A stretch of DNA of 57,783 nt, the filler included, from Circinaria calcarea (taxonomy: Eukaryota), in the NCBI GenBank assembly GCA_051942165.1. It is 5 parts of 5 records of this genome, joined end to end, with 100 filler letters (N's around TTAATTAATTAA, not from the genome) between each part and the next. Parts side by side here need not be neighbours in the genome. Positions count along the whole stretch, not along the records: positions 23,179 to 34,656 come from JAVECS010000680.1; 4 more parts are not named here. One strand, given 5' to 3'. The translations under genes and the position numbers were made by a program. The notes under the pieces were generated by a model, which was not told the origin of the DNA, ran no database searches, and was given only the letters and a program-made list of their open reading frames with translations. Shown here piece after piece: positions 1 to 57,783 of this stretch (the stretch's first letter is position 1; the number at the start of each line of letters is the position of its first letter).

Positions 1-1001
1 TTTTAAAAGAGAGAGGGTGGGGGGAGAAATATCGAAAGAAAACCCCGGAAGCAATTAACCCCGTAGAAAGTAACTACAGAAGGGTATTGTTAGATGTCAG
101 ACATGTGACATTCTTCGTAATCGCCCGTAATGACCACATACACGAAAAAAAAGGTGCCGAGGGAAAAAGATGACAGCAAGGCTGACGGCGCCCCGGGCGA
201 CCCGCAGAGATTGCGACATGCGATCCGATCCGCGCTAGTTTCACCATGTCACATCGGGTGGTGGAAGGGGTACTTCTTCAAGAAACGCCACCAAAACAAC
301 GTTTCTTGGGTTCTTGAACTCCTCTTGCCCCAAGTCAAGCAAGTCAAGCATGTGAGATGCAAAAACTTCTCTAAGAGTTAAAATTCAGAACCTGTTCGCG
401 AGAGAGCACAAGTTTCCATCTAAAAGACATGTATAGGAATTCACTAGCAACACCCTGCCATCCACAACGACGACATTTTCCAAGTCACACAGCTTCCTCA
501 ACTTCGACACTATCGCCCAAAACCATGATAAGCAGACCCGGGTACCCCGTTTCCCTTCTCCCCCCCCCAAAATCAAAAATCTAACAAATCTAAGCGGATC
601 GTAAGCCAAAGGAGGTGGGTATCAATCTAAAAATGCTTCAAATAACCGCTAAAAGCAAAGAATACTCCGTGTATGAAGGCTGGGAGAGTAAAACAATGTC
701 AACCCATTTCAGGTGAAAAGCCCGATTACTCTCCAATCGAGGATATCACCTTAACGATTTCAAAGTAGAATAAAGACGCCGGTCCGGAGCGCTGATAAGG
801 ATATGCTCGTGTCCGAGATAAACGATGTGCAGAGATAACGTGTCGAGCAAACGGTCCGACCGCTCCGGCATATGGGTAGCTGCAGCTGTGGATTGAGGGA
901 AGCGAGGGCCGGGTTGACAAGATGTCAATCTGAAAAAGCTCTCCCAGATTGAATCTTGTCGCCGTTCGCAAAACCCAATCGGCTCCAGCCAATGATTGCA
1001 T

Positions 1002-1826
1002 CTAGAAGGTGCTCCAGTTCCAGTCACGTGGTACGCTGGCCGCTGCGGGCAGTTTTGGTCCATCAGAGCCCGTACGATTGCCCGCCACCCTTCCAATACC
1101 GATTGCGGGGGAGGCTGATATAGCGGTGATACTAGAGCTGATACTGTTCGTTCTCGACGACCTATGGGCCTTCCAGCTCCGATATCGTTCCCAGCAATGT
1201 TTGCAAGCCCGTGACTCGAAGCCATTGGGATGGAACTCTGCATCTTGGTCCAACGGGACTATGTAATGCGAATGGGTGTTGCAGAAGACGTGACCGCAAT
1301 GCCGGCAATGGTGTCGCCGTTCGAAAAGGTTAAAGGTCTTGTAACACATGGGAGCGTCGCAGATCACAGCATTTGCATCGGGCTTCCAATGGTCGCGTGT
1401 CGGAGTACCCGTCACATTCCCCAAGTCCTCCTCTGGCATCATTTCGTCTACAATTGGCTGCTCCGTGTCATCCGTTGCTGGGTCGCTGGTGGGTTGCCGG
1501 CTTGGTGGCCTGAAACTACCTGCTCCATCGAGACTATCTGTGCTGCCATGCATACTTCGAGGCGGAGTCAATGGCGAAGGTCGGTAAGGTCTTTCGGTAG
1601 GGCGTAGGACTGCCGGGACGTACATTGGTGTCTTGAGCGGTCGTAGTTGACGCGTGGCAAGAGGAAGGTTCGAGAGAAGGGCGGGGGCTCGCGGAGACGT
1701 CGGGGATACGTTCGTCGGCGTAGGCGAGATGGAATTCGGGGGAGAGGTATGCTGAGCTCCATAAATGTTGATCTGGGAGTCCGGCGGGGTGATGTAGGCC
1801 TGACTACTATGGTAACTGCTTGCCAT
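1002..1826 (-). CDS. PIB2: Pib2-like FYVE zinc-finger protein (vacuolar TORC1 regulator), 274 aa
   Basis: Single ORF with FYVE motifs WKPD...C..C...RRHHCRHCGHVFC..C..C, an upstream RQL..PMYVPAVLR segment resembling Pib2 region E, and a C-terminal tail VPRDWNWSTF typical of Pib2. Confidence 0.85.
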   Translation of the reverse strand: MASSYHSSQAYITPPDSQINIYGAQHTSPPNSISPTPTNVSPTSPRAPALLSNLPLATRQLRPLKTPMYVPAVLRPTERPYRPSPLTPPRSMHGSTDSLDGAGSFRPPSRQPTSDPATDDTEQPIVDEMMPEEDLGNVTGTPTRDHWKPDANAVICDAPMCYKTFNLFERRHHCRHCGHVFCNTHSHYIVPLDQDAEFHPNGFESRACKHCWERYRSWKAHRSSRTNSISSSITAISASPAIGIGRVAGNRTGSDGPKLPAAASVPRDWNWSTF

Positions 1827-3566
1827 GGCCGCTGGCTGAGAAGAAGCTTCGTAGATGAGCGCAAATCACGAGGAGAGTCCGCACAGCCTGGTAGACCTTT
1901 ATAGGGCTTCCCCGAGTCCGAAGATAGGAGAATTGTAGATATCAATACGCAGGAGCAGAGGCGCGGTTCACGCCCGTGCCAGGACAAGGATGCGCCTGTC
2001 AAGAGCGATATGTGTGTGAATGCTCGTTATCAGACATCCGCCCACTTGATGGGCAGGCAGATGCGAGCAGTCTTATGTATGCGCGTTGACGGACAGAGCA
2101 GCCGGATAGGAAAGCCGCAATGGGAGATGGATGATATGATGGTGAATTGCAATTTGGATGCTGACTGGCTGCCGGCGAGACACGGCAGCAGATCCAAGTG
2201 GCTGAAACGGGAGAGGGAAGCACGAGGGAGCGGATCTTCAAGTACCTTTGATGGTTTGCCAACCGTCCCGTTGCCGGCGAGTGGAGATGAAGAGAACATT
2301 GGGAGAAGATTCCCCGTCCGACCCTATTATTATTTATGATTATTTCCTCGACCGTCCTAAGGGAATTAGGGCTTGAGCTACGAAGACAACTGGTCGCTTA
2401 TTGACGGCTAAATTAGCAAATAACTCCAAACCTTGGCGACGAGAATGCTTCGGGCAAGTGGTCGCATGGGTCGACGGCTCCTTTTCCGCAGCATTTTCTT
2501 TCATCGGGTCCCAGTACGGATACTCGTAAGCCCATTCTTTGTTTGGAGATGGCTCTTGCGAGATGCTGGCGGTTTCGATCTTTCGCCTTCGGATCTGCGA
2601 CCTGGGCATCGTCGAGAAGAAAAGTGATTTGGCTGCAGTTGCTTGCCCCGGCCGACCTGTCATCTCATTCGGTGGCGTCAATCGTCTGCAATCACAGGCA
2701 ACATGTGGCATTTTCCTCCGTCATCGGCACTAGGCATCAGGCTTAGCCGGCGATAAGAAGTCGAAAAGCGGCCAATCATTCCAGTAAGTAGCGCGCGGGG
2801 TCTGGGCTTCCGTGAAGCCGCTGCCGACCCTGCATATCCCCCAAATCCTTCCTGACTTGCGAAACCCTACAGTCGGGCTCGCTTGAGTCTTTTGGATATT
2901 GCGATCATCCGAAAGGCGGTGATGATAAGGGGGGTGGTGCTGCTGCATCATTCCTGCATCACCAGCACTCTCCTTCTGCCGTCCGGGGAGGAGGTCGATT
3001 TCAGACCTCGACTGCACATGCTCAGGAGTTGCGACGCTTATATGGCAAGATCCTACAGGAAATTGCTCCGTCCTTTCCCTCCTACCAGGGTGGCCCGATC
3101 AGAATTTACAATAACAATAGATTGTTGCCGCTCCTCCGCTTCTCCAGGCTATTGGGATCGAATATATTGACTTGCCATTGCGAGATACGCCAACCTTTAT
3201 TCGGTAGGTATACTCAGGGTGGTGATGAATGGAACGGGGAAGACTAGTGAGGAGAGGGGGTTGCTTGTACTACACACATGATCCAGGCCTTGATGTCACA
3301 CTGACACCCCTCGTAGTGGAGTGAGCTGGCTTTAATGGTGGTCACCGCATATGCATGTCGGGAAGTTAGAGACGTTTTCTTGCTATCTCTACCTTACAAC
3401 TGCGTTCCCAAACGCTCGTCAAGCTTCCCAATACCAATTCTAGGCAGACCTCCCTAGCTTTTGGAGGTGACAAAAGAGCCTGAATATCGACTACACACTC
3501 GCATGTACAAAGTGATGTAGTTATATACTAGTGTTTGATGTACCTCAGGAGACACTGCTGCTGTCA

Positions 3567-4625
3567 CTAGAAAGTCCCATGGTAACAGTCTAACTTCATA
3601 CTCCACCATTCATCTGAGTCGTCTTCAGGATTCTGGGGGATGTCCCTCGCGTTCAAGCTCTCCACTTTTCGCTTTAATGCCTCAAGCCTGCCCATGAGCT
3701 TCTGAATTCGATCCGGCAGTAGCATTTCTAATGAATCCTTACCCAGATGGACAGCCATTCTCAAAAATAGGCTGAGCTTTCCTTCGGCAAATCCCGATGC
3801 GTAGTCCATGTGTCGCGAATAAGGGTCGCCAAAAATATCTTCCCCAATTTCACTGAGCACAGCCGGGCTCCAGAACTGTACAAGTGTCCTAAGCCTAGTG
3901 ACGAATGATCTGCAGGTCCACATCTCTGTCTGGTCACATTGCTGATACTCGTTTATATGACTCCAATCTGGCCGTTGCTGGTTGCCGCCATCGGGGACAC
4001 AATATGTAAACCATCTGAGACGTGATTCGTTACTTAAAGGTTGACTACTGTTCTGCAACCGATCCTGTGCCAAGAAGTGGTCGACGTTGTGATGGAAAAG
4101 TTCACAGTAAATCCAGTAGTTTAGAAGGGCTATTTCTGGATTCTCGCAACCATTAAGGCAATCCCAAGGGCTCAGATCTATGCCCTGTCTTAGACTCTCA
4201 AGTTTAAATCTCTCATGGCCAGCCTCACGATCGACCATCTTAATCAATGGGTGCAGAAGGTCGCCCTTGGCAGCATACAAGGTTCTGATGTCTTCCAAGC
4301 TGAGTCGTGCGACCTGGGTAGCAAGATTTAAGAGACCTTCGTTGCCCAGAAGAAGGGTCTCGTAGAGCTCGGCGCGGTTCTCATCAGATTGCACAGCCCA
4401 GTCAGCGACTTGACGCGCGACTCCTGCCAGAAGTAGATGCGGATGCGGTGGAAGTAATGATTGGCCATGAAGCTTGGGAAAGGCTGGAGGCAATGTAGCT
4501 TTCGATGATTCACAAACGCGATAGAAGACTCGGCAGGTTCGTAAAAGAGAGTAGAGATCCTGAAGGGAGGAGAGGCGATACGGTAAGAGTTCCAGCAGCT
4601 CAGCAGGAAGGTCGAGGAGCTGCAT
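3567..4625 (-). CDS. F-box-like protein of unknown function (~352 aa)
   Basis: Long intronless ORF. The likely start is the ATG at 4625, giving MQLLDLPAELLELL...LQDLYSLLRTCRVFY, an F-box-like N-terminus. The ORF-track start at 4877 is a non-ATG extension. Confidence 0.65.
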   Translation of the reverse strand: MQLLDLPAELLELLPYRLSSLQDLYSLLRTCRVFYRVCESSKATLPPAFPKLHGQSLLPPHPHLLLAGVARQVADWAVQSDENRAELYETLLLGNEGLLNLATQVARLSLEDIRTLYAAKGDLLHPLIKMVDREAGHERFKLESLRQGIDLSPWDCLNGCENPEIALLNYWIYCELFHHNVDHFLAQDRLQNSSQPLSNESRLRWFTYCVPDGGNQQRPDWSHINEYQQCDQTEMWTCRSFVTRLRTLVQFWSPAVLSEIGEDIFGDPYSRHMDYASGFAEGKLSLFLRMAVHLGKDSLEMLLPDRIQKLMGRLEALKRKVESLNARDIPQNPEDDSDEWWSMKLDCYHGTF

Positions 4626-5401
4626 CTTGTTTGATATAGTGAAATCGGGTGTCTTAGTAAGGATACTTGCTGGATACCTGCCTCCTGGCCGGAAAGAGGA
4701 AGACTGTTTATACAATAGGAGATGCTTGATCGCCACAATCAAAGCACTGATGCCGATGCTTGAAAGAGACTTGAGTAGGTGTGATGTGACGTGTAAGGAA
4801 ATCTTCTTGCAGAAGATTGGGTTTTTGACAGTGACGAGCAACAGTTGACTGAATAGATGATGTGAAGCAAAATCCACAAACAGTACTTTGTTTTTGTACG
4901 CGAAGTCTGTCTAACAGAAGCTCAGGACGCTTTCTACTTCCTGGTAATGCCAAAGGAGTAGCCCTTGGATAAATGGTGATGTCTAACGCTTGCAGAGATG
5001 CTATTGTTTTGATATTATTTTTCCGGATAGGTAAACTCTACGGTAGTACCAGTTGGGCCTAGGTCCATCTTCGTCTTCCCTCCGTCCATATCTACCAGTA
5101 AATCGACATGAAGCTTTTTCGATTGATAGTTCATCCACGCATAGGCCCCTCGCCATTTGGTAACTTTGGCCCCGCTGCGCCTCGAAACGCCTTCCATAGA
5201 GGGCGTGAAATTATCGGCCTGTTCGGGTCCCACATAACCTGCTCCGGCTTACCCGTGAAGGAGCCGGAGCTATCAATCCAAGAACCCATCTTAACTTACA
5301 AATCATTGTCAACATAAAAGCTAGGTTCTCCTCTCTTCTTCATCCTACATCTCCAAGTTATCTAGCTTTCTCATCTGCGCGCCTGAATTTTTCTTCAAAC
5401 C

Positions 5402-5941
5402 ATGGCACACCTCCAATACTACTTCTACAACGGTGTGCGGGCAGAGGGGTTAAAGCGCTACTGGAACAGCCAGGCCGTACGCGTCGGAGACCGCATCGAG
5501 ATCGCAGGTCAAGGTACTACGTCCTTACCCCCCTCCCGTCGTCCTTCCCCCTCCATATAAAAAGCTATCTTCACCCCCCTAACTCACTCCCTCTCCACCC
5601 AAACAGGCGGCTGGGACATCCCCACCGTCTCCATCCCCCCCTCCGCCAGCGCCCAAATCGACCAAGCCTTCTCCAACGTCGACGTCGCGCTCAAGACGGC
5701 CGGCGGTACCGGCTGGAACCAGGTCTTCCGGATCAATTCGTACCACATCCCGCTCGACGGCGAAGCCAAGGCGGCCATGCTGCGGAATGTGAGGCAGTGG
5801 TGCCCCGGACATTATCCGATCTGGACGTGTGTCGGGGTTGAGGCGTTGGCGATGAAGGAGATGAAGGTGGAGATTGAGGTTGTGGCCGTTGATGGGGGGG
5901 ACGGAGTTGGAGGGGAAAAAGGGAAGGAGAGGGGGACATGA
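5402..5941 (+). CDS. Rid/YjgF/L-PSP family protein, 2 exons
   Basis: Manual splice: exon 5402-5513, intron 5514-5606 (GTACTA...CTAAC...CAG), exon 5607-5941. Product MAHLQYY...SQAVRVGDRIEIAGQGGWD...QIDQAFSNVDVAL...PIWTCVGVEAL...MKVEIEVVA. Absent from the ORF track. Confidence 0.9.
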
Positions 5942-6608
5942 AAGGGGATAGGCGAAGTGGATTGGGTCTGGTTCATCAGTGGCGTTGAGTTCCGAACCCC
6001 ATCCACAAGATACGGATTGGACTGTGGTAGGCAGACTCTGACTGCCTCATCTCTAATCATGCCCATTGACTTGGCCCGTAATACTTCAAGTTTCCTGTTG
6101 TGCGGAGCTCTCAATTTTCCATGACGCGCATTTAATGGTCATAACGGTCCAAAATGTCGACAAAGCTTCATGAACGCCGGTATGACAAACCAACATGTTC
6201 GGGTATGTATCACATTGCTCTAGGAGAGGGTGAGCACCGCCTCGTTACCGGAAGCACTCTTTAAAAAGACATCACAATTAATGCCTCCGTTTAGACAGTA
6301 GAACTTCCAGTGCATCGGCACTCCCAGTATCCAGTCGAGTTTTCATCATGGATCTCATGACATGTGCGTAGGGGAGAGTTGGAAAAACGTGGCATTTTTC
6401 GTCGATTGGAAACGTTGAGAATTGAATGGAAGTTAGGAATTAGGACCGCAATAAATCACGTTTTATTTCAGAGAAATAGGGGGTGGGAGTCAAATTAGAC
6501 AGTGTCTCGATTGATCTAGGTCATTGTCTAACGTCAACAGCTGTTCCACCCATCCACCATTCCATCAACTCCTTGTAGCGTAACCATCGGGTCAAACGAA
6601 TCAACCTC

Positions 6609-6973
6609 CTACGACTGTCCCATTTCGTCGAGGCGCTCTTGGGCCGATTCCTTGGCTTCATCGGATACATTGGGGTTCTTGAGAGTGCTGTTCTAGAATT
6701 AGATATCTAAGTGCCGGTGTGTACCAAAGAGGATACGTACGCCTTCAGGCCACCGGCAACGTTGTTGGGGTTCTTGCCCTCCATGTTGTCGGAGCCGGTC
6801 TGGACGTCTCCAAGTTCGCCCTCAAGGACCTCCTTGGAGTGCTGCTTGGCCTCTTCGGATGTGTCTTGGTATTGTTAGAGTTGACGAGATGAATAGAAAA
6901 GCGGGACGCTTAACATACTTGGGTTGTTGAGGTTAGCCTTGTGGCCTCCGACGACGTTACCTGGATTGGCCAT
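6609..6973 (-). CDS. con-6: Conidiation protein Con-6 family hydrophilin, 3 exons
   Basis: GT-AG introns at 6865-6918 and 6688-6740. Spliced product MANPGNVVGGHKANLNNPNTSEEAKQHSKEVL...KNPNNVAGGLKATLKNPNVSDEAKESAQERLDEMGQS contains two Con-6 repeats. Confidence 0.92.
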
Positions 6974-8700
6974 GTTGATTGGTGAGGGGTTGTTTTGGAT
7001 ATGTGGTTCGATTTCGAGTTGTGTGAGAAGTACGTGTGGATGAGGGATGATGGTTAAGTAGAGAACAGGTGGGGCAAAGGAGGCAGTTATATACACCAAG
7101 AAAGTCAACAGTGAATGACTGAGGGGTAAAGAAGCCATAGCTCAGAATTAACTTTCTAGGTAACCTTTCCGAGATTCACTGACAGCTGCCTGGTGGGATC
7201 ACACTATAGTAGGTAGGCAGCAATCTGCAACTGTCCACTTTAGACATTCACTGACACGGGGCACTCAAGGCTTCCCACTCAAGCTAATGCTGGTTGACAG
7301 CCTTTTAATGATGTCAGTGGTTCCTTAACTGCTCACGGACTGCAGTATGCGTGTGGTGCATCTAGAGTCTTCATCTGCTAGCCGTTCATCTTCCATGAGC
7401 GTTGAGCTGATCACAGCTTAAAAGGGATCTTGACGTCAACCAATTGACCCAAGCAACATCAAACCCAGCACTCTTCAGTCACGCCATGCTTCTTCTAGAT
7501 GACGGGAGTGTAGGTAGTCAATGCCGTTGGCCCATAGCGAACGGATGCATGCAAGAGACGCGGCAAATTAGTATTTGGGTGGTGTGACAGTGGGGTGATG
7601 GTGGCAGCGTACTTGACGTAGCCCAACCTCCGTGTTTGTAGATCACCGACAATGAGGGAGCGGCGGCGAAGAAATTCAAAAGAATCTAGACGCGACTCAA
7701 GTTTTAGCTTGCATCCTAGTGCTTCGCGAACGCATGTGACATCACTGCAGAACCCCGCACTCAGAGCGAGTCCTAGGCATCTGCAGCCACCTCTACTGCG
7801 GTTTCTTCCCATGACTCAGATATCATGTGTTTCGGGAACGAGTGTGCTTCCTTAATAGGTACTGGTACGGACTCAGGACCGTTGTCATCCTAGGATACTC
7901 CATAGTCGACACGCGTGACGGGAGATGGGAGATCAAAAGGTATTTTGCGCTGATGCCGCGTCTTTGACGAATAGTCTACCCACAAATAGCACTGCTTCAA
8001 GTCAGGTGTGCAACGGCGCAAATATGCCGCCTTGCGATATTGTTCTGCTCGGTTCCGTTGTGTAAGCTTTCGAATATTTCCTACAACTGTTTCGGACGTG
8101 CAACGAAGTGCCAAGGTATGGACATGCCTGTTCAATGATACCAAACATGAAACTCTGGGCCAAGATTGTCAGATTGAACAAGTGACGGATTCAGAGAAGA
8201 GTATAAGCAAAATGAGAGCTATCACTTGTGACTTCCTCAATCGCGAAGATGCAGAAATACCCCTAGCCAGAGAGTTGGTATGCACCGAGACTCGTAGCAT
8301 CACGCGTTGATGCATGCTCTCAATACTGGGAGCATAGTCTTTCGGTACCCTCCTCTGCCGGCTTGCTACCGCTTTTACTTTTCGTATAAAGAGTCTTCGA
8401 CTACCTAAATTTCCGGAGTCTATCAATTGGCTCTGCACTTGAGCAGCCTTATCACTTGTAACGGTAGGACAATCGTCTATAATCACAAGGCAATGGCTGC
8501 TGCAACAAGGCAACATCTATAACATTAGGGCACAGCTGCATCCATCGATCAAAATCTACTAAGCCGAGAGAATTTCGTGTAACGATACGGCAGCATCCCA
8601 TTTTATAAATCCAATTGTTGATAGCCTGCTGATACTCACCTTCGATTTCCTTGATCACCGCCAATTCATCTGATTGGTACCACCATACAGTATCACCGGA

Positions 8701-10383
8701 ATGGAGCCAAAAATACTACAGGCAGCTCAAGGTCAAAGCTCTTCGGCAGACCTGGAGAAGAACTCCCTCCCGTCTTCTACAGCGTTGCCTTCGGAGGCTC
8801 CCTCAGGTATCATTTCTACGGCCTCATGTGATATGTGCGACTCGGATTCTTCTAAACGTAATAGGATGTCCCACCGTCTTGAGATCATCCACTACCTCGA
8901 AGACCCTAAAAATATAAGGGGAAGATCAAATGGTTGATCACCATTGTTGTTGCTGGTGCTGCGGTCTTGGACCCGTTGGGACTTCTACTTTGTAGCGTAT
9001 GATCCCAGGTTATTTCGTCAGACTAGTCTCTCCTAACAACGCAAATAGCGGCTTTGCTGGACCTTTCCATTGATTTACAAGTCTCATCCACTGTCGCAAA
9101 TCTCTCAACCGGTCTCTCCTTTATAAGCCCAGGAATTTTTTTCCTCTGGTGGTCTTTCGGGCGACGTGCGGCATATATTGCATCATTACTACTTTACTTG
9201 GTTTTCAATATACAGTCGGCGGAACCCACTTTGATTGGCATGTTGATAACAACACGACTCCTAAGTAGTGCCGCCTCTGCATCGGTAATGGCAGTTGGAG
9301 CAGGTACCAGCGCAGATATCTGGACGTAGGTGAAAGGGGCACGGCAGTTGGGATTTACTTTATTGGTATATTGGCCACTAACGGCATCGGACCTGTTATT
9401 GGTGGTGCCCTAACGGAGCAATGGGGCTGGAGGGCAACACAATGATTCTTGACGATATATGGCACAGTGCTCTTCGCCAGCTTTTTGTTTTGCTTACTCG
9501 AAACACATCGATTCCAAAGGCCAGCGTCATCCAAAGAAAGGTTCCCATCGATTGGCCAGGCGGGAAACCGTCTACATTGCGGGATTAAGGCTAAGCTCGT
9601 TGTTGCTAGACATTTCTTCCTCGACCCACTTCGTATCCTCGTTTACGTACGGTATCCTGCTATCCTAACCTATCTCGCAAGTGTAACCTGGGGAACCTTC
9701 CTGTTCCTCTGTTAGCGTCCAGAAATCCTTTTCCAGTCCTCTGTACGAATCTTCCGCACTCGCTGTGGGTTCGACGTTTCTTCCTTTATCCATGGGTCTG
9801 ATACTTGCTTCGATCCTGGGCGGTAGATGGTCCGATTATGTCATGACTCGATCTGTGAAACGGGCGGGTCGCTACGACAGAGGAGGCTTACATACTTATC
9901 GGCCTGAGGATCGCCTACAATCTGTATGGTTATCCGTGATCCTCTGCCCTGGAGCATTGATGTGGTATGGATGGGCAATTCAAAAAGAAATTCATTGGGT
10001 CACGCCTGTTTGTCTCCTTCTCCTTCCCTCGGAATTATCCTTACCTACCTGATCTTGAATAACAACTGACTATTCCTTTATCTAATCAATCGTCATTTTC
10101 CTCTTTGGTGCCGGAAGCATGCTCATCTTTGGCCTGGTCACCATCATGCTCACTGAAAGTGTGCCCAGCAAAGCAGCGTCAATAATCGCTCTTAATAGCT
10201 TTGATCGGAACATCCTCGCCTGCGGTTGCACCGTCGCTGCTCAACCATTGACCATGGTGGTTGGAAACGGATGGCTTTTTAGCGGTTTGGCGGCCATCAT
10301 GGCGGCGAGTGCGGGGAGTGGTTTATGCTTTGAAGAAATTGGGGGCTAGGTGGCGGGAGGAGATGGCAGGGAGAGCTGGGTGA
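8701..10383 (+). pseudogene. Disrupted MFS drug:H+ antiporter (DHA1-like)
   Basis: MFS motifs (DPKN..KWLIT, FGRRAAYI, AGTSADIW, GPVIGG..WGWRATQ, LGGRWSD, PEDRL) are spread over different frames. There is an in-frame TGA at 9443-9445 where Trp is expected, and frameshifts near 8915, 9330 and 10315. Confidence 0.75.
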
Positions 10384-10953
10384 AAGAAGTTGGATGGGGG
10401 TTCTTAAACAATTGTATAACAAGGAACGGAGGTGTAGAGAGTCCGGCATTGCATTTGTATGTGACCATGCAAGAGTCACGAAAGGGGAGAGCGGATTATG
10501 GTATAAACAAACGTAACTGTAGGCAGTCCATTTTATAGAAACAATTTCTCTCCCTGAAGGTAACTTTGAGATAAGTTACGCACCCCTGGCAAGGATTTGT
10601 TTCTCTTTCATTTGATTTGATTGCAAATAATCCAGAACCAGTACATTATAACAAGCGTATTGTTTTGTTTCAATCTTCCCGCGTGTAACCTCAGCCTTAC
10701 GAAACTGTCAAAGATTGTTAGTCATCGGGCGGTTCAGACGCGAGGACGCTAGCCGGGGTTCGTCGACCTGAAGATCAAATAGTCGGTGGCAGCTGTAACG
10801 GCGACTTCAGAGACTGAGCTGCCCATCTCCATTTGCCATTTCTCACAGCTCCCTATATCGTATTTTTTATTCCTAGACGGCTGTGCCGAGGCATCCGAAT
10901 TAAATTGTTCAACAAACAAAGCTCCCATACTCTAGTTGCGTTTCACATCAGTC

Positions 10954-11497
10954 ATGCGACCATCCTCCAGACCACGCAATAGCCTCCTCTCAGCCCTCAT
11001 CTTCCTTCCCAGCCTCACAACAGCCATAACATTAGACTGCGAGCAAATCGTCACGGGTGGTGCCACGTTCAACCTCAAACCTCTATCGGGGCCACACTCA
11101 GTCTCCGCCATCTCAGAGGAACCTCCCATATTCAACACAACCTATACAATCGACATATGTCAACCGATCAGACCGGAGAAAGGAATCCCAAAAGGGAAGA
11201 AATGTTCTTCGGGTACTCGTGGTAAGTCACCAACCTCTACCTCGTCCCACCTACTTGATAATATATGCTGGACTTATCAGACCTACGATTAACGTATCCG
11301 ATGCAGTTTGCGGTCTCCGGCGTGAACTCGACGGCGAAGATGTAATTGAGGCTATTGATATTGCCGGCAATTACGAGATGAACGGTGGTTCTCTCGACCC
11401 TAAGTTAGAGCGGCTGAAGACCTCACCCTCGCACAGGGACAGCCAGCTTGAAGGCTTACGCATAGAAATGGGTGGGGGAAAATTCGAGCAACGGAAA
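10954..11497 (+). CDS. ATG27: Autophagy protein Atg27 (signal peptide + MRH-like lumenal domain), 3'-truncated by contig end
   Basis: Signal peptide followed by LDC..I...FNLKPLSGPHSV...NTTYTIDIC, intron 11222-11306, then VCG...IDIAGNY...LDPKLERLKTS...EGLRIEMGGG. Confidence 0.8.
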
Positions 11498-11597
11498 NNN
11501 NNNNNNNNNNNNNNNNNNNNNNNNNNNNNNNNNNNNNNNNNTTAATTAATTAANNNNNNNNNNNNNNNNNNNNNNNNNNNNNNNNNNNNNNNNNNNN
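11498..11597. other. Artificial contig-joining linker
   Basis: 44 N + TTAATTAATTAA (stops in six frames) + 44 N. Confidence 0.98.
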
Positions 11598-11753
11598 GTA
11601 GTAGTGGCGTGTGTGATTTTCCGGGGGGGGGGGGAAGAAATTGTCAAAATGTGTTTTTGACATTTGATTTTTTTTTAAAATAAAAATTATCGTGGAGTGG
11701 GTAGTAGTGGCGTGTGTGATTTTGGGGGAAAATTTGTCAAAATGTGTTTTTGA
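11598..11753. repeat. Imperfect direct repeat at contig start
   Basis: GTAGTAGTGGCGTGTGTGATTTT at 11598-11620 and 11701-11723. TTGTCAAAATGTGTTTTTGA at 11641-11660 and 11734-11753. Confidence 0.85.
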
Positions 11754-11951
11754 AACTTTTTGGTAGGTTGGTGTCATTATTAATATATAAAACGACATCC
11801 CATTTTTTTTCCCGAGTTCCTTTATGGAAGAATTGGGGCGAAATGAAAAAAAGGTCATGTGTATCATCAACATATCCAAAAGAAGCCATCAAGCCCCATC
11901 GCATCTCGACCGAGCAAACAAGCTGAACGGGCAAGAACCCTACACCCGCTT

Positions 11952-13781
11952 TCAACTCGACGCGCTAATACCTTCATTCCTCCCTACCGCCGGGTACTTT
12001 GTTGTCGACCCTAACCTCGAACCCTCTGCACTCATCATTCCCACCTCCGTCTCCTCCCCGGACGATTGCTTCTCGAGGTCCGCATTCGCGCTCTCGGCAA
12101 CTTGCTTGCCCATCATCTTCTGCTGGGAATGCTTGCTCCGGGCGCGGAGACGCGGTCCGTACTTGAAAAGGAGGAAGGGGAATGGGATCATGGCCGCGGA
12201 CAAAAAACCGAAGAGGCTAAAGGCCCAGGCGCCGGTGAGACCGGTAATCACTGGTTCCCGGTTAGCATTGAGTTTCTTTTGAGTAAAAGAGCTTGGGTGA
12301 ATAATTGGGATACTGACTTTGGATGATGACGAGCGGTAATATGGCGGCAAGCGAGAGTCTCAGGGATGCAGCCGCCGTGAGGGCGGACAGAGTTCCTCGA
12401 GGTGGGTAGGCTTCAAAGAGGTATGTGATCAGACCAATCTGGGGACAAATGGTCAGTGTCGAACACAAAGTCCGCGAGGTATATATTGACTTACAAGAAC
12501 CGATTGATTTCCCCACACATATAGCAAGGTACCCAGAATAGGGCTGGCGAAATTGATCGTAGGACTGGCTGTCCATCCGATCCAGAAAAGCGAAATAGTG
12601 ATGCCAAATCCACCAATCATCGCCGGATATAATCTGTACTCGACATCCGCCGTACCATCCTTGCTCTTGGCCAATTGCTTTGGATAAGTCAATCTGTCGA
12701 TTATGATGGATGTGAGAGCTGACAAAATCGAACCAACAATGGCCGCAATAAAGGCCAGCCCCACCTGTTGAATGCTGAAATTATATGTCGTGGTCAAGAC
12801 AGCCGGGACAACGATAAAGAGCGAGAATATAACAGCAAAATTGAAGCCCAGATAGAGGGTGGCTCCAATCACAATTGGTTCAGCGAATAGCATACCCACG
12901 GGTGCGAAGAGGGTGATCTGAAGTTGTTCTCTTAGACTCACCCCACTCGGGGCGCTCGGCATGTTTTGGGGGATTCCAGTCGCTTTCGTTCTTTGTCTCA
13001 TAATCTGTCTGGGATAGGTCTCGGGCATTCCAATTCCCAAAAGAAACGCCGCAAGAGCAAGCATCAAGGTAATCCATTGAGTCCATCTCCAACCTTTGGC
13101 CGCAAAGACAAACCCACCCACGAGAGGTCCTGCAGGAGACATAATCAGCAAGATATCCTCTTAAAACATAGACATCGGTACGTACCGGTTGCCGCTCCAA
13201 TGTAGGAAGAAATAGCCAGGACGGAATAAAATGTCCCGGTCACGTTGGCATGCCATACATCGGCAAATGTGCCTTCGATGAGAACTAGACACGGACCACC
13301 GAAGAAGCCAGCGAAAAAGCGACAGGCAGCGACGCCGGCAAAATTCTGTGATAGTCCTGCACCTAGTATGAACAGGCTAAATACGGGTATGCTGATCATG
13401 TACACTGTTGAACGGCCGAAAGCCTCACTCAGATGGGGTGTCGTTATTGGTGCAAAAGCGATGCCGAGGAGATATAACGAGAGCCCCAATATTGCAACGG
13501 TCATTGATACGTCGAACTTCATCATCACCTCGGAAATGCCTGCAGTGTAGGCCGTAGCACCAAAGGCCCTATAAGAGATATCAGCATACCATACCATATA
13601 AGAAATCCATCATAACTCACACTACAAAACTAAAGGCCCAAGCAACGGCGCAGACATAGGTCTTCCTGAGCAGTGGCCAGTTCATCGGATTGGCAGGGTC
13701 TTGAGGTGCCATCGTGTGCCCAACCACTGGCCACCGAAAATGCTCCACTCTTTCCTCGACACGCTTAGGATTGTGTTCCAT
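11952..13781 (-). CDS. MFS drug:H+ antiporter (DHA1 family), multi-exon
   Basis: DPANPMNWP, LSEAFGRSTVY, CRFFAGFFG, EGTFADVW, GPLVGGF..GWRWTQW, PETY, EYRLYPAMIGG and FKYGPRLRARS, joined by GT-AG introns. Confidence 0.9.
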
Positions 13782-15086
13782 CTTGTTCCTTGATTGAGGA
13801 CAGCCTTGACGATTGACTGTGTTGATAGAGGATGTAGGTGGTGCAACAGTGTGATGATGAGGAGACGGAAGAAGAAGAAGACGAGGAAGAGGAAGAGGAG
13901 GAATAGGTTCTTGATGGACGAGAGAAGACACCGGAATAGAGTCATGTTAAATATATACAGAACGCTGGTGCTTGAATGAATGACTTCAGGAGGCATAGAC
14001 CAGGCGGTGTGGCTTGGAGGACAAGAAAAGCCCGCGCTTAGGATCATCTTGGTGGTATTTCAAATAAGGTCGCGCTTCACTCTATATCCTATGCATCGCA
14101 ACGCGTTCGAGGAGGCTGGCGCAAGAAACGTTGCCGCAAATCCTCCGCCCATTGCGCCGACGGAAGCAGATCAACACCGGCTTGACTATGCTCTTGAGGC
14201 TTCCGCCTTCCCCCATGCGTGGATTATGCCAGATTGGTGTATGGATCCTTGATAGAGATGGACCTTTGATTCGACCACAGGTAACTTTAGGGGAAAGCGC
14301 CTCCAGATGCTCGCAGGGTTACATTCAAATACTCTCTTATCCCATGTTATGCGAGATTGGACGGCATTGCGCTTTGCCCATACTCCGTAAACCATCAACG
14401 CTCCAGCCATGCTGACCAGTAAGTTGATCGGATCACTCACACAAATCCCGTGCAGGAGGTCTTGGGGGTGGGAAGTTGGGATAAACATAGGGTTTGTCGG
14501 GGAGCTTCAGCTGATTCAATGCGCGCAATCGTCGCCCTCTGATTGGCGCTGCTCCTAGCCTCCCGCTTCAACTGGGAAGGCCGCATGAGAGACGGGCTGA
14601 GAATTTGCAATACTACGACACTTGTGCGGCAGCCCATTCGCTGCGAGTAAAACAACTGTCGGGAAGATGACGTATATCTCGAAGGCTTGAATGAATGGCT
14701 GGGGAAATGCTATCGATTGTTGATGTTTGCGAAAGCGGCCTCGGTTGTACAAAAGCGTAGTGATTCATTTCAGGGGATATTCGGATCCACAACTAGATTC
14801 TCAATGCGTTAGATTTTTGACAAATACCGAATTTCGAGGGCAATCAATTAATCTCCGTCTTCCTGTTATGGAAGTTGAGAGCTTCAGCACTCAGCGAGCT
14901 CTTCTATGACAACCGGCCTTCAATTTCCGGAACCGCAGCCTCAGGGTAAGATTGTCTTGCAGTAATGAGGTGGTATCGAGCCATCACACTGCATTAGCTG
15001 TCCAGCGCCCCAATCTGAGGGGTCATGTCATCGATCCCAACGGACCGGAGGATTAAAAAGACCGGTTTTCTATCCCTCCTTCTGGC

Positions 15087-15176
15087 GGAATGAACCGTGC
15101 CACCCCAGCTCCTGGTCTGTGCCAGCCTGGCTTGACCAATCCTAACCTTCTACCCGAGCAACGCACGGTTCATTCC
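15087..15176. repeat. Perfect 14-bp inverted repeat with 62-nt spacer
   Basis: GGAATGAACCGTGC (15087-15100) and GCACGGTTCATTCC (15163-15176). Confidence 0.85.
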
Positions 15177-16228
15177 CTCAGAGGGACAGCTTAAGTGATA
15201 GCGCAGAATCAAACGCATATCATGTCAAGGAATACAGCTCGGTCCGTCCTGCCACCCGCGCATCCTAACGGCAGCTATGCCAAAATATGATTCCAAATCT
15301 CAAAGACCCCGTACGGAGTAATCTCCACTTGATCCTGTCACTACCGTGAGTACCTGGCTCGCCATGTCCACACCAGCATGATTCGACCGCCGAAGGCCTC
15401 TGCATTCTACCCCCTATCACGCTCATCCGAATTCCATACATCCTGACTATGGTGCTGCCATGGTCATCACAGCACACAGCTACTAGACTAGAATCCGGTC
15501 CTTGGGGATGGACAAGTTCGAACGACCCTCGGCACGAAGCCATCTCCGAAAGTCTGATGGTAGCTCAATGTATGTAGAAAGATGCAAGGAGGCGAGCAGA
15601 ATGGAAATGGAAGGCGACAGAGTATGCCTAATGACAACTGAGGGTTCATCGCCAAATGTCCAAGTACAGAACCGGAAAACCATGTTGAAAGGCTCCGAGA
15701 CTGCTGTGCAAGAGGGAGGCGAAGGTAGCCTTTCCCTACTTAGTCGGCGATAGCAAAAGGGTCGCACTCTCCAATCGTCTCTCACGGACTCGGGGTGCGG
15801 TGAAAGAAAGTGGTAAGTCGGCTTATCTCGAGTCCGTGAGGGAACATGGGAGGTAATCTCCAGTACGATATTGGCCTTGCTCCTGCACTGGCGACACCCT
15901 GTCAAACTTGGCATTTGAATTGGAAAGCTTGGGGAACCTTGCATTGATACGAGTATCCGTGGCTCATTTTCCAAAGCTCGCCCACCGCATCAGCTGAAGG
16001 AATCGGGGTTGGATTTATCGTTTTGCGGGCGCGGCAGGGATGGGTGCAAATCAAGCATGAAGGGTTTGACATATCAACAACTGCATGGCATTTCCCAAGA
16101 GTACTAATAGTCCAAGTGAGTAGGAAATTATGTGTTCCTCAAGCGAAAGCTCTTGGCTTATAGATTTATGCATGTTCCTATTTACAAGCGTCTTTTCCCA
16201 AAACGTACCTACATTCATCTACCCCGTC

Positions 16229-17429
16229 CTAGGATGCCGTGGGTTTTGGAGGTGGTGATGTACAAGTCGATATTGGGTCGTATGGCTGGGTTGCAGTGCT
16301 CGACGGCACACCACTGATGACTTCCGCCTTGACCAACACTGGTATTACGGCTCCGGTACTGAGTGAGAATGTGCGGTGGCCGAGAACTTTGCGGGTACAA
16401 GTTAGCAGGATGTTTCAATGCTGCGTCACAGAAACCACACGAACCTCTCAAAAGCGAAGCAATCTCCCCGGAATGGCTCGTAATAGAGATATACGTGCTG
16501 CCATCATTGGAGAAAACATCATCGAGCACCTTCTTCGTTCGTATATCCTGATCCGTCGGTGTCTCGGCCTGAAGTGGTTTCCAAAGCAAGTCCGTTTCGG
16601 AAAATCCAGCCTCGATCTTGTACGTCGGGAAGTTTTCCTGGATATAGGTTTTACTATTACGGCGATCACAGGTGTGTCCACTGATTCCCTCTCGAAACAA
16701 CTCCTTGACTTCAGGAATGAAGGGGTGACGGGAAGGGAGTTTGAGGCCGCTGAAAGTAATGTTGGCGGTGACGAGACAGCGGGTCAGAGGACTTGTGTAG
16801 TAACTTTCTGGTGTAGGGATCTTTTCAATCGAAATTTCAGACGCCCAGAATCTATTGGCGATTTGGGCTTGTGCGATGCCTTTCGGGGTTAGGTCAGCGT
16901 CGGCCCAGACGACGGTACCATTGCCGTCCTTAAAGGACCAGTAGCACTGTTTGAAGCATTTAGCAAGCAGGAAGTATTCGCAGCCTTGAGATCATAGCAC
17001 TGACGTTCCAGGCTGGAGTCCCGTAATACGACTCTGCGGCGTTGTGGTAGCCTTCGCCATGGCGGCCCATGTAGAGCACCTTGTACTGTACATGGCGCCC
17101 GCTTTCGCGGTTGTAACGAAAGACTTGATGCTCAAACCGCTGCCATTGAGTTTTCTTATAGCCTGGGTCATATTGGCAATCAGTGTCGTAGGTACGATTG
17201 ATTAAGCCGAAGTGGGTAGCGGTCTATGACATGTATTCAGTAGCAATGTGAAATCGCGAGGTAAACTCCTTACATAATTGAAAGTGCTCGCGTTAGTTGC
17301 CAAATCATCTTGCTGGAAGAATCCCGTCACCGTGGTATACTTTATATATTCCGATGTACTGGTCTCGCCCATGAGGACGAAGAAGACCAGGACGATGGTC
17401 CCGAGGAAGAGCAAGGGACTGGAAGACAT
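16229..17429 (-). CDS. Secreted histidine phosphatase / phosphoglycerate mutase-like protein (Pmu1-like), 4 exons
   Basis: Hydrophobic N-terminus, YKVLYMGRHGEGYHN (RHG motif), DADLT..G, SPLTRC, HTCDRR, SITSHSG. Stop TAG at 16229-16231. Confidence 0.88.
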
Positions 17430-18636
17430 ACTAATCAGGCTCTACAGTACCAACAGTCATGAAGTTCACAGAGCAGGAAAAACGAATACAAGCGGAAGAA
17501 GCGGTTTATACTTTACATCATTAATCCCAGCCCGAACAGACGTGTGAGAAAAGTTTGCGCTGGACGTGTATCTGGACGGTGCGCAATAAGAACATATCGA
17601 AGAGGACGCATTTTGGCGAATGGGAGCATGCGAACAGCTGCATGCTCCGGTTAGTGAAGGGACTGTGTTTGTCGTACCTACCTATTGGAGGTTAGGAATC
17701 GTCAAGTAGCGGTCCTCGTGCCCTCTTGGCCTCGTGTCCTCGACTTGGCTTCTACGGAGTATATCCCCCATGTTGAAAAGCTGCATGTTGTCCTCCAACC
17801 TATGAAATTTAGGAATGAAGAACGTGGAATTGGCCGGGAAGCGAGGCGCTTTACTCCAATAGGACACGCCTGGAATGGACGGAAGCCCTACGGAGATTTA
17901 TTCCCTTCTCCTCTCCAAGGTAGCCATCGATCTCACCGTCGAATATTTAACACTGTTCATTCTGAACTCGGCTCTTAAGAAGTTGATGAGCTCTTCAGAA
18001 AGCTGGACTGACCTGGTCGACTTATGCTCAAATACGTCTTCAACTGACGACAAGGTCAGAATATAAAAGGTCACCCTTAGCATGGTCAATTGTCCCAAGT
18101 ATAATCATGACACCACTTACTGTTGAGCATTCAGATTATATATGTTGACACCAAGGCCAGTCCGATCTGGGGGTGATATTCTGAGGAGGCCACGGCTTAC
18201 GCGAAGGCAAAATCTCTCAAGCCCTGTTAGATAGGATAGGAGAAGAGTAATTTTTATTAGAACGGACTTGATGAGCAAATTTTTATAAATTCGTAGCTCT
18301 ATCCAGAAGTACATAAATTGATGACATGATTGTGATCGTTCTTCAAGGTACAGCATACATTGTGAACGTTATCCGGGGGGTATCACGTTTGGATTTTCAA
18401 CACACTGCCCTATACCTCTTCTATGTTAAACCACGACACCCCAAGTACCTCATCAGCCAGGTCTTCCTAGAGCACAGATTAATCACGACCCCTCACATCG
18501 TCCGCAGGTTCAATTAATACGCTCCGACTTAATGCGCCGTCCGATTATCCGCGCAATGCAATGTATCCAAACGAGCGGTAAATCATTAGTGCTTTGTATC
18601 TCATCTTCCTGTCCTCAACCATCATTGGGGCACTGC

Positions 18637-20945
18637 TTAAAGTCCTGGTACTGGTATAAATGCAACCGCAGGAAGATTCAACTGACGGATTGTCAACAAC
18701 GGACATGGGTCGGGATTCCTAATCAACTTACTTTAGCGTCTTCAAACGTTTTGGCCGCCTTTGCCATATCCCATCCGCTCTGTTCCAAACACAAGCCCGA
18801 GTAGTCCAATGTCATTCTAGTCACCTTGCTCAAGTCCAAGGCCAGCATTTCCTTCAGGACCTGATCGTCCGATTTTCCTGGCCCTTTAACTCCCCACCCC
18901 ACTGGTACCACGCTGTTGAGAGTTTCTGATGGCTGGCATAACACAGTGCTAGAATTTGACACTGGGTCGGGCTTCCACGCTTCATGGCTACCATAAGCTC
19001 TTAAAACAAGAACATCGCTGATTACTCGGACACCGCCAAAGCCGCCGCCTGGACCTAGGACAAATATTCGATCGAAACTCCGTGTGCATAGGGTATTGCC
19101 AGTCGAAACATCCATCTCTCCAAATTCACCGTGTACTACAATCAGTAGACCACCAACTCCCCCTGCAGATTGGCCTGATGGGTCAGGTAGGCCGGGAAGA
19201 GAGTGGCACTCAATGCACCATTTCTGTGGCTCGGCGGAGTAATCTGGATGACGTGTGCTGGGTAGCGTGAGCCATAAGTCAGTAATATTTTTGGTACCCT
19301 TGTAGACTCTGGCCATCCTTGTTGTTAAATGGGTGACCCTTGTTAAGTTTCGACTGTGTTTGATGTACGATTCCCAGGTCAGATTCTTGACACCAACGGT
19401 TTCCGGCGCTCGGGGTGCTGACGTGTTGATACTGAGTGAGAAGGATGATTGAGCGTCGTAATAGCTTCTGGCAAGAGTGCTACGATCGGTGTCGTAGCCG
19501 AAGAAGAATCCTTTGAGGAAGCCTTCACCGACGGATCCTTCATCGCGAAAGCTTGCTCCAAGAATTGGCAAGGGTAATTGATCTCTTGATCCTTCTCGCG
19601 CCTCTTCATCAGATCTAACTTGGGTAGCGTTTAGTATGCGCAAGGTGGGATACCAACGGAGGACGTCATTTTGGTATGTGGGAACAGCTGTCTCGAGTGG
19701 GTTGTTGGAAAGAATAAGATGATCGAGATTTCGGAACTTCCAGCGCCAAGCGTCAATCGCTTCCAGGTCCTTTAGCTGGTTAGAAGACAGATCAAGATTC
19801 TTGAGCTCCGGAAAGGTCTGCGAGAGAGTCGTAACGGTGGAGATATTTGGGAGATTATTGTTGGCCAAAGTAACGCTCACAACAGCTTCGCGCTTCTGCT
19901 CTCGAGTGGTGAATATCAAGTCGCAGACTTTCATGAGAGCCGGGAAAAACTTGGCCTGCCTCTCTTTGGTCTCAAACATGCCTGTGTTGGCAAATTCTGG
20001 GTCGGTCCCAAGATTAGACAGATCCAGAAGCTTCAACTCCGTATTGTAACGGTGACTGAGCATGGCTGTCATCTTATCCTTTAGCTGTCCAGTACCTTCG
20101 GACTGTTCCTCTTCCGACAACTTCTGCTCTGGATTCTTAGAAGTAGCACGGGCATTCGTCTCCCTAGCGCTCATCTCCACGCTCAGTTTGACTCCAGCAA
20201 ACATATAACCATTGAGCCTGATGACGCTGGGGGTATCTTTTGGTTTCACAGATACGATCAAGACCTCATCCTCAATTCGTGACTACACAACGTTAGCAAG
20301 GCATATAAACCTTGAAGTTGCAAGTCACCCATATACGAAAGCGGCAACCTCTGAAAACCTCGGTCGTCGTTCTGATATATTGGCTTGAAACGAGAGCGGA
20401 CCAATGAGGGCGAAGTTGCTGAGACGCTTCTGACCGACGGACTGTGACTTCAAACATACCTTTTTAATTGTGACAAGCGGTTTGCCAGCATAGGTTGCCT
20501 TTGTTGCCAGGAATTCAAGGAGCGTCTGAACACCTCCGTCATCGTGGTGTGATACTTTGCTACCTTTCCAGCCGGATACTGCAATGTAATCAAATCCAGG
20601 TCGACCTTCTCGCACGACAGCATCTCCGGAGCTTAATCCCTGTTTTATGGCTCTTTCTAAGAAGGTAGGATCCAAGGTTTTCCTGCCCCTTTTTGTGGAG
20701 TCGTTGGCCCGTCCACGATTGTCGTTATTTCTAACACCTTGCCCACGTTCACGACCACCTCGACCTCTACCAACCCCTCTACCAACCCCTCTACCACCTC
20801 CTCCGGCAGCGTCCATTTCCAAGTCGCCATCCCGATCGGTTCGAGGATGTCCCCCACCTGGCTTCTGAATTCTACCGCGTGGGTCACGATGATACCGTGG
20901 GCCGCGTCGCTCCTGAGGACCTCGCGGTTGGTGGGTAGTGTGCAT
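18637..20945 (-). CDS. MEX67: mRNA export receptor Mex67/NXF1 (RG-rich N-terminus, RBD, LRR, NTF2-like, TAP-C), 3 exons
   Basis: RYNTELKLLDLSNL, LRR motifs LKNLDLSSNQL and LILSNNPL, NTF2 segment YYDAQSSFSLS...VHGEF...RSFDRIFVL, TAP-C TRMTLDYSGLCLEQSGW...LPAVAF. Introns at 20283-20459 and 18682-18731. Confidence 0.93.
20283..20459 (-). other. MEX67 intron 1: structured RNA hairpin, candidate cis-regulatory element
   Basis: GTATGT...GCTAAC...TAG, 177 nt. Consistently nested complementary segments span about 20318-20453 (see findings). Confidence 0.6.
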
Positions 20946-21641
20946 CGCTGAGATGAGGTGCGGCGTTTGATGTGATAATCTAGGTTGCTATTGGAAGACG
21001 CTTTGGATGACGCCAATAAGCTCACTGGCTTCAAGTGGTGTGTTGGGGACCTCGATGTTGGAAAAAGTCAGACGGCTAGGCAGGCCTTCCGGGTGCCTTC
21101 GGTGTTGAATGAAGATGCTGTAGCATGCAGTAAAGCGATAAAAGGGTTGGTGGGAAACTGACGATGCAGAGCGCTTTATCTCGAAAAACGGGCTCTACGG
21201 AGGAGGTCGGTGGTATTTGGATGGAACAAAGGAAGAGCGTTGCGTTGTTACCTGATTCAGTCGGTTTCCCAATTGCATCTGTGATGCGGTCCTACTGCGG
21301 CTAAGGCGTATATTTACTCCGACGCTAAACCTTAGTCTAGAAAGCGTACAGGGCTTAGCAGCTTCACGCCGGATTTCCAAACGTGTCTTAAAAGGTCAGT
21401 TGGGAATAGAAAGGACAGGACAGAAATGTTCTGATCGTGAAGTAATTCAACCTCCCAAGTTACGGTGTCTCAGGATGGGTTTTCTACACTCATTTTAGTT
21501 ATCGTCTTACTGCGTATTCCACACCTTTTCGAGTATCAATTAACTGAAACTGGGAGCTTCCATCGATCTCTCGCCTCTATCTGGCCAGATCGCTACCGTC
21601 CGAAGTTCAGAATTGGTCGTTGAGCCTAGAGTGACGGCAGA

Positions 21642-23078
21642 ATGCCTGCCAAATCAAGATTTACCAGGCTAGATGCTTTCACAAAGACTGTCGAAGATGC
21701 TCGAGTACGAACCACATCAGGGGGAATTGTCACGATAGCTTCGCTGCTTATTGTGCTCTACTTAGTATGGGGGGAATGGTCAGATTACAGACGGGTGACA
21801 GTGCGCCCTGAGTTAATAGTTGATAAAGGACGAGGTATGGATTTGAGAGGCTTTTAAATCGCGCACAAGCTGACGCATCTCGGTCAGGAGAGAGAATGGA
21901 AATCCACCTAAACATCTCATTCCCAAGGATACCCTGTGAATTACTGTCATTGGACGTTATGGATGTGTCTGGAGAGCAACAAACGGGAGTAATGCATGGC
22001 GTTAACAAATTCAGACTCGCCCCATTGGAGGACGGAGGCGCGGTCATCGATGTCAAAGCCCTTGAGCTGTGAGTACTCGACCCACCAAATCGAGCTGAAA
22101 CTTATTCTCCTTAGTCATTCAATGGATGACGTTGCCACACATCTCGACCCAACGTACTGCGGTGACTGCTATGGTGCCCCTGCTCCTCCAAAGGCACGGA
22201 AACCGGGATGTTGCAACACCTGCGAGGAAGTCCGTGAGGCCTATGCTTCAGTCTCATGGGCATTCGGGCGCGGAGAAAACGTCGAACAGTGTCAAAGAGA
22301 ACATTACGGAGAGCACCTAGATGAGCAACGCCATGAAGGATGTCGAATAGAGGGAGGCTTACGGGTAAACAAAGTGATTGGGAACTTCCACATCGCACCA
22401 GGTCGAAGCTTTAGTAATGGAAACATGCATTTACATGACCTGAATAATTACTTTGAAAGTCCGGTGGAGGGTGGGCATACATTCACTCATGAGATTCACC
22501 ATCTACGATTTGGACCGCAGTTACCGGAAGAAGTATCGAAAAACCTGGGAGTAAAATCCATGCCTTGGACCAATCATCATCTAAATCCGCTGGACGAGAC
22601 AAAGCAGGCCACTGATGATCCAGCTTATAATTACATGTACTTTATTAAAGTGGTCTCGACCTCCTACCTGCCCCTCGGACACCAAACAAAGGGGATTCTA
22701 GGTTCTTTGACTGAGTCTTCGACTGATCTCATGCCCCTTGGATTCCACGGCCGAGGCGATGATGGAAGTGTAGAAACCCACCAGTACTCGGTTACAAGTC
22801 ACAAGAGGAGTCTTAGAGGTGGAGACGACGCGCAAGAGGGGCACAAGGAGCGTATCCATGCGCTGGGTGGCATCCCGGGGGTGTTCTTCTCCTATGTGCG
22901 TACGCTATTTGAAATTGTAGGGCACCTGAACTGACAACTGTAGGATATTTCCCCGATGAAAGTTATCAATCGCGAAGAGCGCCCAAAGACATTCGTTGGA
23001 TTCCTGACAGGAGTTTGTGCTGTTATAGGAGGTACATTAACAGTGGCAGCGGCAATTGACAGAGGGGTGTATGAAGGC
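21642..23078 (+). CDS. ERV46: ER-Golgi vesicle protein Erv46, 3'-truncated
   Basis: RLDAFTKTVEDARVRTTSGG, PCELLSLDVMDVSGEQ, YCGDCYGA..CCNTCEEVREAY, EGCRIEG..VNKVIGNFHIAPG, PGVFFSYDISPMKVIN, CAVIGGTLTVAA. Three introns. Confidence 0.95.
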
Positions 23079-23178
23079 NNNNNNNNNNNNNNNNNNNNNN
23101 NNNNNNNNNNNNNNNNNNNNNNTTAATTAATTAANNNNNNNNNNNNNNNNNNNNNNNNNNNNNNNNNNNNNNNNNNNN
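23079..23178. other. Artificial contig-joining linker
   Basis: 44 N + TTAATTAATTAA + 44 N. Confidence 0.98.
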
Positions 23179-24993
23179 GAAGACGATGAACTCGAAAGCC
23201 AGCACGAGCCCGTGGATGCTCACCCAATCTCGAGGTTGATGGCTGCAGCCAATGTGAAATGGCGGGAGTACGAAGGCAGACGCTCTTGGACATTCCAAGA
23301 GACTGTAAAAAAATATCGAAGAAAATATGGAAGGCATCCACCGCCCGGTTTCAAAGAATGGTATCTTTATGCGCGACATCGCAATGTTTACAACATCGAT
23401 GACTTTGAACAAATCATGGATGATATTCGGCCTTTCTGGGGAGTAGAACCGTCCGTTATACGTTCCCTAGCGGCGCACATGTGGGAGAACGAGGTGGATG
23501 GCATCGCAGGCATACATATCAGGAACCATAATGTTACGAAGCAAAATAACCCGTCTTGGAGGTCGGAAACTATGGTAACTCTGATTGAGAAATTTGTCGA
23601 ATACCTACCAGATATGGATATCGCCATGAACAGACTGGACCAACCTCGGATTGTGGTGCCATGGGAAGATATGCAGGATCTTCTTGCAAAGGAGGCAAAG
23701 AGACGGCAAATGTTGCCCGAAGCCAACAACGAGTTCACCACCGCCATGCAAGGTTTTCTCGACCTTGACGCAGAAAAGGATGACGGCCCTAAAGAGGACT
23801 CTGGTTGGTTTCCTGCGCATGGTCAGCAGTACATGGACATTGCGAGCTCCGCATGTCCCCCTGGGACCCGGGCTCGGGACCATGAGGTCGATTTGGTAAA
23901 CTCGGAAGCTTTGTACAAGGATCGATATGGCGGACTTGTAATGAATTTCAATCTCTCGACAGACCTCTGTACGATTGGTCCTGAGATACAGGATAAGCAC
24001 GGGTTTCTCTTCTCTGCCTCCTCCGTGATAGCAACCAAACGATTGGTACCCGTCTTTGGGGAGTGTAAAGTCAACGTCAACAGCGACATACTCTTCCCGG
24101 CGAGCATGTACTGGAAACATGACGAACGCTATGAATATGACGGCAGCAATGATGTGGACTGGGAAAACAAAACAGATATGGTGATGTGGCGAGGAGTGAC
24201 TTCGGGCGGAGTGTCTGTTCCAGAGAGTTGGCGTCGCATGCATCGCCAGCGGCTTGTACTGCTGCTTAACAGCACGGAACAGGAAGGTCAAGAGCTTAGA
24301 ATCCTGATGGAACAACCCGAGGCAAAGGGGGAATACGAAAACTTTAGACAATTTAAGCCTTCGCGATTTGCTGAAGAACATACTGATGTCGGTTTCACGG
24401 AAGCTACTGCCTGTTCTCCCAACTGTACCTCTTTGTATGAGAACGTCTGGACGTATAAGCCGCAGGTCAACCTAACGGAGCAATTCAAATCCAAGTACTT
24501 GGTTGACGTTGACGGTATGTCATTCTCTGGCCGATGGCGAGCTTTCTTGCAGAGCAAATCACTAGGCATCAAAGCTACGATATTCAGGGAGTGGCACGAC
24601 TCCAGGCTTTTCGAATGGCGCCACTTTGTTCCGATGGACAATCGTTTTGACGATATATATACTTTACTTACTTATTTCATTGGTATCGGGAAAGATGGGG
24701 AAAGATTACGTCCCGGCGAGGCGTACGTGGCTCGGCACGATCGAGAAGCAAAACGAATAGCACTGCAGGGGAGAGAGTGGGCGAATAAGGTTCTCCGTCG
24801 AGACGACATTGAGGTATGTCCAAACTACGAGCCTTTTGGCCTTGGGAGCCAGATGCTGACATGGCTACAGATCTACATGTTTCGCTTACTCCTCGAGTAT
24901 GCTCGGGTTATTGACGACAATCGGGATCGAATCGGCTACTCTGGTGATGGAAGCGAGCTGGACAAGGACGACAGTAGCCGCCATACCGTTTGA
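23179..24993 (+). CDS. GT90 / CAP10-like glycosyltransferase (Cxt1-type), 5'-truncated
   Basis: HPI..L, YRRKYGRHPPPGFKEW, LPDMDIAMN..DQPR, WRGVTSGG, KYLVDVDGMSFSGR, KATIFREWHDSRL..WRHFVP, YMFRLLLEYAR. A 57-nt in-frame intron lies at 24814-24870. Confidence 0.9.
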   Translation, partial: EDDELESQHEPVDAHPISRLMAAANVKWREYEGRRSWTFQETVKKYRRKYGRHPPPGFKEWYLYARHRNVYNIDDFEQIMDDIRPFWGVEPSVIRSLAAHMWENEVDGIAGIHIRNHNVTKQNNPSWRSETMVTLIEKFVEYLPDMDIAMNRLDQPRIVVPWEDMQDLLAKEAKRRQMLPEANNEFTTAMQGFLDLDAEKDDGPKEDSGWFPAHGQQYMDIASSACPPGTRARDHEVDLVNSEALYKDRYGGLVMNFNLSTDLCTIGPEIQDKHGFLFSASSVIATKRLVPVFGECKVNVNSDILFPASMYWKHDERYEYDGSNDVDWENKTDMVMWRGVTSGGVSVPESWRRMHRQRLVLLLNSTEQEGQELRILMEQPEAKGEYENFRQFKPSRFAEEHTDVGFTEATACSPNCTSLYENVWTYKPQVNLTEQFKSKYLVDVDGMSFSGRWRAFLQSKSLGIKATIFREWHDSRLFEWRHFVPMDNRFDDIYTLLTYFIGIGKDGERLRPGEAYVARHDREAKRIALQGREWANKVLRRDDIEVCPNYEPFGLGSQMLTWLQIYMFRLLLEYARVIDDNRDRIGYSGDGSELDKDDSSRHTV

Positions 24994-25922
24994 CAAAGTG
25001 CTTCATGTCTGTGTATATGATCACCATTGACACTGAGAGGCGCATTTGGCAGTGTCGGTCCTGTAAAATATGCACATAGCGTTTTGGAATTTCGATGTAC
25101 AAAGGGGGGCCCAACAAAACTCTTGTTGGTATGAGTCTGTATATTTAGCGGTTCGGCTTGGCATCCATCGTCTCTACTTGTATACAGATCATTTGTGAGA
25201 GCACCTTATTTTTGACAAGCTGTTATGTCATGGCTGGAAGACTCCTATTACCGACCGGTCTTGGGGAATTGTTTGAAAGTGCACGATCCGAGGGGCGTCG
25301 CCACGGCCTATTGACTCGCCACCCTCTTGATTTAGAGGTCCATGGATGTGATTGAGTGCCACCTTGAGAGACGTTGACGTCCTCTCAAAGTTCCCAGTAT
25401 GTCGTAGTCTGAATGTCGTATGGGCATTTGAAGTAGTCTAGCGGGCGCCAGTCTCCGGGCGGATGATCCCTGCAGAAGCCCCCATTCCAAGTTTGGGCAC
25501 ATCCACGTCCTAAAAAGAGTTGTTTCCTTTGCAGCTGGCTGATCGCTCTTTGTTCATCAATACTAAAATTGGACGGCGCACGAGGGTTGCTGGCACCATC
25601 TCGACACCACGGACGCCGCGATCATGTTCGTGTGATGTTTACGGCGTCCATCCAGTTCAAGCGCCTTAATCCACAGCTCGATTCTCGGCCAACATCCAAA
25701 ATTGTACCTTCGTACGTAAAGGCTCGAGAGACTCCTCCTTTCTGGATCGTTCAGCTCTAGAGGAACATCAATGCGATTAAGCCTGTTTAATGGCTGTGGA
25801 CTACTCATTACCTGACGAACATCAAACAGCGCAGGAGGAGCGCGTGCTGCAATAAGCGGCGCATTAGCATACAAGCCTTCTAAGAGTATTTTGGCAAGAG
25901 GCATTCGGGCTCTTTGTTTACG

Positions 25923-28900
25923 ATGACGAGACCTCAGATCATAAGAGCAGGTCAGTAGAAGCTTGAGGTCGTGCGGATACTCAACCGGGGAAGAAAGCAC
26001 AGGATGTTGGGAGCTACATGGAAGAATGCATGCTAAACACGCTCGAAACCTAGATACGATTGATCTTCAGAATCAGGATGCTCCGTCCGCTAAAGATCAT
26101 ACGCGTCAGCCGACACATCCAGGCCCCTTGGGCGATGGGCCTCCCGCACCCCATCAGGCGGTTGCCATGATGAATGCCGGCCATGAACCAATTGAACACT
26201 ACGCAAGGAGTCCTCGCGCCTCACAAGATCTCTCAGGTAAAGAGCTGCAACTTTTGCATGAGAGCCCTAGCTCGAACGACAGCGAAGGTGATGGTGGGCT
26301 ACATCGGGATGGGTTCGGTTTTCACCGCAACGGAGACTCGTCAGGAAATGGGGAGGATGGAGACACGGGAGAGGCGGAAGAAGGAGACAGCATGGATGAC
26401 GATATGATGGATAAAATATCCAGCTCTCCATCCATTGACGATGGTGGGTACTCATTGCCTCCGACCTGGCCTTCCAGGGAGGATTCTCTTTCGTCCAACT
26501 CCACCTCGATAGCCAAAGCACATTCTCTCCTTCTTACTTCAGAAACCCTCTCCTCGTCACCGTTTCTTTCGACGCCTACACACTTTCCCCTTTCCTTGAA
26601 TCAGCAAGAGCCGGATCAATGGTCGTCAGAGGTTCATCATCATCGGGGAGGTAGGTATCCCGGTCATGACTTAGACAGTCATCAAATCGAAGACGATTCC
26701 GACGACGATGCCGAAGATGAGGACCGTGACGAATTGGCCCCCATCCCAAGTGATCACAGGATAGCTTATTTCAGCGAACAGCCCCAGAAGATGCAAGATC
26801 TGGACAAGGAAGAGTTCGAGTCTGATGGTCTGCAACATTTGCTTCTTCCGGTAGATGATCCATTGTTGGACAACAGTTTTGACGACGTACCCTTATCCGA
26901 ATCATCCTCTGAGCTGTCTCTGGCACTCTCCGAGTCTTCCTGGAACGATAAACATGCGGAAAAGGCAGATGATGAAACCGAGGACGTTTCCTTAATGAAT
27001 GATTCCCGCTTTGTCGATTCCGGATGGGGTGGAGAGTGCTTACGCGAAACAGAAGATATCGATTTCGAGTTTGTGTATGCGCTGCATACGTTCATAGCAA
27101 CTGTCGAAGGACAAGCAAATGCTACCAAAGGTGATACAATGGTCCTACTAGATGACAGTAATAGCTATTGGTGGCTAGTCCGGGTCGTAAAGGACAGCAG
27201 CATTGGTCAGTCTCACCTGAAATTCCAAGCATTATACGCCTAATATCATTCCGAATAAGGTTACCTCCCCGCGGAGCATATCGAAACTCCAACCGAGCGT
27301 CTTGCCAGACTGAACAAACACCGGAATATTGATGTCAGACCATCGACCCCAGAATACAAACAAAGCAAACCAGGCTGACAAGTCCTCAGTTGTCACAAAC
27401 CATGCTCGGGGACAATCCTGAGAAATCCAAGAACCCACTGAAGAAGGCCATGCGGCGGCGTAATGCTAAGACAGTACAGTTTGCTGCACCCACATATCAT
27501 GATGCGCCTGATGTAGATTACTCTACGGACGAGGAGGATGAAGAAGATGATGGTCTGTACCCTGAGACAAGTGCATCGACACAGGCAGGTCCTCAGGAGG
27601 CCGATGATGAACATGATCAAGCCGCAATCATAGAGCCCCTCAAAACTGGACCGCAAATAAAAGAATATGATGGCCTTGATGACATGCAAGCGGACCCAAG
27701 GTCTCAACAAGGCAGTAGCGAATCAGAATTAACAATGGAAAAACCACGGACTAGTGAAGAGATCTTTGATCGTCAAGGTAAGATACTGTGGAAGATTAAT
27801 GAAATGATGCCTGACCTCGACCTTAGTTGACAATGGTTTATCCGCAAAAATAAGAAATGGAGTGGTCCGGAACACCGACTCCTTTTTCAAAGACGATACC
27901 GTGGAGACCCGGAAAATCAATCTGACCCCGAGCTTACTACGCGACGACTCAAGTTCTTCAACGTTGACGCCGGTTTCAAGTGATCAAAAAGAGGTATATA
28001 TTGTATTTCTTTTGGTGGTATATCACATATTGACAACCCATGACAGACAAAGAGTAGAGGAGGGAGTTTTGACACCCTTGAGAAAGTTGCGTCACCCCCA
28101 GAGAGAGTAAAAGACGAGAAGCGCAAGGAGAAGAAGTCTGGCATTCTCAGTGGATTATTCAAACGGAAGGACAGAAAAGGCAAAGCACAGAATGAAGATG
28201 AGGACTCGGAATGGCTGTCTAAGGAAATCTCCGGGCAATCTCCCCAATCCAAGATGTCTTCCGAGTCTTTGTCTCAGGATGGAGGTTCGCTTCAATCGAG
28301 TCCTCAACAACGCCAGCAGCCGCAGAGACAAATTAGCAAATTGCAGAAAACTCCACCGGTGAAAATGGCACCCTTGAACAAACGACCAGCTTCGCGCGAG
28401 GGACAGAGCCCCGAAAAGTCCAAACCTTTGGGACTGTCGATGGCAGCAGCCTCGCAGTCAAACGAACCGTCTTCAGCTCCTATGGAGCCAGACTCCGTCA
28501 AACTTGTCGATCCCAGCCAAGTCACTAGGGGTACTCCCCCAGCTTTACGGGTTGTATCCCCAGAACAGCCACATGAGCTTAGTAGTCCACCCTTATCTCC
28601 TATGGATTCGAAGAGAGGAGATATGTTTTCGCCGATAAGGGATGTCCTTCGACCTTCACCTTCGAACTCGGAACCCAAACCTGAAAAAGTCAAGAGGGCA
28701 AGGGAGCGGGTGGCAATAGACGAGTTTGATTCATCGCCAGATGTTGAAGATACTTGCGACCCAATGCCGCCGCCAGAGGAAAACTATCCATCTCGCATTC
28801 AGGAACAATCCGTCAAGGAGCGACTGTCAGAATCGCCTATTCAGGTATCCCCTCTAGGATCAACAAACCACATAAACGCTCCAGCTCTGGTCGGCGACAC

Positions 28901-29264
28901 ATCATCACAGGAAGAGCCGTCCATCTCACCAGTGTCCCCGTCGTCAACACCAGAGCTGGTTGAAGCGCCGCGCGAGGAGAACGTCCGAGACGAGGAGACT
29001 CCAGTATCGACAGTTCACCCATCGATCAGCGCTCCTACTTGGAGCGATGCAAGCTTGCGCTCTTATCTCGAGGATGACACCGACATCCGGGATTTGCTAG
29101 TAGTTGTCCACGACAAGTCAGATATCAAAGCGGCAGGACCGGATCACCACATCAATGCTAATCTTTGCAAGGAGGAGAACCGTAGGCTGGGCGAAATGTC
29201 TACTCGCTTGGATGGCTTACTGCATGACTGGCTTGCCGGGAAGTCGAAAAACGTCGCAGGCTGA
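25923..29264 (+). CDS. tea4: SH3-domain cell-end marker / PP1-targeting protein, Tea4/TeaC/Bud14 family, multi-exon
   Basis: Exon 1 MTRPQIIRA (25923-25950), intron to 26053, then DTIDLQ. SH3 domain VYALHTFIATVEGQ...LLDDSNSYWWLV..GYLPAEHIETPTERLARLN is followed by an RVxF-type motif KTVQF. C-terminal WSDASLRSYL. Confidence 0.88.
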
Positions 29265-30218
29265 GCATGTTTACTGTCCATACGTTTCAGACGGCGGCAT
29301 GTCATTATGTCCACGACTGTGCCGGGGTTTATTTCTAGGAGGGGGGTGGTCTTTTCCTAGTGGGCGGCTTGGAGTTTGCATAAGAGGCCGCATGGCTCAT
29401 GCCGGAGTTTCACCAGAAGGGAGGGGTCGGAAGCCTCGTAGGGTCCTGTCGACGGTATCCTTTGCACGCTTTATGCTTCCTATCAGTCTCTTTATCTTCC
29501 GAACGGGTGCACCTTGGGTCTTGATGTTGGTGTAGTACGCGATGAGAGGTCGTAGCCGACGGACAGGAATAGCAGTGAAACATATACGCTTGCCAATCCG
29601 CGTCTTTGTAGAAGACGAAGACCGGGATTAGCACCCAATACCACGGCCGAACCCTACCACGGCCATCGGAAGGCTATTACTCTAAATCCCGTTGGTTTTA
29701 TGTGCGCTGTGGTTTCAAGGTTGGTGACCAGGCCGATGCATCGAATTTATGCAGTGGAGTTGGAAGGAACTTCATAAAGGACACAACAACCTATTCGATT
29801 TAGCACTATAATCAGCCTGAAGAGCATTCACCCCTTATCTACGTATCATGTGTACGGGACTGCCCCTCTTGCCCAATTACCTTTCGTCGGCAGTGACTCT
29901 CTTTGCTTTCCAGCCTTGGACGTTGATGCTTGTGGGACTGTGCCTCGTCGAGGTCTGTCCCACGCTATGGACTGCATGTAAGCATAAGCAAGTGCATGCA
30001 CATGACTGCTCAGTGATCGGGGTAGCCTGTGACTGGGAGAAGGAGGATAAGTGGGTAGGGCTACCTTGATTGTTCGGCTTGGGCCGAAACCTGCAATGCC
30101 GGCTTCATACATGTGCCCTACACTCCCGAAGGAAAGATAAGAGACGTAGGATAGCCCTTTTCTGTAAGCCGATGCCAACCTTCTCTGGCCGATTGACCCA
30201 CGCGTGACTCCAAAGTAC

Positions 30219-33200
30219 ATGGCATCGTCCAGCTCTCCCTTGGAGACGACTACTGAGCGGCCGGTAGCAACGCACAAGCGCACATATCAAGCATGTGTGA
30301 GTCGGGAAAACAACCCTTGGCAGGTTCCAGCAGTTGCGAGATTAATGTACGTGTGATTTAGATTCCATGTCGCCGGCGCAAAGTACGATGCGACCTAGGC
30401 TCCGTCGATACTCCACACGATCCCCCTTGCGTTCGCTGCCGACGAGAAAAAAAGGATTGCTTCTTCAGTGAAACGAGGCGCAAGCGCAAGGCCGAGGATG
30501 AGGGAGGAAGGGAGGCCGACACTTTGGACGATGACTATGTGATCAGAAACCGCAGAAGTCAAACGACCCGAAACGGGCCACTGCTCTCTGGTGATGCAGT
30601 CTCCCAAGATGGCTCGAAAGCACCACCGGCTTATATATCTTATCCGGATACAGCAGCCCTAGATGACAGTAGCATTCTCAGCGGGAATTCGCCGTCCCAG
30701 TATTCAAGGCCTTCAGGCTTGAGTTCGGCGGGCCAGACGCCTACTGGGACTGAAGGTCAGGATGTTACCAATGAGACTGCCGCGGCCTTGTTCCAGAGTC
30801 CCATTCATAATCCCGAAGACGCCCTGCATCTGCTTTTCGAAGCCGCTGGAAGGACCGGAGACCTCGACCGACAGAGTAGCAAGGGAGAATCAACAGCGTC
30901 CCCGCGGGACAGCAAGCCCGCAGATAAACCACAAAACAGATTGGAGGTTGTCAATGCGACTGTCAGAACGCCTCTCATAGACCCAGCTATTGAAATCGAC
31001 CCGAAAGAGGACGGAAGTACGGCGGGCGTCGAATATAGAAACGCAATACAAACGTGGTCGAGACTACGCTTTGTACGAGCGGGATGGTTCACCGCCCTTG
31101 AAGCAATGTCTTACATCGAATATTTCTACAGACATCTGGCTCCTTTGACTCCTGTATCTCCACCCGATTTCAGTACACCATCCAGTCAAATCGAATTACT
31201 AAACGAAGAGCCAATACTTACTGTTACATTACTCACTATTTCCTCCCGTTACAAGAAGCTACAAGGACCCGGCGGAACGTCGAGGTCATTCATCATTCAT
31301 GATAAACTATGGGCTTACTTGCAGGCTATGCTTACTCGTATGTTCTGGGGGCAAGAGCAATTCGGTGGGGGGTTTTGCGGTGCTGGGGGATCAAGACGAG
31401 GGCATGGAGCAGGCGGGAACAAGGGAGGCTTACGAAGTCTAGGGACGATAGAGAGGTGAGGGCTTGTAACGATTGTGGCAATTGGAAAAGGCAAAATCCC
31501 TGACATTCAGCTTTTCAGTTTGATTCTCCTCAGTGACTGGCATCCTCGGTCGATGCATTTTCCTCCCGGAGACGATGGTAACGATATCCTTGCGCCTTTG
31601 ATCGGAGACTCGCTCGATAACGTATCAATGCTTCCATGGACCCAGAGTCCTCATGCGGGTTGGATTGAGCCTGTCATTCGATCTGATCGGATGTGCTGGA
31701 GTTTGATTGGATTTGCGTATACGTTGGCTTATGAGCTTGGTATCTTTGATAACCGCGATACATATCAAACCTGGCGTCCTCTCGACGGAGCTTCCCATCA
31801 TCGAGAGAACCAGATAGGCCGACTCTTACACATTTACGTAAGTCAGACATCTGGGAGGTTGGGACACCCGAACATGTTGCCGCACCTGGGTAAGAAGCCA
31901 CAAACATCTTACCTTGAAATGATCATGCCAGGCGGCACAACAGGTTGGTTATTCCCCAGCTTTGAAGCTTAATGGTACTCACCTTGGTGTCAGTTGACCC
32001 ACAACCAGATGACGATCCCGGCAGTAGCGTACAGCGAGCCTGGGCTGAAATGACCACGCTGATGAGGATGAGCAATGACGACTTGTTTCCGTCGAAAACC
32101 GCAACACGGGAGCTGATACGGTCGAGGAGGTATCTAGAATTATTGAAAGATTATAGCCCTAGGCTTAGTAGCTGGTTGACTAGATTCGGAAAGATCACCG
32201 GTAATCATTCTCCCAGCTTTTTCTACCCAATCCGTTAACGACAATAGTACCGCCGTTGTCTCGGACAATCTTAATGATTGAGTATGAATATATGCGTGAG
32301 CCACTTGGTTTCAAGAACAGCGTTACCGCGTGTACTTATAACAGTCAGGTACCTATATCAACTCGTTATCCTTACAAGCAGTTCTCGAAGAATGTGCTAG
32401 CGCAGTAGACTCGAGTGTTCCAGGGGGTACACCTCCTGCCCTTCTTTCTTCAAAATTGGTGAATCTATACAAAGAGAACGAACCGTACATTGCCGAGGTT
32501 GTTGACGCCTCAAGAAATTTACTTCGACACGTAGTACGTGGACTTTGCCAAAATGATGGCCTCAAGCATGCTCCTGTCAGAACGCATTTCCGAATTCTGT
32601 CTGGTGCGATGTTCTTACTCAAGGTTAGTCTCCTTGATTCCACTTCCTAATCGCATATCAGACCTAGGCTGCTTTTGCAAAATCTTGACTTTGGGACATT
32701 TTGACCGATTTCATATTCCAAATTTGTGAACCACTCGGTTCTTTTCAAGTTCGACCGCCGTCAAACTAGTGTTTACTAATCCAATGTGATTTGCAGTCAT
32801 TCGCCCTTGGGGCTAAAAAGGAGGAAGTTGCTATATCAGTTCGGCTACTCGATGACACGGTGAAAGTCTTACGATCGACTGTCGTCGATGACGTGCACCT
32901 TATTCTACGGTTTGCAGACCTATTAGAAAACTTGACGGCTAGCATCCGCCATAAATTCGTTAGATTCGCCGTCCCTGGCAAACATGCAAGTCAGCGGAAT
33001 ACCCAGTCGGCAAAGTACAAGCAGCTTCCGAAACCTATTGCCAATCCCAACGCTCCCAGGGAAGATATCGAAAGGGGACCTCTCAGCACTGGTTCGGATC
33101 AGATAGTCTTTTACGAAACGGATTATGAAAGTGTCGAAGGCCCTTTGGCTGGCATAGCGATCGATCCCATCGATCCAAACGACAGTAGTATCTCCATCAT

Positions 33201-33570
33201 GCCTCCACCCGACTTCATCTACAACAATGCCAACAACAATAACCCCTTGTCATATACCTACCCCTCAACCGCAACTTCCCAACTCTACCCCCCTCAACTT
33301 TCCCCTAACCAATCCTACAACCCTCAGCATTCATCCCTCCCTCAGCAACAACAGCCATACGATCCCGGCTACGACTGGCTCACGCTCGATGTAAACCCAC
33401 TTATCAGCAGCAACTACGCTAACAATAACGAAGCGTCCGCGGCGCCGAACATGTGGGCGGGCTTTGGACCCGAGATCAGTGATAGTTTGGAGATGTTGGG
33501 CATGCTGACGAATGACGCTTATTCTTTTCAAGGGGTGGAAGGGGAGGGAGCGGTGACGGGGTGGACTTGA
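30219..33570 (+). CDS. Zn(II)2Cys6 transcription factor, Aro80-like, multi-exon
   Basis: Spliced HKRTYQAC|IPCRRRKVRCDLGSVDTPHDPPCVRCRREKKDC (intron 30297-30361), plus WSRLRFVRAGWF, WGQEQFGGGF, LRSLGTIE, LLSDWHPR, LKHAPVR and DDVHL. Confidence 0.88.
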
Positions 33571-34494
33571 TGGGGTCCAGAAATGGGGGGTCTGGCGGGC
33601 GGTAGTACATGTGAGGGAGATGGGAATTGGGGAACCCGCACTCAAGATTTTTATTAGGAAGTGGGTGCGGGATATCAGGAGTATGGGATTGGACCTGTCA
33701 TTGAGATTTTTAATTGGGCACTGTAGCGAACCTCTTTTTTGCTTTTCATCTAGCTGCTGGACTCTGGAACCGGGGAAATCTAGTACTTTCTGTCGGAAAA
33801 CGGGGAGCTCGGAGATGGAGGGAGGAATTTTCATTCGCTTAGCGCTGGGTGGTTTTTTGTGTGTGTGTATATCGGTTCTCGGGATTTCATAGGACCCCTC
33901 CCTGACTTTCACGGATAGCTATTAATTATGCTTCGGCCGTTTTCCCCCCCCCCCCTCTTTCTTTCGAGAATAGAAACATGATAGTGGGTAGTGAGCTGGA
34001 AATTAGGGTTTTCCCCATCTTACCCCCTACTCCAACCGCACCTATAAAGAAAAGCTCCCTCGATTAAATATTCAATACGGGTACCCTTTCAACGCCTTTC
34101 CCTACCCTACCCTATCTATCTATTCTATCCCCGAAGCGTACACGTATAAAACCTTGACCCCCTTTTCAAGGTAGTAGATTATGATTATGATGGTGGTGGG
34201 ATGGAAAAACGTTGAAGCTTTCTAACGAGACGAATCCATGTCCTTTTTTTTTTGCTCGCTCCCTCTTTTCTTCCTTTTCTCTGTTGGATTTGAAACCACC
34301 CCCCTTTCGCCCCCCGGCCGGCTTTTTGGGAGTAACCGGGTGAGCATCAAGCCGTTTGAATATTGGGCATGAGGGCAATTCAAGGGCAAGGGCAGAAAAC
34401 GGGAAACGAAGGAAAAAGGAAAAAGGAAAAAAAGAAGCGCGCGCGCAAGTCCAACCAAGGTTTCTTATTTTTGGGAAAGGAGGGGGAAGGGAGG

Positions 34495-34656
34495 GGGAAA
34501 TGGGAAATGGGAAATGGGAGATGGGAAATGGGAAATGGGAAATGGGAAATGGGAAATGGGAAATGGGAAATGGGAAATGGGAAATGGGAAATGGGAAATG
34601 GGAAATGGGAAATGGGAAATGGGAAATGGGAAATGGGAAATGGGAAATGGGAAATG
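34495..34656 (+). repeat. (GGGAAAT)n heptamer tandem array, ~23 units, running into contig end
   Basis: Directly visible. One variant unit GGGAGAT at 34516-34522. Confidence 0.97.
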
Positions 34657-34756
34657 NNNNNNNNNNNNNNNNNNNNNNNNNNNNNNNNNNNNNNNNNNNN
34701 TTAATTAATTAANNNNNNNNNNNNNNNNNNNNNNNNNNNNNNNNNNNNNNNNNNNN
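34657..34756. other. Artificial contig-joining linker
   Basis: 44 N + TTAATTAATTAA + 44 N. Confidence 0.98.
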
Positions 34757-35100
34757 TTATATACGTTTATATTTATTTAAATATATTATCCGAATTAATA
34801 TATTATCGTGTTCCGGTTATTATTATTATTATTATTATTTTTAATTTTTCGAGTTTAATATTTTTCAATTTACGAATTATATTAAAATCTGGTATCAGGG
34901 AAGTTTATCCGTGAGCGTATTCGGGGTTTAAAAGAGCTAAGAGAACCTATTTGGATAAGAAGGGGTGGGTCGAAGTATTATAAATTTATCTCCGTCGAAG
35001 TGGGCTATTGTATTGCAGAACTAGCTTCGTGTAGTATTCTCCGTATTATTAAAACCAAATACCTATTCGTTTGACCTTCTTCTCTTATATATTGGATCCA
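34757..35100. repeat. AT-rich, probably RIP-mutated repeat relic at contig end
   Basis: Strongly TpA-rich, with few CpA/TpG and retained CpG by eye, and no ORFs. Right boundary approximate. Confidence 0.55.
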
Positions 35101-36497
35101 CCGCATGACCACACATGATATAAGCTATAGCCGCTCACAGCAGCCTTCTTTGCTGCACGTTAAATATACATAATATAGTAATGGGCCTCGAATCTTTTGG
35201 CTGAATACTTAATTTGGTCATCAAGTCTATACCCGCATTAAGATGTACGAATGTGGCATAGAGAATTGCGAGTTTTGCTCCCAATGCCTATCATTCTCCT
35301 AACCATGCTAGATATAATTAGTGCAAAGCCAATAGCATTGGCACGGTATATAGGGAGAGGTCTCGCCTAATAAATATTCTAGTGGACTATCATCTGAATA
35401 ACTAGGGGATTTGCAACCTGGGCTGCCCGCGTTGCTGCAGCTCGTCCTGTAGCATGAAGCGTGTGGGTGGCACCGATTCTTGAAAGTGATGTTGGTCATC
35501 TAGTATTTAGGCTTTCATCCGTGGGGGTGGTGTTTGAGACGGCTAACCTCGAAGTTATTCTACTGGTTTACCCTTGAAGCTGACCTAGGGGTAGAAAAAA
35601 GCCCGAGCGAACCGCTAAATTATAATCTAACCGCTATTAGTCAATATTCCGTGTAGTGTCGGTGCTGCAGATATCGCTGTACCACCAACCTGCAATCCAA
35701 CGTCTTTGGACGCCTTTCCAGCCCGATCATTTTAATCTCCGCAACCGCCGTGAGCAGTCTGATGCAGTTAGTGCAATATAAAGCGCCGACTGCACTGTTG
35801 GCAATGCATACCTCGACACTGCAAGCGAAGCTGCACTCCGGTGCAGCCCAAACGGGAATACAAGGGTAGAATCCCCACACCGGCACCGATAATGCGGCGC
35901 TATTTGATCAGCAGTCAATGGAAAGGACAGGTAGTGCTGCTGTACTGCCAGTGTCGTTCGCAAAGGCTGGCACTACTGGCGGCGCTGATCCTCCGCACCC
36001 TCCTGCAAGGTGCAGATCCTCAGGCAATGTTAACCATTCCCCGGACCAATCTTGAGAGAAAATTACTTATGATGTAAGGCAACCAATTATACCGGTTAGT
36101 CCAATACGATCCGCAAGTCATAAAACCCTCCTATCTTAATCCCGCTCCTATATCATTCGTGCCAAGAGTGCTCTAAGGACTGATCCCAAGCAGGGTTGAT
36201 ATTGGCCAAAGGACTACTCGGCTAGATAAGGCTATGATACTCGAAATGGAGATGATCGGATGGCCCGCATAAAGAGGAATAGTCGGCTAACAAAGACGCT
36301 GGGTAAGAATAACAAACGATATAAAAACCATAGGTATTTAAGTATTATTTTCTATACCGGAGCTAGCTGTGCTAGGAATTATTATACAACTTAATTCATT
36401 GTTTAGGATGGTCCTTCAAATACGATACGGAAAATTAAATCGCAAGACCCGACCACAAGACTCCACAGCATCTCCTCTGAAGTAGCCAAATTACATG

Positions 36498-38575
36498 TCA
36501 TAAATTGACAACTGTGGGACGATACACCCGGTGCAACGGCCGAGCGGGTTGGCTACCACTCCTAGAAATCACCTCTCCACGCCGCCATCGACTGGCAAAT
36601 GGCGAATCGTCCGACTCGCGAATATAATAGCTAAGATCACATGTAGGATCGAACTCGGCTTGGCTGAGACCATTACCTAGCCAAGTAAAGCGGTTGCTCC
36701 GATACTGAATATGCCAGTCATCTGCCCGAAGATCACGAATGGCTTCAAGATAATGAAGGGTACTTCCCGGCCATAAAGTCGGGGTATGGCCATCAACGGT
36801 ATGGTTCTTGTGCCCCGATCGGCATCCATCGGTCCATACGGTCTTTTCCATAAAGCCACGAACGTGAGCAGTGAAATCGTGTACGGCGCTGACTTTCGGG
36901 GCGAATGAGTGAAAGTCCTCGGTTTGCCAACGATTAATCCAGGCGAGCATGTAATCGGCTTGCGCTTCTGACCGCAGAAATTTGTCAGGCTATTACTTGT
37001 TCATTAAACCCAAGATATCGAATGATACTTACCGACAGCACTGAGAAGCGGGCCGTTCCCCACGGGGGAATATGGGCCGAGAAATATGAGCAGGTTTGGA
37101 AAACCCGGTGCTGCAATTCCAAGATACGACGGTATGAGCTCCTGTGCCCACACGTCTTGTAAGTTCTCATGTTGTCCAACGATGGGAAAGCGCGGGATGA
37201 ATGAAGTGTTATAGCCAGTGGCGCAGACTATTACATCAAGTTCGTATTCCTCTCCATCATCCCCTGTGCATCCTTGCTCTGTGAACGCAGTTACTCCTCC
37301 CGTCACAATCGTTACGTTGTCTTGGAAGAGATGCTACCGGTGTTGATAAGCTGAAGCCAGTAAATATCCACAGAAATTGAGATTGACTTACCTTCAAATA
37401 GTCAGTAGTGGGCGTGACTCTCCGACATCCAAATGACCAAGGCGGGATGAGCTTTTCTTCGAAGTGGGTGTTTGGTAGAGTTTCCTTCATATAGTTCATC
37501 GACATTTCCCTAGACCGATCTTGGAGAGTTGAGTCTTTTAGGTAAGCGGCTAAGTACATATGTTAATGACTTAGCATATCTTTGATGGAGGCAACATACT
37601 GAAGACGCTGTTCATCATAGATTCGTTGGTTTTGCGCAAAGTTATCAGAGCTGCAGGTTTACTTTTAAAGTCTTCAAGCTCTTCCCGGGTATACGTATGT
37701 TGTCCTCCACTGATAGTGGGCAGAAACCAGTTGGGCGAGCGAATGAAAGTCGTCAAATGGCTAACGCTAGGCTGTATGGCCGATAGTATTTGGACTGCTG
37801 AAGGACTACCTTAGGTCAGAAGTCTTGCTGAGCAACAGCATAAGAAGCTTACCCGTTACCGATTAAACCCACCCTTTTACCTTCAAGGGTCGTTGTCTCA
37901 TCCCAATTGGCACTATGAAGCAGTTCTCCTTTATAGCTATCCCGTCCTGTAAGAGATGGCCATGTCCAGTTGTTCAGATATCCACCTGCATTGATGAGGA
38001 TATTACACGAATCTTTGAAACATTCTCCAGAAACCGCATCCTCCACTAGGATATCCCATTTACCTAAGGTTTCTATCCATCGAGCGTCGACAACCTTATG
38101 GCTTCTCTTTATGTATCTTTCTAGGTTGTATTTGATACTAAAGTCATCAAAATACTTTTTGATTTCCCCGGAAGAGGCATAAACACTAGACCAGTCTAAC
38201 TTTGGCTCAAAAGAATAAGTATAATTGTGTGAGGGAACGTCGCATGCACAGCTTGAATTTCGTAAACTCCACACATTAATCAAATGCTAAGATAATAGAG
38301 AAGGCTAGAAAGGGCTTACCCAGGGTATTTGCTTTGATACCACGTACCGGAGAGCTCCGGATTTTTTTCGTATATCTAAACCAAAATCAGCTCCACGTGA
38401 CAAAGCTCCAAATCTAAGCGAGTACGCGAGTGAAAGAGTTACAAACAGTGAGGAAGAACTTTCTAAATGATCTTTGGAGTTTGTAGGCAAAGCACAAGCC
38501 TGAAGCCCCAGCGCCAATACAAACGATTCGCATCAATCGCTCATTATGAATACTTTCATGGACCTCGGGATCCAT
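36498..38575 (-). CDS. Baeyer-Villiger/flavin monooxygenase (StcW/MoxY-like), multi-exon
   Basis: IVCIGAGASG, YEKN..GTW..YPGCACDVPSHNY, BVMO fingerprint YKGELLHSANW, second Rossmann VGLIGNG, GCRR, DVIVCATGY. Frames join through GT-AG introns without stops. Confidence 0.9.
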
Positions 38576-39204
38576 CGCTAACAGGCCTGAGGGCTTGTTG
38601 TTGTTGAAGACTTGGATTATGGGGGAAAGCTATTGCAGATCCGAATAGAAGTATGTTTTTGTACAACCAAAATCCCGTGAAAACAAGTTGCCAGTAGAGA
38701 GTTTATATACAGAGGGATAGGCACATAAGATATTAAGATAACACATAGAATACCTGACATCCGACATACAGATAACATACTCGGAGTAATTATATATCCG
38801 TGACCTACGCATTATGCAAGACCATGCTGCCGAACGTGCATTAGGACGGCGTGGACGACCCTTAGCTGTAGCTGCGGCGATGTCTAATGCATAAGCTAGC
38901 GAGCCCATCGTTCAGATAGCGCTGTCATCCCGGGGGTTAAATATGCGGGACAGGGAGACTCGTATATGCAAGACAGTTGGAAGAGAAAGTCGTAAGAACG
39001 CAGTCCAACGGCGTGCTGCTACTATTACCAGCTCTGCCACTATCGAATCGCTTCGAAATGAGATGCAGTACATATTAATTTAAAAATATCATCCGCATAG
39101 GTTCCTGAGCTATTCATTGCCATGGAAACAAAACTATGTGTGATCGTTTCCGTCACTGGAGGATTGATCAACATTAAAAGCGATTGATTTAATCATGAAG
39201 CTGT

Positions 39205-40678
39205 CTACTCGCCCTCCCAGCTGGCTTCAATGATTGCTAAGGTAGACTCTGGCGGATTCTTAATTCCCCGGAACCTGAATCTTGGATCTGCGCTTCTGAA
39301 TAGCTGCGCCCAGTCCTCGCCATCACGCTCCTTAGCATTCTGAATCTCTTTCATGGCGATGTCAAACACCCTGCGAAAGATAAGCCTGTGAGGAGAGGAT
39401 ATATGCAATCAGATGGGATAAAGAGATGTGAGGGTTTAAAACGGGGTGAAATGGCAGCGAGAGGGGATAAAGCAAGGCTCTCATCGGCGAAGTCATGTAA
39501 AAGTAGAAAGAAAGAAATGTATATATTGGAAGTAACTAACCTTGCAGGCCGTTCATGATACGGCGATAGCACACATGGCGGCGGAAGACAAAGGTCAGAT
39601 ACCACTACCCTCGCTCCTTTCTTCAACGCCGGTATTAGTTGGTGTAATATCTTCCTCGCATACTTATCAGACCAATCGTGAAAGATCCACCGGAAGTAAT
39701 AAATATCAGCCCCTTTGAGAGGTTGTTCCGTGAAGAAATCATGAGCCATGAAACTTAATCTTTCTCGAAGATCAGGCGGAATTTCCGCCCCCGCTATCAC
39801 TTCCGGCAAATCTTGAACCACGCATCTCATCTCTGGGAAGCGTCGTGCAATATCCATCGTGACTGTGCCCCGGGATCCGCCTACATCCACCAGTACACCG
39901 CAGGCCGCATCTGCCCAGTCACAATTGTTCAGAACATGCTCGATGCTATATCTAGGCCCGGCATGCATGAAGCTCATCGCAGCCGCCATCCGCTTGGCCC
40001 TTTTCGAGTCACTACCAACAGTATCCATCATTGGAGAATCTGTGTTTGACGCAATTGCAAAGCCTGCTTCATTTGGTTCCTCGGAACCTGGCCACTTCTC
40101 CATGGCGTCCACTACACGCGTCGCGGCTGGCCACATTTCGCCACTCATGAAGTCAACCAATTGGCCGAGAAGTGGCATCCCAGCGAGAGCTTTGGAAGCC
40201 GCGTTATGGGCGACTATTCCGTTGGATGGTTCACGGAACACCCAGTGCGCCATTGCATGGCGTAGGATGCGCCGAGTATCGGACTCGGAGAGGGAGCAAG
40301 TGCGAGCTATTTCCGCGAATGTGGCAGTGGAGGTAAGGGGAAAGGAATTGGCGATATTGAAGCGTTGAATGGCCTGTAGGCTAGTCATCATGTTGTGCTA
40401 GAAAGTGGTGATTAGCCCTGCATTTTGAAGAGGAAAACAAGGCGTACGGGTAGGCTCGCTAGGTATTTGACGGGTCCAAGCATAAGGACGTTGAGCTCGT
40501 CCATTGCCTCCAGAACGGCGCCTTGGGAGGCGGCGATATCCGTCGGGAGTGGGAGGATTGCGGGACTGGAAATATCAAAGGAAGGGCTAGGGAGATTCTG
40601 CGAGTTAAGGTAGCTATCGACTTTAGCTGTGTGTTCTTGAATGACTGCAGCAAGCTCTACGATTCTGCTGGAAGGCAT
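39205..40678 (-). CDS. SAM-dependent O-methyltransferase (Methyltransf_2, fungal secondary-metabolite type), 3 exons
   Basis: SRIVELA..I...TAKVD, winged-helix RRILRHAM, LVDVGGSRG, VVQDLPEV, AHDFF..QP..GADIYYFRWIFHDWSD, NAKER..DW..LF..ADPRF. Confidence 0.92.
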
Positions 40679-41715
40679 CGTTTCCGCCGTAAGGCTTTGG
40701 TGAGAGCGGTTCAAGGTAAAGGGCCAGACGCCTACGCTCGACCTCAAGAAGGAGGCTTGAATCCGCAGCTCCGAAGGAATCTTAAGATATACCTAGGTTA
40801 TCAACGAGAAGAGACTACTAGCTATAGCATGCTAGCATATATGAAGAATTCGTTCCCACTTGAATTTGTAGGGTAGGTAAGGTGAGCCTCCTGACGACCA
40901 TGGAAGATGGACCAAGAAGCTGGGGACAGTCGATGCTGAACGCAAGTAGCGAGACTCGCGGGCGGACCGGTAGAATACATTCACCATGTCGAGGGGCATT
41001 GCCTGCAGGCAACAGCAGAGGACCGTGACACAGGCGCAGTTGGAAGGGATCTTCCCCGAGAATGGCGTAGAATACCTCAAAGACAGACGACGTGCTTTCC
41101 GAGCTATTCGAGCGAGAACTACGATCCTCCCGTCTCCCCGTCTCCCCGTTGTCGCATAGGAGGGAGTTTCTTTAGCGCCGGGCTGGGCCATGATTCGGAC
41201 CATTAGTACCTTATTCTAGAACTGCAATCATTCGACCGGGTGGTGTGCTCAATATTCTAGCCCGGGGAAAACGCCCGTTCCCACCACACTCGGCTGACAC
41301 TTCAGAGGCGATGGCAGCAATGAGAAATGGAAGTCGATGCAGGGCCTTTTTTCAGTCAGCTGCTTGGAGTAAGCCATCCACCCTGGATCAATGCACATCC
41401 ACATCATCCAGAGCAAATTTGCGGCGTAGTGGTATATGAGTCATTTTTGTGCGGAGTTGGGGGTTTTGCAGCATTCCACTTCCTTTCCTTAACTGATCCT
41501 CTACGTGTTCATGCCTATGCCTTAGCCGGCACCTACCTACCATCTATCGCCTTCCTCAGAATAGAGGACAGCGACTTTACCACCAAGGGCGTTGATGTTT
41601 GTGGCTTCCAGGGCCTCTCCTTGACTATATCTTCCTTCACTATATCTGCTTTGGATATTGCCGTTGTTCGACGGTTGACATATTAAACCTGTCAATCCAA
41701 TTGAAGGCTCAAGCC

Positions 41716-43006
41716 ATGTTCGTCTCAACAGCAAGCAGTATGCTTGCTATCAGCGTTGTCTTTCCACTGCTCGCTGCGATATCCGTTGTTCTGCGATTTG
41801 GAGCTCGTAGGGTAAAGTCTATACCGCCTGGGATCGATGATTGGCTTACTCTCGTGGCTCTGGTAAGGTGTGCACTTCCAGTATGTGATTAAGTTAACGA
41901 CTGTTGGCTTCAGATCTTTTGCGTTGGCCTTGGTGTCAACTCCATCATCGGAGTGTCCACTAGAGCCGTTGGTACGCCACGAGAGTTGCTAAGCATGAGT
42001 CAGGCTGTCACGCTATTGAAGGTGGAAGCTAATCGCTCTTAATATGAAACCTCTCTGACGAGAACAGGTTATATGGGCTGACTCGTTCTTGTGCTTTACT
42101 GCTCTGGCCATCGTTAAGATAGCTATCCTCCTTTTCTACAGAAGAATCTTCACGACAAAAAGGTTCCGTCTCGTGGCAAACGTTATGAGTGCCATCGTGA
42201 TTGCCTGGGGAATCGCCTCAATTTTGGTAGATACCCACTCCCGAGTCCATAAATAACGGATCTGACTGGAGCAGGTGCTCCTATTCAACGAACATCCAAT
42301 ATCGGGTAATTGGAATCCTATGGTAGACTTTTCCACGATCAACTTAAGTGTCTTTTTGTTCTCGCACGCCATTATCGATCTCGCCCTTGACGTCATCATT
42401 CTCTGCCTTCCATTGCCTATGATCCAAAAACTACACCTGTCAAATCGCCGCAAGTTATACCTAATAGGCGTCTTCTGGCTTGGATTTTTGTAAGTCATTC
42501 GACTGAACATCCGATTGAAGGGCTTTGCTGATAACAACTGATACAGCTGCGTTATCTCCGAAGCTGTGCGTATATACTATTTCCACTTATACCTTTTCTC
42601 CACCAAAGCTGAGACTCAGGAACAGTTCAACTGTAAGCATTCCCTCAGGCCGTTTCTCCTCTCTCCTCTCTTCTACCTTCTGCTTATCCTAAACCTACTT
42701 ACTTCTCTCTACCTATCTAACGTTGGTATTAACAACTTCCTAGCAACCGTCATTAATATTCTCATCTGGTCCCGAATCGAACCGTGTTGCTCCGTTATTG
42801 CAGCCTGCCTACCAACTCTTGGACCACTCATTAAGAATGGCCGTTCCCCAGAGTCACTGATCAACAGCATTCAATCGTTCCTCTCAGATCACGCTAGCTT
42901 TATCACTGGTACCGAAAAGGCGGGCAAAATATCAGAGGATAATCATCTCTCAGTATCCAAACATGCTGAACGTAAAGAGCCACTGCGACTAGTTGCAAGT
43001 GTCTAA
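41716..43006 (+). CDS. Pth11-like (fungal rhodopsin-domain) multi-TM membrane protein without CFEM, multi-exon
   Basis: VVLRFGARR...GIDDWL, KIAILLFYRRIF, DVIILCLPLP.I.KL.LS.RRK, WSRIEPCCSVIAACLPTL. Confidence 0.85.
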
Positions 43007-43627
43007 TACATAATAGTTACATGAAATGACGCCGAAGGCATATGAAGGGAGAAGAATGGAATGGAAGGTGGATCGAAGAGGATTAAGGTAGAAAAGAGTG
43101 AGTATAATTATCACATGACATTCTCGAGGGCGAGGAAAATGGTAAACAGGGGAGTGTTGGAACGTATGTTTCTTGGTATGAAGATAGCAGACGAAAGGTG
43201 CAGTTGGTTTTATTTACTTATTTTTAAGCTATAACCTAATTAGTTCGTTATTTTAATTAATACGAAAGAAATAATAAAATAGCGATGCTGATATTTTTAA
43301 TTGCGTGTTAAATATGCCTTTACGGAAGAGGTAAACTGATACTTATATAATATATTAACTAGCCATAATACCAAAGACCTAATAAAATAGGGATGGAAAG
43401 CCAAAATACTGTTATATCTGAATAAAGTTATTATATCTGGGAAGAGTATTATACCGATCGTTAATAGGCTGCTAATGATAATTTATACTTTCCTCACTAC
43501 CGTAGGAAGTGGCTTTCACATTATTATAGCTGTTTTTCGATTGCGCTATCTATCGTGCCAAGTCCTAGACTTCACCGACTTGCCTTTTGAAGCAAATACG
43601 ATATAAATAAAGACAACTTGATTCGCT

Positions 43628-44970
43628 TTAATACCTATAGCAAAGAATGCCCGACTCTGTGTTTATTATCTCCGACACTCTCATCTCTGGCGCAAGGTCG
43701 CTCAACTCGAGCATGTCAGCCAAAGACGCACTGTTATTCGTGTCACGGCGAGCCTGTCCGAGATATTCTGTTAGTCTTTTCCGGGGATCGGCTTGTTGCC
43801 ACATCCACCACAGTCTATCAAGCTGCGTATGATGGAGGAAGAAAACCGGATCTGCGAGTTCGTTCAGCCCTGACACAACCGGCCAGCATAACAACGAGAA
43901 CGATCACGATAACGAAAACAAGGCCATAAGATTCCACAACCTAAAAGAACTTGCACGGCACATACCATACGGAGCCGAGGTTTTCGAAAAGTCTCCACGA
44001 ACCAGGTGGGGAATTGCATCATGGGCTGTGTGCTCTACCCCAAGATTGAACGAGTTATAACTCGACTCCTCCAGCAGTCTTTCAAGGGCTGCTGGCTGGA
44101 TATTCATTTCCAAATTTCTTCTGACCGTTCCATTGGCTTCAAAGCCGCGCGACAAACAGTGGGGGATAGCCTCTCTTCCGAAATTCAAAGCCGTGAGGTG
44201 AGCAAAAGGGCCGTCGGTGACACAGTAACCGTCGCCGACAGACGTTTGATCGCTCGTGTTGCCGTTACCTCCGAATCCCCTCTCGCTATCCCAGACGGGT
44301 GCATTGGCGAATTCTTCCCAGTCCAACGACCAGTTCCAATACCTGAGGCACGTATTCAGTAATGTTTAGAAGGATTCGCACTCATCATAAGCCTAGCATA
44401 CGTTAGGTGACCAGTGTATCCGCATTCGAGCTGCAAAGTCCCCTCGAACACGTGGATAAAATATCTATGCCAGGCGAGAAATCCTGCTGTCGCGTGGACT
44501 GCATAGACATGTCAGCTAACAGAACACATCAAGGATTAATCGAACTCGGGATACGAACAATAACTCCCGACCCGACTGTGGACCCACGGGAAATCATCAT
44601 ATAGTGTCTGTTCGAGGCCGAGCTTCGAAGGTAAAGTCCTAAGACACTGGACCGCGGCAATATACTCGGACTTTTCCGAGCTGCTTAAGCTCCGCCATTC
44701 TCGACGAGTAGTGGGGGTTCTACACGATACTGAGGGAAATTGTAGAGAAGCAGTCATCGGGAACATATTGCTCTGAAGAAGTGTGCCACCGGAGAAGCCT
44801 AACAGTAGACAAACAAAGGCCACGATAAATATCAGACTGAAATAAAACAGCCGCTGCTTCCGTGCTGCGGAGATGGGAAATAAAAATGGTTCTGCATCAT
44901 TCTTATAATTGCAGTCTGAGCTAGGAGCAAGAGAATACTTTCTGGAAAGCTGCTTTAATTTTGCCATCAT
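43628..44970 (-). CDS. Membrane-anchored tyrosinase-like di-copper oxidase (UstQ-like), 4 exons
   Basis: N-terminal TM segment, C..P..RREWRSLS..EK.EYI.AVQCL, DDFPWVH, FHATAGFLAWHR, YWNWSLD, GFGGNG, CVTDGPF, HCLSR, AHDAIPH, DPVFFLHHTQLDRLWW, LCYRY. Confidence 0.88.
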
Positions 44971-45619
44971 GACTCTGTACAGAAAATTGAATAAGAGTAT
45001 ACAGGAGATGGGGCGTCCTAAGGAGAGGAAGTTTAGTTTGTGTAACTGGGTAGGCTTACTCTTAATATATTTAAGCTGGCTAATGTATTCCACCCCTATT
45101 TTACAGTGCTTGTATTTGGTAGATTGTGATTGGCATCCCTAGACCTCCATAGCAGCCTGCTTGTCCTCTTACTAGACAGCGAGTGATGTCAAGGGCGGAA
45201 GCACCATTTTAGTAAAAGCAATGTAGGGATCTATGCATATTAAACATAGAAGAAGCAAAAGAGAAGTGAATATCATTAAAGCTAGTCATAACGCCTGTAC
45301 ATGCCATGGCAACGGCGCAGGTGCAGGATCAATGATGTAGTCGTTTACGGAGTACAATGCATGAAAATTATCGCCTTGGCATCTGCTGCATCATATCTGA
45401 AAGTGGTGATAATTCCGTATTTATCTTAGGGAGTAGTCAGTGCCGCCAGTAGTGCCGCAGTTGCGCACCGCATCAATAAAGTGTATTCTCATGCAGTCGA
45501 TAAGATGATCATTCGTAGTCTAAGCTTTCCTGTGCTGGTAGGGTCGCGCTACAATACAAGGCTTGACCAGGCTGGAATTTCCATCTCATCCACTGCCATT
45601 GCCTTGCTCCATGCAGCAA

Positions 45620-45787
45620 TGTAAGGCCTCCAATAATGCAGCCGGTGCAGTGCGGCTTGGCAGTTCACGGCGCAGTAAAGAGGTGCTGCACTGCATTAAT
45701 AGTGCAGTGAGCAAGGCTATACAGCCAAGCGAGTGTAATGCAGAACCCCACCCACACTGCACCGGCTGGACTATTGGAGGCCTTGCA
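45620..45787. repeat. Long imperfect inverted repeat / nested hairpin (degenerate MITE or hairpin RNA)
   Basis: 45623-45652 vs 45755-45784 are complementary at 28/30 positions. Inner stems GCTTGGC/GCCAAGC and CTGCACT/AGTGCAG. Confidence 0.8.
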
Positions 45788-45879
45788 GCAATGATTGCTG
45801 TGCCGCTATTATTGCATTAATCCCCGCGTATAACAAGGAAAATGCATTACATACACGGGGTGGCGGGCTAATCTAGGCC

Positions 45880-46221
45880 CTGAAAATAAAACTTATTTAA
45901 TGCGGGGTACATAAAATAAATCCACTTTTTCGGGCGCAAATTAAATTAACGCCCCCGGTCCATATTAATTTAAATTTTTAATATATTTAATTCTAATAAT
46001 AATATAATAATTAATATAATCGGATTTAATATAAATTTAATTTAAATATTAAATTCGTTTATTTTTTAAAATTATTAATTCACCGTTTAATTTATTTTAT
46101 ATATATAAAAAATATTTTCGTTATTTAATTAATTTTTTATATTAAAAAAGGGTTTGGTTTGAAAAATTTAAAAATATATTTATAATTAATAAATTACGCG
46201 GTAAAATTATTAGAATTATAT
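45880..46221. repeat. AT-rich, probably RIP-mutated repeat relic at contig end
   Basis: Extremely AT-rich and TpA-rich, with residual C/G often in CpG. Left boundary approximate. Confidence 0.6.
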
Positions 46222-46321
46222 NNNNNNNNNNNNNNNNNNNNNNNNNNNNNNNNNNNNNNNNNNNNTTAATTAATTAANNNNNNNNNNNNNNNNNNNNNNN
46301 NNNNNNNNNNNNNNNNNNNNN
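46222..46321. other. Artificial contig-joining linker
   Basis: 44 N + TTAATTAATTAA + 44 N. Confidence 0.98.
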
Positions 46322-47440
46322 TTCTAGGTGTCCGTATTCACTCTGATCAACGGGATAAGCGGCCACGAAAACCATCGACTGCGGTTCCTCAAAACCAGGT
46401 AAAGGCTCAACTAGCTTCTCCGATCCGACTGTTGTGTATGTATCACCAACTTTGGCTTCCTGACTTCTTTTCATACCAGGATTAAAGTGAATATATCCCA
46501 GTTGTCCAGCTCGCAGAAGTTTTTGTGGTGTCTGATCCGGATACATGACTCCAACCTCTCCAACGTGGTACTTCAGTCCTGTAGCAAAAGAAGTAACTTG
46601 ATCTCCTGCCCTGATTTGGCCGTCAAATATTCGGACCAGGAGGATAACACCCTTGTAGTTTGAATACCATGAGTCAATGAGAAGTAGACGAAGAGGTTTT
46701 TGTTGATCGCCAGTTGGAGCAGGGATCTGCTCAATGACGGCAGGTAGTACAGCCTGCACATTCTGTCCAGTTTTCGCAGAAACAAGCACGGTGTTCTCTG
46801 TGTTCAATTCAAACGTTGTCTTAATCTGCTCAATTGTGCGAGGCACATCCGCGGATGGCAGATCTACCTTGTTGATGATTGGTAAAACCTCAAGGCCTTC
46901 CGCGAAAGCGAGATAGAACTTAGAAACTGTCTCTGCCTGTATTCCTTGACTCGCATCAACCAAGAGTATCGCGCCACCGCAGCTTGCGTAACTGCGTGAC
47001 ACTTCCGCCCGGAAATCAACATGGCCGGGAGTGTCCACCAAGTGTAACAGATAGTTTTCTCCTTTGTAGTTGTATATCATACTACAGGTTTGCGCCTTGA
47101 CAGTGATTCCGCGCTCTCGCTCGACGTCAAGCTTGTCCAAGACCTGTTTCTTGCCCCCAGGCTCAATTGTGCCAGTAATCTCGAGGAGACGGTCGCTGAG
47201 TGTAGATTTGCCATGGTCGACGTGAGCAACAATGCAGAAGTTCCGGAAACGTTCGATCGGTATTTCAGATATCCTTTTTTCTAGGTTTCCAAGTTTATGA
47301 GGAGTACTCGCATGTCTTGGCCAGGAACTCCTAAAGACTTGATGGAAGGCAGTAGGTGTTACAAAGCTCAGCGGTACTCTTGGATTTAGCGCACGGGGAA
47401 CATACTGAGCCCTGTATAGAGACCACCTCCATGGTCGCAT
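46322..47440 (-). CDS. GUF1: Mitochondrial translation factor Guf1 (LepA/EF4), 3'-truncated
   Basis: Arg-rich presequence, [63 protein letters not shown]. Confidence 0.95.
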
Positions 47441-47689
47441 AGGTTCAGGGTGACAAAATTTGCATGGTCGCAAAATTGCTCTTCTGAGTGATCTGATGCA
47501 TCCAAATTAAGTTTAAAGCTACGATGCTTACCTAAGCCACCCATATCGCGGCCCTTCCTAAAAGCAAAATGAGTAAACAAATGAAATCGGATAATTGCAT
47601 TATCACAGTTTGTAGCCTATCTCAACGACCCACTCATCTTTCAAGGACCAAACCTCTGGGATCACCTCTTCACCATTAAATCAAGTGAG

Positions 47690-48772
47690 ATGTCAACAGA
47701 AAAGGAAAAATCCAAGGTGCACAAGCTATCACTCAAAGGTGAAAAATCCATGCAAGCTGTGAACCTACAATTTCTTACATGTTCTTAGGCTCATCCAAGC
47801 TTGTTGCTGAGTTTGTAAGAAGACTTCTAGCCCCGCCCATTCAGAATGGATTCGAGAGTTAATATAGCACAGTTTGAGTATTCGATAAATACCATACTGT
47901 AGGTTATTTCAATGAATCAACAGCTACAGAATGTTGATGATGGTGCAGCTTTCAGAGAGGCGTATACCCAGCTGAAGACTTTACCGCGTAGGTCAAACCG
48001 ACGGCAGGAAGAAGATCTACTGATTCCGAAAGTGTCAAAAAGTATGGCCTTAATATGCTGGGTACGTCTTAGCCTATTCCCCATTTAAGACTATTCACTG
48101 AGCCTTTACAGTCTCTTCGGACGATCAAGTCAGAGCATACATTAGAAAGATCATGTCCCAGTTAAACAAATGGATGGTTGGTGGTAAGATATCAAAGCTA
48201 GTAGTCGTCATCACGAGCAAAGAGACCGGTGAACCTATGGAAAGATGGCAGTTCGATGTAGCTAGTTCTCGAGCTGCTGTTGTGTCAACCATCTAACGGT
48301 CGGTCGTAGGTGCAATTGTTCAGCAAAACTAGCAAGAAGTCCGCATCAACAAAGACAACAGACAAGGAGAACACTGCTCCAGAGTTAGTCGCTCTTAGCT
48401 GCAAACATATCTGGATTGCTCGTGTTGAAAAATAGGTTTTAGTACCGCAGAACCTCCAACGGAAAAAACAGAAAAGGAGATCCAAGATGAGATACAGTCC
48501 ATCTTCCGCCAGATCACCGCATCGGTTACGTTCCTCCCACAATTAGATGGCAATTGTACATTCAACGTATTAGTATACGCTGATGCAGATTCGGACGTGC
48601 CACTTGAATGGGGCGACAGCGATTCGAAGGAGATCAAGGATGGGGAGAAAGTGCAACTTCGGAGCTTCAGCACCAGTAACCATAAGGTTGATACCCTAGT
48701 TAGCTACAGGTAAGAACTTGCCCCCCACCAAACAAGAGGAGTTGCTAACATGCATTCAGGTTGGCGGATTAG
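47690..48772 (+). CDS. MAD2: Spindle assembly checkpoint HORMA protein Mad2, 9 exons
   Basis: Manual splice gives [39 protein letters not shown]...ERWQFD...IFRQITASVTFLP...CTFNVLVY..VPLEWGDS..VQLRSFSTSNHKVDTLVSYRLAD. Absent from the ORF track. Confidence 0.95.
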
Positions 48773-49315
48773 ATGGTGGTATTATGGTAAGACGTTGGCG
48801 TAATGGCAACGGATGAGCTTCATGTCGTAGAGGAAGGTACACTGCTTTACAGATTCAAAATACATTGAGAACTCCTAATTATACCAAGATGTACGGTCAT
48901 ACCGCTACAACTCCGTCATCTCCTGTGAGTATAAGCAATAGCGAAGTAGAATATGGATCAAGCTACTTCGAGGACAAGTCAGCTGTTTAATTTATATTGG
49001 ACATCAAGCCTATCTATGGCTGCCTATTAATAAATTGAAGAAAAAATATAAGAAGACAAAAAGATATACAGCTGGTATTCGCTGATGGTCACCCACCCAA
49101 CTACTAATCAGCCGATCTCAAGCTTATGTATGGCAGAGGGGACGGGATGCCCAGTTCTCTTGAGCGCGATTTTACGTGCGCTGTACCCGACTTCCCTGCA
49201 CCTGAAATAGAGCCTTTTCGCCGCTTTTTCTGGCTGCTTTAACCCGACGTGCACAAATAGCGTTGTTTTGTTAGTATTACGCAGTCGCGTATCGAGCCAC
49301 GCGCTTGCCGTGACT

Positions 49316-52300
49316 TTAAACCTTATCGATTGCAATTTCTTTTTTCCTCCGCCTTGACCGAAAAGATCGGCGCCACTTCGAATCTGGCTTGGGTACAGGT
49401 GGCTTTTCAGCATCGGTTTCACTGCTTCCTGTGCTCTTGGGACGGTGCTTTGTCAGAGTGTCAGGTCGCGCGTCTGATACCTCATAAGTGGAATGGATTG
49501 ATGTCAATATTTTGGAGATCAATTCCCTGCTTTTGAGACCGATTTCTCTGATGAACTTTCTGCTTTGCTTCGGGGAGATATAAAACAGTGCACCCATAAA
49601 AATAACGAGCATGGCGCTGAATGAGACTAGGACTAAGATTTTTAAGAAGTGATTAGATTCCGTTTCTTGTTCAGATAGATAAGGTGGCGGTGGGAGAAAG
49701 GGGGCTTACATATCACAGGGAAGATGAACATCGAGTCATATTGGTCATTTCCCGGCTCTGCTCCTGGTATTGGCAGTTTTGGAAAGATGTTGATGTTCAG
49801 GGCGAACAGCGATGTGAGAAATGATAAAGGTAGCTGTTGTAGGATGCCATGTCAGTAGTGTGAACCGAGGAAGTGATGGGGCAACCACACACGAAGAATA
49901 CTGTCACCAAGGTGAAAATCAATAGGAGTGCACTTTGCCGTGCAGCTTGCTTGGAGTGTTGAGAAGCTTCCTCGCCCTGGCGAGCTGCGGCTTCCGCTTC
50001 TTTAAGGTTCGCTCCCTTCTGTTTGAGGTCCAGTAAAGCTTTAAGCTTCGGAAGCCAGTCAGTTCAAGAATACTTGATGCTCTATATTCCTACCAACTTA
50101 CCTGCTCATAGGTAGTTGCGGCGTCTTCTTTCATTTTATCAACTGCATCAATCCTGCTATATATACCAGAGCGTTCCAAGTAATACGTTCTGGCCTCTTT
50201 AGTTAGTTCAAGCCCACCTTGTTCGCCAAAAGCTTTCTCAATAACGTATTTCTGCTCTTCCAAGATCTTGCGAAGGATGTTCAACTCGTCGCGAATGTCT
50301 CGAATGTTCTTGAGCATAATGATTTCTCGGAGGATATTAAGGCCCTCAGTTGAAGTTTCCGGCTTCGTTGGTTTCCCTGTAGCTTTCTTCGTAGGCTCCT
50401 GTTTAGGTCTCTTTATAGGTTTTCCAGTCGGGTTATCTGTAGCTTGGTCCTTTTTTCTATTATCCTCCTCTTCGTCACTATCATCCTCGATTTCACTCTC
50501 ATCCTCTTCTCCACTTTCCATTTTTGTGACAGTGTTTCTTTCTTCTGAAGCATCTTGAGATTTGCCACCTAACTTCCCCCTTTCACTATTATCTTGCTTC
50601 TCCTTGGTCTCTTTCTTCACTTCTCTCTTGAAATTACGGAATAAGCGAGCCTCCTTGTTCGCCTTGGCTATTTCAGTACGCAAACAACTGAATTTGGTAA
50701 GAGAAGAGAACACGCAACTTACGACTCTTCTTACTTCAGAAGCAAATGCCTCGAAGAAACTCTCTATCACCTGCCCATTCTTCTTCCTGACGTAGCATTT
50801 GTCTACAAACCGCAGACATATACTCATGATAAGAGCTGCCATTTCGTGGGCATTGCTGACTTGTCGACGACCTTTTTGCCGTAAGTACATCTTAATGCTA
50901 TCGAGGACTTTCAGTTCTCTGAATTCGTCCTCGGCCCATCGTTCGGGGAAGCTAGAAATGATTGTCTCTATATGAAATTAGATTGCTCCACTTGAACAGA
51001 AAAATAAAACGTATCGAGGGAGCCAGATAGATATTTGTGCAGCAAATGCAGAAAATAATTAGCAAAGCCGACTGCACTATCGCAAAGTGCGGCCGTCATA
51101 CTGCGGCGAATCGTGAGATTGAAAACACATACTGTCATCGATTATCCATATCCAAAGTTGGTCTACTGTAAATATAACTGGATTGTCCGAGTATGACGGA
51201 GCTCGGGTCTCGCTAGAGCTTTGAGGCTCTTCCGTACCTTCTTTGGATGTGGCTGGTGTGTTAGACTTTGCTGTATCGTGCTTACTGTCTTTTGGGTGCG
51301 ATTCATTTGGTGATTTGAGCGAGTCATGCTTTAGGGCCTTTGCCACGGGTGCATTCGCTAGTTCTGTAGACTTGCGCAATGAATAACGATAAAGCACCTG
51401 AGACTTGTCGCGGTATTCAGTATCGACAGAATCGTAATAGAACTGATCTAAAGTACGATGCATATGCAAAAAGCCTCTTGGATGCGCCGAGTATCTTCTG
51501 AGAAGGGCTTCACACTTCTCTCTAGAGCTCCATTGCGGTGACTTTGAAGCAGCACGTTCGTCTACTCTTTTAGGATCTCTGTTAATGTCTTGTGGACTCA
51601 ATTGCGATGGCTCTGTTGGTACTATAGGCGCACTTTTGTCGATGCTTATCGGTTCTGTCCCTGCAGAGATGATTTTGCCTGAACCTGCAGAAGTCGTCGC
51701 TCTTGTCTGGCATTCTAAGCGCGATGGCTCATCTGTTGTTGTAGAGGTCGAATTCGTTGAATCCTTGCTCTTTTTCTGAGCGTCCATCGCCTTTAGTGTT
51801 TTTTGTATTTCTACCCGAGAAGAATGGGGCTCGAAATTGAGATATGGCACCTGGTATAGGTCCAATCAGCGAGTGTATTAAATGACAGCGGTTGAGAATA
51901 TCTTACATAGATGGCAATTCTAGACCTCTTCTCTTGATGTCCCGATCCTGGTGGATCATTGACTTGACCTACGTCATGCTCTCGCTCCCCGTTGTACATC
52001 TAGGAGCAGTCAGCATATGCAGCTGCATTAGGATCATGGACAATGGATGACCAGAAATGATGGCTTCATATATCTTGAATGATCCTTGAAACCTATATGC
52101 TCATAATTTTTATTACCGATGAAGATAAGCAGGCGGTTGAAGTAGTCTTTAGTCTTGCGTTCATCGTGGCAAATCCTTTGCACTAGGTCCTACAGATTCC
52201 AATCTAAGTGTTAAACCAACCTCTATTTGACTCGTTTAGGTCCAAATTTACCTTAACCCAAACGATCTACAATATAACCATTAGAATCTCCCAATGAGCT

Positions 52301-55300
52301 CGCCGCAGACCACTTACATTATTAGCAGGGATGTGAATCCAACGCATACGATGATAATGGTCTTCTGACGTAGAGTTTAACTCCTTTAGCATATCTTGGT
52401 ATGGTTTCTTCATGACCGCTTTAGGACCACGGTATATTAGCTCGTACATCTTTCTAATTCTTTGTAACTTGTTGATTTTGGGTGGTGCCGGAGTTGTAGG
52501 TCCATCAGGATACTCCTTCTGATTTCTTTCTACCTTCTCAGTATCGGCTTTCTGCTCCTCTTTAGATTGGTTGTTGTGATTGACAGGCTCATAAAAGTCC
52601 ATAACAAGAGCATCGAAGTTCCAGCAGATATCCTTTTCCTCTTTCTCCTCTTTTTTGTTGGTGTTGAGGTCTTGAGGTGATTGTACAACTCTTGTGGATG
52701 GTTCCCGCTGTATAATCACCGGGGGGTCTCCGAATATCTTCTCGTACTCCTTTTTGGCATTTTTCCTAGCCAGTTTCCATGCAGTGTATCCATCCCTATC
52801 CTTGGTATCGAGGTCCGCACCAAATTTCAGGAGTAAACGGACCATTTCCTTAGCATTAGCCGCTGGTGTTCTTGGGTCGTCCTTTCTCTTTTCACCTTTT
52901 TCGATGCCGTCCTTTCTCTTCTCACCTTTTTCGGTGGCTTCGATCTTCTTGCCCTTCATGCCCTTCTTGGCCGGTTCATCATTTTCTATTCCTTTTCCTT
53001 GATCTCTAGCTCCCTCAGCTAAAATGTCGTCACTGGGAAACAGAACTGCCATGTGTAATGCTGTTTGTCCTGATTCTGTGGTCGCCTCGATGTCCGCCCC
53101 TTTGTTCAACAAAGCCTCCATGGCGTCCTTGTGGCCATATTTGGTAGCTAGTAGAAGCGGTGTAAGTCCATTGGCCAGAGTCTTCGCCTCAGTATCTGCA
53201 TCTTGGGTCTCGATCAGTAATTTGATCAGCTCAACTTTCCCTTTCTTGACTAGATGGTGAAGCATAGTCCGGCCTTGTTCGTCCTTCTTTTCGACGTTGA
53301 ACTCAACATCTAAGTTTAGCAGTGCCTTTACCATCGCTTCATTAATCGACTCTCCGCTCACTGCCCTATATAGCTTATCAGTTCTCTTGACCTTATCTAC
53401 AAGCCATTCAGCTGCCTGCTCTCGTTCCTCAACCTTCTCTCCACCAATCTCTTCAGGACATCCTTTCAGTAGTATTTGGACCATCTCAATATCTCCATGC
53501 TTTTCAGGCTCTTCATTCTCGAGCCCCTCTCCCTCAGGCTTTTTCTCCTCAAACTCCTTATTCTCAAGATCTTCCGTCCCAATACTCTTTTTCTGAAGCT
53601 CTATGTCTCTGATAGCCTGGCCTATGACCGATACCTTGTCCTTACTTTTATCCTTACCTTTATTTATTGGTGTTGGTCTGGCTTTGTGCTCCAACAGCTG
53701 CTCCATGAGGGCTTTGTTCCCCGATCGATACGCGGCATGCAGCGGCGTCTCTCCCTCTTTGTCGGTGGACTCAAGATAGTCCTTGTCATCGCTCTTTCCT
53801 TCAAGTAAGGTCTTTAAGACTTTCTTTATTGACTCTACCTCCTTAAAGCCCTGGCAGAGAAGATGTAATTCGGTTTTTTTCTCGTCGTCTAGTAGACCAC
53901 GCCTCGATCCAACTCGAAGTAGTTTTTCTATGATTTTTTCTTGTCCATGAGCTGCTGCAATGTGAAGAGCTGTTCGACCAATATTGGTCTTGGCCCGAAA
54001 GTCAGCCCTGCGACTCAGTAGCAACGAAACTATATCTTCGCTGCCTTTAGCTGCTAGGTGTAAGGGCGTCTGTCCATCTGTATCTGCTAAGTCGAGATCC
54101 GCTCGCAAGTTCGGGACTTTGCTGTCATCATCATCTTCTGGTTGTATTGGCACCTCAAGAAGCTGCGTTGCGATTTCAGTCTGCCCACTTTCGGCTGCCA
54201 GATGTAGCGGGGTTTGACCATAATGGTTTCTGGTGTGAGGAAAAGCACGACGATTTAGTAGAATTTCAACTACGCCACATTTTCCAAACGCAGTAGCATA
54301 ATGTAAGGGCGTCGACCCATGCCTATCCGGCGAATCGACGGAGGCGCCTTTATTCAGCAGTAGCTCTACGCCTGACTTATCTCCTTGCTGGCTTGCTTGG
54401 ATCAGTGCTGTTTCTCCAATGCTGTTTACTGCGTTGACTGCCACGTTATTGTTGAGTAGTATCTTTGCGACTCCAATATCGTTGTTGCCAAACGCATAGA
54501 ACAGCGGGGTTCCTCCAAAATCATTTGTCACGTCGACTTTCGCTCTCTTAGTCACCAAATGCTCTACAATCTCGGGATGGTTCCGACGTACGGAGTCAAA
54601 AATTGGTGTCTCGCCAATAAAGTCGGTAGCTTCAATATCGGCATTGTTTTCTAACAAAAGCGTCACTGTCGATAAACTCCCGTATTGCGCGGCCAGGTGC
54701 AAAGCGGTGGTTGGATACTCATCCTTGGTTTTTGACTTAGCATCCACACGTTGTGCCAGCAGAAACTTTATCACATCAGTACGCTCGCTTTGCCGACACG
54801 CATAATGTAGCACATTCTGTCCTTTGCGCCACATCCTGTTGACATCACTAACGTTCGCTAGTGTTGTTTTTAGTGATTCTAGGTCCCCACGCCTGACGGC
54901 GTCATAAACCTCCCGGCGATCCTTGAAGTCGTCTTCTGACTCTTGTGATGAGGGTTCTTCTTCTACTGATGTGTCGGATTCGGCCCCTCCGTCTTGCTCC
55001 TCAAGGGTCGAGGGCGATTTTGGTTCATCTTGGCCGTTCTGTGCGTCCTCAGCGCTCCCTTCAGGTTGTTCCTCATTTGAGAGTGGTGGTTCAGCGGTTT
55101 CGCCATCCTTAGTTATAGCTTGACCTGTGGACTTGTCGCCAACGATGTCACTATTTGGCTTGTCCTCTGACACATCCAAGGTCGCGTGGGGTTCAAGCGT
55201 TGCTTTCGCAGAAAGACTCGCTCTGTCTTTATCATATTCAGTATTAGGGTGGACGTTGTCAGCGTCTTCCATGTGCACAAAGACGGGTCCTGCCGGGTCT

Positions 55301-55377
55301 CTCGTAGTAGCCAGTAAGGTAGCTTTCACGGTCGATTTCTTACTGCGGTTCAGTTCAAGATCATTCGTGTCAGCCAT
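49316..55377 (-). CDS. Large ankyrin-repeat protein with C-terminal CorA-like membrane domain, multi-exon
   Basis: Exon 1 has many G.TPLH.AA ankyrin repeats. Downstream come RWIHIPANN, PYLNFE, LHMHRTLDQFYY, VDQLWIW, IRDIRDELNIL, LDLKQK.AN, IFTLVTVFFLPLSFLTSLFALN and a second TM segment. Internal exon boundaries at 51860-52320 are approximate. Confidence 0.8.
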
Positions 55378-56025
55378 CCAATGGCCGTATTGGACTGCTC
55401 GCTGGAAGACTTACTGTTGTTCGTATGTAAAAACAATTAGATTCTGAGATTTTACGAAACAAGCTCAATTGGAAGCTGTAAAGATGTCGTAACACAACTC
55501 TCACAAATAAATAAACTCGAGGTAGAAGCTGGACATATACGTCGTAATTAAGGTCACCATCGCGACGAGGCTGTGCATAGCTAATCCAGTGGGGGACAAC
55601 CATCTGGCGCGTGCAACGCAACTTCCAGTTCCACGCTCTGCATGAAACTGGACCAATAGAGCTAAAGCTCGAGAGCAACTTCCCCTTTTGGAATAAGTAA
55701 TGGCTTGAAGGCTGACAGCTGTAAGCCCCCTATAGCACGAGGCTGACCACTCAAATCTTTTTTACGCCTGTAGTCTCAGCCTTTTCCCTAGTAGACTGCT
55801 GGAGTCTATCAATTCATATGCCACCAATGCACGTGGGCTTTTAATAGGATAAGTTATTGTTTCTTTGAATAGGGAACATTTTACCGACGGGTGCGAAAGT
55901 CCGAGGCTGTATATCGTCGTATTCTACAATCGTGAGCGACATGACTAAAATATGAGATGCAGCAAATAACAGGTAGGGGCGGCGTAGTGAAGCTTAAGGG
56001 TAGATGTAAAACGAGCGGCGAGAGA

Positions 56026-56773
56026 GGCGAATTTCGAAAATACCCTCTGCTGACCCATGTAATTACTCGGCTAAACTGTTTTATCCTTGTAATTGGCTGA
56101 AATCCCCCTTGCTATCCCTTAAACCGTCCTTCCGGCATACACGTCACGTGCACAGTACAGGGAGTTTCGGGCACTAATAAAATCTTAATTCTAGCCAATC
56201 AGAGGAGTTACAAAGGAAAAAATAAATGTATAATCAACGCAGCAAGTATGTAATAAGCAGCATACATTTTGCGGTACATTGCTCGCTAAACCCCCGGACC
56301 CCCCCCTACTAGTATAGCGTGCACGTGACGTGTATGCCGGAAGGACGGTTTAAGGGATACCCGTAAGTGGTGTGGCGCCACTTACCTTTTGGCCTGTTGA
56401 TTGGCCATAGACTTTCTAAAGTATGCCCTCGTTTCTTTATCGCGATTTCATATCAGAAACCCATGTATGAAACCTGCCACAAAACAAGTGAAAGTAGTTA
56501 ACGAATTGTAACGGTAAAAGGCGATTTTTATTATGTAATACTGTACATTTTAAACCTTCGCGCAATTCGGATTTTATTTAGCCTTCCACCACTGTGACAG
56601 CAGGAGTAATTGCGAAAGGCGAAGCGACAGCGACAGCAAGGTAGGTCAATTAAGCCAATCCGAGGGCGTAGACGTAGTGCTTAGGGTGTATTTCAGCAAG
56701 ACGTCAGTTACTAGGATAAATACGGTCAGCCGTGTAATTACATGGGTCAACAGGGGCATTGTAGAAATTCGCC
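56026..56773. mobile_element. Older non-autonomous TIR element with degenerate ~72-bp TIRs, host of the nested MITE
   Basis: 56026-56097 (GGCGAATTTC...GACCCATGTAATTAC.CGGCT...TTTATCCT.GTAA) aligns with the reverse complement of 56702-56773 at roughly 80% by eye. No clean TSD. Confidence 0.7.
56113..56359. mobile_element. MITE, Tc1/mariner-pogo type: 243 bp, perfect 39-bp TIRs, TA target-site duplication
   Basis: TA+TCCCTTAAACCGTCCTTCCGGCATACACGTCACGTGCAC (56113-56153) has its exact reverse complement at 56319-56359. The interior is non-coding. Confidence 0.9.
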
Positions 56774-57672
56774 GTGAAAAGAGCGATGGGAATGCCCCGT
56801 TCTTTTGAGTCTATGGTCGTATGTGAAGGTTGAGATTACTAAAAGTATATATCAAGGAGGAGAAGGGGTTACCGTGAAATGGTAATTGCTTTGGTGAGAC
56901 TACTCTTCATCTGGTTTCATACTGGCCGACGAGACTATTGTGATCTTATCCACTATGCCAGAAGATCTTCTGTGTTTTTCTTAATCACCTCCAACCTCTC
57001 TGAATCCCATGTAGCCTCTGCAAACTCCTTTTGGTGACCTAACTTTACAGCTTACTTGCGTTCATGTCATAAGTGTGCATCACCTGAGGCAGTGACGAAG
57101 CCACTGCATCGCTGTCAACTATGAAGCCAGTGCTGTTTCTAGACCTACTACACTCATATGACGAATTGGAGCATAACAACTGCTTCCTAAGACTATGTGC
57201 TGATGTCGGAGCACTACCAAGCGACCTTACCGACTCGGCCGGAGACGATCCTGCCGGAATTAAGGTAAGGGGCGGAGATGATAGTGCTCCGAGCCAATCC
57301 CCAGACTGTTGTTGTCTGGATGTCTAAAGTGGAATCTAGGCGGGCATCTCGAAAATATTTGGGCGTTTGGGAAATCGATGTACTCGAAAGAGGGTTCGAT
57401 ACAAATGTGATCGTCTTTAGTCAAGCCAGCCCCACGGACTTGAGTATTGTGAGTTAGGCTTACCGAAGAATGAGACTCGATCAGGTCAGGTAGATACTAT
57501 CTAGAGGTATTTACCCAACGTGAGTTGTTCCTACGGGAGAAAATATCAAGCCCCATTTACTTGTCTTCGCTTCAAAGATTATTAATATGATTTGAGGAGT
57601 TGTGGGCTAGATTGTTTTCATTCATTCTCTAAGATTCTGGACATAGCTCCGACTACTTGCTTGTACCTTGCG

Positions 57673-57783
57673 TCAAAGCTTCTGCCCAGACTTATCGACT
57701 TCCACGATCTGATCTATTCCAGAATACGGTGGTATATCCAGATCATACTTTTCCGCAACTGAAGGTGGGAGGAATCTACCTCC
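57673..57783 (-). CDS. Possible 3' end of a gene entering from the contig end
   Basis: Open frame from the window end: GGRFLPPSVAEKYDLDIPPYSGIDQIVEVDKSGQKL*. Protein-like, family not identified. Confidence 0.3.
   Translation of the reverse strand, partial: GGRFLPPSVAEKYDLDIPPYSGIDQIVEVDKSGQKL

Follow-up and report, generated by a model that had tools for sequence, protein, structure and literature searches.

In Saccharomyces cerevisiae, YRA1 has an unusually long intron, and its unspliced RNA is a regulated product that undergoes Edc3-dependent decay and pre-mRNA export; a study of YRA1 autoregulation reportedly found that modular intronic elements act through Mex67p. A bioRxiv preprint from January 2026 is said to describe a structural element of a plant DEAD-box helicase gene. 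Ribosomal-protein and RNA-binding-protein genes can be autoregulated via structures in their own introns, as in the case of the rpl30, rps, and rpl7 motifs (PMC5640933). In yeast, the definition of a zipper stem refers to where it lies and how stable it is and leaves its sequence free; the sum of the linkers is 42–85 nt (PMC12350175).

The vertebrate export-receptor gene NXF1 is controlled by a retained intron, intron 10, that contains a constitutive transport element (CTE) (PMC4338338). The BLAST survey in that paper finds the CTE in mammals and zebrafish and does not find it in birds, reptiles, C. elegans, or Drosophila; fungi are unmentioned in the passage that reports the survey. Conservation of the CTE surrounds the protein-binding loop and includes a 5'-splice-site-like sequence (PMC4338338, same passage). 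For Aspergillus nidulans, PMC3192866 reports that no homologue of Mtr2 was identified, that the predicted partner of MexA is a metazoan-type p15/NxtA, and that mexA is non-essential.

Here we describe intron 1 of the MEX67 gene in a 57,783-nt stretch of DNA (the window) from Circinaria calcarea. Like NXF1 intron 10, it is a retained intron of the export-receptor gene itself, with a hairpin-type RNA and unusual conservation; CAAGGU is invariant in the fungal element, and the vertebrate CTE has its conserved 5'-splice-site-like sequence. Unlike NXF1 intron 10, the fungal intron lies inside the RRM-coding part of the gene, so the likeness to the CTE is at best convergence; receptor binding is only a candidate activity; and the ORF of the retained form is not conserved across carriers, so a functional or conserved short protein is unlikely. 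With YRA1 the locus shares an export-factor gene, an unusually long intron with cis elements, and the presence of unspliced RNA; however, YRA1 encodes an export adaptor and MEX67 a receptor, and there is no homologous sequence. The rpl30, rps, rpl7, and plant helicase cases are similar in that an RNA-handling protein has, in an intron of its own gene, a conserved structure that presumably senses the protein and switches splicing, but none of them concerns MEX67 and no motif is shared. Unlike the yeast zipper stems, the extruded apical part of intron 1 is sequence-conserved across classes, and a second conserved hairpin adjoins the branch point.

The preliminary description of this DNA, made from the sequence alone, knew of no account of such an element; indeed, we found no paper describing it, and no Rfam family matches it. 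Rfam (release 15), searched at E ≤ 10 on both strands of region 19800–21000, gives one chance match that lies outside intron 1; at the gathering score, there are no matches in the whole window, and the only match in 16 orthologous loci is the Afu_298 snoRNA, elsewhere in the loci. The element looks like a functional structured RNA, for which cis-acting control of splicing or retention is the best reading; binding of Mex67 to it as a CTE is a candidate.

The MEX67 gene and the transcripts of intron 1

The host gene encodes the Mex67/NXF1 export receptor: exon 2 matches the Pfam families NXF_NTF2 (2.5e-44) and LRR_NXF1-5 (3.1e-11), and the homologues are named MEX67 or mexA. Exon 2 also matches the second half of RRM_9, at 0.0019, which is below the curated cut-off of Pfam. 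The Pfam query of the window protein ended at 18800; TAP-C was judged from the homologues, for which the TAP_C family (PF03943) appears in the precomputed Pfam lists. The features of the gene are as follows.

20460..20945, minus strand: MEX67 exon 1, 162 codons from the ATG at 20945; encodes an N-terminus rich in Arg and Gly and the RRM up to its middle
20283..20459, minus strand: intron 1 (conserved, structured), 177 nt, phase 0, GU..AG; exactly skipped by spliced contigs (runs X2 and X3)
20454..20459, minus strand: 5' splice site GUAUGU; in the 22-row alignment GUA is invariant and the following three bases nearly so
20444..20450, minus strand: AAGUCAC (intron nt 10–16), 5' side of the closing stem particular to the window; paired in the minimum-energy structure, lineage-specific
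20430..20435, minus strand: GGUCAG (intron nt 25–30), homologue of the conserved GGUCAC, which supplies the 5' side of the zipper-type closing stem in the consensus
20357..20409, minus strand: apical domain (intron nt 51–103), CCUC/GAGG, GGUC/GACC, and UCGUUU/GAACGA; the strongest conserved block, with a 15-nt loop that begins CAAGCCAA
20322..20330, minus strand: conserved block GGGUGACUU, which supplies the 3' side of the closing stem and includes the in-frame UGA (20325–20327) that ends the retained ORF
20297..20314, minus strand: mini-hairpin CAAGGU-loop-GCCUUG (intron nt 146–163), directly 5' of the branch point
20292..20296, minus strand: branch-point consensus CUAAC (predicted site); CURAC in the alignment
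20287..20321, minus strand: 3' domain, GCAAC/GUUGU helix; present in the minimum-energy structure, encloses the mini-hairpin and the branch point
18732..20282, minus strand: MEX67 exon 2 (517 codons), which encodes the rest of the RRM, the LRR, and the NTF2-like domain, from Pfam matches and homologue names
18682..18731, minus strand: intron 2, 50 nt; an ordinary short intron that serves as internal control, with joints in RNA contigs
18637..18681, minus strand: MEX67 exon 3, 14 codons and TAA, from the sequence and a contig joint

The bounds that the preliminary description gave for intron 1 (GUAUGU at 20459–20454, CUAAC at 20296–20292, and the 3' splice site UAG at 20285–20283) are correct; in the RNA, contigs from two runs join 20282 to 20460. 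Its length had been called about three times that typical of the window; this is right with respect to intron 2 (50 nt), the one other intron measured, but is not established window-wide (searching the window for other introns by motif gave too many false matches to be informative). The usual size of fungal introns is ~65 nt.

When intron 1 is retained, the reading frame continues, as had been described, for 44 codons to the UGA at 20325–20327; the resulting 206-aa ORF (20325..20945) specifies a product without the LRR, NTF2-like, and TAP-C parts. We rejected the reading of intron 1 as an alternative coding exon: stops occur at codon 3–8 in 8 of the 22 carrier introns (that of the window and 21 others), 9 of the 22 have a length that three does not divide, and the arms show no variation at any codon position. 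Use of the conserved CAG in the core as an alternative 3' splice site was also rejected; no such joint occurs in the contigs, and it would shift the frame.

The RNA data are assembled contigs from one study of rRNA-depleted metatranscriptomes and represent relatives that are 90–98% identical, rather than the strain of the window itself. Spliced joints of intron 1 are found in two of the four runs (X2 and X3), with exactly 177 nt skipped between GT..AG on the minus strand. Contigs that contain intron 1 are found in three of the four (X1, X2, and X4): record 4 of X1 covers the entire intron plus exon at both ends, and record 8 of X2 and record 19 of X4 run across the 5' splice site. The depths of the retaining and spliced contigs are similar (4.2–6.0 and 3.2–7.1, respectively), and the contigs give no retention ratio. 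The neighboring intron 2 is spliced in all three runs that cover it (X1 and X2 skip 50 nt; X3 skips 51, with one extra letter), and no unspliced intron 2 is present among the contigs of these runs. Retention of intron 1, which the preliminary description had proposed, is seen in RNA at the level of contigs, beside splicing. The retaining contigs may be nascent pre-mRNA or DNA carry-over; that intron 2 is found only spliced argues against DNA carry-over as their source. Together with the conservation of the intron, the contig pattern fits a regulated retained intron in an NXF1-family gene.

Conservation across filamentous ascomycetes

The introns of filamentous fungi normally are not alignable between classes. 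Intron 2 of MEX67 can be aligned by blastn at 0–3 of 19 loci. We located exon 1 of the relatives by tblastn with the last 77 residues of the window's exon 1. The start of exon 2 is covered by 38 related metagenome loci, 34 of which have an intron of 165–206 nt at the same phase-0 codon site, and shared sequence blocks are present in 33 of these 34 introns; the Mex67 proteins themselves are only 41–58% identical. In 15 carrier lineages, identity to the window intron is 62–81%; the flanking exon-2 starts are 55–67% identical in 14 of the 15 (28% in the remaining one, L015) and the exon-1 ends 58–67%, that is, intron 1 is better conserved than the adjoining exons. Three introns without the element have 31–44% identity to the window intron. 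Approximately 100 intronic bases are thus kept better than the surrounding coding sequence, and conservation above the coding level in distant lineages marks an old, important function.

A covariance model built from nine introns finds 24 matches in 292,415 bases (the window and 37 loci), every one at intron 1; the 57.8-kb window has one match and no locus has more than one copy, at the same orthologous site across classes. The score of the window's intron 1 with covariance model R1 is 182 bits. The carriers are placed with Lecanoromycetes, Eurotiales (Aspergillus/Penicillium-like), and Leotiomycetes; four loci (L010, L019, L023, and L032) are placed no finer than Pezizomycotina. The element is degenerate in L015, a Trichophyton-identical locus, and the lineages without it are L026, L028/L029, L031, and L038. 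The alignment of orthologous introns thus bears out the expectation of conservation in filamentous fungi: position, length, and sequence are conserved across three or more classes of filamentous ascomycetes. A further 116 genome-contig and 72 viral-contig stretches that match two core motifs were discarded: all are prokaryotic or viral records, and the mini-hairpin is absent from all 188 fetched loci, so the core-motif matches in these are due to chance.

Fold and consensus structure

The eight helices listed in the preliminary description, which close the 15-nt loop, are all complementary at the positions given there, and the rod that they form is recovered as both the minimum-energy and the centroid structure by RNAfold (−47.9 kcal/mol), with the exception of the marginal UUG/CAA pairs. 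Comparison of the folding energy with dinucleotide shuffles went against the proposal (z = −1.20; 22 of 200 shuffles fold equally well), and 25 orthologous introns have a mean z of −0.56 and a median z of −0.10. Because neither the window intron nor the group of orthologues folds better than shuffles, energy is not the argument for the structure. The shape is less usual: 41 pairs lie in one unbranched stem-loop, vs 22 on average in the shuffles, of which 14 in 200 have at least as many. The structure exceeds chance, therefore, not by energy, partly by shape, and clearly by conservation.

The description of the intron as one rod-like hairpin stands for the apical hairpin and the branch-point mini-hairpin, which are kept in the consensus, but not for the middle of the rod, which differs by lineage. 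Similarly, the outermost stem, AAGUCAC/GUGACUU, pairs in the minimum-energy structure of the window but is private to this lineage (55–56% of ortholog cells paired). In its place, the relatives use the GGUCAC block with the same GUGAC(U); this consensus stem is paired in 73–79% of ortholog cells, and five of its six pairs are present in the window. The closing stem is located ~25 nt from the 5' splice site, and, when it is formed, ~110 nt are extruded and the effective intron is ~65 nt. The predicted consensus stem (GGUCAC/GUGACU) would leave a linker of about 24 + 29 nt (~53 nt), as expected of a zipper stem, whereas the window's own 7-bp stem would leave ~37 nt, which is under the yeast limit.

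The element consists of four parts: the closing stem, the apical hairpin, the branch-point mini-hairpin, and the helix that encloses the branch point. The six apical pairs are formed in 84–91% of ortholog cells; for the lower part of the apical hairpin, two registers are equally compatible with the orthologues. The stem letters of the mini-hairpin are nearly invariant and its loop is variable (100% of cells paired in the A4 alignment, 86.5% in A2). The GCAAC/GUUGU helix is 75–83% paired, with changes on both sides in three (MAFFT) to five (model-fitted) of its five pairs, and is poorly kept in distant lineages. With RNAalifold, 13 lineages retain the apical hairpin (the only long helix) and the mini-hairpin, a result that none of 100 column shuffles equals; the consensus-to-single energy ratio is low (0.17). 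On plain MAFFT alignments, RNAalifold gives no consensus structure for 22 rows and a partly different structure for 9 rows; the variable flanks are not alignable by sequence. In many lineages these flanks are more complementary to each other than in shuffles, with z < 0 in 16 of 22 lineages and p ≤ 0.02 in six; the pairing fails in L005/L011/L014, L007/L008, L015, and L023.

On the model-fitted alignment, 84.3% of cells pair vs 77.1% after shuffling, and two-sided changes occur in 23 of 38 pairs vs 13.2; neither value is reached by any of 500 shuffles. On the MAFFT alignment, which is not structure-fitted, 14 pairs change on both sides vs 12.9 in shuffles, 190 of 500 of which reach 14; versions with slid partners give 11–19. 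The covariation that the preliminary description called for is therefore found on the first alignment but is weak on the second, that is, the support is modest and alignment-dependent, and the weak MAFFT covariation implies that the structure is carried mostly by sequence conservation. G-U pairs are frequent in the element, which fits the sense strand. A search of the rest of the gene for a kissing partner, that is, a complement of the apical loop, found none.

Function of the element

From the deep conservation and the unspliced contigs, the element probably controls the amount of export receptor made and, thereby, its cellular level. We cautiously favor the explanation that intron 1 of MEX67 is an ancient cis-acting structured RNA that sets the efficiency with which the intron is removed. 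The apical hairpin, the branch-point hairpin, or both would be recognized by a trans-acting factor; Mex67–NxtA, the export receptor, is the foremost candidate, and a co-factor of splicing or export is the alternative. Binding would tip the balance toward retention; the retained form, which stops in frame (after 206 aa here), would give no working receptor and probably would be degraded, so that the outcome would be negative feedback on the level of Mex67.

The specific reading of the preliminary description is a subset of this explanation: as the fungal counterpart of the CTE, the apical hairpin would be bound by the RRM-LRR part of Mex67–NxtA, and the intron-retaining mRNA would be exported, with a short protein or cytoplasmic decay as the result. 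This is possible and, in our judgment, unlikely. The element sits in the gene of the NXF1 family itself, intron-retaining RNA exists, the bulges and the start of the loop are conserved as expected of a protein site, the predicted MexA partner in A. nidulans is of the metazoan type (PMC3192866), and vertebrate NXF1 acts in this way with intron 10 (PMC4338338); however, there is no Rfam match, and the retained ORF, with its early stops in 8 of 22 carrier introns, is not conserved. We are similarly doubtful of the fuller version, in which a convergent fungal transport-element-like RNA would be bound by Mex67–NxtA at the apical hairpin (CAAGCCAA and the bulged arms), the branch point in the adjacent invariant hairpin would be blocked, and the feedback would have operated since the Pezizomycotina diverged into classes. 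If, instead, the structure were a constitutive aid to splicing and nothing more, the linker of the consensus stem (inside the 42–85 nt of PMC12350175), the residual intron of normal fungal size, and the flanks that still pair though their sequences differ would all be explained. Left unexplained would be the near letter-for-letter conservation of the extruded part, including its unpaired bulges and loop start, why most lineages never lost the insert, and why the unspliced contigs match the spliced ones in depth, with no intron 2 seen unspliced; we consider this account improbable.

Still less probable is that intron 1 hosts an independent small RNA (snoRNA-like, Dicer-dependent, or otherwise stable) that is processed after splicing. 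Fungal snoRNAs are often intronic, the size of the rod would suit nuclease processing, and the intron sequence is more conserved than the exons; against this, the Rfam searches return no family for the element, either at E ≤ 10 on either strand or at the gathering score across the 16 orthologous loci, and the model has a single copy per locus. Box C/D snoRNAs have RUGAUGA and CUGA boxes, and H/ACA snoRNAs have two hairpins with H and ACA boxes; by eye, intron 1 has neither layout, with no RUGAUGA, no conserved CUGA, and no ACA three nt from a 3' end. Also, the conservation reaches the branch-point region and the flank of the 5' splice site, parts of the intron that would not belong to a released RNA. 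An element that acts at the DNA level (as an enhancer or internal promoter) or a hairpin intron that moves like an introner is very improbable: the intron occupies the same orthologous position across classes with one match per locus in the 292 kb searched, the opposite strand would have an A-C mismatch for each of the frequent G-U pairs, and the length of the conserved blocks far exceeds that of factor sites.

MEX67 codes for the main receptor of mRNA export; in vertebrates, the level of this receptor is controlled via another retained intron. Should the element be a feedback sensor, the two would represent convergent evolution of self-control in the export machinery, and the element would be the first specific RNA ligand for fungal Mex67 or a partner. 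If Mex67–NxtA is the factor that binds it, fungal Mex67 would have in the hairpin its first defined RNA target of high affinity, and the same motif might mark other transcripts for selective export. The element is a well-defined candidate family to be added to the short list of conserved structured fungal RNAs, and it is directly testable in Aspergillus or Penicillium, whose close relatives carry it.

MEX67 and the fold of its first intron

The hairpin in the 177-nt first intron of MEX67 (intron 1; 20283-20459, minus strand) is unremarkable by itself; what stands out is the intron as a whole, a structured element that is deeply conserved and shows signs of retention. MEX67 (18637-20945, minus strand) has three exons and a coding sequence of 693 codons for a Mex67/NXF1 protein:

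20945-20460, minus strand, MEX67 exon 1
20282-18732, minus strand, MEX67 exon 2
18681-18637, minus strand, MEX67 exon 3

Exon 2 matches the Pfam families NXF_NTF2 (2.5e-44) and LRR_NXF1-5 (3.1e-11) and, under Pfam's curated cut-off, the second half of RRM_9 (0.0019). The best named protein relatives are those of lichen-forming Lecanoromycetes (~60% identity); one unnamed protein reaches 86%. Within the Arg/Gly-rich N-terminus lies a tandem repeat of 12 nt (GVGR units; exon 1, 20745-20810, minus strand). Its copy number differs among close relatives: 12 nt at 20764 are missing from those represented in two metatranscriptome runs (X1 and X2).

Intron 1 interrupts the RRM-coding part in phase 0, has GUAUGU and UAG termini, and carries CUAAC 12 nt from its 3' end. 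The preliminary description folded it into a single rod; each proposed helix is complementary at its assigned positions, the rod is both the minimum-energy and the centroid fold (−47.9 kcal/mol), and the frame read through the retained intron does end at a UGA (20325-20327) that closes a 206-aa ORF. The RNAfold energy does not set the fold apart from dinucleotide shuffles (mean −43.06, sd 4.02; z = −1.20; 22/200 as stable), and a second, independent shuffle set agrees (z = −1.31); the fold is ordinary. The rod shape is less ordinary than the energy: 41 pairs lie within one unbranched stem-loop vs a shuffle mean of 22.1, and 14/200 shuffles reach 41.

Intron 1 has two copies of UUCAAG followed by C or G, one at the beginning of the apical loop (intron nt 70-76; 20384-20390) and the other forming the 5' arm of a mini-hairpin near the branch point (nt 144-150; 20310-20316). 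This doubling is seen again in several relatives and might represent a repeated recognition word.

Distribution and sequence conservation

Searching metagenome contigs with an alignment of 28 proteins yielded 49 loci, 38 of which include the start of exon 2. At the identical phase-0 site, 34/38 have an intron of 165-206 nt; the exceptions are L026 (112 nt), L031 (350 nt), and L028 and L029 (no intron at the site). The same sequence blocks are found in 33 of the 34 introns (21 distinct sequences), that is, all except the 188-nt, AT-rich intron of L038. The proteins encoded by the carrier loci are just 41-58% identical to the Mex67 protein of the window. The element or the whole intron is absent in the unplaced lineages of L026, L028, L029, L031, and L038; these are natural loss cases that could be compared for Mex67 expression control.

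Placement of loci by protein identity to named records
L001, L002, L007: Lecanoromycetes, 72-85% identity
L016, L027, L030, L035, L042: Eurotiales (Rasamsonia, Paecilomyces, Aspergillus, Penicillium), 70-78% identity
L012: Leotiomycetes (Bisporella), 64-65% identity
L041: Leotiomycetes (Bisporella), placed via its near-identical intron, not protein
L015: protein 100% identical to a Trichophyton protein; core degenerate
L010, L019, L023, L032: without placement

The conserved blocks comprise the 5' splice-site flank, GGUCAC, the core (GGUCCGCUCUCGUUU-loop-CAGAACGACGACCGAG), GGGUGAC, and CAAGGU-loop-GCCUUGCUAACGUU. The 206-nt intron of L015 (3795-4000) keeps the branch-point mini-hairpin beside its degenerate core (covariance model E = 0.011); judged from this sequence, the element seems to be degenerating in Onygenales. 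In an unplaced group of three loci (L023, 3830-4000; L032, 3835-4000; L037, 52-216) the core hairpin is almost unchanged and the 3' part is different: the CAAGGU/GCCUUG stem is missing, and another hairpin (e.g., GGCUC/GAGCC) lies upstream of another branch site (UACUAAU or UACUGAC). Thus, a hairpin near the branch point recurs with other sequence.

Across 15 carrier lineages the intron is 62-81% identical to that of the window; the corresponding values are about 55-65% at the 5' end of exon 2 (180 nt; one outlier, 28%) and 58-67% at the 3' end of exon 1 (120 nt). For the three introns that lack the element, identity is 31-44%, close to a noisy shuffle baseline (36 ± 16). When the gene was compared with 19 loci by permissive blastn, intron 1 was covered in 12-13; coverage of intron 2 was limited to 0-3 loci and that of most of exon 1 to 0-1. 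Conservation peaks at the extruded tip, unpaired letters included, and the apical loop begins CAAGCCAA in both Lecanoromycete-type and Leotiomycete-type loci; by sequence, the conserved tip and loop look like a protein or RNA recognition site. All contigs from relatives cease to align with the window right at the MEX67 stop codon (loose ends at 18637 in runs X1, X2, and X3). Even at 90-98% coding identity the 3' UTR can no longer be aligned, and intron 1 stands out all the more by its conservation.

We rejected protein-coding conservation as the explanation: the arms do not vary at any of the three codon positions, stops in frame occur at codon 3 (L005, L014), 6 (L012, L041, L030), or 8 (L032, L037), and the length is not a multiple of three in 9/22 carrier introns (the window's and 21 others).

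The element matches no family in Rfam release 15, either in the intron 1 region at E<=10 or in the whole window and 16 orthologous loci at the gathering score, and literature searches for a mex67 intron or mex67 autoregulation, as well as broader ones, found none. It is not among Li and Breaker's 15 fungal motifs as given in the accessible part of that paper (PMC5640933); mex67, mexA, and export are unmentioned in the main texts, as far as accessible, of Gao et al. on 17 fungal RNAs (PMC8216456) and of McGuire and Galagan's Aspergillus screen, whose supplement might list the locus (PMC2467506).

Four loci of differing lineages carry a box C/D snoRNA (Rfam Afu_298) downstream of mex67, encoded on the opposite strand; the window has no Afu_298 match at the gathering score.

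L027 9240-9322, minus strand, Afu_298 (Rfam match)
L010 4812-4896, minus strand, Afu_298 (Rfam match)
L019 4705-4778, minus strand, Afu_298 (Rfam match)
L025 6118-6191, minus strand, Afu_298 (Rfam match)

Pairing across relatives

The single rod needs amendment at its base: its outer stem, AAGUCAC/GUGACUU, is private to the window's lineage (55-56% of cells, i.e., ortholog positions scored for pairing, are paired). Relatives instead close the structure by pairing GGUCAC with the same GUGAC(U) (73-79% of cells paired); the window has GGUCAG at intron nt 25-30.

We set a consensus of 38 pairs by hand and built a covariance model on it from nine introns. Run against the window and 37 loci (292,415 bases), the model gives 24 matches at E<=1. 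All fall at intron 1 in the gene's orientation, and there are no others; those in L035 (E = 0.08) and L009 (E = 0.73) are weak, and L023, L032, and L037 match in the core only.

Pairing statistics, observed vs shuffled (shuffles as good)
Cells paired: model-fitted 84.3% vs 77.1% (0/500); MAFFT (not fitted) 75.4% vs 72.5% (0/500)
Pairs changed on both sides: model-fitted 23/38 vs 13.2 (0/500); MAFFT 14 vs 12.9 (190/500)
Covariation score: model-fitted 0.202 vs 0.128 (0/500); MAFFT 0.185 vs 0.160 (5/500)
Slid partners: model-fitted 24-46% paired, 8-13 pairs; MAFFT 30-42% paired, 11-19 pairs

The structure is therefore compatible everywhere, and true compensatory support is modest and varies by alignment. 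RNAalifold finds no consensus on 22 MAFFT-aligned rows because the flanks are not alignable by sequence. Given 13 lineages aligned by the model (mean identity 0.55), it retains the apical hairpin and mini-hairpin only, with a consensus energy of −7.88 vs a mean single-sequence energy of −45.9 (ratio 0.17); column shuffles give −0.23 ± 0.54 (0/100 as good).

An alignment-free comparison of the mutual pairing of the variable flanks with shuffles, over 22 introns, gives z < 0 in 16, p<=0.07 in 10, and p<=0.02 in six (window, L001, L010, L030, L032, L037); the signal is absent in L005/L011/L014, L007/L008, L015, and L023. The lower core can pair in either of two registers that exclude each other, GGUC/GACC or UC/GA + CG/CG, each ~80% compatible.

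Signs of retention and a possible working

RNA contigs came from four rRNA-depleted biocrust metatranscriptome runs of a single study, obtained from one sequence search and aligned at >=85%; at 90-98% identity to the window, they derive from close relatives and not from the window's strain. The 20282-20460 joint (177 nt skipped, GT..AG) occurs in contigs of two runs (X2, depth 7.1; X3, depth 3.2). Contigs of three runs retain intron 1: X1 record 4 (950 nt, depth 6.0) spans 20230-21000 with exon on both sides of the intron, X2 record 8 covers 20325-20478 (depth 4.2; 3 differences/154 nt), and X4 record 19 covers 20402-20772 (depth 4.5). Intron 2 (50 nt), the control, is covered by three runs and occurs there in spliced form only, a hint of real intron 1 retention rather than DNA carry-over; the contig data yield no ratios, and nascent RNA occurs in such libraries. 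The general idea of a regulated retained intron in an export-receptor gene is thus supported by deep conservation together with signs of retention.

If the consensus closing stem forms, ~110 nt are extruded and ~65 nt are left, an ordinary fungal intron size. The remaining linkers (~24 + 29 nt) fall within the 42-85 nt linker window of yeast zipper stems, as the accessible part of that report has it (PMC12350175). The second conserved hairpin stops 2 bases 5' of CUAAC, and in the window's lineage GCAAC/GUUGU encloses this hairpin and the branch point (minimum-energy fold), so branch-point recognition can depend on the folding state. A factor that binds the tip and/or the branch-point hairpin would then set the spliced:retained ratio, and retained RNA with its early stop would be unproductive. 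Mex67-NxtA itself is an attractive candidate, by analogy, since the element is in its own gene and vertebrate NXF1 and YRA1 offer parallels; intronic elements of YRA1 reportedly act through Mex67p (PMC2864733). The accessible part of the vertebrate CTE (constitutive transport element) paper describes comparable control of NXF1 via its own gene's intron, with no CTE in birds, reptiles, C. elegans, or Drosophila and no mention of fungi (PMC4338338). We offer the CTE-like mechanism with Mex67 binding, as first proposed, as a hypothesis.

On nine introns RNAalifold favours a local 5' helix, nt 22-26 with 56-60 (20434-20438 with 20400-20404; columns 24-28 with 61-65 of A3, an alignment of nine introns), that is GCCGG with CCGGU in most relatives and changed on both sides, with pairing kept, in L005. 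This helix competes with the closing stem and with the lower core stem, and could represent an alternative conformer acting as a switch.

What the first reader, a model, noticed from the sequence alone, without database searches (positions are those of the whole stretch)
26444..27052. 609-nt in-frame, stop-free candidate exitron just before the SH3 domain of Tea4/TeaC
Seen: inside the long ORF there is a 5' site G|GTGGGT at 26444, a weak branch-like GCTTAC at 27038-27043 and ACAG| at 27052. The length is 609 nt (203 codons) with no stop. Splicing gives SSSPSIDD-E-DIDFEFVYALH, the compact junction I recall (unverified) from TeaC orthologues. Retention inserts 203 acidic/Ser-rich residues ending FVDSGWGGECLRET. 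A neutral 609-nt intron would very rarely lack stops. Inference: two isoforms of a polarity/PP1 scaffold, switched by alternative splicing of a disordered acidic module.
Basis: partly seen in the sequence, partly recalled or inferred. Interest (0 to 1): 0.7.

Follow-up and report, generated by a model that had tools for sequence, protein, structure and literature searches.

The report
Conserved coding intron in Tea4 gene
A 609-base stretch inside a fungal cell-polarity gene is both protein-coding and a removable intron, a double nature kept across many classes of fungi, so the gene probably makes a long and a short protein.

Summary

Within the window this proves nothing. The exon holds 510 in-frame GT..AG pairs, and all of them leave the frame open.

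Comparison decides it. Among 60 distinct orthologous sequences, 62 amino-acid columns are invariant and could use more than one codon. Only 3 always use one codon: GGT (holds the 5' GT), and TGC and TTA (the branch site). The codon before the 3' site is always NYA.

The stretch is a multiple of 3 in 77 of 77 sequences and open in 75. It carries conserved peptide motifs and has dN/dS of 0.20-0.77.

Both mRNA forms exist in lichen-fungus relatives. A spliced 909-aa ORF matches, at 100%, a genomic exon whose stretch is open. A 1105-aa ORF retains the stretch with all other introns removed.

For this species' closest relative, RNA contigs show only read-through.

Verdict: a deeply conserved exitron in a Tea4/TeaC/Bud14-type gene. 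Regulation and the insert's function are untested.

The parts
25923..29264 (+). Tea4/TeaC/Bud14-type gene, from ATG to stop. The long isoform is 1008 aa and the short isoform 805 aa.
   Evidence: Exon model built from RNA joints and orthologue alignments. Both CDS versions are open with one terminal stop.
25951..26053 (+). Intron 1 (103 nt, GTCAGT..TAG). It separates MTRPQIIRA from DTIDLQ.
   Evidence: RNA contig joint 25948>26052, cut +2. Orthologue N-termini agree.
26054..26443 (+). Constitutive part of exon 2, ending ...DDMMDKISSSPSIDD + G.
   Evidence: RNA contig record 2 runs 26224-26512.
26444..27052 (+). Exitron: 609 nt, phase 1, open, coding for 203 residues.
26443..26449 (+). 5' splice site G|GTGGGT, lying in the codons GGT GGG T(AC).
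   Evidence: Across 60 distinct orthologues: GGT in 60 of 60; intron position +5 is G in 53 of 60; position +6 is T in 58 of 60. It is one of only 3 codon-invariant columns out of 62.
26551..26592 (+). Conserved peptide block SSSPFLSTPTHFPL inside the exitron.
   Evidence: Nearly invariant S177 S178 F180 P184 H186 P188. Also seen.
26635..26658 (+). Conserved block HHHRGGRY (pattern HH..G.Y).
   Evidence: Invariant H204 H205 G209 and nearly invariant Y211.
26839..26886 (+). Conserved block LLLPVDDPLLDNSFDD.
   Evidence: Invariant L273 P275 D278 L280 L281 D282 N283 S284 D286.
27007..27048 (+). Invariant box RFVDSGWGGECLRE at the 3' end of the exitron. It ends eight residues before the FEFVYALH strand, where the Pfam SH3 match begins in orthologues.
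   Evidence: Invariant R328 D331 G333 W334 G335 G336 E337 C338 L339. The Gly and Glu codons vary synonymously, so the selection is on the peptide. SH3 match start.
27037..27043 (+). Branch-site-like TGCTTAC (codons TGC TTA C..). The A at 27042 lies 10 nt before the last base of the intron.
   Evidence: TGC in 60 of 60, TTA in 60 of 60, and the next codon starts with C in 60 of 60. These are the other two codon-invariant columns.
27049..27052 (+). 3' splice site ACAG|.
   Evidence: The codon before it is NYA in 60 of 60 (ACA 34, ATA 15, TCA 4, GTA 3, GCA 3, TTA 1), and the next codon starts with G. The Glu between branch and AG is GAA 49 to GAG 4.
27053..27205 (+). Rest of exon 2, which holds the N-terminal part of the SH3 domain.
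   Evidence: SH3_1 scores 19 bits on the truncated exon. It scores 23.0-23.8 bits, above the 22.9 cut-off, in four full-length orthologues.
27206..27259 (+). Intron 2 (54 nt), inside the SH3 domain.
   Evidence: RNA joint 27204>27259, cut +1.
27334..27389 (+). Intron 3 (56 nt). It was placed from orthologue proteins and is retained in one RNA contig.
   Evidence: Orthologues read KHRNID|LSQTMLGD. Record 3 runs 27324-27583 without a joint.
27468..27482 (+). KTVQF, an RVxF-type PP1-docking motif. The motif definition is recalled, not tested here.
   Evidence: Residue 445 of the long isoform and 242 of the short one. Conserved.
27778..27826 (+). Intron 4 (49 nt).
   Evidence: RNA joint.
27994..28046 (+). 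Intron 5 (53 nt).
   Evidence: RNA joint.

Best explanation
The stretch 26444-27052 is an exitron, meaning an intron that lies inside, and is read as part of, the coding sequence of a Tea4/TeaC/Bud14-type SH3 gene. Its splice signals are written into codons: G|GT GGG T (Gly-Gly-Tyr), TGC TTA C (Cys-Leu-Arg, the branch site) and ACA G|AA (Thr-Glu).

If the spliceosome uses these signals, the mRNA encodes an 805-aa protein in which the box DKISSSPSIDD is fused through one Glu to the SH3 domain. If it does not, the mRNA stays in frame and encodes a 1008-aa protein. The long form carries a 203-residue Ser- and acid-rich module with at least four conserved short motifs. The module ends in the invariant box RF.DSGWGGECL just before the SH3 domain.

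Shown: the anatomy; nucleotide-level conservation of the signals; coding selection on the stretch; and both kinds of mature mRNA in related fungi.

Inferred: that this organism makes both forms; that both are translated; and that the module changes what the SH3/PP1-docking scaffold binds or how it is controlled.
For: 1. Anatomy is confirmed.

2. Splice signals are fixed at synonymous sites. One search fetched 80 orthologous loci from metagenome contigs. 59 distinct locus sequences plus the window make 60. Across these: GGT 60 of 60, TGC 60 of 60, TTA 60 of 60, NYA 60 of 60. Of 62 invariant degenerate amino-acid columns in exon 2, exactly 3 use one codon. These lie at 26443, 27037 and 27040. 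The median share of the commonest codon is 0.54.

3. The stretch is coding. Its length is a multiple of 3 in 77 of 77 complete sequences (420-882 nt), and it is open in 75. NG86 dN/dS in the interior is 0.20-0.77 over the 49 pairs printed, against 0.06-0.27 where computable in the upstream exon. Peptide blocks are conserved in named orthologues spanning Lecanoromycetes, Leotiomycetes, Dothideomycetes, Eurotiomycetes (Chaetothyriales, Verrucariales), Sordariomycetes and Geoglossum-type fungi; class assignments are recalled.

4. The spliced form is real.
- 117 of 119 further hits have the junction SSSPSI..EDIDFEF.
- 29 of these are unnamed ORFs on 2.0-5.7 kb contigs. 26 of the 29 also span the intron-1 junction, and all 29 span the intron-2 junction.
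- P0479, a 909-aa spliced ORF, is 100% identical on both flanks to P0161. P0161 is an exon-2 ORF on a 112-kb genomic contig with the stretch open.
- P0500-P0503 are 98% identical overall to locus L059, which has a 690-nt open stretch.

5. The retained form occurs as mature mRNA. P0006 and P0525 (1105 and 1113 aa, on 3.7-3.9 kb contigs) have every other intron removed. P0006 is 100% identical to genomic exon ORF P0527.

6. For the window, RNA contigs of a 90-97%-alike relative splice introns 1, 2, 4 and 5 but run straight across 26443/26444.

7. In Pyricularia oryzae both TEA4 transcripts are reported: a normal 812-aa form, and a form retaining the 579-bp second intron (PMC8475275, passage read).
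Against: - No spliced joint 26443>27053 was seen in the only RNA data that match the window. These are contigs of a relative, which drop rare forms, and the same library also holds an unspliced intron 3.
- The 5' site GTGGGT differs from this gene's other introns (GTCAGT twice, GTCAGA, GTAAGA, GTATAT). At 609 nt the stretch is 6-12 times their length of 49-103 nt.
- In each of the two lichen-fungus relatives only one form was seen. Both forms in one organism are documented only for P. oryzae, where retention gives a premature stop.
- Two Hortaea-like loci, L038 and L055, carry one in-frame TAG.
- No retained form close to Eurotiales or Onygenales was among the proteins fetched; the best identity was about 50%. 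The coding capacity may therefore be absent there.
- There is no protein-level evidence for the insert.
- Named gene models are predictions.
Confidence: 0.77

Rival explanations
1. In this species the stretch is simply a constitutive exon. The splice signals are inherited from ancestors that spliced it, but they are no longer used here.
For: RNA contigs of the nearest relative read through the 5' site, and no joint was reported. The 5' site is weak, and the length is atypical for this gene's introns.
Against: Unused signals should decay at synonymous sites, yet all 60 distinct sequences keep them, the window included. Spliced mRNA is seen in two other Lecanoromycete lineages: P0479, Letharia-like, and P0402, 86-88% identical overall to Gyalolechia proteins. 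Contigs cannot exclude a minor form.
Confidence: 0.13
2. It is an ordinary intron that is meant to be removed. Retained transcripts are unprocessed or nuclear-detained and are never translated, so the open frame has no function.
For: Many annotations treat it as an intron. In P. oryzae the retained form is the less abundant one and has a premature stop.
Against: A non-coding 420-882 nt intron would not stay a multiple of 3 in 77 of 77 sequences and open in 75. It would not show dN/dS of 0.2-0.8. Nor would it keep peptide blocks whose codons vary synonymously, such as G-W-G-G-E. A fully processed retained mRNA is the form assembled in one lichen-fungus sample.
Confidence: 0.08
3. It is a chance GT..AG pair in a long exon with no biological meaning.
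For: The exon has 510 in-frame GT..AG pairs.
Against: The only three codon-invariant columns out of 62 lie exactly on these signals. Transcripts in relatives use exactly this junction.
Confidence: 0.02

Closest known systems
Exitrons of Arabidopsis and human (Marquez et al. 2015, PMC4484396; abstract read)
   Same: It is an alternatively spliced internal part of a protein-coding exon with canonical splice signals. It combines features of intron and exon. Its length is a multiple of 3, so splicing gives an internally deleted protein.
   Different: This case is in filamentous and lichen-forming ascomycetes and is conserved across several classes. Its splice signals are visibly fixed at synonymous codon positions. 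Tissue or stress regulation and translation of both forms, which were shown for the plant cases, are not shown here. Searches for 'exitron' with 'fungi' (24 papers, 15 listed) and with 'filamentous fung' (0 papers) found no fungal exitron study.
Retention of the 579-bp second intron of TEA4 (MGG_06439) in Pyricularia oryzae (PMC8475275; one passage read)
   Same: It is probably the same gene family, the same ordinal intron (second), and a similarly long one (579 bp, also a multiple of 3). Both spliced and retained transcripts were seen.
   Different: There the retained transcript is described as aberrant and encodes a truncated 263-aa protein. Here, and in most lineages sampled, the frame is open and under coding selection. 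I did not see the P. oryzae DNA, so positional homology is inferred.
Tea4 (fission yeast) / TeaC (Aspergillus nidulans) / Bud14 (budding yeast) SH3 cell-end and PP1-scaffold proteins
   Same: The gene has an SH3 domain followed by an RVxF-type motif (KTVQF). Sources name orthologues 'Tip elongation aberrant protein Tea4', 'Bcbud14' and 'protein phosphatase regulator'. Roles in polarity, septation and branching were taken from passages of PMC10881174.
   Different: No paper found describes two isoforms or the 200-residue module. Searches were 'tea4' with 'alternative splicing', 'tea4' with 'intron retention', and 'TeaC' with 'Aspergillus nidulans' and 'SH3 domain'. The TeaC paper, Higashitsuji et al. 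2009, is not held. PP1 and formin binding are recalled, not tested.
Two earlier notes of this scan: coding introns in fungal Rvs161/Hob3 and in kinesin-14 (e1-7647328, e1-7586349)
   Same: They describe the same kind of thing: a long in-frame open intron with conserved frame and motifs in ascomycete cytoskeleton or membrane genes.
   Different: They concern other genes and other genomes. They are unchecked AI notes, and I did not test them.

Membership tests
Exitron (Marquez et al. 2015) | Lies inside a protein-coding exon or continuous ORF | tested here: met
   The ORF 25945-27243 is uninterrupted, and the stretch is internal to exon 26054-27205.
Exitron (Marquez et al. 2015) | Canonical splice signals (GT, branch site, AG) | tested here: met
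   GT at 26444, TGCTTAC at 27037-43, AG at 27051-52. All are invariant in 60 of 60 distinct orthologues.
Exitron (Marquez et al. 2015) | No stop codon and a length that is a multiple of 3, so both forms stay in frame | tested here: met
   609 nt with no stop. The long form is 1008 aa and the short form 805 aa, both open. The length is a multiple of 3 in 77 of 77 sequences, and 75 are open.
Exitron (Marquez et al. 2015) | Exon-like (coding) sequence evolution | tested here: met
   dN/dS is 0.20-0.77 in the interior. Peptide blocks are conserved.
Exitron (Marquez et al. 2015) | Both spliced and unspliced mature mRNAs are made | tested here: inconclusive
   In relatives this is met: spliced P0479 and retained P0006, 29 spliced transcript-like ORFs, and both forms in P. 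oryzae. For this organism, only read-through was seen in a 90-97%-alike relative.
Exitron (Marquez et al. 2015) | Both mRNAs are exported and translated | not testable with these tools
   This needs proteomics or ribosome profiling. Coding selection argues indirectly for translation of the retained form.
Tea4/TeaC/Bud14 family | SH3 domain (Pfam PF00018) | tested here: met
   The window's exon-2 fragment scores 19 bits, below the 22.9 cut-off, because intron 2 cuts the domain. Four full-length orthologues score 23.0-23.8 bits. The window is nearly identical to them over this domain.
Tea4/TeaC/Bud14 family | RVxF-type PP1-docking motif after the SH3 domain (motif definition recalled) | tested here: met
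   KTVQF at 27468-27482. It is conserved as K.V.F.
Tea4/TeaC/Bud14 family | Orthology to named Tea4, TeaC or Bud14 proteins | tested here: met
   Hits carry the source names Tea4 (Botrytis, Lachnellula, Fusarium, Erysiphe, Talaromyces, Verticillium) and Bcbud14. No direct comparison with the yeast proteins was possible.
Tea4/TeaC/Bud14 family | Cell-end localisation and binding to PP1, formin and Tea1 | not testable with these tools
   This requires experiments.

The most novel reading that the evidence does not exclude
The exitron is an ancient regulated switch, shared by most classes of filamentous ascomycetes. By keeping or removing a 200-residue module with several docking motifs right beside the SH3 domain, one gene would make two Tea4 scaffolds with different partners or different PP1/formin control. 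The cell would choose between them by growth state, for example hyphal tip growth against spore, appressorium or symbiotic growth. The invariant RF.DSGWGGECL box would then be doubly constrained. It would serve as a peptide that modulates the SH3 domain, and as the RNA branch site that decides whether that peptide is made.
Probability: 0.35. Interest if true: 0.85.

Novelty: new member of a known kind. Interest (0 to 1): 0.72.

Why it matters
Functional alternative splicing that changes a protein is thought to be rare in fungi, and I found no paper on fungal exitrons. This case is conserved across several classes, and its splice signals can be read directly from codon usage.

It also explains an annotation problem. 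The same gene is annotated at about 800 aa in some records and about 1000 aa in others. This happens even within one species: Botrytis cinerea 785 against 946-975 aa, Verticillium longisporum, and Macrophomina phaseolina 835 against 1084 aa. It also happens between Fusarium species, 809 against 960 aa.

For cell-polarity research it predicts a second, unstudied Tea4/TeaC isoform. That isoform carries conserved motifs next to the domain that recruits PP1. The prediction can be tested directly with isoform-locked alleles.

Tried and rejected
1. Window-only statistics.

2. Structure prediction. Two AlphaFold2 jobs were run: P0002, 1000 aa, with 70 sequences; and P0260, 654 aa, with 111 sequences. 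Mean pLDDT was 42.5 and 48.8. Even the SH3 domain scored only about 43-59. They therefore say nothing reliable about disorder of the insert or about whether the GWGGECL box packs on the SH3 domain. No fold search was run.

3. Solved structures by sequence. The only hit was a generic SH3 match to Src, E = 0.008.

4. P0108 (1076 aa, JGI) first looked like a retained mRNA. It starts MCLDTIDLQ and reads through an in-frame intron 2, so it is a genomic ORF and was dropped as RNA evidence.

5. RNA of the window's own lineage. One metatranscriptome study matched, with a word share of 0.14. No 26443>27053 joint appeared in its contigs, and parts without cover or with low depth are not interpretable.

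6. Literature. The TeaC paper PMC2708464 is not held. The Fusarium graminearum isoform preprint mentions neither tea4 nor exitrons.

7. Earlier notes of this scan for this place and this sequence: none.

8. Four of the 80 loci (L057, L071, L072, L076) lack the 5' anchor motif and were left out of all counts.
Full report
**What is in the window**

The window comes from an ascomycete whose closest named relatives are lichen-forming Lecanoromycetes; Xylographa and Letharia proteins are about 59% identical. The gene on the + strand is a Tea4/TeaC/Bud14-type SH3 gene. Sources name its orthologues 'Tip elongation aberrant protein Tea4', 'Bcbud14' and 'protein phosphatase regulator'.

- G|GTGGGT has its GT at 26444.
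- GCTTAC lies at 27038-27043.
- ACAG ends at 27052.
- The length is 609 nt and there is no stop.

I built the gene model from RNA joints and orthologue alignments. The start is at 25923. The five ordinary introns are 25951-26053, 27206-27259, 27334-27389, 27778-27826 and 27994-28046, of 103, 54, 56, 49 and 53 nt. The stop is at 29264. This gives 1008 aa with the stretch kept and 805 aa with it removed, and both versions are open.

**Chance, judged from the window alone**

Being stop-free inside an ORF is not informative. Exon 26054-27205 holds 510 in-frame GT..AG pairs of at least 40 nt, and all leave the frame open. Five pairs pass GTNNGT + YAG + CTNAY. At 609 nt the stretch is also 6-12 times as long as the gene's other introns. 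At this point an ordinary exon looked most likely.

**The stretch is coding**

- In a search restricted to longer proteins, 106 of the 120 listed hits cover at least 94% of the exon-2 protein.
- In a search for proteins of similar length, all 120 listed hits cover at least 96% of residues 120-394.
- Alignments show conserved blocks inside the stretch: SSSPF.STP.HFPL, HH..G.Y, LLP.DDPLLDNSFDD and RF.DSGWGGECL (21 sequences, 26).

DNA of orthologues came from 80 metagenome-contig loci (177 candidate stretches encoded relatives, and the best 80 were kept). Of 77 complete sequences (76 loci plus the window), the stretch is a multiple of 3 in all 77, at 420-882 nt. It is open in 75. The two exceptions, L038 and L055, are Hortaea-like and share one TAG. 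Four loci lacked the 5' anchor motif and were not counted.

NG86 dN/dS in the interior of the stretch, with the splice-signal codons excluded, is 0.20-0.77 and mostly 0.2-0.4. In the upstream exon it is 0.06-0.27 where computable. Aligning by protein may bias dN/dS down a little.

**The stretch is also an intron**

Examples are Botrytis cinerea B05.10 Bcbud14 (785 aa) and a Thelocarpon model. A search with that junction then gave 119 further proteins:
- 117 are compact and none is retained. Two did not match my pattern.
- They include models from Penicillium, Aspergillus, Talaromyces, Blastomyces, Fusarium, Alternaria, Monilinia and others.
- 29 are unnamed ORFs on contigs of 2.0-5.7 kb.

The unnamed ORFs in this collection are called without splicing. 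Exon-2 ORFs such as P0122 run on into intron 2. A compact ORF therefore means that its contig lacks the stretch. 26 of the 29 also span the intron-1 junction, and all 29 span the intron-2 junction. They are spliced transcripts.

**Same-organism pairs**

- P0479 and P0524 (909 aa, compact) are 100% identical on both flanks to P0161. P0161 is an exon-2 ORF on a 112-kb genomic contig in which the stretch is open. Exactly residues 131-332 are missing from the compact form.
- P0006 and P0525 (1105 and 1113 aa, contigs of 3.7-3.9 kb) keep the stretch while all other introns are removed. P0006 is 100% identical to genomic exon ORF P0527.
- Both organisms are Letharia-like, 83-84% identical to P0003.
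- P0402, a compact transcript ORF, is 96% identical in its N-terminal part to a retained Gyalolechia model.
- P0500-P0503, also compact, are 98% identical overall to locus L059, whose stretch is 690 nt and open.
- Compact and retained models both exist for Botrytis cinerea, Verticillium longisporum and Macrophomina phaseolina, and for closely related Fusarium species.

**The nucleotide-level test**

Across 60 distinct sequences:
- The Gly codon holding the 5' GT is GGT in 60 of 60. The next codon is GGG in 40 of 40 when it codes Gly and GCG in 9 of 9 when it codes Ala.
- Intron position +5 is G in 53 of 60, and position +6 is T in 58 of 60.
- The Cys codon is TGC and the Leu codon TTA in 60 of 60, and the next codon starts with C in 60 of 60. 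That gives TGCTTAC throughout.
- The variable residue before the 3' site is always coded NYA: ACA 34, ATA 15, TCA 4, GTA 3, GCA 3, TTA 1. With the following G this gives YAG.
- The Glu between branch site and AG is GAA 49 to GAG 4, which avoids a competing AG.
- Neighbouring invariant Gly, Leu, Thr and Ile codons vary freely. Another invariant Leu uses six different codons.

An unbiased scan of the whole exon gave the same answer. Of 62 invariant, degenerate columns, exactly three use a single codon, and they lie at 26443, 27037 and 27040.

**RNA for this lineage**

One metatranscriptome study held 14% of the sampled words. Its contigs are 90-97% like the window, so they come from a relative. 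They splice introns 1, 2, 4 and 5. One 291-nt contig runs 26224-26512 straight across the 5' site, and no 26443>27053 joint was reported. The same data hold intron 3 unspliced, so unprocessed RNA or DNA is present. Contigs also drop rare forms. The spliced form is therefore neither shown nor excluded for this species.

**Literature**

In Pyricularia oryzae TEA4, the normal transcript encodes 812 aa. A less abundant transcript retains the 579-bp second intron and encodes a truncated 263-aa protein (PMC8475275, passage read). I found no paper describing a translatable, conserved exitron in Tea4/TeaC/Bud14, or exitrons in fungi. Exitrons were defined in Arabidopsis and human (PMC4484396, abstract read). 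Two earlier unchecked notes of this scan report similar coding introns in fungal Rvs161 and kinesin-14.

**Mechanism and limits**

All sampled lineages keep both the splice signals and, with two exceptions, the open and selected frame. Both outcomes must therefore matter over evolutionary time. The most likely reading is a long and a short Tea4 scaffold that differ by a 203-residue module beside the SH3 domain.

What the module does is unknown. Two structure predictions were too poor to use. Regulation, translation of both forms, and the state of the intron in Eurotiales and Onygenales remain open.

Noticed in passing
window 27334-27389: Intron 3 (56 nt, GTCAGA..CAG) is retained in RNA contig record 3, which runs 27324-27583. 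No spliced joint for it was reported, while introns 1, 2, 4 and 5 are spliced in the same run. This may be unprocessed RNA, DNA carry-over, or a second retention event.
   Followed up: no
L038:1071-1073 and L055:2088-2090: Two Hortaea-like loci share a single in-frame TAG at the homologous place in the stretch (ALD*E). The sequence after it stays in frame with conserved motifs. Possible readings are stop-codon read-through, a truncated long form, or an extra small intron.
   Followed up: partly
window 11498-11597, 23079-23178, 34657-34756, 46222-46321: Four pairs of 44-base N runs lie at a regular spacing of about 11.5 kb. They look like masking rather than biology. One pair falls in the 5' part of the upstream ORF.
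   Followed up: no
window 23131-24993 (+): The upstream 620-aa ORF is probably a glycosyltransferase-90-type gene. Several fused orthologue models (P0029, P0030, P0037) carry PF05686 ahead of the Tea4 part, which suggests conserved gene order in Lecanoromycetes.
   Followed up: no
L059:3902-3950 (approx.), protein P0108: In this Alternaria-like locus, intron 2 inside the SH3 domain is 48 nt, in frame and open (RHSQLNLQLFLTQATG). A genomic ORF of 1076 aa therefore runs through it and through every later position where the window has an intron.
   Followed up: partly
window 26444-26542: The same 5' site could pair with an in-frame 3' site after TCCTTCTTACTTCAG, giving 99 nt. That site has a better pyrimidine tract than the conserved 3' site. 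Its conservation was not examined.
   Followed up: no
proteins P0352/P0081, P0453/P0358, P0482/P0362, P0431/P0375: Public annotations of this gene are inconsistent within species or genera, at about 800 aa against about 1000 aa. The difference depends on whether the pipeline called the stretch an intron.
   Followed up: partly
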